IMG/VR virus record: IMGVR_UViG_2124908004_000021
Length of the DNA stretch: 35,309 bases
Reading direction: 5' to 3' (one strand)
DNA from: an uncultured virus (IMG/VR IMGVR_UViG_2124908004_000021)
Lineage: Duplodnaviria; Heunggongvirae; Uroviricota; Caudoviricetes
Made by a program: the position numbers and the translations under genes. Positions within the stretch are counted from its first letter, which is position 1. Every line of letters begins with the position of its first letter. Shown here in pieces: positions 1 through 35,309 of this stretch. The notes below the pieces were generated by a model. It saw nothing but the letters and a program-made list of their open reading frames with translations, had not been told where the DNA came from and made no database searches.

Positions 1-1
1 G

Positions 2-586
2 GCAGCTAACCCCAACATCACCCGGCTCTGGTGGGATATCGACCGGGCAGCTATGAAGGCTGTTCGGGAGCAATCCACGGAGCAGACACACGGTATCCAG
101 TTTGAATACCGCAGCGGTTTCCTTTTTATAACGCTCCCCTCCAGCAGGCGGCTGGCATATGTGAAGCCCCGCGTTGGAGAGAACCGCTTCGGCGGTGAAT
201 CGGTCACCTATGAGGGCGTAGGTGCCACGAAGAAGTGGGAGCGTATTGAATCCTATGGCCCGAAATTCGTAGAGAACATTGTGCAGGCAATCAGCCGAGA
301 CATTCTCTGCTACGCCATGCAGACATTCCGGTGCTGTGACATTGTGCTTCATGTACATGACGAGATCGTGATCGAGGCTGATCCGCGCATGTCGCTTCAG
401 GTGATATGCGAGCAGATGAGCCGCACCCCAACCTGGGCAACGGGCCTGCTTCTCCGTGCTGATGGCTTCGAGTGTGAGTTTTATAAAAAGATTGATACAG
501 GGGGTTCGAATTTCACCCATTTTTCGCATATCGGCAGGAGCTGGTTATCTGCTCCAAATCCATCCTTCTTAGGAGGTTCGATATGA
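2..586 (+). CDS. Phage family A DNA polymerase, C-terminal part (5' truncated by window; true stop probably TGA 493-495)
   Basis: Frame open from base 2 (AANPNITRLWWDIDRAAMKA); YGPKFVENIVQAISRD and motif C HVHDEIV; ends ADGFECEFYKK. Confidence 0.9.
   Translation, partial: AANPNITRLWWDIDRAAMKAVREQSTEQTHGIQFEYRSGFLFITLPSSRRLAYVKPRVGENRFGGESVTYEGVGATKKWERIESYGPKFVENIVQAISRDILCYAMQTFRCCDIVLHVHDEIVIEADPRMSLQVICEQMSRTPTWATGLLLRADGFECEFYKKIDTGGSNFTHFSHIGRSWLSAPNPSFLGGSI
519..540 (+). promoter_or_regulatory. Candidate phage-specific promoter or operator motif A, copy 1
   Basis: ATTTTTCGCATATCGGCAGGAG matches 26842-26863 at 16/22 positions; both lie just upstream of a gene start. Confidence 0.35.
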
Positions 587-1389
587 ACGAAATCGCAGTA
601 TTCAACTATGAGGGCAGCAATGTCCGAACCGTCCAGTGGAACGGCGAGCCGTGGTTAGTTCTCAAAGACGTATGCGACGTGCTTGACATCGGCAACAGCC
701 GTGATGTCACCGCTCGTCTTGACGACGATGAGAAAGCTGCCGTCGATATTATCGACACCAGCATAAACGGCACCGTCCAAGGCAGAACGGTAACCATCAT
801 CAGCGAGAGCGGGCTTTACAGTGTTATCCTTCTCTCCCGCAAGCCCGAGGCCAAGAAGTTCAAACGTTGGGTGACCCACGAGGTTCTTCCGTCCATCCGT
901 AAACACGGATTGTACGCCGTGGACGAGGTACTCGCCGATCCCGATCTCCTGATCCAGGCGCTGCAGGAGATCAAGGCGGAGCGGGCCAGGAATATCGCTC
1001 TCACCGAAATGGTCAGCATCCAGAACCAGCAGATCACGGAGATGCGCCCGAAGGCCGGTTACTACGACGTCATCCTCGCCTGCAAAGACGCCGTAGCCAT
1101 CACCACTATCGCCAAGGATTACGGAAAGTCCGGCCAGTGGATGAACGATTACCTGCACACCCTCGGCATCCAGTTCAAGCAGGGCAACATCTGGCTCCTG
1201 TACCAAAAGCACGCGGAAAACGGTTATACCTGCACCCGCACCCATCCGTACATCGGCTCGGACGGCGAGCAGCACAGCAAAGTCCATACGTACTGGACGC
1301 AGAAAGGGCGCCTGTTCATCTACGAGACGCTCAAAACCCACGGATACCTCCCGCTCATCGAGCAGGGACTTGAATTTGAGGAGATATAG
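583..1389 (+). CDS. Phage antirepressor (Bro-N plus ANT/KilA-C domain)
   Basis: GEPWLVLKDVCDVL, IISESGLYSVILLSRKPEAKKFKRWVTHEVLPSIRKHG; C-terminal ITTIAKDYG and TYWTQKGRLFIY; GGAGG RBS. Confidence 0.92.
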   Translation: MNEIAVFNYEGSNVRTVQWNGEPWLVLKDVCDVLDIGNSRDVTARLDDDEKAAVDIIDTSINGTVQGRTVTIISESGLYSVILLSRKPEAKKFKRWVTHEVLPSIRKHGLYAVDEVLADPDLLIQALQEIKAERARNIALTEMVSIQNQQITEMRPKAGYYDVILACKDAVAITTIAKDYGKSGQWMNDYLHTLGIQFKQGNIWLLYQKHAENGYTCTRTHPYIGSDGEQHSKVHTYWTQKGRLFIYETLKTHGYLPLIEQGLEFEEI

Positions 1390-1391
1390 AC

Positions 1392-1667
1392 ATGGAAAAC
1401 GAAAATGTGAAAGTTCACCCGGTGAAGAGGTTCTTCAAAGCAGTTGGCAAGGCGCTCCCCGATATCCTGTTGTATGTAGGGATCAGTTGCCTCGTGTTCT
1501 CGCTGGTGTTCGGCTTAATCACGGCTGTAGAAAATGATGCTAAATTCGAAGCGCTGGTCACCGAAAACGAATATCTCAAGGGCCAAATCGAATGGTATCA
1601 GGCGCAATTGGTCGATGAGCCTTATATACCGACGCCTACCATTACCGAGGGCAATCCTCATGGATAA
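1392..1667 (+). CDS. Small membrane protein (one TM helix plus short coiled coil)
   Basis: Hydrophobic ILLYVGISCLVFSLVFGLITAV followed by heptad-like FEALVTENEYLKGQIEWYQAQL; GAGGAG RBS; tightly packed in operon. Confidence 0.7.
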   Translation: MENENVKVHPVKRFFKAVGKALPDILLYVGISCLVFSLVFGLITAVENDAKFEALVTENEYLKGQIEWYQAQLVDEPYIPTPTITEGNPHG

Positions 1668-2070
1668 ACTCAACGTTGAAGGCTACCCCGATCCCACGGC
1701 GGCGGATGCTCTGGCAAATGTGGCACGGGAAGAGAAGCTAAAAGGCAGGAAGCCCTGCGTGTTCATCTGTTCGCCTTTCGCGGGCGACGTCAGACGCAAT
1801 ACACAAAACGCCAAGAGATACCTGAAATTTGCTGTGGATAAAGGCGCGATACCCTTCGCGCCCCATTTGCTTTATCCATTGGTGTTGAACGAGGCCGATC
1901 CGGCGCAGCGGGAACTCGGTATGTTCTTCGGTTTGGTATGGCTGGGCAAATGCGATGAGCTTTGGGTGTTCGGCAGCTGTATATCGCCGGGGATGACAGT
2001 CGAAATCGACAAAGCCAAGCGGCGTCTCATGCCCATCAGATACTTTACAGAAAACTTGGAGGAGGTGTAA
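1660..2070 (+). CDS. DUF4406-like phage protein (nucleoside deoxyribosyltransferase-like fold)
   Basis: EGYPDPTA, VFICSPFAGD, PFAPHLLYP, CDELWVFG..ISPGM..EI; start moved to ATG 1660 overlapping the upstream stop. Confidence 0.75.
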   Translation: MDKLNVEGYPDPTAADALANVAREEKLKGRKPCVFICSPFAGDVRRNTQNAKRYLKFAVDKGAIPFAPHLLYPLVLNEADPAQRELGMFFGLVWLGKCDELWVFGSCISPGMTVEIDKAKRRLMPIRYFTENLEEV

Positions 2071-2075
2071 CAAAG

Positions 2076-4510
2076 ATGAAAATAGCGGTCGGAAACAGTC
2101 GCATGGATAGAAAGTGGAGAAATAAGGACATTGCCTGGGAGGACTTTAAGAACGCCGTCCGTACGACAAAGCGAACCACAGAGACGGTATCGGAGTTTCG
2201 TAAGATGAGTCGTGCCCGTCAGGATTCCATTAAAGATGTAGGTGGCTTTGTTGGGGGTGCCCTACGTGAAGGCAAGCGCAGGAACGGTTCCGTCCTGTGC
2301 CGCTCTCTGCTAACCCTTGATATGGATTACGCCAAGCCCTATACGTGGGAACAAGTCGAGTCTCTGCATGACTGGCAGTGCTGTGCGTATTCCACCCATA
2401 AACATACACACGAAGCGCCCAGACTTCGGCTTATCATCCCGCTCTCCCGTGAGGTTAGCGAAGACGAATACCCGGCGCTGGGACGAATGGTGGCCAAAGA
2501 GATCGGCATCGATCTGTTTGATGACACAACCTATGAGGCTTCGCGCCTTATGTACTGGCCGTCAACACCTTCTGACGGCGAGTTCGAATTTCGGGAGAAG
2601 GATGGCTATCTGCTCGACCCCGACGTGTATCTTGCCAAATATGCCGACTGGCGCGACACTTCCATGTGGCCGGTCTCCTCACGACAATCGGAAGTCGTGC
2701 GGCGGCAGATCACCCAGCAGGCTGACCCGCTGACCAAGGACGGCGCGGTGGGAGCCTTTTGCCGGTCTTACTCCATCGAGGAAGCCATTGAAACATTCCT
2801 CTCCGACATATATGAGCCAAGCGCTATGAACGGTCGGTATGATTACATCCCCGCTGATTCCTCTGCCGGTCTGGTCATATATGACAGCAAGTTTGCCTAC
2901 AGCCACCATGCCACCGATCCCGNNNNNNNNNNNNNNNNNNNNNNNNNNNNNNNNNNNNNNNNNNNNNNNNNNNNNNNNNNNNNNNNNNNNNNNNNNNNNN
3001 NNNNNNNNNNNNNNNNNNNNNNNNNNNNNNNNNNNNNNNNNNNNNNNNNNNNNNNNNNNNNNNNNNNNNNNNNNNNNNNNNNNNNNNNNACACCCCGCCA
3101 GGCAAACTGCCATCCTTTCGTGCCATGACTGAACTGGCAATCAGGGATGAGCGTGTCAAAGAGCAATTCGCTGAGGAGCGCAGGGCTCAGGCTGAATCGG
3201 AGTTCAGTGATGAGGATTGGCAGAAGCAACTTGACCTGGAGAAAAGCGGTGCGGTAAAGAACACCCTTCGTAACCTTACGCTAATCCTTGAAAATGATCC
3301 TAAGCTCAAAGGCATTGTCTTCAACCAGCTTTCGGACGGAATGGAGATTAAGGGCGACATACCTTGGTCGCATCCTTCAAGGTTCTGGCGGGATGCGGAC
3401 GACGCCCAGCTGATCAGCTATATTGACTCCCATTACGGAGCCTTCTCCGCGCGCAATTATGAGATTGCCGTCATGAAGGTGGCAGACGACCGCTCCTACC
3501 ACCCGATCCGTGAGTTTATCGACGCCCTGCCGGATTGGGACGGCATACCTCGTGTGGATACCCTGCTGATCGATTATCTCGGTGCCGCCGACAACGCCTA
3601 CGTTCGGTCTGTTACAAGGAGAACCCTGTGCGCGGCAATCGCCCGCGTCCTGACGCCCGGCATTAAGTTCGACTCCATGCTTGTGCTCAATGGCCCGCAG
3701 GGCATGGGTAAAAGCACTCTAATTGCGAAACTCGGCGGTGAGTGGTTTTCCGACAGCCTCAATCTTTCGGACACCAAGGATAAGACAGCCGCCGAAAAGC
3801 TGCAGGGGTACTGGATATTGGAGATCGGAGAATTGGCAGGGCTTAAGAAAGCTGAACTGGAGACACTACGCAGCTTCCTCTCCCGGCAAAACGATATATA
3901 CCGCGCCAGTTTCGGGCGGCGGGCTACACCGCATCTGCGGCAATGCGTATTCTTCGGAACCACAAATGCTGAAAAGGGATACCTCCGCGATACCACTGGT
4001 AACCGCCGCTTCTGGCCGGTGAAGACCCCTGGCAATGGAAAACGGCAGTCATGGCAGATTACGAAGGACGAAGTCCTGCAGATATGGGCTGAGACACTTA
4101 CTTACGTAAAAGCAGGCGAAAAGCTGTATCTTGATGTGGGCCTTGAGAGACTGGCCAAAGACGAGCAGCGGGAAGCCATGGAGTCCGATGAACGAGAAGG
4201 GCTGGTGCGTGATTACCTCGATATGCTCCTGCCAGAGGACTGGGAGTCAATGGACTTATATGAGCGCCGAGCCTATATGAGCGGCACTGAATTTGGCGAA
4301 AGCAGGCGCATCGGTACCAGGAGGCGCGAATCCGTGTCAAATATGGAAATCTGGTGCGAGTGCTTCGGTAAAGACCGCGCCAACCTTCGCAGGATGGATG
4401 GTAACGAGATCTCCGCAATTATGGCGGGAATCGGCGGCTGGAGCGGCCTAGTCAAAAAGGAGCGTATTCCGCTTTACGGCCCTCAATGGATTTATGTTCC
4501 TAAAACATGA
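2076..4510 (+). CDS. VapE-family (virulence-associated protein E) primase-helicase, spanning N gap 2923-3089
   Basis: N-terminal KDVGGFVGG, LTLDMD, YSTHKH, RLRLIIPL; C-terminal P-loop GPQGMGKST, WILEIGEL, FFGTTN, TGNRRFWPV; the two ORF-track pieces are continuous parts of one protein; GGAGG RBS before ATG 2076. Confidence 0.9.
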
Positions 4511-4660
4511 AACAGCGGTTTTTTTCGGAACAAATATCAATACGGGAACAAAACCGCCCGTTCCCACACACCAAACTCCTCGGTTCGGTACCCCACATCG
4601 GAACGGGCGGCAGCCCCTTTTGTAAAACGGCACTTATTACCCTGTGTTCCATTGTTCCAA
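4496..4660. repeat. GGAAC/GTTCC repeat cluster with 11-bp perfect inverted repeat; candidate replication origin
   Basis: At least 7 GGAAC/GTTCC copies; CCGCCCGTTCC 4554-4564 pairs with GGAACGGGCGG 4600-4610; AT-rich tract follows; directly downstream of the primase-helicase. Confidence 0.55.
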
Positions 4661-4767
4661 TTACTACTATTAAAAATGATAGTCAAATAAAAGCCATATG
4701 GAGCATACGGACACACATTTTGCGCTCATACGCGTGCGCGAAGGTACTTGAGAACATTGGAGGTTTC

Positions 4768-5049
4768 ATGAGAGAAAAAGATATTGAGCAGAAACTGGTC
4801 AAAGCAGTCAAGGCTGCTGGAGGCCTCGCTCTTAAGTTTATATCGCCCGGTCATGATGGTGTACCTGACAGACTGCTCCTGTTGCCCGGCGGCCGCATGG
4901 CTTTTGCGGAAGTCAAGGCACGTGGAATGAAGCCCCGGCCGTTGCAGATAAGAAGGCATGGAACGCTCCAGCGCCTGGGATTCAAGGTATATGTTATTGA
5001 CGGTGAGGGTCAGATCGGAGGGATGTTGGATGAGATACGAACCACATGA
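4768..5049 (+). CDS. VRR-NUC domain nuclease
   Basis: MREKDIEQKL, KFISPG..GVPDRL, FAEVKA...KPRPLQ; GGAGG RBS before ATG 4768. Confidence 0.9.
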   Translation: MREKDIEQKLVKAVKAAGGLALKFISPGHDGVPDRLLLLPGGRMAFAEVKARGMKPRPLQIRRHGTLQRLGFKVYVIDGEGQIGGMLDEIRTT

Positions 5050-6394
5050 ATATCAGCAGTATGCCACCAACTTCATCCTCGGACGCCCAGTAGCTGCCGT
5101 CCTGCTGGAAATGGGTCTCGGAAAAAGCGTTATCACGCTGACCGCCATCTTCGACCTGACTCTGGACAGCTTCCTGATCCGCAAGGTGTTGGTCATCGCC
5201 CCACTGCGAGTCGCCCGTGATACATGGCCTGCCGAGATCGGCAAGTGGGATCACCTGACAGGATTGACATACACGGTCGCTATCGGGAACGAGACCCAGC
5301 GCAAAGGAGCCCTCCTACAGCGGGCGCAGGTTTACCTCATAAACCGGGAAAATGTCGACTGGCTGATCAACGAAAGCGGCATACCCTTTGACTTCGACAT
5401 GGTGGTCATCGATGAACTGTCGTCTTTCAAGTCCTATTCATCAAAACGGTTCCGGGCGCTTCGGAAAATACGCCCCGGCGTAAAAAGGATAGTAGGATTA
5501 ACTGGAACGCCCACCGGTAACGGGCTTATGGACTTATGGGCTGAAATCGGCATCCTCGATATGGGTAAAAGACTGGGAAGATACATTACCCACTTCCGCA
5601 GCGCCTATTTTGTGCCGGACAAGCGGAACCAGCAGGTCGTCTTCAGCTATAAACCGAAGCCCGGCGCCGAGGATACTATATACCGCCTTATTTCTGACAT
5701 CACTATCAGCATGAAAAATACCGACTATCTGAAGCTACCCGAGATGGTAATGAATGAGATTCCCGTCAAGCTTTCGGAGGATGAACGGCAGCACTACGAA
5801 ACAATGAAGGCGGAAATGGTGCTATCCCTCAAAGGCAAAGAGATAGATGCTGCCAATGCGGCCACCCTGTCCGGTAAACTTCTGCAGATGGCAAACGGAG
5901 CTGTTTATGATGAGAACCACGGAGTCGCTCATCTGCATAACCGCAAACTGGACGCCTTGGAGGACGTTATTGAAGCTGCCAATGGCAAGCCGGTTCTCAT
6001 CGCTTACTGGTTCAAACACGATCTTGAGCGGGTACTTGAACAGTTTCCCGCCGAACGGCTGGACAGCGCGGAGTCCATAAGGCGGTGGAACAATGGTGAA
6101 ATCCCGGTGGCCGTTATCCACCCGGCATCCGCTGGTCACGGGCTGAACCTGCAATCGGGCGGCTCCTGCCTCGTATGGTTCGGACTGACATGGTCGTTGG
6201 AACTATACCAGCAAACCAACGCCCGGCTTTGGCGTCAGGGTCAAAAAGATACGGTGGTCATCCATCACATCATTACCAAGGGCACGATTGACGAACAGGT
6301 CATGAAAGCCCTGAAACACAAGGACAAAACCCAGACGGCGCTGATCGACGCGGTCAAGGCCAATCTACAGGTGAAGGAGGGTACGCTTGAATAA
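5030..6394 (+). CDS. SNF2-family helicase
   Basis: PHEYQ, EMGLGKS, VVIDELS, GLTGTP, SAGHGLNLQ, QTNARLWRQGQ. Confidence 0.92.
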   Translation: MRYEPHEYQQYATNFILGRPVAAVLLEMGLGKSVITLTAIFDLTLDSFLIRKVLVIAPLRVARDTWPAEIGKWDHLTGLTYTVAIGNETQRKGALLQRAQVYLINRENVDWLINESGIPFDFDMVVIDELSSFKSYSSKRFRALRKIRPGVKRIVGLTGTPTGNGLMDLWAEIGILDMGKRLGRYITHFRSAYFVPDKRNQQVVFSYKPKPGAEDTIYRLISDITISMKNTDYLKLPEMVMNEIPVKLSEDERQHYETMKAEMVLSLKGKEIDAANAATLSGKLLQMANGAVYDENHGVAHLHNRKLDALEDVIEAANGKPVLIAYWFKHDLERVLEQFPAERLDSAESIRRWNNGEIPVAVIHPASAGHGLNLQSGGSCLVWFGLTWSLELYQQTNARLWRQGQKDTVVIHHIITKGTIDEQVMKALKHKDKTQTALIDAVKANLQVKEGTLE

Positions 6395-6782
6395 GAAAGA
6401 ATTATCCCAGCTTTATTGGCTGAACCGGGAGATAGAAGAACAGCAGCGCAGACTGGCTGAACTTGAAACGCTGGCGACCTCCTGCACCAGCCGTATCACG
6501 GGGATGCCCCGTGCGCAGGGCGTTATTGACAAACTGTCGAAATATGCCGCCGAGATAGCTGACCTGCGGGAACTCATCGACCTGAATATACGGAAATGCT
6601 TCTTTGAACTCAACCGGCTAAACCGCTTCATCAGTACAGTAGACGACAGCCTCATCCGGCAGATATTATCCCTGCGGTACGTCAACGGACTAACCTGGCG
6701 GCAGATTGCGTTCTCTGTCGGCGGTGGCAACACAGAGGACAGCGTACGCAAGGCGCACGACCGGTTTTTATCCAGGCAGTAA
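6387..6782 (+). CDS. RinA/ArpU-like late transcriptional activator
   Basis: Coiled-coil N-terminus and sigma-4-like HTH RQILSLRYVNGLTWRQIA; last gene before the packaging module; TTG start with GGAGG. Confidence 0.75.
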   Translation: MNKKELSQLYWLNREIEEQQRRLAELETLATSCTSRITGMPRAQGVIDKLSKYAAEIADLRELIDLNIRKCFFELNRLNRFISTVDDSLIRQILSLRYVNGLTWRQIAFSVGGGNTEDSVRKAHDRFLSRQ

Positions 6783-6784
6783 GG

Positions 6785-6818
6785 TTGTCCGTTTTGTCCG
6801 CCGTGGGTACGTTATAAT
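6785..6818 (+). promoter_or_regulatory. Candidate late promoter with activator-binding direct repeats
   Basis: TTGTCCG at 6785-6791 and 6794-6800, then TATAAT at 6813-6818. Confidence 0.6.
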
Positions 6819-6841
6819 GGCAGCATGAGAAAATTGACTTG

Positions 6842-6877
6842 AGCCTTCACGGGAAAAACCGTGAGGGCTTTTGTTTT
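6842..6877 (+). terminator. Terminator-like hairpin in the late leader
   Basis: AGCCTTCACGG-gaaaaa-CCGTGAGGGCT followed by TTTGTTTT. Confidence 0.6.
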
Positions 6878-6891
6878 ACCCGGAGGAGCCA

Positions 6892-7251
6892 ATGCCAAGG
6901 AAACCGAAACGACCGTGCTCTTACCCCGGCTGTCCTAAACTGACAGACGGCATGTTCTGCAATGAGCACGCCAAACAGGAAGCCCGGCGTTACGAACGAT
7001 ACGACCGTGATCCTGCTGTGAAAAAACGTTATGGCAGGACGTGGAAACGCATGCGCGACCGTTACATCAAAGCTCACCCGCTGTGCGAGCGCTGCGCGAA
7101 GGACAAAAAGGTAACGGCTGCGGAAGAGGTTCACCACATCAAACCGCTGTCACACGGTGGCACGAACGATGAAGACAACCTCATGAGTCTATGCAAGAGA
7201 TGCCACTCGCTTATCACAGCTGAGATGGGAGATCGCTGGCACAACAGATAA
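6892..7251 (+). CDS. Terminase-associated HNH endonuclease
   Basis: HPLCERC, EEVHHIKPLSHGGTN..NLMSLCKRCH; GGAGG RBS before ATG 6892. Confidence 0.92.
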   Translation: MPRKPKRPCSYPGCPKLTDGMFCNEHAKQEARRYERYDRDPAVKKRYGRTWKRMRDRYIKAHPLCERCAKDKKVTAAEEVHHIKPLSHGGTNDEDNLMSLCKRCHSLITAEMGDRWHNR

Positions 7252-7279
7252 AAGAGGTCAGGTTAAAAATGTTAACCTA

Positions 7280-7360
7280 GCCTCCCGGAGGGGCGGTCAA
7301 AATCTCTGTGACATATCATCAGGGGAACGGTGCGTGGGTTACGCGCGCAAAAATCAGGAA
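7280..7360. other. Probable cos packaging-site region
   Basis: Non-coding GC-rich stretch (GGGGCGGTCAAAATCTCT...GGAACGGTGCGTGGGTTACGCGCGCAAAAA) between HNH and small terminase, the usual cos position in HNH-assisted cos phages; cut site not determinable. Confidence 0.45.
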
Positions 7361-7405
7361 TTAAACGGGGTATTAACCCCGCGCCGAGGATGAGGAGGGA
7401 TTGCC

Positions 7406-7960
7406 GTGGCGAAAGACGGAACAAGCCGCGGTAACAAGCCCGGCAACTATACCCGCGCCGGGCGCAAACCGAAGCCTCTCGCGGAGCAGATCGCTGAAGG
7501 AAAGAAAGGTATGACGCTCATCGCCCTGCCTGAGCCTGAGAAACTTGTCGGCTTCGAAATGCCGCCGCCCAAAGAATACATGCTGGCAAAACAGAAAGGT
7601 GGCAAAGACCTGTGCGCCGAGGAGGTATACCGGGAAACATGGGGTTGGCTGAAGGAACGCGCATGTGAGCGGCTGGTCAGTTCTCAATTAGTGGAACAGT
7701 ACGCAATGAGCGTTTCCCGATGGATTCAGTGTGAGGAAGCCATATCCGAATACGGCTTTCTATCAAAACACCCGACCACGGGCAACCCGATAGCCAGTCC
7801 TTTCGTGGCTATGAGCCAGCAATATATGAAACAGACGAACCAGCTATGGTTCTCGATTTTTGCCGTGGTTAAGGAAAACTGCTCCACGGCTTTCACCGGG
7901 GCAAACCCGCAAGACGACGTGATGGAGCGGCTGCTCACAGCAAGGAGAGGTAAAAAATGA
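7406..7960 (+). CDS. terS: Terminase small subunit (P27 family)
   Basis: AGRKPKP, EQYAMSVSRWIQCEEAISEYGFLSKHPTTGNPIASPFV, DDVMERLL. Confidence 0.88.
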   Translation: MAKDGTSRGNKPGNYTRAGRKPKPLAEQIAEGKKGMTLIALPEPEKLVGFEMPPPKEYMLAKQKGGKDLCAEEVYRETWGWLKERACERLVSSQLVEQYAMSVSRWIQCEEAISEYGFLSKHPTTGNPIASPFVAMSQQYMKQTNQLWFSIFAVVKENCSTAFTGANPQDDVMERLLTARRGKK

Positions 7961-9219
7961 TTTCAACGGATCGCTTTGAAAAAGTAAACATAAACATGCT
8001 GGTGCCATACGCCCGTAACGCCCGCACCCACAGCAAGGAGCAGATTCTCCAGCTTCGGGCATCCATACGCGAGTTTGGGTTCGTCAACCCGGTCATCGTG
8101 GACAAGGATTTGAATGTCATCGCCGGGCATGGGCGCATCCTTGCTGCTAAAGAGGAAGGTTTCACGGAAGTTCCATGCGTGTTCGCCGAACACCTTACCG
8201 AAGCCCAGAAACGAGCATACATCATTGCTGACAACCGTCTCGCATTGAACGCCGGTTGGGATGCCGAAATGCTGTCTGTGGAGATCGCCGACCTCCAGGG
8301 TTCGGACTTTGATATCTCACTTCTCGGCTTTGACGACGCGGAACTCAACAGACTGCTGGGTGGTATGGAGAATGTCAAAGACGATGATTTTGACGTGGAC
8401 GCAGAGCTGCGGAAACCCGCTGTTACCAAGCCGGGCGACCTATGGCTTCTCGGTAACCACCGGCTGGTCTGCGGCGACAGCACCAAAGCAGAAACCTTCG
8501 AACTGCTCATGGATGGCAAGACCGCAAACCTTGTGGTGACCGACCCACCGTATAACGTGAACTACGAAGGTACGGCGGGAAAAATCAGGAACGACAACAT
8601 GGCGGACGCCAAGTTCTATCAGTTCTTGCTGGATGCGTTTACATTGACGGAAAAGGCGATGGCGCGGGATGCCAGTATCTATGTGTTCCATGCGGATACC
8701 GAAGGGCTGAATTTCCGCAGGGCCTTCTCCGACGCCGGGTTCTATCTGTCCGGGACGTGCATCTGGAAGAAGCAGTCGCTGGTTCTGGGACGCTCCCCGT
8801 ACCAATGGCAGCATGAACCGATTTTATTCGGCTGGAAGAAAACTGGCAAGCATGCCTGGTACTCCGACCGCAAGCAGTCCACAATATGGGAGTTCGACAA
8901 ACCCAAAAAGAATGCCGAGCATCCGACGATGAAGCCGGTGCCGCTGATTGCCTATCCCATTGTGAACAGTTCTATGACTGGGTGCATCGTCCTTGACCCC
9001 TTCGGGGGTAGCGGTTCAACCCTTATCGCCAGTGAACAAACTGAACGGATATGTTACACGGTTGAACTGGACGAAAAATATTGTGATGTTATTGTAAAAA
9101 GGTACATTGGGCAAATTGGTACGGATAAAGATGTATATCTCATTAGGGATGGTCAAAAAACACACGTTGACATGCCTGACCAAACTACTGATAATCCTGC
9201 AGCTTCCGTACAAAATTGA
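7957..9219 (+). CDS. ParB-N plus N6/N4 DNA methyltransferase (orphan)
   Basis: PYARNARTH, IAGHGR, ADNRL; catalytic TDPPY; HPTMKP; SAM-binding LDPFGGSGST. Confidence 0.92.
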   Translation: MISTDRFEKVNINMLVPYARNARTHSKEQILQLRASIREFGFVNPVIVDKDLNVIAGHGRILAAKEEGFTEVPCVFAEHLTEAQKRAYIIADNRLALNAGWDAEMLSVEIADLQGSDFDISLLGFDDAELNRLLGGMENVKDDDFDVDAELRKPAVTKPGDLWLLGNHRLVCGDSTKAETFELLMDGKTANLVVTDPPYNVNYEGTAGKIRNDNMADAKFYQFLLDAFTLTEKAMARDASIYVFHADTEGLNFRRAFSDAGFYLSGTCIWKKQSLVLGRSPYQWQHEPILFGWKKTGKHAWYSDRKQSTIWEFDKPKKNAEHPTMKPVPLIAYPIVNSSMTGCIVLDPFGGSGSTLIASEQTERICYTVELDEKYCDVIVKRYIGQIGTDKDVYLIRDGQKTHVDMPDQTTDNPAASVQN

Positions 9220-9220
9220 G

Positions 9221-9252
9221 TTGCTATTCCACAGCTTCAGAGTGATATATGT
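9221..9252 (+). promoter_or_regulatory. Candidate promoter motif B, copy 1 (start of accessory island)
   Basis: TTGCTA-N12-AGAGTGATATA; same layout as 27422-27450. Confidence 0.45.
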
Positions 9253-9284
9253 ACTCACAAAAGAAGCAAAGGAGGCTAATCATA

Positions 9285-10247
9285 ATGAGAATTCACTACA
9301 ATTTAACCGGCGCGGAGCGCAAATCACTGGCAGGAGCAGTAAGTCAGGAACTGAACGCTCCGACGAAATACCTCGGTGCTCCGACATTCGCCTATGAGGT
9401 GGGCGACTACAACATCGACAAAAACGGTACGGTCGAAGGCGCGGACAATCTGCACTTGGAAGACGCACTCCGCCAGAAGGGCTTCAACGCCCAAGTGCGT
9501 AAATACGACGAGTCCGACACCTGCGAGAGCGGGCTCGGCGGGTTGGGAGCCACGCCATCCATCGAAGAACTGGACGCGGAGGCTGCGGCTTGGGCGGAGC
9601 GTGAAATGCGACACCTGCAACTTGAGAGCCAGAACGTCCCCGACTACTCAAATCGCGGTCAGTATGGCGGTGACTGTATACCTGAAATCGACATCCCCGC
9701 CTACGAGGAGTTAAACCTGACCGAAGAGGAAGAGCTGGGACTTGGCAAACAGCGCCGCGACCACCGGGGCGAGGATGGTATGCAGGCAAGTGACGTTCCC
9801 GAGTGTGACGAGTCCGCTGGCCTGACAATCGAGATGCCGCTTGAAGATTACACCGAAGAAAATATCATTAACCTTGAAAAACTCATCGCCAGCAAGACCA
9901 GCCTCATCAAGAAGGCTATTGGAGCGAACGCGCTTCCAATCGAGCGTACGGAAACAACGCTAAAGTTTCCTTGGTTTTCCTTTGGAGCATCCGGCGAGGA
10001 AGCCGATACCTACTCCCGTCTGGTCAGCGCCTTATACGCAGCGGCGAAGAAACAGAAAAGGGTTACCGCCAAGGATAAGGATGTGGAAAACGAGAAGTTC
10101 GCTTTTCGGGTGTTCCTGATCCGCCTGGGATTCGTGGGCGACGAATACAAGAGCGCGAGAAAAATCCTACTGAAAAACCTTTCGGGAAACAGTGCGTTCA
10201 AGAACGGCAGCAGAGCAACGGAAACGGAGGTATCCGCAGATGAATAA
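9285..10247 (+). CDS. Phage 'virulence-related' conserved protein with acidic central insert
   Basis: YLGAPTFAYEVG; NLEKLIASK..LIKKA; ENEKFAFRVFLIRLGFVGDEYK..RKILL.NLSGNSAFK; AAAGGAGG RBS before ATG 9285. Confidence 0.75.
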   Translation: MRIHYNLTGAERKSLAGAVSQELNAPTKYLGAPTFAYEVGDYNIDKNGTVEGADNLHLEDALRQKGFNAQVRKYDESDTCESGLGGLGATPSIEELDAEAAAWAEREMRHLQLESQNVPDYSNRGQYGGDCIPEIDIPAYEELNLTEEEELGLGKQRRDHRGEDGMQASDVPECDESAGLTIEMPLEDYTEENIINLEKLIASKTSLIKKAIGANALPIERTETTLKFPWFSFGASGEEADTYSRLVSALYAAAKKQKRVTAKDKDVENEKFAFRVFLIRLGFVGDEYKSARKILLKNLSGNSAFKNGSRATETEVSADE

Positions 10248-10482
10248 ATTCCCCGCCAATAAAACAGTGGAACGCCTCCGCAGACAGTACCCTAATGGGC
10301 TTCGCGTAGAACTGGTCAGGATGAACGACCCGTATTCCAAATTAAAACCCGGCGACCGGGGAACTGTGGATTTTGTGGACGACACAGGAACCATCTTCTG
10401 CACTTGGGATTGCGGTTCGACGCTTGGCGTGGTTTACGGTGAGGATGCCGTTAGAATCCTGGAATCCGAGGTACTGCCATGA
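10240..10482 (+). CDS. DUF4314-family protein
   Basis: YPNGLRVELVRMNDPY, GDRGTV..VDDTGTI...WDCGSTLGVVYGED. Confidence 0.82.
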   Translation: MNKFPANKTVERLRRQYPNGLRVELVRMNDPYSKLKPGDRGTVDFVDDTGTIFCTWDCGSTLGVVYGEDAVRILESEVLP

Positions 10483-10667
10483 CCGAGATAGTGAAACAGC
10501 AAATTCTCTCTATCCGGGCAAGCGGTGCGACCAACATGTTTGATACGGTTGCTGTCCAGCGGCTCGCGTTTGAGAACGGATATTATGAACTTACCGATTA
10601 CATCGAGAACAACCGTAAGGCGTATGCTCGTTTTATTCTGACGGGCGAAACCGAGGAAACGCCATAG
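10479..10667 (+). CDS. DUF5049-family protein
   Basis: QILSIRASGATNMFD..AVQRLA, YARFILTGE. Confidence 0.82.
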   Translation: MTEIVKQQILSIRASGATNMFDTVAVQRLAFENGYYELTDYIENNRKAYARFILTGETEETP

Positions 10668-10691
10668 ACCATAATGCAAATGGACAGAAGT

Positions 10692-10723
10692 AAAGGGCTT
10701 TCAGACGAAGGCTCTTTTCTTTT
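10692..10723 (+). terminator. Intrinsic terminator closing the accessory island
   Basis: AAAGGGCTTTC-agac-GAAGGCTCTTT then TCTTTT. Confidence 0.65.
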
Positions 10724-10753
10724 GCCTGTTATCATCGAAAGGAGGCGGTCTTC

Positions 10754-12358
10754 ATACGCAAACTGAAGAAGTACAAGCCAACCACGTTTGTGGCACCGGA
10801 TTCTGTTTACAGCAAAGCCGCCGCCGATTATGCCGTTTCCTTTATCGAGGCCCTCTCCCACACCAAAGGCTCCTGGGCTGGTAAGCCCTTTGAACTTATC
10901 GACTGGCAGGAACAGATTGTCAGGGACGTTTTCGGCATCCTCAAACCCAGCGGATACCGCCAGTTCAATACTGCCTATGTGGAGATACCCAAGAAAATGG
11001 GTAAGTCTGAGCTTGCCGCTGCCATCGCCATTCTGCTCACCTGCGGCGACAACGAAGAACGTGCCGAGGTATATGGCTGCGCGGCGGACAGGCAACAAGC
11101 GTCCATCGTTTTCGAGGTAGCCGCCGATATGGTGCGGATGTGTCCGGCTCTTAATAGGCGTGTCAAGCTGCTGGCTTCCACGAAGCGGCTCGTATATCTG
11201 CCGACCAACAGCTTCTATCAAGTGTTGTCCGCTGAGGCGTATTCGAAGCATGGATTCAATATTCACGGAGTGGTCTTTGATGAACTGCATACCCAGCCGA
11301 ACCGGAAGCTGTTTGACGTCATGACTAAAGGCTCCGGCGATGCCAGAATGCAGCCGCTATACTTCCTGATCACCACAGCTGGTACGGACACGAACAGCAT
11401 CTGCTATGAAACGCATCAGAAAGCGCTGGACATCCTTGAAGGCCGGAAACACGACCCTACCTTCTACCCTGTGATTTTCGGTGCAAAGGAAGAAGACGAC
11501 TGGACTGACCCAAGGGTGTGGAAAAAAGCGAATCCCTCGCTCGGCATCACGGTTGGTATTGACAAGGTAAAGGCCGCGTGCGAATCGGCGAAACAGAACC
11601 CCGCCGAGGAGAACAGTTTCCGACAACTGCGGCTCAATCAATGGGTCAAACAGGCCGTCCGCTGGATGCCCATGGCGAAGTGGGATGCCTGCGCGTTTCC
11701 CGTCGACGCGGACAGCCTAAGCGGTCGGGTCTGCTACGGCGGGCTTGACCTTTCCTCCACTACGGACATCACAGCGTTCGTGCTGGTGTTTCCACCGGAG
11801 GATGAAACGGACAAATACAGCGTGCTTCCATTTTTCTGGATGCCGGAAGAGAATATCGATCTGCGTGTGCGGCGTGACCATGTGCAATACGACCTATGGA
11901 AAAAGCAAGGGCATCTTTTGACCACCGAGGGCAACGTCGTTCACTACGGTTATATCGAGCAATTCATAGAAAAGCTTGGTGAGCGGTACAACATCCGCGA
12001 GATCGCCTTTGACCGCTGGGGTGCTGTGCAAATGGTTCAGAACCTTGAGGGTATGGGTTTTACGGTGGTTCCTTTCGGACAGGGCTTCAAGGACATGTCG
12101 CCGCCCACCAAGGAGCTTATGAAACTCACGCTGGAAGAAAGAATTTCGCACGGCGGGCATCCGGTGCTGCGCTGGATGATGGATAACATCTTTATCCGCA
12201 CTGACCCTGCGGGTAACATCAAGCCGGACAAGGAGAAATCCACGGAGAGGATTGACGGCGCGGTGGCAACTATCATGGCGCTCGACCGTGCGCTTCGGAA
12301 TGGAGACGGTAATCGAGGTACATCAGTTTACGATGAAAGGGGGTTATTGATGTTGTGA
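10754..12358 (+). CDS. terL: Terminase large subunit; probable ATA start at 10754 (alternative GTG 10790)
   Basis: LIDWQ, EIPKKMGKS, VVFDELH, ITTAG, GGLDLSSTTD, RIDGAVATIMA; GGAGG at 10741-10745 precedes the in-frame ATA. Confidence 0.93.
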   Translation: MRKLKKYKPTTFVAPDSVYSKAAADYAVSFIEALSHTKGSWAGKPFELIDWQEQIVRDVFGILKPSGYRQFNTAYVEIPKKMGKSELAAAIAILLTCGDNEERAEVYGCAADRQQASIVFEVAADMVRMCPALNRRVKLLASTKRLVYLPTNSFYQVLSAEAYSKHGFNIHGVVFDELHTQPNRKLFDVMTKGSGDARMQPLYFLITTAGTDTNSICYETHQKALDILEGRKHDPTFYPVIFGAKEEDDWTDPRVWKKANPSLGITVGIDKVKAACESAKQNPAEENSFRQLRLNQWVKQAVRWMPMAKWDACAFPVDADSLSGRVCYGGLDLSSTTDITAFVLVFPPEDETDKYSVLPFFWMPEENIDLRVRRDHVQYDLWKKQGHLLTTEGNVVHYGYIEQFIEKLGERYNIREIAFDRWGAVQMVQNLEGMGFTVVPFGQGFKDMSPPTKELMKLTLEERISHGGHPVLRWMMDNIFIRTDPAGNIKPDKEKSTERIDGAVATIMALDRALRNGDGNRGTSVYDERGLLML

Positions 12359-13595
12359 GCATATTTTCAAATCTGTTTAAAGCGCGGGACAAGCCAGTAA
12401 ACCGTCTTCCGGGTAGCGACTACAGCTTCTTCTTTGGCCGTACGATAAGCGGTAAGGCGGTCAATGAACGAACTGCGATGCAAACAACGGCAGTTTACGC
12501 CTGTGTTCGGATATTAGCCGAAGCGATTGCCGGGCTACCTCTACAGGTATATCGGTATAAGTCTGACGGTGGGAAAGAAAAGGCGCTAAACCATCCCCTG
12601 TACCATCTGCTGCATACGGAGCCTAACCCAGAGATGACTTCATTTGTGTTCCGGGAGACACTGATGGGTCATCTTTTACTTTGGGGAAACGCCTATGCGC
12701 AGATTGTTCGTGACGGCGCGGGCCGGGTACTGGCGCTCTACCCGTTGCTGCCTGGCAAAATGAACGTCGACAGGATGGCAAGCGGCCAACTTTATTATGA
12801 ATACCGCACGGATACCGGCTCGATGATCCTGCGCCCGGAAGACGTCCTCCATATCCCCGGCCTTGGATTTGACGGCCTTATTGGCTACTCGCCTATCGCT
12901 ATGGCCAAGAACGCCATCGGCATGGCAATCGCCTGTGAGGAATACGGAGCGTCGTTTTTCGCTAACGGTGCGAATCCCGGCGGCGTGCTGGAACATCCCG
13001 GTGTCGTGAAAGACCCGAAGCGGGTACGCGAAAGCTGGAACACCGTGTACCAAGGCAGCGCCAATGCGCATCGCATCGCCGTATTGGAAGAAGGCATGAA
13101 ATTTCAGGCTATCGGTATTCCACCCGAGCAGGCGCAGTTTTTGGAGACGCGTAAATTCCAGATCAACGAGATCGCCCGCATCTTCCGTGTACCGCCGCAC
13201 ATGGTCGGTGACCTTGAGAAGTCGAGCTTCTCGAACATCGAGCAGCAGAGCCTGGAGTTTGTCAAATACACACTCGACCCTTGGGTGGTGCGCTGGGAAC
13301 AGGCTATTCAGAAGGCACTCCTTCTGCCATCCGAAAAGACATCATATTTTGCCAGATTCAATGTTGACGGATTATTGCGCGGCGACTATGCCAGCCGTAT
13401 GTCCGGGTATTCCACAGGAAGGCAGAACGGATGGCTTTCGGCCAATGATATTCGGGAACTGGAGGACATGAACCGGATAGCGTCGCAAGACGGCGGAGAC
13501 CTATACCTTATCAACGGTAACATGACCAAGCTTGCGGACGCGGGCGCGTTTGCCAACAAGAATACTCAAAAGACGGAGGAAAGAAAAATGCATAG
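12355..13595 (+). CDS. HK97-family portal protein (as sequenced, continues in frame into the protease up to 14283)
   Basis: AVYACVRILAEAIAGLP, LLLWGNAY, GLIGYSPI, IARIFRVPPHMVG, SNIEQQ, NDIRELED. Confidence 0.9.
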
Positions 13596-14283
13596 GAAGT
13601 TCTGGAACTGGGTCAGGAACGAAGACGGTGCCCGGACGCTGTATCTAGACGGCGCCATAGCCGAGGAGAGCTGGCTTGGGGATGAAATTACACCCAAGCA
13701 GTTTAAGACGGAACTGCTGTCCGGCGAGGGCGATATTACGATCTGGATCAACAGCCCCGGCGGCGATGTCTTCGCTGCAAGCCAGATTTACAACATGCTC
13801 ATGGACTACAAGGGCAACGTCTCTGTGAAGATCGACGGCATTGCGGCAAGCGCCGCGTCGGTGATCGCAATGGCGGGCGGCGAAGTCCTCATGTCGCCGG
13901 TATCCATGCTCATGATCCACAATCCCATGACCATCGCCATCGGCGATACGGAGGAAATGGGAAAAGCCATTGCCATGTTGGCAGAGGTTAAGGAGAGCAT
14001 CATCAACGCGTATGAACTGAAGTCCGGGCTGTCCCGCGCGCGGATATCGCACCTGATGGACGCCGAAAGCTGGTTCAACGCGAAAAAGGCGGTGGAACTG
14101 GGGTTTGCGGACGATATTCTGTTCACCGGGGCAGCGCCGCCGGACGCCGAGGTCACCGACGGCCTGATCTTCAACCGTCAGGCGGTTACCAACTCAATCC
14201 TGCGAAAACTGCCGCATAAAGAAAAGAACACAGGTACCCCGATTGAGTCGCTTCAGAAGCGGCTTTTTTTATTGAAACCTTAA
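13588..14283 (+). CDS. ClpP-like prohead maturation protease
   Basis: Own GGAGG RBS 13575-13579 and ATG 13588; WINSPGGDV, GIAASAASVIAMAG, MLMIHNP, AVELGFAD. Confidence 0.9.
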   Translation: MHRKFWNWVRNEDGARTLYLDGAIAEESWLGDEITPKQFKTELLSGEGDITIWINSPGGDVFAASQIYNMLMDYKGNVSVKIDGIAASAASVIAMAGGEVLMSPVSMLMIHNPMTIAIGDTEEMGKAIAMLAEVKESIINAYELKSGLSRARISHLMDAESWFNAKKAVELGFADDILFTGAAPPDAEVTDGLIFNRQAVTNSILRKLPHKEKNTGTPIESLQKRLFLLKP

Positions 14284-14296
14284 GGAGGAAAAGAAA

Positions 14297-15849
14297 ATGA
14301 ATAAGACTCTTGAACTGCGCGAAAAGCGCGCCAAAGCCTGGGAAGCCGCCAAGGCTTTTTTAGACTCCAAACGAGGGAATGATGGTCTGCTCTCGGTTGA
14401 GGATACCGCCGCCTATGAAAAGATGGAGACGGACGTGGTGGCTCTGGGCAAGGAAATAGACAGGCTTGAGCGTCAAGCAGCGCTCGATCTGGAAATNNNN
14501 NNNNNNNNNNNNNNNNNNNNNNNNNNNNNNNNNNNNNNNNNNNNNNNNNNNNNNNNNNNNNNNNNNNNNNNNNNNNNNNNNNNNNNNNNNNNNNNNNNNN
14601 NNNNNNNNNNNNNNNNNNNNNNNNNNNNNNNNNNNNNNNNNNNNNNNNNNNNNNNNNNNNNNNNNNNNNNNNNNNNNNNNNNNNNNNNNNNNNNNNNNNN
14701 NNNNNNNNNNNNNNNNNNNNNNNNNNNNNNNNNNNNNNNNNNNNNNNNNNNNNNNNNNNNNNNNNNNNNNNNNNNNNNNNNNNNNNNNNNNNNNNNNNNN
14801 NNNNNNNNNNNNNNNNNNNNNNNNNNNNNNNNNNNNNNNNNNNNNNGAAGGCGACCAGCAACCCTATCACCAATGCCCCTTTCAAAGGCGCTGATGAAAA
14901 AGCCGGACGTGCGTCATCCGAATACAAGCGAGCGTTTTGGAACGCCATGCGCACCCGTGCCGGTGAAGGGCTTGACCCGGTTGTGAGAAATGCACTTCAG
15001 ATAGGAACGGACACCGAGGGCGGATATCTTGTTCCGGACGAATTTGAGCGCACCCTTGTGGATGCTCTCGAGGACGAGAACATTTTCCGCAGGCTGGCGA
15101 ATGTCATCACGACCTCTTCCGGTGACCGCAAAATACCGGTCGTAGCCTCCAAGGGTACAGCTTCATGGATTGATGAGGAAGGCGCCATTCCCGAAAGCGA
15201 CGACAGCTTCGGTCAGGTTTCCATCGGGGCGTACAAGCTGGGAACCATGATCAAGGTTTCTGAGGAGCTGTTGAACGACAGCGTATTCAACCTCGAAACC
15301 TACATTTCCAAAGAGTTCGCCAGGCGTATCGGCAACAAGGAAGAAGAAGCGTTCTTCACCGGCGACGGTTCCGGCAAGCCGACCGGTATTCTCGCGGCAA
15401 CAGGCGGCGCGCAGCTCGGCGTGACCACGGCAGGCGCTACGGCTATCACCATAGACGAGGTGCTTGATCTGTTCTACAGCCTGAAGGCGCCCTATCGGAA
15501 CAAGGCGGTGTTCGTAATGAACGACTCAACCGTTAAGGCAATCCGCAAGCTCAAGGACGGTCAGGGTCAGTACCTCTGGCAGCCGTCCATTCAGGCAGGC
15601 ACGCCCGATACCATTCTGAACCGGCCGCTGCATACCTCGGCATATGTTCCTGCTATTGCCGCTGCCGCAAAAACCATTGTGTTCGGCGATTTCAGCTACT
15701 ACTGGGTGGCCGACCGACAGGGCCGTGTGTTCAAGCGCCTGAACGAGCTATATGCAGCTACCGGTCAGGTCGGCTTTGTCGCCACTCAGCGCGTGGACGG
15801 CAAGCTCATTTTGCCCGAAGCTATCAAGCTGCTTCAGCAGAAAGCTTAG
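14297..15849 (+). CDS. HK97-fold major capsid protein, spanning N gap 14497-14846
   Basis: Coiled-coil delta-like N-terminus; EGGYLVPDEF, VSEELLNDS, GDGSGKPTGIL, LKDGQGQYLWQP, FGDFS, RVDGK. Confidence 0.92.
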
Positions 15850-15859
15850 GTGAAGCGGC

Positions 15860-16198
15860 ATGAGTAATGTAAAAAACTACACGGAACAAGGCGGAGAGAA
15901 AACCGTCATCGGCGGAACGCTGGAAATCAAGCAGGGAGCCTCGGTAACGGGGCTTCCTTCCGTACAGCCGCCCGCAGCCACAGAAACGACTCTCGGGGGC
16001 ATAAAGGCTGCCGCGAAAACTGAAGCGGAAACCGTTGTCGCTAAAATCGGCGAAGACGGAAAGGTTTATGTCCCGGCACATCCCGTGGCGGCAAACCAGG
16101 CGGCAAGTACGGCTGAGGATGTCGCTGGTTTACTTGCCGATTTCAACGCGCTGCTCGCAAAAATGAAAACCGCTGGGATTATGGCGGCTGATGTGTAA
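15860..16198 (+). CDS. Head fibre/decoration-like protein
   Basis: KNYTEQGGEKTVIGG, AATETTLGGIK, DFNALLAKMKTAGIM; directly after capsid. Confidence 0.7.
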   Translation: MSNVKNYTEQGGEKTVIGGTLEIKQGASVTGLPSVQPPAATETTLGGIKAAAKTEAETVVAKIGEDGKVYVPAHPVAANQAASTAEDVAGLLADFNALLAKMKTAGIMAADV

Positions 16199-16220
16199 GC
16201 CTTGAAAATCATTTTAGGAG

Positions 16221-16505
16221 GTGAGCGCGTTGTTCGTCACACTTGAAAAAACCAAGGAATTTCTAAGAGTCGAGTCTACCGACGAGGACGCGCTCATCGA
16301 ACGTTTCATCATGGCGGCGGAGGATATCGTAGGTGGTATCCTCCGTTTTCCGCTCAGTGAATTCGAGGAAGTACCGGAAATCGTTGAACAGGCTATCTGC
16401 CTTGCGGTATCCGTCATGTTCGAGCAGCGTGAGAGCCTGGATATCGTGGCACTCATGACTACCCTGCGTGGCATGCTCTTCGCCTATAGGAAGGACGTGT
16501 GGTGA
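16221..16505 (+). CDS. Head-tail connector (HK97 gp6-like)
   Basis: VTLEKTKEFLRV...EDALI, QAICLAVSVMFEQRE. Confidence 0.85.
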   Translation: MSALFVTLEKTKEFLRVESTDEDALIERFIMAAEDIVGGILRFPLSEFEEVPEIVEQAICLAVSVMFEQRESLDIVALMTTLRGMLFAYRKDVW

Positions 16506-16506
16506 T

Positions 16507-16827
16507 ATGAAGATCGGAAGGTTGAGACACCGCGTGGCATTACAGCAAAAAACCGTCACCGAGGACGGCTTAAAGCAGCAATCGGAAGTCTGGACGGACA
16601 TTACCACCGTATGGGCGCGTATCGAGCCGCTCTCAGGCAGGGAGTATTTCATAGCCCGGCAGGAAAACGCGGAAATCTCGGTCAAAATCACTATCCGCTA
16701 TCAACCGGGCATCTCTACAGATTTACGCGCAGTGTTCGGCAGCAGAACTTTTGAAGTGCTGTCGGTCATCAATCCAGAGGAGAGACGCGAGTCTCTACTC
16801 CTGATGTGCAGGGAGGTGTCGGGATGA
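16507..16827 (+). CDS. Head closure / head-tail adaptor (SPP1 gp16-like)
   Basis: IGRLRHRV, VWARIEPLSGREY, ITIRY. Confidence 0.88.
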   Translation: MKIGRLRHRVALQQKTVTEDGLKQQSEVWTDITTVWARIEPLSGREYFIARQENAEISVKITIRYQPGISTDLRAVFGSRTFEVLSVINPEERRESLLLMCREVSG

Positions 16828-17204
16828 CGGATGTCAATGGTCTCGCTGACGCAATTATGGACGCCATGCTCGAATATACCGAGGAGGTTGAGGACGCGAT
16901 CCCCAAGATTGTGGACAGCACGGTGGATGCCATGGTTAAGGAAATCCAGTCGGCCGCCCCCAAGCACTCGGGCAAGTATTCCAAAGGCTGGAAAGCCCGG
17001 CAGCTCGGCGAACGCACCCGCTCCAAAGAAGGGTACGCCAAGCTGGTCTGTAATCCTAAACGGTATTCCATCGCCCACCTTGTTGAGTACGGTCATGCCA
17101 AAAGGAACGGCGGCAGGGTTGCGGGAAAACCGCACATCCGCCCTGTCTGCGATAAACTGCTGCCGGAGTTTGAAAAGAAAATCGAGGAGGCGGTGAAAAG
17201 ATGA
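16824..17204 (+). CDS. HK97 gp10-like tail completion protein
   Basis: APKHSGKY.KGW, AHLVEYGH, GKPHIRP. Confidence 0.85.
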   Translation: MTDVNGLADAIMDAMLEYTEEVEDAIPKIVDSTVDAMVKEIQSAAPKHSGKYSKGWKARQLGERTRSKEGYAKLVCNPKRYSIAHLVEYGHAKRNGGRVAGKPHIRPVCDKLLPEFEKKIEEAVKR

Positions 17205-17620
17205 GCGCCTTCCTTGCCCAATTACTTACGGAATCGGGTCTGCCGGTGGCGCGAAATGCGTTTCTGAAAGCACAGACCCCGCCCTATATCGTCTACGTTT
17301 TCTCGCACTCAGACAATTTTGCGGCAGATTCCAAGGTGTACCTGAAGCGGTACAACTACCAGATCGAACTATACACCGAGAAAAAGGACATTGCCCTTGA
17401 GGAAAAGCTCGAGAGCATTTTTGATGAACGCGGCCTTGTGTATGANNNNNNNNNNNNNNNNNNNNNNNNNNNNNNNNNNNNNNNNNNNNNNNNNNNNNNN
17501 NNNNNNNNNNNNNNNNNNNNNNNNNNNNNNNNNNNNNNNNNNNNNNNNNNNNNNNNNNNNTACCTCGAAAGTGAAAAGCTCATTGAGGTCATATATGAAA
17601 TTCAGCTGATCGGAGGATAA
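17201..17620 (+). CDS. Putative tail terminator, spanning N gap 17446-17560
   Basis: PPYIVY, NFAADSKVY, QIELYTEKKD..LE; located before the major tail protein. Confidence 0.7.
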   Translation: MSAFLAQLLTESGLPVARNAFLKAQTPPYIVYVFSHSDNFAADSKVYLKRYNYQIELYTEKKDIALEEKLESIFDERGLVYXXXXXXXXXXXXXXXXXXXXXXXXXXXXXXXXXXXXXXXYLESEKLIEVIYEIQLIGG

Positions 17621-17624
17621 AACA

Positions 17625-18185
17625 ATGTCGGATAACAAAGTCAAGTTCGGGCTGAGAAACGCCCATTACGCAAAAGTAACCGAATCCGGGTACGCGGTAC
17701 CCACGCCGTTTCCGGGACAGGTGTCGCTGACATTAAAGCCCAAGGGTGAACGTGCGGAATTCTATGCGGACGACGTCGCGTATTTTACCAAAGACGCCAA
17801 CCAAGGCTACGAGGGCGAGATGACCATTGCGGACATCCCGTCCTCTTTTCTGAAAGACTGCCTGGGGTTTACTCAAGACGACAACGGCGCGATATTTGAG
17901 CACATGGACGCGGTTCAGACCCCGTTCGCGCTGATGTTTGAGGTGCAGGGTGACCTTCAGCCGAGACGGTTCGTTTTTTACGCGTGCCTGGCTTCCCGTC
18001 CGAATGTGGACGCGAACACTGTCAAGGGCACGATTGAGCCGACAACGGACACCTTGTCTTTTGTGGCGACACCCCGGCAGCTTGACGGCATGGTCAAGGC
18101 TGTGCTGGTGAAAAACGCGACGAACGAAACAGCCTATACCGGATTCTATACCTCGGTTTATGAATTCGCCGCCCCCACGCCGTAA
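17625..18185 (+). CDS. Major tail (tube) protein, phi13-like family
   Basis: NKVKFGLRNAHYA, FYADD, GYEGEM, FALMFE. Confidence 0.88.
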   Translation: MSDNKVKFGLRNAHYAKVTESGYAVPTPFPGQVSLTLKPKGERAEFYADDVAYFTKDANQGYEGEMTIADIPSSFLKDCLGFTQDDNGAIFEHMDAVQTPFALMFEVQGDLQPRRFVFYACLASRPNVDANTVKGTIEPTTDTLSFVATPRQLDGMVKAVLVKNATNETAYTGFYTSVYEFAAPTP

Positions 18186-18199
18186 GGAGGAAGTGACAA

Positions 18200-18616
18200 A
18201 TGCAAAGAACAATACGGGTCAACGGGTCAGACCTGCCCTTAAAACCTTCCGCCAATTTTATGTTCTATTACCGCCATGCCCGGCTTTCCGGCGAGGATGC
18301 GCCGGACTTCCAGTCCGACCTCAAGAGGCTTGCTGACATGGAGAAACTACAGGGCGAGCTTAAAGGTATCGACAGCACGAACGCGCTGGACGTCCTGCAG
18401 AGGACAAATATATTCGAGTTCTCTGCCATCATCCGCAGAATGCTCTGGACGTTTGCATACTCGGCCAACAAAAGTATCCTGCCTTTCGAAGATTGGTGCG
18501 ACGCGCTATTCGAGTACGATACGACCGAAGCCTCGAAAACGGTGATGGATCTGGTGAATGACAATTTTTTTCTTATGCTGGGCGTGGCGAAGCCCAGGGA
18601 GGTTCAAAGCAAATAG
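18200..18616 (+). CDS. Tail assembly chaperone (gpG analogue)
   Basis: Between tail tube and tape measure genes; TAAGGAGG RBS; slippery T7 near the 3' end. Confidence 0.8.
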   Translation: MQRTIRVNGSDLPLKPSANFMFYYRHARLSGEDAPDFQSDLKRLADMEKLQGELKGIDSTNALDVLQRTNIFEFSAIIRRMLWTFAYSANKSILPFEDWCDALFEYDTTEASKTVMDLVNDNFFLMLGVAKPREVQSK

Positions 18617-18780
18617 ACTGGCGCGATGCGCTGTATTTAGGCAAGTCGGCGAGGCTCTCGTTTCATGAACTGGACGAGATGACCTTCTCCGACTTGCTTT
18701 CGTATGTGGGTTTTTTGACGGAAACCAAAAGCCCGACCAAAGACGCGACACAACAGGATATTGACCGACTGGCCATATAG
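18571..18780 (+). CDS. -1 frameshift extension of the tail chaperone (gpT analogue; fusion 18200-18780)
   Basis: -1 frame open from the T TTT TTT site (18565-18571) to TAG 18778-18780, ending ELDEMTFSDLL...DATQQDIDRLAI; fills the gap to the tape measure gene. Confidence 0.75.
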   Translation, partial: SYAGRGEAQGGSKQIDWRDALYLGKSARLSFHELDEMTFSDLLSYVGFLTETKSPTKDATQQDIDRLAI

Positions 18781-18795
18781 AGAGGAGGGATTCAT

Positions 18796-21762
18796 TTGGC
18801 GGCAAGCATCAAGGGCATAACCATAGAAATCGGCGCGAACACGACGGGACTCGGCAAGGCGCTCGAGGACGTCAACAAAAAATCGCGCAGTCTTCAGAGC
18901 GAACTAAAACAAGTGGATTCCCTCCTCAAGCTCAATCCGGGTAACGCGGAACTCGTAGCCCAGAAGCAGGAACTGCTCGCCAACGCGGTAGCCAACGCGA
19001 AGGAAAAGCTGGAAACGCTCCGGGCAGCTCAGGCGCAGGTCGAGCAGCAGTTTGCAGGCGCCAAGATATCTGACGAACAGTACCGGGCGTTTACCCGTGA
19101 GGTCGCCAAGGCCGAAGGTGAGGTCAATAAGTTTGAGCAGGAACTTGGTCAGCTTGGTTCCGCTGCTGAGCAGACCGATGACAAGGTCGCTGACGTCGGA
19201 GATAAGGCTCAGGCTGCCGGAAGAGATATGGACACGGCAGCTGAAAAGACTGGCAAGTTTTCGGGCGCCCTCTCTAACATCGCAGGCGGCATCGGGAAAG
19301 CCGCCGCAGCCGGGATTGTCGCGGTAGGCGCGGCTGCCGCGGCCGCCGGGACTGCCGTGGTTAAAATGACGCTGGACGCGGGCGAAGCAGCGGACGAGCT
19401 GATTACGCTGTCCAATAAAACGGGCATCAGCACGAAAACGCTGCAGGAGATGGAGTACGCCGCTCGGTTTGTGGATGTTCCGCTTGAAACCATGACGGAT
19501 TCTATGTTCAAACTCACCAAGAGCATGGACACCGCCAGAGGCGGTACGGGAGCACAGGCCGACGCGTTCAAAGCCCTCGGCGTATCAACCACTAACGCAG
19601 ACGGAAGTTTGAAAAACAGCAAGCAGGTGTGGCTGGACACTATCGACGCGCTGGGCAGGGTAACGAACGAAACCGAACGCGACGCGCTGGCCATGCAGCT
19701 TTTCGGGAAGAACGCCAAGGAGCTCAATCCCCTGATCGCTGCTGGGTCGGACGAATTGTCCCGGTTGGCAGACGAAGCGAACGAACTGGGTGTGGTACTG
19801 AGCGACGAAAGCGTCACTGCGCTCGGGGATTTCGACGACAAGATGCAGCGGCTTAAAGCTACGGGCACTGCGTTGACGCAGACTCTGGGAGCAGCGGTCG
19901 CGCCTGCTTTGGGCGTGCTGGCGGATAACCTTCGCGTTGTGGCGACATCCGTGACCGAAGCGATTCAGAGCGGCGACTGGAGCAAGGTCGGTGACAGCGT
20001 GTCAGCCATGCTCACGGATATCGGAAGCCGTATTACCAATGCGCTGCCGCAGATTGCCGAGCAAGGCGCGAAAATCATCGGGAGTCTGGCCGCCACGGTT
20101 GTCGAAAGCCTGCCTCAGGTGCTACCCGCGCTGCTGTCCGCTGCACTGGAAATATTTCAGAGTATTATCAGCGCTATTGCTGCGAACGGCCCGGCGCTGG
20201 CGGGAATGGTCGTAGACATGGTATCACAACTCGCCGGGTTCATACTCAAAAACCTGCCGGTGGTACTAGCGGCGGGCATCCAGATATTGATTGCGCTTAT
20301 ACAGGGCATCGCGCAGAGCATACCCCAGCTGATACCGGCGATTGTGACGGCAATCACGCAAATCATACAGACGCTGGTTGCGAACCTGCCACTGATTATA
20401 CAGGCCGGGCTGCAACTTCTGCTGGCGTTGGTTCAGGGTATTGTTGATAACCTGCCAGCGTTAATAGCTGCTATCGTCGGAATGATTCCCTTGGTCGTGC
20501 AGACCATACTGGAAAGCCTGCCGCAGATTATTGAGGCGGGAATTCAGATGCTGCTGGCCATTATCAACGGCATTGTCACCGCTCTACCCATGCTGATACA
20601 AGCCATCATAGACATGATCCCGATGGTAATAACGGCCATTGTGGAGAACCTGCCGCTGATCATTGAAGCGGGTATCCAGATGCTGGTANNNNNNNNNNNN
20701 NNNNNNNNNNNNNNNNNNNNNNNNNNNNNNNNNNNNNNNNNNNNNNNNNNNNNNNNNNNNNNNNNNNNNNNNNNNNNNNNNNNNNNNNNNNNNNNNNNNN
20801 NNNNNNNNNNNNNNNNNNNNNNNNNNNNNNNNNNNNNNNNNNNNNNNNNNNNNNNNNNNNNNNNNNNNNNNNNNNNNNNNNNNNNNNNNNNNNNNNNNNN
20901 NNNNNNNNNNNNNNNNNNNNNNNNNNNNNNNNNNNNNNNNNNNNNNNNNNNNNNNNNNNNNNNNNNNNNNNNNNNNNNNNNNNNNNNNNNNNNNNNNNNN
21001 NNNNNNNNNNNNNNNNNNNNNNNNNNNNNNNNNNNNNNGATACTCGGTATTGTTGAAGCCATTCCGCAGCTGATCGATTGCATAATTGAGATGATACCGA
21101 AGATCGTCAAAGCCATTGTGGACAACCTGCCCAAGATCATCGAAGCGGGTATTAAAATCATCATGGCTGTCATTAAAGGTATCATAGAGGCCATTCCTCA
21201 GCTGATTCAGGGCATCATCGACATGATCCCGCAGATTGTGAAGGCCATCATCGACAACCTGCCGCTTATTATACAAGCAGGTATTGATATCGTATGGGGG
21301 CTGATCAAAGGAATCGGCGAGGCAGCTTGGAACCTGATCAAAGCTGCCGGAGATCTGGCGTGGAATTTCATCAAGGGTATATGGGAAGGTATTAAATCGG
21401 CAGCGGACTGGTTGTGGCAGAAGATATCCGGGTTCTTCAACGGCATCGTGGACGGTGTCAAAAACCTGCTGGGGATTCACTCGCCCTCAGTCGTGTTCGC
21501 GGGAATCGGAAAGAACATGGGCCTTGGACTGGCGGAAGGTATTACGGGAAGTGTATCGCTGGTCGACCGCGCGATGGACAGACTCAACGCCGCAGTCGAC
21601 AGCGCGAAAGCGGAAATCGCAATCGGCGGGCAATTTGCAGGCAACGCACCTGTTGCCGCCGGGAACAGCGTGACACTGAACATTCAAACGTCAACGCTTG
21701 ACGAGGGACAGATCGCCATGCTGGTCAATGTGGTCAATCGCAGGCTTGGCCTGGCGTATTAA
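18796..21762 (+). CDS. Tape measure protein, spanning N gap 20689-21038
   Basis: IKGITIEIG..TTGL, Ala-rich helical body, 11/44-residue repeats (LPQIIEAGIQML / LPLIIEAGIQML), GIHSPS. Confidence 0.92.
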   Translation: MAASIKGITIEIGANTTGLGKALEDVNKKSRSLQSELKQVDSLLKLNPGNAELVAQKQELLANAVANAKEKLETLRAAQAQVEQQFAGAKISDEQYRAFTREVAKAEGEVNKFEQELGQLGSAAEQTDDKVADVGDKAQAAGRDMDTAAEKTGKFSGALSNIAGGIGKAAAAGIVAVGAAAAAAGTAVVKMTLDAGEAADELITLSNKTGISTKTLQEMEYAARFVDVPLETMTDSMFKLTKSMDTARGGTGAQADAFKALGVSTTNADGSLKNSKQVWLDTIDALGRVTNETERDALAMQLFGKNAKELNPLIAAGSDELSRLADEANELGVVLSDESVTALGDFDDKMQRLKATGTALTQTLGAAVAPALGVLADNLRVVATSVTEAIQSGDWSKVGDSVSAMLTDIGSRITNALPQIAEQGAKIIGSLAATVVESLPQVLPALLSAALEIFQSIISAIAANGPALAGMVVDMVSQLAGFILKNLPVVLAAGIQILIALIQGIAQSIPQLIPAIVTAITQIIQTLVANLPLIIQAGLQLLLALVQGIVDNLPALIAAIVGMIPLVVQTILESLPQIIEAGIQMLLAIINGIVTALPMLIQAIIDMIPMVITAIVENLPLIIEAGIQMLVXXXXXXXXXXXXXXXXXXXXXXXXXXXXXXXXXXXXXXXXXXXXXXXXXXXXXXXXXXXXXXXXXXXXXXXXXXXXXXXXXXXXXXXXXXXXXXXXXXXXXXXXXXXXXXXXXXXXXILGIVEAIPQLIDCIIEMIPKIVKAIVDNLPKIIEAGIKIIMAVIKGIIEAIPQLIQGIIDMIPQIVKAIIDNLPLIIQAGIDIVWGLIKGIGEAAWNLIKAAGDLAWNFIKGIWEGIKSAADWLWQKISGFFNGIVDGVKNLLGIHSPSVVFAGIGKNMGLGLAEGITGSVSLVDRAMDRLNAAVDSAKAEIAIGGQFAGNAPVAAGNSVTLNIQTSTLDEGQIAMLVNVVNRRLGLAY

Positions 21763-21776
21763 GGGGGGGCGGATAA

Positions 21777-22631
21777 ATGCACAGAAGGTTTTATCTGGAG
21801 AATGGACAAAATCAGCGGTTTAACCTGCAAGACCTAAAGAATGGTGCCCTCCTCGTCTCACCCGCCGGGCTGGGTCTGTCTATGTCGCACGGGTATGAAT
21901 TGACCGGAGATGCGGCACGTGTGGTCAGCGAAGTGTATCCGCTCCGTTCGTTCACCGGCGTGGTGGTTTTTGACGGGACGCGGGCTTATGACGGGTATCG
22001 CGCGCTGGTCAACTTCATCGCCGCATCCGGTGTCATGCGGCTCGTTTACGCGCCGGGGTATGAAAACGCAAGTGGCGAGTTCCTCGCGGATGCCGAGGTG
22101 GAAAGTGTAGCCAAGAGCGAAATCAAGAGCGGCCGGATGGAATGCGACGTATCCATCACCTTGAAAGGCGCTTGGTACAAGCGGGAAAGCCTTCGCGTAG
22201 TTGCTGAAAAAACCGGTGATGAACTTCGGTACGACCGGATGTATGAATATGCGTACAGCGATGTTTCAACCGACGCTATCGAGATTTACAACGACGGACA
22301 TTTCGAAGCGCCGGTCATGCTCGAAGCTGAAGGAGAACTGGTCAACCCTCGGTTGTCGCTTTATGTAAACGGTGTACTGCGTTCGCAACTGGCGGTAACG
22401 GCGGTGATCGAGATCGGGGAAACGCTTGTGTTTTGTACAAAGGATGATGAGCTTACACTAATGAAGCGATTGCCGGATGGCAGCGAAGAGAGCCTGATCG
22501 GCTGTATCTCAGTCGAGAACGATAACTTCTTTAAACTGCCGAAAGGGCTGTCAACGCTCAGCCTGAGTGCGGACAACGAAATCAGTTCAAAGTCAGTCAT
22601 TACGGTGTTTACGGCATACAAGGCGGTGTAG
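21777..22631 (+). CDS. Distal tail (Dit)-like protein
   Basis: Directly after tape measure; NDGHFEAPV, NPRL, FFKLPKG. Confidence 0.72.
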   Translation: MHRRFYLENGQNQRFNLQDLKNGALLVSPAGLGLSMSHGYELTGDAARVVSEVYPLRSFTGVVVFDGTRAYDGYRALVNFIAASGVMRLVYAPGYENASGEFLADAEVESVAKSEIKSGRMECDVSITLKGAWYKRESLRVVAEKTGDELRYDRMYEYAYSDVSTDAIEIYNDGHFEAPVMLEAEGELVNPRLSLYVNGVLRSQLAVTAVIEIGETLVFCTKDDELTLMKRLPDGSEESLIGCISVENDNFFKLPKGLSTLSLSADNEISSKSVITVFTAYKAV

Positions 22632-22633
22632 TA

Positions 22634-23629
22634 ATGCAGGCATATATCATATCCAAAACAGATTTTAAGATAAAACACGCGGCGGTTCTCATTAGTTATG
22701 AACTCAACGAGGATGCGGCTACAGCCGCGCAGAGCGGATTCGGATTTGCTTCTACCTCGAACGCAGGCGCTGGCGATTACATTCTGCTCAGAGGTCTATA
22801 TACCGGAATCATATGCGGCGTGGAAACGGACAAAAAGACATCTGAGGTGACGCTGCGGGCGCTGCCGGTAAGCAGCATCTTCTCAAGAAGCATCTTGCTG
22901 GGGAGCGCTGAAGCAATAACTGAAAACTATATTCTATCTGCCATTGATGATAACTTCGTGTCGTCAGGTGATGCTTTTTCGGACATACCGTATATCGCTG
23001 CAGCGGCAATTACCCAGACAGCTCTGGGGATCACGCCGCATAATGACAACGGAATATATAACTTGGACACGTTCCTGCGGTACGCCGCCAGCCGTTATCA
23101 TATATTTTCGGATTTTGATATAACTAGGCATTCGCTGAACGTCAGTGTTGAGAACCGCATACCGCCTCTGCGGATTATTGACGCAACCGTTGCGGATGTG
23201 CTGACGCTCAGTGAAACGGTGGTTTCCGAATGCGTTTCCAAGGTCACGGTGAAAACATCAGTCGGGGTAACAACATATTACTTGTTTGAGGACGGCAGTT
23301 TCGGTACAAACCCCGTAGCTGGTACCCGGATGCGGGGAAAAACAGATACGGTTTACTGCGAGAATGCAGCGGACGCGGAAAAATCAGCCGGTGATGTGTT
23401 TGCCAAGAACAAATTCAGCCACCTGATCGAAGCAGAAATCCTATCAGAATCGAGGCTGTACGACACCGCTAATATGCGACTGTACGACCGGGCACTGGTT
23501 CGGACAAAGACCGGTGTCTACGACACATATATCAGTTTTATCAGCAGAAAGAGCACCGCCAAAACGGTGCTTTTTAAGTTCGGGGACGCTAGGTTGACGC
23601 TCACCGACAAACTCAAGGGAGGGATTTGA
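22634..23629 (+). CDS. Tail tip / baseplate hub (Tal-position) protein
   Basis: Position after Dit; 331 aa; C-terminal FKFGDARLTLTDKL. Confidence 0.6.
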   Translation: MQAYIISKTDFKIKHAAVLISYELNEDAATAAQSGFGFASTSNAGAGDYILLRGLYTGIICGVETDKKTSEVTLRALPVSSIFSRSILLGSAEAITENYILSAIDDNFVSSGDAFSDIPYIAAAAITQTALGITPHNDNGIYNLDTFLRYAASRYHIFSDFDITRHSLNVSVENRIPPLRIIDATVADVLTLSETVVSECVSKVTVKTSVGVTTYYLFEDGSFGTNPVAGTRMRGKTDTVYCENAADAEKSAGDVFAKNKFSHLIEAEILSESRLYDTANMRLYDRALVRTKTGVYDTYISFISRKSTAKTVLFKFGDARLTLTDKLKGGI

Positions 23630-24289
23630 TTGTCAATTCGGGCAGTAACATTCGATAAGCAGAAAGTCAAGTCACAGGACGATGGGCTCTGCCACACGCT
23701 GGCCATGGTGAACAAGTCCTGTGTCATATCCGGGTGCGTAGTGGCGCAGGACGGTGCGTCCGCTGTGAGCATCGGCGTCGGTGTGCTCTTTGCCTGCGGC
23801 AGGCTGGTTTATGTCACCTCGACGGAGAGCATCGGCATCCCGTCCGTTCCGGCGGGCCAGACGCTGTACATGCGCGTAGTGTTTGAGGTAAATCTCAACC
23901 AGACCAATACCGACATCGAGTTCATGCAGGGCAGCTTCAAGGTGTTGACGGATTCCTCCACTTACCCTGCCCTCACTCAGGATGATGTCAACACGGGCGG
24001 CACGTTGCACCAAATGTCGTTCATCAAACTTCGGGCAGATTCAACGGGTATCGTCACCGGTAGCTTTTCAGACGAGCGCACGCTTATTTATTCCGTCGCC
24101 AGTTTGAAGCAGGATATCGATGGCAAAGCAGATGCCAGTCATACGCATACCACGCTGGCGGCGCTTGAAGTTACAGGCAACGTGGGAACGGACGACTTAC
24201 AGGTCGTCAACGTATACATCTATTCCGGCACGACGCCTTCGGTTTCAGGCAAACCCAACGGCACTCTGTTTGTCAAATACGTGCCTTAA
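23630..24289 (+). CDS. Baseplate / fibre-attachment protein
   Basis: GVLFACGR, LTQDDVN, KADASHTH fibre-type motif; TTG start after GGGAGG. Confidence 0.6.
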   Translation: MSIRAVTFDKQKVKSQDDGLCHTLAMVNKSCVISGCVVAQDGASAVSIGVGVLFACGRLVYVTSTESIGIPSVPAGQTLYMRVVFEVNLNQTNTDIEFMQGSFKVLTDSSTYPALTQDDVNTGGTLHQMSFIKLRADSTGIVTGSFSDERTLIYSVASLKQDIDGKADASHTHTTLAALEVTGNVGTDDLQVVNVYIYSGTTPSVSGKPNGTLFVKYVP

Positions 24290-24302
24290 GGAGGTGTAAA
24301 TT

Positions 24303-25493
24303 ATGGCGGGGCCATTTCGTTCAAACAGTTCAGCTAGCACGACGATGACGGTCAACTTGTCCGTTTGGCGTAACGGGCCGGACAGTCCGTCTACCTTTGC
24401 ATACGCCACGGTCAGCTGGTCGGCAACACTCGGCAGTGCAACCAGTCTTGGTTCGGGAAGCAACCGGACGCTCTATATCTACAGGTCGGACGGCGCGCTA
24501 CTGGGCAGCGCTGTTATAAAAAATGGCGTCGCATGGAACTCCAGCACCACCTATTCGGGCAGCTTCAATATCAGTTTTGATGCCGGAACGTATAATGCGT
24601 TTACGTGGGATCTGTATATCCAAAGCTCGGCGGAGGGTACGCAGTCCTGCATCTGGACAAACAGAAGCTACTGTACGAATTTTTCTGTCTCCTGGCCGCT
24701 GTATTACAGCTATGCAACGGCACCGACTTCTTTGTCGCTGTCGCCCGGCGTATTTGAAAACACGGTGCGGCTGTCGTGGAGCGGTGCCGCGTCAGGCGTT
24801 AACAACGGTATATCAACTTATCACTGCTATTACCAGTACTCGGACAACTCCGGCAGTTCGTGGTCGGGAGAAACAGGTGTGGACTCGGGCGGAGCCGGAT
24901 ACATTGATGTCAATACAGCTTCATGGCCGCGCGGCAGGCTGATCCGGTTCCATGTCTACTCCATTTCAAGCTACAACAACCCTTTGTCGGGATATTCGGG
25001 TACGGCTCTGAAGAACCGTATTCCGAACACACCGACCGGGACGCCGACTACGAACAAGAGTATATATTCGCCGGGCGAAACGGTAACGGTGACGTTTACG
25101 CCGCCTAGCCCACGAGACCCTGATTCCGGTACCGCCGGGGACATTGCCGGGTACGAGGTAAAAATGCAGTACCCTGATGGGTCGGAATACAACACTGGGC
25201 AGATCATGGGAACAAACGCGTCCGGGTCGGCGACATCGGTCAGTGTATCTACAACGGGCTGGACAGCTGGACTGCAATGGAAGTTCCTTGTGAGGGGCTA
25301 TGACGCGTACGGTGTCAGAGGCAGCTGGTCGGCGGCAACCGCGCTTGTGCTGATCGGTACTCCGATGAAAGTTCTGGTATCAGGATCACTTAAGAGCGTG
25401 GCTGAACAGCAGGTACTGGTGAACGGCGTTCTAAAGCAGGTAAGCGAAGTAAAAGTGCTGGTGGACGGCGTATTAAAAAGTTTAACGGTTTAG
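24303..25493 (+). CDS. Putative receptor-binding/fibre protein with FN3/Ig-like domains
   Basis: Ser/Thr/Gly-rich beta protein; APTSLSL..VRLSWS, PNTP..VTVTF..YEVKM..FLVRGYDAYG; C-terminal triple 14-aa repeat. Confidence 0.62.
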   Translation: MAGPFRSNSSASTTMTVNLSVWRNGPDSPSTFAYATVSWSATLGSATSLGSGSNRTLYIYRSDGALLGSAVIKNGVAWNSSTTYSGSFNISFDAGTYNAFTWDLYIQSSAEGTQSCIWTNRSYCTNFSVSWPLYYSYATAPTSLSLSPGVFENTVRLSWSGAASGVNNGISTYHCYYQYSDNSGSSWSGETGVDSGGAGYIDVNTASWPRGRLIRFHVYSISSYNNPLSGYSGTALKNRIPNTPTGTPTTNKSIYSPGETVTVTFTPPSPRDPDSGTAGDIAGYEVKMQYPDGSEYNTGQIMGTNASGSATSVSVSTTGWTAGLQWKFLVRGYDAYGVRGSWSAATALVLIGTPMKVLVSGSLKSVAEQQVLVNGVLKQVSEVKVLVDGVLKSLTV

Positions 25494-25506
25494 GGGGGAA
25501 TGAGAT

Positions 25507-25833
25507 TTGCTTGAGTTTATAACTCAATACTGGCTGGAAGCCCTGTTCGGATTAATCCTGACAGGGCTTTCACTTTTCGCACGGCATTTGTTCCGGGACG
25601 CAAAGAATTCTCGCCGTGCCGCTGATGCGGTACAGGCAGGTATCCGGTGCATGCTGCGTGACAGGATCATCCGCTGTTATGAGGACTACATCGAGCTTGG
25701 ATGCTGCCCTTTGTCCGTCCGTGAAAGCACGCAGGAAATGCACACGGCGTACAAGGCATTGGGCGGTAACGGCGCTGTCGACCATATCATCGCGGAGATG
25801 AACGAACTACCCACGATTAAAAAGGAGGAGTAA
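25507..25833 (+). CDS. Small membrane protein of the lysis cassette (holin-like)
   Basis: N-terminal [16 protein letters not shown] motif; directly upstream of the endolysin. Confidence 0.65.
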
Positions 25834-25837
25834 TCGA

Positions 25838-26554
25838 ATGAACAACAATGAACTGGTACGGGAAATTCTGAAAATGGCCGGTTTTGATAACCCGATCGAG
25901 AAAGACACCGGCGGGATCACTTATCACAAAGATCGTTGGGGGTATGTGCTGGGAGGGCAGGGCGAGCTTTACACTGAGGAACTCGCGAAGAAGTGGGCTG
26001 GTATCAAGAGGTCAGGAAAGACCTCTGTGTATTTTCTGACGAGCGCGAAGCAATGGTATTCGCCGCCCCGGCGCATCGTGGACTGCTCAGGTCTCATCGT
26101 GCAGGCAATTCGGACGTTTATACCCGATTACACTGACCGGAGCGCAAACACCTTCAAGGCGCAGTTCGCAAAGTCAGACGCAATCGCTACTATCCCTGAA
26201 ACGGCAGGTCTTGCGGTCTGGAAGGACGGGCATATCGGCATCTATCTGGGCAACGGCAAGGTGTGCGAGAGCCGTGGTGTGGCCTATGGTGTTGTAATTT
26301 CCAATCTTAATACGCAGAAATGGACGCATTTCGGGAAAATCAAGGGTGTTGAATACGATGATGCATACGTTGTGTTCAGGAAGGAAACCCCGCCTGTGAC
26401 ATATCTGGTCTACACCGTAAAGAGGGGCGACACGCTGTGGGGTATCGCGAAGAAATATGGGTCAAGCATTGACGCGCTTGCAAAACTGAACAACCTGAAA
26501 AACCCGTCGCTCATTTTTGCGGGGCAAAAGATCAAAATCAAGGAGGAAAAATAA
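25838..26554 (+). CDS. Endolysin: NlpC/P60-like Cys-His peptidase plus LysM
   Basis: [16 protein letters not shown]; Lys[37 protein letters not shown]. Confidence 0.85.
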
Positions 26555-26733
26555 ATGGAACAATCGAGATGGAAAAGCCCGGTGGCATGGAGCGCCCTAG
26601 CAGCGCTTCTTTTTTCGTAGTCAAAACATGGTTCGGGTTTGAAATACCCGGCTGGGATCAGTTCATATCCCTGGCCATTGCCGCCGGTGTGGCATTCGGT
26701 ATCTTCAACAACCCGGAGAACAAAGACGGTTTT
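26555..26733 (+). pseudogene. Two-TM holin, frameshifted at T6 run 26610-26615 (real lesion or sequencing error); 3' end at N gap
   Basis: MEQSRWKSPVAWSALAALLF then stop; one extra T gives FVVKTWFGFEIPGWDQFISLAIAAGVAFGIFNNPENKDGF; AAGGAGG RBS. Confidence 0.7.
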
Positions 26734-26841
26734 NNNNNNNNNNNNNNNNNNNNNNNNNNNNNNNNNNNNNNNNNNNNNNNNNNNNNNNNNNNNNNNNNNN
26801 NNNNNNNNNNNNNNNNNNNNNNNNNNNNNNNNNNNCTCGTT

Positions 26842-26863
26842 GATTTTTGCTTATCAGCGGGAG
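26842..26863 (+). promoter_or_regulatory. Candidate motif A, copy 2
   Basis: GATTTTTGCTTATCAGCGGGAG, similar to 519-540; upstream part lost in N gap. Confidence 0.35.
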
Positions 26864-26875
26864 GTGCTATGTTTT

Positions 26876-27268
26876 ATGACAAAAACACAGAAAGCCCTGA
26901 TCGCCCGTATGCGGCGTGATGGCTTCAGCTATTCGAAGATATCGGCTGAGCTAAGTATACCCGTGAGCACGATAAAGTCCTTCTGCCAGGCCAACGACCT
27001 GGGCGGCATCCCGGTAGCCGACGTAAAAATCTGCCGCAATTGTGGAGCCAAGCTGAGACCTTCATCGCAATCCGCTGTTAAACGGTTCTGCTCGGATGCT
27101 TGCCGTGCGACATGGTGGAAGGAGCACCCTGATGAGATAAACCGGAAAGCTATCCGCAAAATTGTCTGTGCCCATTGCGGGAACGAGTTTAAAGCCTACA
27201 TAAACGGCAGTCGTAAATTCTGTTCCCATTCCTGTTATGCCAAGTCAAAGGTGGTGCGCCATGGGTAA
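26876..27268 (+). CDS. HTH plus double zinc-finger protein, paralogue 1
   Basis: GFSYSKISAELSIPVSTIKSFC; CRNC..FCSDAC; CAHC..FCSHSC; GGGAGGTG RBS. Confidence 0.82.
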   Translation: MTKTQKALIARMRRDGFSYSKISAELSIPVSTIKSFCQANDLGGIPVADVKICRNCGAKLRPSSQSAVKRFCSDACRATWWKEHPDEINRKAIRKIVCAHCGNEFKAYINGSRKFCSHSCYAKSKVVRHG

Positions 27269-27416
27269 GGAGGAGGCACTCATCCACTATACGACGGCCA
27301 TGATTATATTCAAAAAGTTCCTTTCTTGCGGCGTGATAACCGAGGAAGAATTTCACCAAATTGATGAAGTTCTGACCCAAAAATATGGTTTATCAACGCA
27401 GAGTATTTATCGCTGA
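27261..27416 (+). CDS. 51-aa SHOCT-like peptide (not in ORF track)
   Basis: MGKEEALIHYTTAMIIFKKFLSCGVITEEEFHQIDEVLTQKYGLSTQSIYR; G.ITEEEF SHOCT signature; overlaps the upstream stop. Confidence 0.78.
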   Translation: MGKEEALIHYTTAMIIFKKFLSCGVITEEEFHQIDEVLTQKYGLSTQSIYR

Positions 27417-27421
27417 AATGC

Positions 27422-27450
27422 TTGATAAACCAGGCATTTAGAGCGAATAT
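27422..27450 (+). promoter_or_regulatory. Candidate promoter motif B, copy 2 (start of recombinase operon)
   Basis: TTGATA-N12-AGAGCGAATAT, then AAAGGAGG RBS. Confidence 0.45.
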
Positions 27451-27476
27451 ACGATGACGAAAGGAGGCATTGATTA

Positions 27477-27899
27477 ATGAAAATGAAATCAAGGCAAAAA
27501 GAACAGATCAGGCAGCTTCGTGCTGAAGGACAGAGTTATAAACGGATCGCCGGTTTGCTTAGCGTGCCCGTAAGCACAATTGCATCCCACTGCCATCGCA
27601 ATAATCTGACCGGAATGATGGCGTCTGTCTATGACAGTCCGGGCTACTGTCGAACTTGCGGGAAAAGGCTAAAGCGCTCCTCGCAGTCCGCTGTAAAGAA
27701 GTTTTGTTCCGACAAGTGCCGGATGAAATGGTGGAAGGCCCACCCCGAAAAGCTCAACCGGAAGGCTGTTCACACCGTTCGGTGCGCCCAGTGCGACACC
27801 GAGTTTGTGTGTTACACCAGCGCAAAGCGGATTTACTGTTCACGCAAATGCGCAGCCACTCACCGATACCAAAGGAATGACGGAGGTGGCGCCAAGTGA
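27477..27899 (+). CDS. HTH plus double zinc-finger protein, paralogue 2
   Basis: GQSYKRIAGLLSVPVSTIASHC; CRTC..FCSDKC; CAQC..YCSRKC. Confidence 0.82.
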   Translation: MKMKSRQKEQIRQLRAEGQSYKRIAGLLSVPVSTIASHCHRNNLTGMMASVYDSPGYCRTCGKRLKRSSQSAVKKFCSDKCRMKWWKAHPEKLNRKAVHTVRCAQCDTEFVCYTSAKRIYCSRKCAATHRYQRNDGGGAK

Positions 27900-28309
27900 A
27901 AAAAGTACATGAACAAATCAAAAAACTCAGGGAAGCCGGATGCGGCTATGGAGAAATCGCAAGGGTTCTCAGCATTTCTGAAAACACGGTCAAGTCTTAC
28001 TGCCAAAGACACGGCCTCGCCGGTTTCAGGTCGAATACGGTGCTTGAGGGTATTTACTGCCGGTTTTGCTTCAAAGCCATCGAACAGACTAAGAGGCGTA
28101 GACAGAGGAAGTTCTGCTCGGATAAATGCCGCTCGAAATGGTGGAATGCCCATCCGGAATTGGTGAACCGCAAGACCATCTACCACTTTATATGTCCGGT
28201 GTGCGGAAATGATTTTGTAAGCTACGGCAACGCAGGGCGTAAGTTCTGCTCCCACGAATGCTACATCGCCCAACGCTTCTCTGATGGGAAGAGGAGGGAT
28301 GACGAATGA
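27896..28309 (+). CDS. HTH plus double zinc-finger protein, paralogue 3
   Basis: GCGYGEIARVLSISENTVKSYC; CRFC..FCSDKC; CPVC..FCSHEC; GTGA coupling. Confidence 0.82.
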   Translation: MKKVHEQIKKLREAGCGYGEIARVLSISENTVKSYCQRHGLAGFRSNTVLEGIYCRFCFKAIEQTKRRRQRKFCSDKCRSKWWNAHPELVNRKTIYHFICPVCGNDFVSYGNAGRKFCSHECYIAQRFSDGKRRDDE

Positions 28310-29628
28310 GAACCGTAACAGAAATAAAGCCTGCATTTCCTGTTATGCCAAGCATGAAGCGCGTTGCCGCATACGCGAGGGTTTCCAGCGACAAAGAAGG
28401 TATGCTCCATTCCCTTGCCGCTCAAGTCAGTTATTACAGCGGATATATTCAACAGCATAATGATTGGGAATATGTCGGTGTATACGCGGATGAAGCCCTG
28501 ACCGGCACAAAAGATAACCGTCCGGAGTTCAAGCGACTCATTGCCGACTGCAGGGAAAACAAAATCGATCTTATCATTACCAAGTCCATATCCCGCTTCG
28601 CCCGTAATACGGTTGACCTGCTTGAAACGGTACGAGAGCTGAAGCTGCTGGGCATCGATGTATATTTCGAGGAGCAGAACATCCACTCGATGAGCAACGA
28701 CGGCGAGCTCATGCTCACCATCCTCGCTTCCTACGCGCAGGAGGAAAGCTACTCGGTTTCGGAAAACTGCAAATGGCGCATCCGAAAAAGGTTTGAGCAA
28801 GGTGAGGTCGTCGGGTTCTTCAACATGTACGGCTATAACATCACCAAGGACGGCATTTTCATCAACGAGGAACAAGCTGCCGTCGTGCGTATGATTTTTG
28901 AGGACTATATTGGCGGCATGGGTGGCCACAAGATAGCAAAGAAGCTGAACGCTATGGGGGTTCCAAAACACCTCGGTGGTAAGTGGAAACCCACCAGCAT
29001 TACACATCTTTTGCGTAACGAAAAATATACGGGCAATGCCCTGCTCCAAAAGACATTCGTGGTTGACCACCTTACGAAACGGCAGATAACAAATACAGGT
29101 CAGCTTCCGAGATATTACGCCGAGCAGACACATCCTGCAATTATCAGCGTTGAGATTTTTGAAAAGGCTCGCCAGATCAGTGCTGAGAGAGCCTCCTACA
29201 ATCACGCAATTGGCGGGAAAAAGAATCCGAAATACCCTTTCACCGGAAAAATCCTCTGCGAATGCTGCGGGAAGCACTATAAAAGGAAAATCACCAACTA
29301 CAAGCACCAATGGCAGTGTATGACCTACCTCGACCATGGAAAAAATGAGTGCCAAGCCAAGCAGATACCGGAAACTGTCCTGCTGTCGGTCAGTACCGAG
29401 GTTCTGGGCTTATCGGAGTTTGACGAGGGTGCCTTCTCAGAGCAGATTACCGAGATACGGGTTCCGGGCGCCAACCGTCTGATTTTTGTCTTTGCGGACG
29501 GTCGAACGGAAGAACGCACATGGCGTGACCGCTCCCGCTCTGAAAGCTGGACATTGGAAATGCGTGAGGAGGCGCGGCGGCGCGCTATTGAGAGGAGGAA
29601 CAGCACATGGCAAAAGGAAAAGCAATAA
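28306..29628 (+). CDS. Large serine recombinase 1 (short C-terminus, no long coiled coil evident)
   Basis: AAYARVSS, DEALTGT...RPEF, TKSISRFARN, NEKYTG, zinc ribbon CECCG..WQC..C. Confidence 0.93.
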   Translation: MRTVTEIKPAFPVMPSMKRVAAYARVSSDKEGMLHSLAAQVSYYSGYIQQHNDWEYVGVYADEALTGTKDNRPEFKRLIADCRENKIDLIITKSISRFARNTVDLLETVRELKLLGIDVYFEEQNIHSMSNDGELMLTILASYAQEESYSVSENCKWRIRKRFEQGEVVGFFNMYGYNITKDGIFINEEQAAVVRMIFEDYIGGMGGHKIAKKLNAMGVPKHLGGKWKPTSITHLLRNEKYTGNALLQKTFVVDHLTKRQITNTGQLPRYYAEQTHPAIISVEIFEKARQISAERASYNHAIGGKKNPKYPFTGKILCECCGKHYKRKITNYKHQWQCMTYLDHGKNECQAKQIPETVLLSVSTEVLGLSEFDEGAFSEQITEIRVPGANRLIFVFADGRTEERTWRDRSRSESWTLEMREEARRRAIERRNSTWQKEKQ

Positions 29629-31190
29629 CGGTTATACCGGCAACTATACAGAAGGTCTCGGGGCAGCATGTCTCTTCCATGACAAAACGACGCGTGGCGG
29701 CATATGCCCGTGTTTCTACCGACAGTGAGGAACAGCTTACCAGCTACGAAGCCCAGGTGGATTATTACACCAAGTTCATACAGCAACGGACTGACTGGGA
29801 GTTTGTCACCGTTTATACAGACGAGGGTATTACAGCGGTCAATACAAAACGGCGCGAGGGCTTCAAACAAATGGTCGCCGACGGGCTTGCCGGAAAGTTC
29901 GACCTGCTCGTTACGAAGTCCGTCTCCCGCTTTGCCCGGAACACGGTCGACAGTCTGACCACCGTCCGTAAGCTCAAGGAGAAAAGCGTCGAGGTCTGGT
30001 TCGAGAAAGAGAATATCTACACCCTCGACAGCAAGGGCGAACTGCTCATAACGATTATGTCGTCGCTGGCGCAAGAGGAAAGCCGCTCCCTATCGGAAAA
30101 CGTGACTTGGGGCCAGCGGAAGCGCTTCTCTGACGGGAAGGTCAGCATGCCTTATAAGCAGTTCCTCGGTTATGAAAAGGGCGAGGATGGGCTGCCAAAG
30201 ATAGTGGAAGCCGAAGCAGAAATCGTCCGCATGATATTCCGACAGTTCACCGAAGGGAAAACCCCATCGGCGATTGCGAAGTATTTAGGAATTCAGGGGA
30301 TTCGGACTCCATCGGGTAAAAAGACATGGCAATCCAGCACCGTGCAGTCCATCCTCACAAACGAAAAATACAAGGGCGATGCGCTTCTACAGAAGAAGTT
30401 CACAGTGGATTTCCTGACAAAAAAGATGAAGGAAAACCAAGGTGAGGTGCCGCAATACTACGTTCAGAACAGCCATCCTGCCATCATCGTACCGGAGGAA
30501 TTCGACTCGGTACAGGCGGAGATGGAGCGCCGAAAAAACCTCGGCAGGCCGCGCACCTGCAACAGCCCGTTTTCCTCGATGATCGTCTGCGGCAAATGCG
30601 GTGGGTATTACGGCCCCAAGGTATGGGGCAGCAACACAAAATATCGTCGGACAATCTGGCAGTGCAATGATAAGTATAAGGGTGAAGATGTCTGCAGGTC
30701 GCCACACCTGAATGAGGATGATTTGAAGGAACGGTTCCTCACGGCATTCAACATCCTGATTGGCAAACGAAAGAAGCTTCTGGATGACTGTAACCTTGCT
30801 TGTGACACGCTCAGTGATTGCACCAAGATTGAAAAGGAAATCGCCGAACGCCGCCGGGAGATGGAGGTGGTCAGCGAACTTTCGCGGAAGGCCATATATG
30901 AGAATGCCAATTCTGCCATCAACCAGACAGTGTTTACTAAACGTAACAACACGTATCTTGAGCGGTACCGGGCAGCCAAAGAGCGTGTCGATGCACTAGA
31001 GGCCATTCGTTCAGAGCGACTCGGGAAGGCCCTTATGCTGAAGTCCTTCATACAGGACATCAAGTCCCAGCCGCGCTTAATAGAGGAATTCGATGAAAAG
31101 CTGTGGAGCGTTTCCTTAGATAAGGTTGTGGTCATAGACGACGAACGGCTGGCGTTCCATTTCAAAAACGGCAAAGTGATTGAGACATAA
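29607..31190 (+). CDS. Large serine recombinase 2
   Basis: AAYARVST, TKSVSRFARN, NEKYKGD, CGKCG..WQC..C, coiled coil, FHFKNG end. Confidence 0.93.
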   Translation: MAKGKAITVIPATIQKVSGQHVSSMTKRRVAAYARVSTDSEEQLTSYEAQVDYYTKFIQQRTDWEFVTVYTDEGITAVNTKRREGFKQMVADGLAGKFDLLVTKSVSRFARNTVDSLTTVRKLKEKSVEVWFEKENIYTLDSKGELLITIMSSLAQEESRSLSENVTWGQRKRFSDGKVSMPYKQFLGYEKGEDGLPKIVEAEAEIVRMIFRQFTEGKTPSAIAKYLGIQGIRTPSGKKTWQSSTVQSILTNEKYKGDALLQKKFTVDFLTKKMKENQGEVPQYYVQNSHPAIIVPEEFDSVQAEMERRKNLGRPRTCNSPFSSMIVCGKCGGYYGPKVWGSNTKYRRTIWQCNDKYKGEDVCRSPHLNEDDLKERFLTAFNILIGKRKKLLDDCNLACDTLSDCTKIEKEIAERRREMEVVSELSRKAIYENANSAINQTVFTKRNNTYLERYRAAKERVDALEAIRSERLGKALMLKSFIQDIKSQPRLIEEFDEKLWSVSLDKVVVIDDERLAFHFKNGKVIET

Positions 31191-31194
31191 AATT

Positions 31195-31289
31195 TTCGTC
31201 CACCCCTGCGAGAAATTCGTCCACTCCTAATAAAAGTTCGTCCACCAAGCGTTATCGGTGGACGAACTTTTATCAAGTGATAGCACTTG
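31195..31289. repeat. Terminal repeat array / candidate att region
   Basis: TTCGTCCAC at 31195, 31216 and 31237 (21-bp period); perfect 17-bp IR 31230-31246/31257-31273; palindrome CAAGTG-atag-CACTTG 31274-31289. Confidence 0.85.
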
Positions 31290-32738
31290 CTCCAACTGAT
31301 CCTTAGAAGAACACTCAAGTTCTAAGGGTAACGATGATTGGCCATCTTGTATGTTGTACAGGATGGTCATTTTGTCATCATAGAGTATTATTTTGCGGAC
31401 GCACGTATCCACAAGCGCCTTGCGGTATTTCAGGTCATTGACGTCACCTTTCTTGAACCGCTCAAAGAAGAATTTCACTTGGGATATAGTCACTACGGGA
31501 TACTGTATCGTTTCTTCGGCAAGCTGCTTCTCAAGCTCGGTGCGCTCCGTTTTCTTTTGCATTATACGGTCTGTGATGATGTCATCAATCTGGCCTCTTT
31601 CCAAGGCTTTCAACAAGTTTTCTGTGGCCTTCTCATTCTCTTTCAACAGTTTTTGCAACCGCTGCATAGTAGGAGAATTACTTTCCTTTTGGCAGAACGC
31701 CACAACCTCTTTGGCGATTTTATCTAAGTTGCCGTCAGTCAGTATCTTCTTTGTTTCTCTGACAACCAAATCTTCGATATAATCTTTCTGCACCGTCTTT
31801 TTATCACACAGACGTTTTCGTCCCTGCACGCAGATGTAATAGTAATACTTTTTACCGCTCCGGCTGGTGCCGGTGATGCCGGTCATCATACTGTCACAGC
31901 GCCCACAGAATAGCTTTGTTGTTAAGATGTATTCTGCCTTTGCTTTGGGCCTTACAGGCGCTTTCCTGTTCTTCTCCAGCATGGCTTTCACTTTGTTGAA
32001 TAACTCATCAGAGACGATGCGGGGAACGCCGTCAGGTATATCGCCGCCCACGTACGTGTACACTCCGATATATCGTTTGTTGGTGAGAATTCGGCGTATG
32101 CTGTTTTTGTCATATTCATTGCCCCGGGAAGTTTTTATATGTGCGTTATTTAAATAGCGGGTGATTGTGGCCATGTTCTCGCCCATGGCGTACATTTCAA
32201 AAATCTGCTGGACGATGGGCGCGATTTCCTCGTCAATCTGGAAACGCTTATTTTCATCAACCTTAAAGCCAAGCGCGATATTGCCACCAGTAGACAGGCA
32301 TTTTTGAGCATTTATATCCATACCACGCCGGATTTTTTGCCCAAGTTCAGCCGAATAATACTCAGCCATTCCTTCCAATACAGACTCAATAAGTATTCCG
32401 CTTGCATCCTCCGTGATATTCTCCATCGCTGATAATACACGGACGTCGTTTTTCTTGAGTTTGGCTTTATTAGTGGCGCTATCATATCGATTACGGGCAA
32501 AGCGGTCTAACTGATAGACAATGACATACTTAAATTGTTTTTTTGCGCTATCCTCAATCATCTTTAAGAATTCTGGCCTTTTGTCATTCGTGCCACTCAT
32601 TGCGCGATCTATGTATTCGTGGATGACGGTATAATCATTACGTTTAGCAAAATCGTAACAGCTTTTAAGTTGGCCTTCAATAGACTGCTCAGTCTGATTA
32701 TGGGAACTATAACGGGCATATATTACTACGTTGGTCAT
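31227..32738 (-). CDS. Large serine recombinase 3 (integrase of the neighbouring element)
   Basis: VIYARYSS...SIEGQ, DRAMSGT..RPEF, YQLDRFARN, CGRC..YYIC..C, coiled coil. Confidence 0.93.
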   Translation of the reverse strand: MTNVVIYARYSSHNQTEQSIEGQLKSCYDFAKRNDYTVIHEYIDRAMSGTNDKRPEFLKMIEDSAKKQFKYVIVYQLDRFARNRYDSATNKAKLKKNDVRVLSAMENITEDASGILIESVLEGMAEYYSAELGQKIRRGMDINAQKCLSTGGNIALGFKVDENKRFQIDEEIAPIVQQIFEMYAMGENMATITRYLNNAHIKTSRGNEYDKNSIRRILTNKRYIGVYTYVGGDIPDGVPRIVSDELFNKVKAMLEKNRKAPVRPKAKAEYILTTKLFCGRCDSMMTGITGTSRSGKKYYYYICVQGRKRLCDKKTVQKDYIEDLVVRETKKILTDGNLDKIAKEVVAFCQKESNSPTMQRLQKLLKENEKATENLLKALERGQIDDIITDRIMQKKTERTELEKQLAEETIQYPVVTISQVKFFFERFKKGDVNDLKYRKALVDTCVRKIILYDDKMTILYNIQDGQSSLPLELECSSKDQLEQVLSLDKSSSTDNAWWTNFY

Positions 32739-32756
32739 TTAATTCGAGGCCCCCTA

Positions 32757-32786
32757 TTGACAAATTTAGATCAAATAAATTATACT
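32757..32786 (+). promoter_or_regulatory. Sigma-A-type promoter divergent from recombinase 3
   Basis: TTGACA 32757-32762, 18 bp spacer, TATACT 32781-32786; ACTGTG/CACAGT inverted repeat (32784-32813) overlaps the -10 and start. Confidence 0.65.
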
Positions 32787-32792
32787 GTGAAT

Positions 32793-32895
32793 GATAAATT
32801 AAATAAACACAGTTTTTAAATATCGGTCAGAGGACCACATTTCACTACGTTTGGTCGTGGAGAGAAGAAAGGTGGTATGAGGCCGATTTTTGTTT
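32793..32895 (+). ncRNA. Candidate ~100-nt small RNA or attenuator leader
   Basis: Downstream of the promoter; long imperfect hairpin 32822-32887 with UUUGGU apical loop followed by a U-rich tract. Confidence 0.45.
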
Positions 32896-33027
32896 GGGGT
32901 AAATTCCCGCATTTAATTTATTAAATATCTAGGTTCTGGCAATACCGAGCAAATAGTTTTCATTATGAAAACCCTAAACATCCTGATCAGAGTATCGAAT
33001 TTAACGCCAGAAGCAGGTTGAGCATTT

Positions 33028-33195
33028 ATGGACTCGCAAAGCGAGGCTGCACTTTTTCGTTCGTACGCGTTTTTGTTGTACAAGGATATTCAACAATACA
33101 TGAAAGAGCATCAGGATGAGTATGTAGCATATTTAGAAAATCAGGAAAAAGAAGAATCCACGCATGTAAAGAAGAGCAAGGCAAAAAAGGGCTAA
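33028..33195 (+). CDS. 55-aa hypothetical protein (not in ORF track)
   Basis: MDSQSEAALFRSYAFLLYKDIQQYMKEHQDEYVAYLENQEKEESTHVKKSKAKKG; weak AGGT RBS; followed by hairpins. Confidence 0.55.
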   Translation: MDSQSEAALFRSYAFLLYKDIQQYMKEHQDEYVAYLENQEKEESTHVKKSKAKKG

Positions 33196-33359
33196 ATTTG
33201 CGCTTTGCCTTTTTAGCCTTGCCTTTTCAGAGCGCACAGGAGCTACAAGGTTAAGCCGACATGGCATCTTAATGGTTGCTATTTGGAACGACGCGGGGCA
33301 TCTCTCGTAAGGCTTGAGAGGACGAGGGATGCCATCAAATTTAAAATTTGGAGGACAAC

Positions 33360-34766
33360 ATGGATAGTAAAAGTATTAATCAAAGAATTAAAATGTCAGA
33401 TATCACTCAATATGAGCCTACTGAGTTTGGGATGGCACAATTGTTTGTTGATATCTTCGGTGAGGGAATCAGGCATGTAATCCTCGAGAAACACTATTAT
33501 GTTTACAAGCCGAAAAAAGGTATCTGGTTGCAAGATCAAGAAGAATTTGTTGAACGATATATGGAGCGATTTTTGTCTGAGGTGTGTCTGTGGCTGATAA
33601 GCCAAATTGAGAATGTAGGACAGCGGCGAAGATTTAGGGCTTGGATAGATAAGCGCCAATCCAATGCGGCTGTCAATAATATTCTAAAAAGTGTCAGGCG
33701 TAAGCCGGGGATAACGATTAACAGCACAGAATTTGATAAGCAAGCAAGGTACTTCAAACTAAAAAATTGCGTGTTTGACTTTGGGTCAAGCGAGTGTATA
33801 TCGGACGATAAGAATTTCCTGATAACCAAAGAAGCAGGCGCAAGATATGATGCTGAGGTCAAGGACAATACATGGCGCGATTTTATGATGAGCATTATGG
33901 ACAACGACGAGGAGATGTATGATTATCTTCTGCGAACTATATTGTATGCCATGCAGGGAAATCCCGTCTATCATTGTATGTTTATGCTACTTGGCCTTAG
34001 GCAGAGGAATGGTAAAAGCACATTTGTTGGTGGATTGTCGGCTTTTTTTGGGCGCTATGGAACCTCTCTGTTGCCTGAATCGTTAGCAAAGACCAGAGTA
34101 GGTAATGGAGACTCCCCATCGCCTGACATCGCCAAATTGAAAGGAGCACGCTTTGTAAGCATAGCGGAGCCGGCTAAAAAAATTACACTAAATGTTGCGC
34201 TGATAAAAGCTATAACCGGCATGGATATTATCAGCGCAAGAAAACTGTATAGTAACTATGAGGACTTCGTTAATCATGCGGTTTTCTTTATGCACATGAA
34301 TAGGCTCCCTGTTGTGGATGACCCGACGCTTTTTGGAGGAGAACGGGTTATCGTTATACCCTTTGATGTTCACTTTGAGGAAGCGGATAGGGATACACAA
34401 TTGCCGAAAAAACTTGTGACTGACGGCGCGTTATCAGGACTACTGAATGAGGTTTTACGTATCCAGAAGAAATATAAGGGTGTAGGTGTTAAAGAGCGAT
34501 TACCAAAGAAAATACAGAAGGCCACAAAAGACTTCGAGTATAAATGTGACCCGATTTCTCATTTTATGAGGAAATTCTTTGTGAGAGGTGAAGGCTTGTG
34601 GATTCCCATGTCCGAAATTTATAAAAGGTATAAGAAATTTGCATTTGAAATGGGGATTATACCTATTGCGTCAAGATCGCTTACAATTGAGCTGAAAGAA
34701 AGAGGATATGATATAAAAAGAAGGGGCAAAGGCGGCAATGGCCTAAAGGGATATTCTTGGAAGTAA
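33360..34766 (+). CDS. P4/D5-family SF3 helicase (D5_N, ATPase, winged helix); no N-terminal primase domain evident
   Basis: GLRQRNGKST, DIAKLKGARFVSIAE, IKAITGMD.ISARKLY, MNRLP, VIPF; GGAGG RBS before ATG 33360. Confidence 0.88.
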   Translation: MDSKSINQRIKMSDITQYEPTEFGMAQLFVDIFGEGIRHVILEKHYYVYKPKKGIWLQDQEEFVERYMERFLSEVCLWLISQIENVGQRRRFRAWIDKRQSNAAVNNILKSVRRKPGITINSTEFDKQARYFKLKNCVFDFGSSECISDDKNFLITKEAGARYDAEVKDNTWRDFMMSIMDNDEEMYDYLLRTILYAMQGNPVYHCMFMLLGLRQRNGKSTFVGGLSAFFGRYGTSLLPESLAKTRVGNGDSPSPDIAKLKGARFVSIAEPAKKITLNVALIKAITGMDIISARKLYSNYEDFVNHAVFFMHMNRLPVVDDPTLFGGERVIVIPFDVHFEEADRDTQLPKKLVTDGALSGLLNEVLRIQKKYKGVGVKERLPKKIQKATKDFEYKCDPISHFMRKFFVRGEGLWIPMSEIYKRYKKFAFEMGIIPIASRSLTIELKERGYDIKRRGKGGNGLKGYSWK

Positions 34767-34852
34767 ATCTCTAAAAGATGTTACACTTAATACACCTGTA
34801 GTGGTGTCGGAAGTGAATGATGTTTGTTAAACTCCCTCAATGTAAGGGAGTT

Positions 34853-35309
34853 CAGGCTGCTGACAAAGAGTTGGCAGCCTTTTTCGTTATCTAAAAGTAT
34901 GGTAAAATAAAAGAAACACCGGAGAAAGCTATGCTGGAAGAACAAAACAGCCATCAAGGCGAAATGGAACTGGTCATTATCGACACACTGGTTCCTCAAG
35001 ACCATCTTTTACGAAAGATCAAAAAACATATCGATTTCAGCTTCATCAATGACATGTGCCGTGGATATTACTGTCTGGATAATGGGCGTCCGGCCATAGA
35101 GCCTGTCATAATATTTAAAATATTGTTCATTGGATATCTTTTTGGTATTCGCTCAGAGCGGCGATTGGTTGAAGAAGTCAAGGTCAACATCGCATACAGA
35201 TGGTTTTTGGATTACAAACTGACAGACAAAATACCCGATGCGAGCGTGATTTGGCAGAACAGGCGCAGACGATTCAAGAATACGGATATTCCCCAGAGGA
35301 TATTTGACA
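34853..35309 (+). mobile_element. IS1182-family insertion sequence, left part
   Basis: Candidate left end CAGGCTGCTGACAAAG next to hairpin AACTCCCT..AGGGAGTT; transposase follows. Confidence 0.75.
34931..35309 (+). CDS. IS1182-family transposase, N-terminal (DUF772) part, truncated by window
   Basis: MLEEQNSHQGEMELVIIDTLVPQDHLLRKI..IDFSFI..NGRPAIEP..LFIGYLFGIRSERRL..NIAYRWFL..IPDAS. Confidence 0.9.
   Translation, partial: MLEEQNSHQGEMELVIIDTLVPQDHLLRKIKKHIDFSFINDMCRGYYCLDNGRPAIEPVIIFKILFIGYLFGIRSERRLVEEVKVNIAYRWFLDYKLTDKIPDASVIWQNRRRRFKNTDIPQRIFD

Follow-up and report, generated by a model that had tools for sequence, protein, structure and literature searches.

Prophages of Clostridia and resistance-carrying streptococcal prophages commonly carry tandem pairs of serine recombinases. 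In Φ1207.3 and Φm46.1 two overlapping genes for large serine recombinases (LSRs), of 412 aa and then 521 aa, follow the lysis cassette; the accessible text of the source only suggests that the two recombinases cooperate, and it leaves orf55 unannotated (PMC4260502). We found that orf55 of Φ1207.3 encodes a SHOCT_2 peptide (E 5e-20) and is followed by the same promoter-like motif as in the locus described here. That locus lies in the window, a 35,309-nucleotide stretch of DNA from an uncultured virus (IMG/VR record IMGVR_UViG_2124908004_000021), and it differs in its genes for HTH/double-zinc-finger proteins (ZnF): Φ1207.3 reads SHOCT-Rec-Rec with no ZnF within the 6 kb examined, and Φm46.1 has none in its module, its ZnF being ORF28, ahead of a methylase. 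Among GenBank phages, the ten that match ZnF3 best are all NatCom/IMGVR records; in one of them, labelled Ca. Heliusvirales, the lysin is followed by a ZnF gene, a small ORF and recombinases. The likeness to Ca. Heliusvirales is drawn from module genes that resemble those of labelled records, and the module there has a single ZnF, unlike the window; the accessible text on this group mentions only a common 'DNA invertase' (PMC11283538).

CcrA and CcrB of SCCmec are likewise a bicistronic LSR pair, one shorter and one longer. CcrAB is described as free of a directionality factor (RDF) in the accessible part of its source (PMC5595907), whereas the type of pair found in the window nearly always has a SHOCT gene upstream. 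The serine-integrase triplets of streptococcal ICEs, in the available text, are conserved multi-LSR operons with position-specific subunits (PMC4701971); these are three LSRs on conjugative elements, whereas the prophage in the window has two LSRs, accompanied by ZnF and SHOCT genes. SPβ/SprB, GirC/GirX and Int30 also have a small separate gene beside the LSR and differ in having one LSR each. GirX (42 aa) and the two-helix SPβ RDF (~58 aa) are close in length to the SHOCT hairpin of 51 aa. The literature that we searched, mostly without subscription papers and without supplements, held no study of the small genes of such modules and no directionality factor for tandem serine-recombinase pairs; searches joining serine integrase, SHOCT and prophage, or CcrA/CcrB and coiled coil, returned nothing, and SHOCT with recombinase gave unrelated matches only. 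How directionality works with an LSR that has no coiled coil is a mechanistic question relevant to building integrase tools.

Anatomy of the right end of the prophage

The right end of this siphophage prophage carries three ZnF genes, a SHOCT_2 peptide gene and two LSR genes (Table 1), and the ORFs and profile matches confirm this anatomy as the sequence-only reading had given it. All three paralogues have the layout HTH-CxxC-FCSxxC-WWxxH-CxxC-(F/Y)CSxxC and match the phrog_2308 (HTH/double zinc finger) profile with E values of 2e-42, 1e-38 and 2e-46 for ZnF1, ZnF2 and ZnF3, over most of its 138 positions, a full-length profile match in each case. Stop/start coupling had been proposed for ZnF2, ZnF3 and both recombinases; it holds for ZnF2/ZnF3 and ZnF3/Rec1 (4 nt each) and not for Rec1/Rec2, which overlap by 22 nt with no stop/start overlap. 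ZnF1 and the SHOCT gene overlap by 8 nt.

Table 1. Features of the recombination module and its surroundings (positions in the window)
Feature	Position	Strand	Description
N run	26734-26835	n/a	masks most of the ZnF1 upstream region
ZnF1	26876-27268	+	130 aa; HTH and two treble-clef-like zinc fingers; phrog_2308; occupies the usual place in the module
SHOCT_2 peptide	27261-27416	+	51 aa; PF20612; two-helix hairpin; candidate directionality factor
Promoter-like motif TTGATA-17-GAATAT	27422-27450	+	conserved; directly before Rec1 in relatives
ZnF2	27477-27899	+	140 aa; old sister of ZnF1; lacking in the closest relative (L262)
ZnF3	27896-28309	+	137 aa; GTG start; orthologue in L262
Rec1	28306-29628	+	440 aa; LSR without coiled coil by alignment
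Rec2	29607-31190	+	527 aa; LSR with coiled coil by alignment
Repeat TTCGTCCAC, three direct copies and one inverted	31195-31273	n/a	inside the prophage right end; partly retained in L262
Short palindrome	31274-31289	n/a	putative right attachment site; relatives diverge here
Recombinase 3	31227-32738	-	convergent; part of the neighbouring primase-bearing element

An N run lies just 5′ of ZnF1, and we therefore put the possibility of an assembly artefact to the test. An independent Logan contig from run X3 (1588 bp, 95% identical, 77 differences and no gaps, covering 26852-28439) bridges all three ZnF copies, and contigs from run X1 span 27029-27687 and 27756-29284, which rules out misassembly as the source of the triplication. 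L076, L182 and L263 are a single record that begins 16 bp before ZnF3 and matches the window at 99.97% identity, and so give no independent support.

Resolvase, Recombinase and zinc-ribbon domains in both Rec1 and Rec2 place them among the LSRs; both score far below the NCBIfam equivalog cut-offs for CcrA, CcrB and CcrC (137 and 116 bits, where CcrB requires 900). In each alignment, 84 of 84 rows have the catalytic serine (Ser27/Ser37), already noted as retained in both recombinases, together with the arginines. Rec1 also appears to lack the long coiled coil, as stated earlier: in a pairwise alignment it misses about 110 residues of the DBD2 coiled-coil insertion of Rec2, but this is the norm for its family. 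Recombinase 3, which the sequence-only reading had taken together with the module for follow-up, is part of a neighbouring element outside it: similarity to L262 stops at 31286, and the last ~525 bp of L262 bear another gene. The end of similarity to L262, and a contig from run X2 that aligns only up to 31294, mark the palindrome at 31274-31289 as the putative right attachment site.

Copy number and age of the zinc-finger genes

The ZnF-SHOCT-LSR-LSR module is common and ZnF expansion is rare. No tandem copies occur among 182 ZnF genes in 86 clusters, or among 36 matches from 29 of 400 sampled genomes, in agreement with the earlier statement that relatives usually carry one copy. The survey of copy number and synteny that had been called for thus answers one doubt, that triplication might be common, in the negative; the other, that the genes might be unlinked to recombinases, proved half true (see below). 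L262 has two copies, orthologues of ZnF1 and ZnF3, and L396, from an unrelated lineage, has an independent ZnF duplication into the same slot. As a rare copy-number variant the triplication is of little weight in itself.

Copies 1 and 2 do share SSQSAVK and PVSTI, and the proposal that they were recently duplicated is ruled out by 46% amino acid identity and a pS of 0.76, with synonymous sites saturated; they are old sisters. ZnF3 separates from both in quick trees, and a tree uniting all three copies is not rejected (p-AU 0.70). From the tree and the saturation, the split of copies 1 and 2 probably predates that of the window and L262, and L262 would have lost copy 2 when 410 bp were deleted between GAACA(G/A)ATCA microhomologies, found at 27501 and 27911. 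Copy 2 could instead have been gained from a diverged relative. The comparisons establish the anatomy, the rarity of the expansion, the age order of the copies and their dispensability across lineages.

It is conceivable, and in our view highly doubtful, that the ZnF genes are nearly neutral passengers, the DNA-binding part of an HNH/DUF559 endonuclease without its nuclease. Their zinc-finger part matches PHROG HNH families in all three copies (E <=2e-11), many longer homologues bear HNH or DUF559 domains, the ZnF comes after an HNH gene where it sits in the packaging region, and copy number is labile. The PHROG HNH match is confined to the zinc fingers, however, and the Pfam HNH domain is absent from all three paralogues (E up to 0.1), so they do not belong with the HNH homing endonucleases. 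Against L262, dN/dS is 0.10 for ZnF1 and 0.19 for ZnF3, showing purifying selection on copies 1 and 3; none of the ten changes between ZnF2 and its 93% relative affects a Cys or the HTH, and the position at the head of the operon is conserved, all of which speaks against a passenger. The likeness of the HTH to LuxR/sigma-4 domains is weak. An AF2 model of ZnF2 (pLDDT 84, pTM 0.40) gave no match at E <=0.001 in a fold search, and an ESM Atlas search returned nothing beyond the same families.

Genomic contexts and the candidate directionality factor

The sequence-only reading had cast the paralogues as directionality or architectural factors of a multi-subunit switch. ZnF genes adjoin LSRs in 66 of 86 clusters, a count biased by the use of ZnF queries, and this would suit the paralogues as RDFs, one per recombinase or as a hetero-oligomer. 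RDFs differ in fold from one another, a zinc site is predicted in the RDF of TG1, and one phage on record, that of Int30, has two similar RDFs, both working. Nevertheless, ZnF is missing from 11 of 52 Rec1 (LSR-pair) clusters, with none in the Φ1207.3 module, and a role as required subunits of such a switch is not supported either. Among 30 ZnF loci drawn from the sample of 400 genomes, 13 have SHOCT and LSR genes, 13 precede a ParB-methyltransferase, one is an LSR fusion and three are other; the link to serine recombinases thus stands for a large share of cases, and methyltransferases are equally frequent neighbours. In four clusters the ZnF precedes a Tn916-type Xis and a tyrosine integrase, with Xis in the SHOCT slot. 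A factor kept with and specific to its cognate LSR would not be distributed in this way. The integrase promoter-like motif also precedes copies 2 and 3, and L262 does without copy 2. In the accessible portion of PMC12286644, fused RDFs block integration in assays, and the natural ZnF-LSR fusions therefore argue against RDF activity as well. We consider the paralogues very unlikely to be RDFs, and the directional part of the earlier proposal is unsupported.

The same fusions leave the architectural part of that proposal possible, if on the unlikely side. The ZnF proteins would act as cofactors bound to the repeats at 31195-31273, aiding synapsis by Rec1 and Rec2 in place of the coiled coil, with extra copies under the integrase promoter as stoichiometric subunits. 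In nine proteins the ZnF is fused to the C-terminus of an LSR that, judged by eye, is short after the zinc ribbon with no long coiled coil; L343-L345 have split genes, LSR then ZnF, and P0056 is a SHOCT-DBD2-ZnF fusion. That duplicates arose in this slot on two independent occasions, and that four repeat copies lie beside the putative att site, is also in keeping with it. However, at least three repeat copies follow Rec2 in just 11 of the 75 modules that have a ZnF and in 1 of the 7 that have none, and with no association with ZnF presence we rejected the repeats as ZnF sites. The ZnF genes found ahead of tyrosine integrases and the roughly half of sampled ZnF genes in the packaging region also weigh against such a role. 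G121 and G023 have a packaging-region copy and none in the recombination module; such a copy may supply ZnF, so that a phage whose module is without the gene need not lack it altogether.

SHOCT_2, rather than the ZnF paralogues, is the better RDF candidate, judging by its distribution and position. The window peptide matches PF20612 with E 4e-13 (49.8 bits against a gathering cut-off of 24), SHOCT is present in 50 of 52 Rec1 clusters, it holds the slot that Xis occupies elsewhere, and it lies upstream of the promoter-like motif. Of the 30 best genome loci, 29 show an LSR following within 500 bp and the remaining one lies at a contig edge; this is the association expected of an RDF kept with and specific to its LSR, as found with a profile that was built from LSR-adjacent genes and is biased towards such linkage. 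A fold search gave generic hairpins (best Z 6.4) and nothing outstanding. A tblastn search of phage records with a SHOCT gave no match even though Φ1207.3 carries one, which shows that search to be insensitive. The promoter-like motif had been taken to head ZnF2, ZnF3 and both recombinases; relatives have conserved it (30.2 bits, where shuffles reach at most 7.0-9.5), and a strict promoter scan did not call it, finding 4 sites against 4.0 expected and none at 27422. When motifs were sought de novo 5′ of ZnF genes, no hit in the window stood above shuffles (16.3 against 13.8-16.0).

Proposed reading: an ordinary module with an optional zinc-finger factor

We favour, at a probability of about 0.55, an ordinary recombination module in which a single lineage has raised the optional ZnF regulator or accessory factor to three copies. 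The module would be that of a widespread Bacillota siphophage group, with lysis genes, ZnF, SHOCT_2, an internal promoter, an LSR without and an LSR with a coiled coil. From their HTH and two flexibly linked zinc fingers, the ZnF proteins are predicted to be sequence-specific DNA-binding factors. They would probably work in trans, regulating at the level of the operon or serving as accessory factors rather than as directionality factors. Phage lambda has an int-only promoter inside xis. By analogy, the internal promoter alone would give Rec1 and Rec2 without SHOCT, and thus integration, and transcription from upstream would add SHOCT, leading to excision; SHOCT_2 offers a precise RDF candidate and the conserved motif a switching logic. 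Extra ZnF copies may settle behind the integrase promoter because this slot offers ready-made expression and a ribosome site.

The LSR fusions and the L396 duplication into the same slot suggest a benefit of co-expressing ZnF with the LSRs, which would suit a regulator and a recombination cofactor alike. It is possible that the module is instead an undescribed multi-protein machine, with a heteromeric LSR pair (one without a coiled coil), a SHOCT_2 RDF kept off during integration by the int-only promoter, and ZnF on arm-type repeats by att, which we consider unlikely. If it were so, fusing ZnF to an LSR and duplicating it repeatedly behind the integrase promoter would both serve to raise the supply of the ZnF subunit. 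Together, the window locus and two-copy L262 form a natural deletion series for ZnF function.

The three-copy array and its history

The triplication of the HTH/double-zinc-finger gene (ZnF) is real, rare and selected, although what it expands is an optional gene within a module of a known type. The window corresponds to a siphophage prophage (antirepressor, helicase, HNH, terminases, portal, capsid and tail proteins, holin, LysM lysin), whose last module consists of the ZnF, SHOCT and recombinase genes. The genes, motifs and overlaps described in the sequence-only reading were confirmed apart from small corrections, and ZnF1, ZnF2 and ZnF3 all belong to phrog_2308. Since a run of Ns ends 40 bases upstream of ZnF1, mis-assembly was tested by comparing contigs from 4 of the 22 listed sequencing runs with the window. 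Run X3 yields one 1588-bp contig that spans 26852-28439 with 77 differences and zero gaps, and contigs from X1, a run of a second study, bridge both junctions, ruling out mis-assembly of the triplication; the three-copy arrangement is real. Elsewhere in the window, the portal and a Clp protease seem to share one 642-aa frame.

Features of the window
Feature	Position	Description
Motif upstream of BRO antirepressor gene	497-548	GGGTTCGAAT...TTTTTCGC(A/T)TATCGGC
Second Rec1-type motif	9219-9253	upstream of 332-aa ORF at 9249
Portal-Clp protease frame	12355-14283	642 aa
Motif upstream of ZnF1	26837-26876	3′ half only
ZnF1	26876-27268	
SHOCT	27261-27416	SHOCT_2 (PF20612) peptide
ZnF2	27477-27899	
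ZnF3	27896-28309	
Rec1	28306-29628	large serine recombinase (LSR) without coiled coil
Rec2	29607-31190	LSR with coiled coil
Prophage right end	31286-31294	divergence from relatives
Recombinase 3	31227-32738 (-)	convergent LSR
Separate element	31227-34766	convergent LSR (3′ end into prophage end), 55-aa ORF, D5-type primase
DUF772 transposase start	34931-35309	

The sequence-only reading took one ZnF copy as usual in related prophages, and our surveys agree. ZnF queries fetched 181 loci with 182 ZnF genes (86 clusters at 90% identity), none of them in tandem. Among 400 genomes sampled within one class, that of a Ruminococcus genome picked because it bears the module, 29 gave at least 36 ZnF matches (best ten candidates per genome; one genome unscored), none of them adjacent. 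A survey centred on Rec1 gave 159 loci, and after removal of 18 with less than 1000 bp upstream the remaining 141 formed 52 clusters; by our count from the listed clusters, 39 have a full ZnF, 2 a fragment and 11 none, and two copies occur in one, that of L262, the closest relative. A further 75 loci, found with a fusion protein as query, added one more two-copy lineage (L396 and L397, 99.9% identical). In GenBank phages, ZnF occurs at 165 places in 144 records.

The L262 module is 85% identical to the window and has the order ZnF1-SHOCT-ZnF3-Rec1-Rec2, with a second ZnF that starts as ZnF2 and switches to ZnF3 at a microhomology that the window has at 27501 and 27911. Two quick trees group ZnF1 with ZnF2 as sisters (SH-aLRT 96 and 94), yet synonymous sites between the two are saturated (pS 0.76, compared to 0.53 for ZnF1 between the window and L262), and the earlier suggestion that they were recently duplicated had to be dropped. 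The simplest reading of these sequences is an old duplication with a copy later lost in L262; gain of a copy from a diverged relative is a possible, less simple alternative. Purifying selection is seen in ZnF1 (dN/dS 0.10) and ZnF3 (0.19). The two L396 copies are 47% identical to each other and 28-37% to the window copies, and they group in a clade apart; we therefore consider that duplication independent. Its extra ZnF, too, lies downstream of the promoter-like motif.

Recombinases and the right end of the prophage

Across modules, the Rec1 proteins and the Rec2 proteins each group in a clade of their own. Rec1 is 406-452 aa long in 62 of 83 modules, and orf56 of Φ1207.3 is given as 412 aa (PMC4260502), which makes a short Rec1 the usual form. 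Longer forms (500-634 aa) occur in L001, L057, L089, L091 and others, some with a second recombinase-profile match C-terminally. The window diverges from its relatives at 31286-31294, and we therefore place the prophage right end there. Recombinase 3 runs into that end from the opposite side, is accompanied by a D5-type primase and is a separate element. Lineage-specific 8-mers in three or four copies directly follow Rec2 in 12/82 modules versus 0/82 coding controls (L012, L026, L110, L139, L255 and L325 are examples). In L250, L251, L315 and L319, two full ZnF-SHOCT-Rec-Rec modules face each other, as if two elements lay head to head at one site.

Role of the zinc-finger proteins

The AF2 model of ZnF2 shows an HTH of three helices plus a pair of small finger domains whose mutual packing is not fixed (pLDDT 84, pTM 0.40). 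By cluster, ZnF lies before SHOCT and an LSR in 66 of 86, a ParB-methyltransferase in 7, and Xis with a tyrosine integrase in 4, with 9 other or cut; 30 fetched genome loci comprised 13 with SHOCT and an LSR, 13 with a methyltransferase, 1 LSR fusion and 3 others. With 8000 candidates scored, at least 89 longer proteins matched ZnF; at least nine join ZnF to an LSR C-terminus, and among the matches listed at least four are N-terminal joins without the catalytic Ser region.

The paralogues had been proposed as recombination directionality factors (RDFs), which now seems improbable: ZnF is missing from many LSR-pair modules, Φ1207.3 included, it precedes Tn916-type Xis genes with tyrosine integrases as well as methyltransferases, and it is naturally fused to LSR C-termini, whereas in engineered fusions of an integrase with an RDF, excision is favoured and integration blocked (PMC12286644). 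An architectural recombination cofactor, to which the link with recombination in the fusions points, is a less doubtful but still unlikely role, as the right-end repeats show no association with ZnF presence. We favour a trans-acting regulator or accessory factor (probability roughly 0.55), and give a mere passenger as little credence as an RDF. Two phages without ZnF in the module (G121 and G023) carry one some 30 kb off, among the packaging genes, and thus ZnF may be needed once per phage, acting in trans.

Single LSRs with a C-terminal zinc-finger domain were seen at loci L341 (with SHOCT upstream), L342 and L444 and in proteins P0050, P0054, P0059, P0060, P0062, P0065, P0066, P0069 and P0070; L343-L345 show a split form, an LSR then a separate ZnF. 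SHOCT, a zinc-ribbon domain and ZnF are naturally fused in P0056, and ZnF and SHOCT share one 311-aa frame in L115 (5968-6912).

SHOCT and the internal promoter-like motif

The main interest of the locus lies in the hypothesis of SHOCT and an internal promoter. Of the genes that accompany the LSR pair, SHOCT is the most constant (50/52 Rec1 clusters). Its family is large (2677 representatives at E ≤0.001), and the peptide is predicted to fold as a two-helix hairpin (pLDDT 93). It matched in 60 of the 400 sampled genomes, and at the best 30 loci an LSR lies just downstream in 29 and ZnF upstream in 11. Its position is the Xis slot of tyrosine modules, upstream of the promoter-like motif, and we tentatively regard it as a candidate directionality factor of the LSR pair. 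Counting against this role, CcrAB is reported to need no RDF (PMC5595907), SHOCT was undetected in 2/52 Rec1 clusters and in Φm46.1, and a fold search with it gave no standout match. The unannotated orf55 of Φ1207.3 (L476:2253-2414) encodes a SHOCT_2 protein, and the same promoter-like motif comes after it.

The top sigma-70-like match upstream of Rec1 in 83 modules was TTG(A/C)(T/C)(A/T)-17-(G/T)A(A/T)NAT, located 51-56 bp upstream of the Rec1 start in 60, with 17 bp as the best spacing (score 12.6 vs 10.7-11.7), and only 31 modules exceed their own shuffles at 5%. With a matrix of 71 sites that left out the window's lineage, position 27420 scored 30.2 bits and 9219 scored 20.9, compared to shuffled maxima of 7.0-9.5. 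We infer that the motif acts as a promoter; since it overlaps the SHOCT 3′ end or comes after it, the recombinases would be expressed without SHOCT or ZnF1. The match at 9219 suggests a phage-wide promoter class; the 332-aa ORF that follows had no Pfam match. A different motif, GGGTTCGAAT...TTTTTCGC(A/T)TATCGGC, noticed by eye upstream of the BRO antirepressor gene, of ZnF1 in L262 and, as its 3′ half, of ZnF1 in the window, is possibly a phage-specific promoter.
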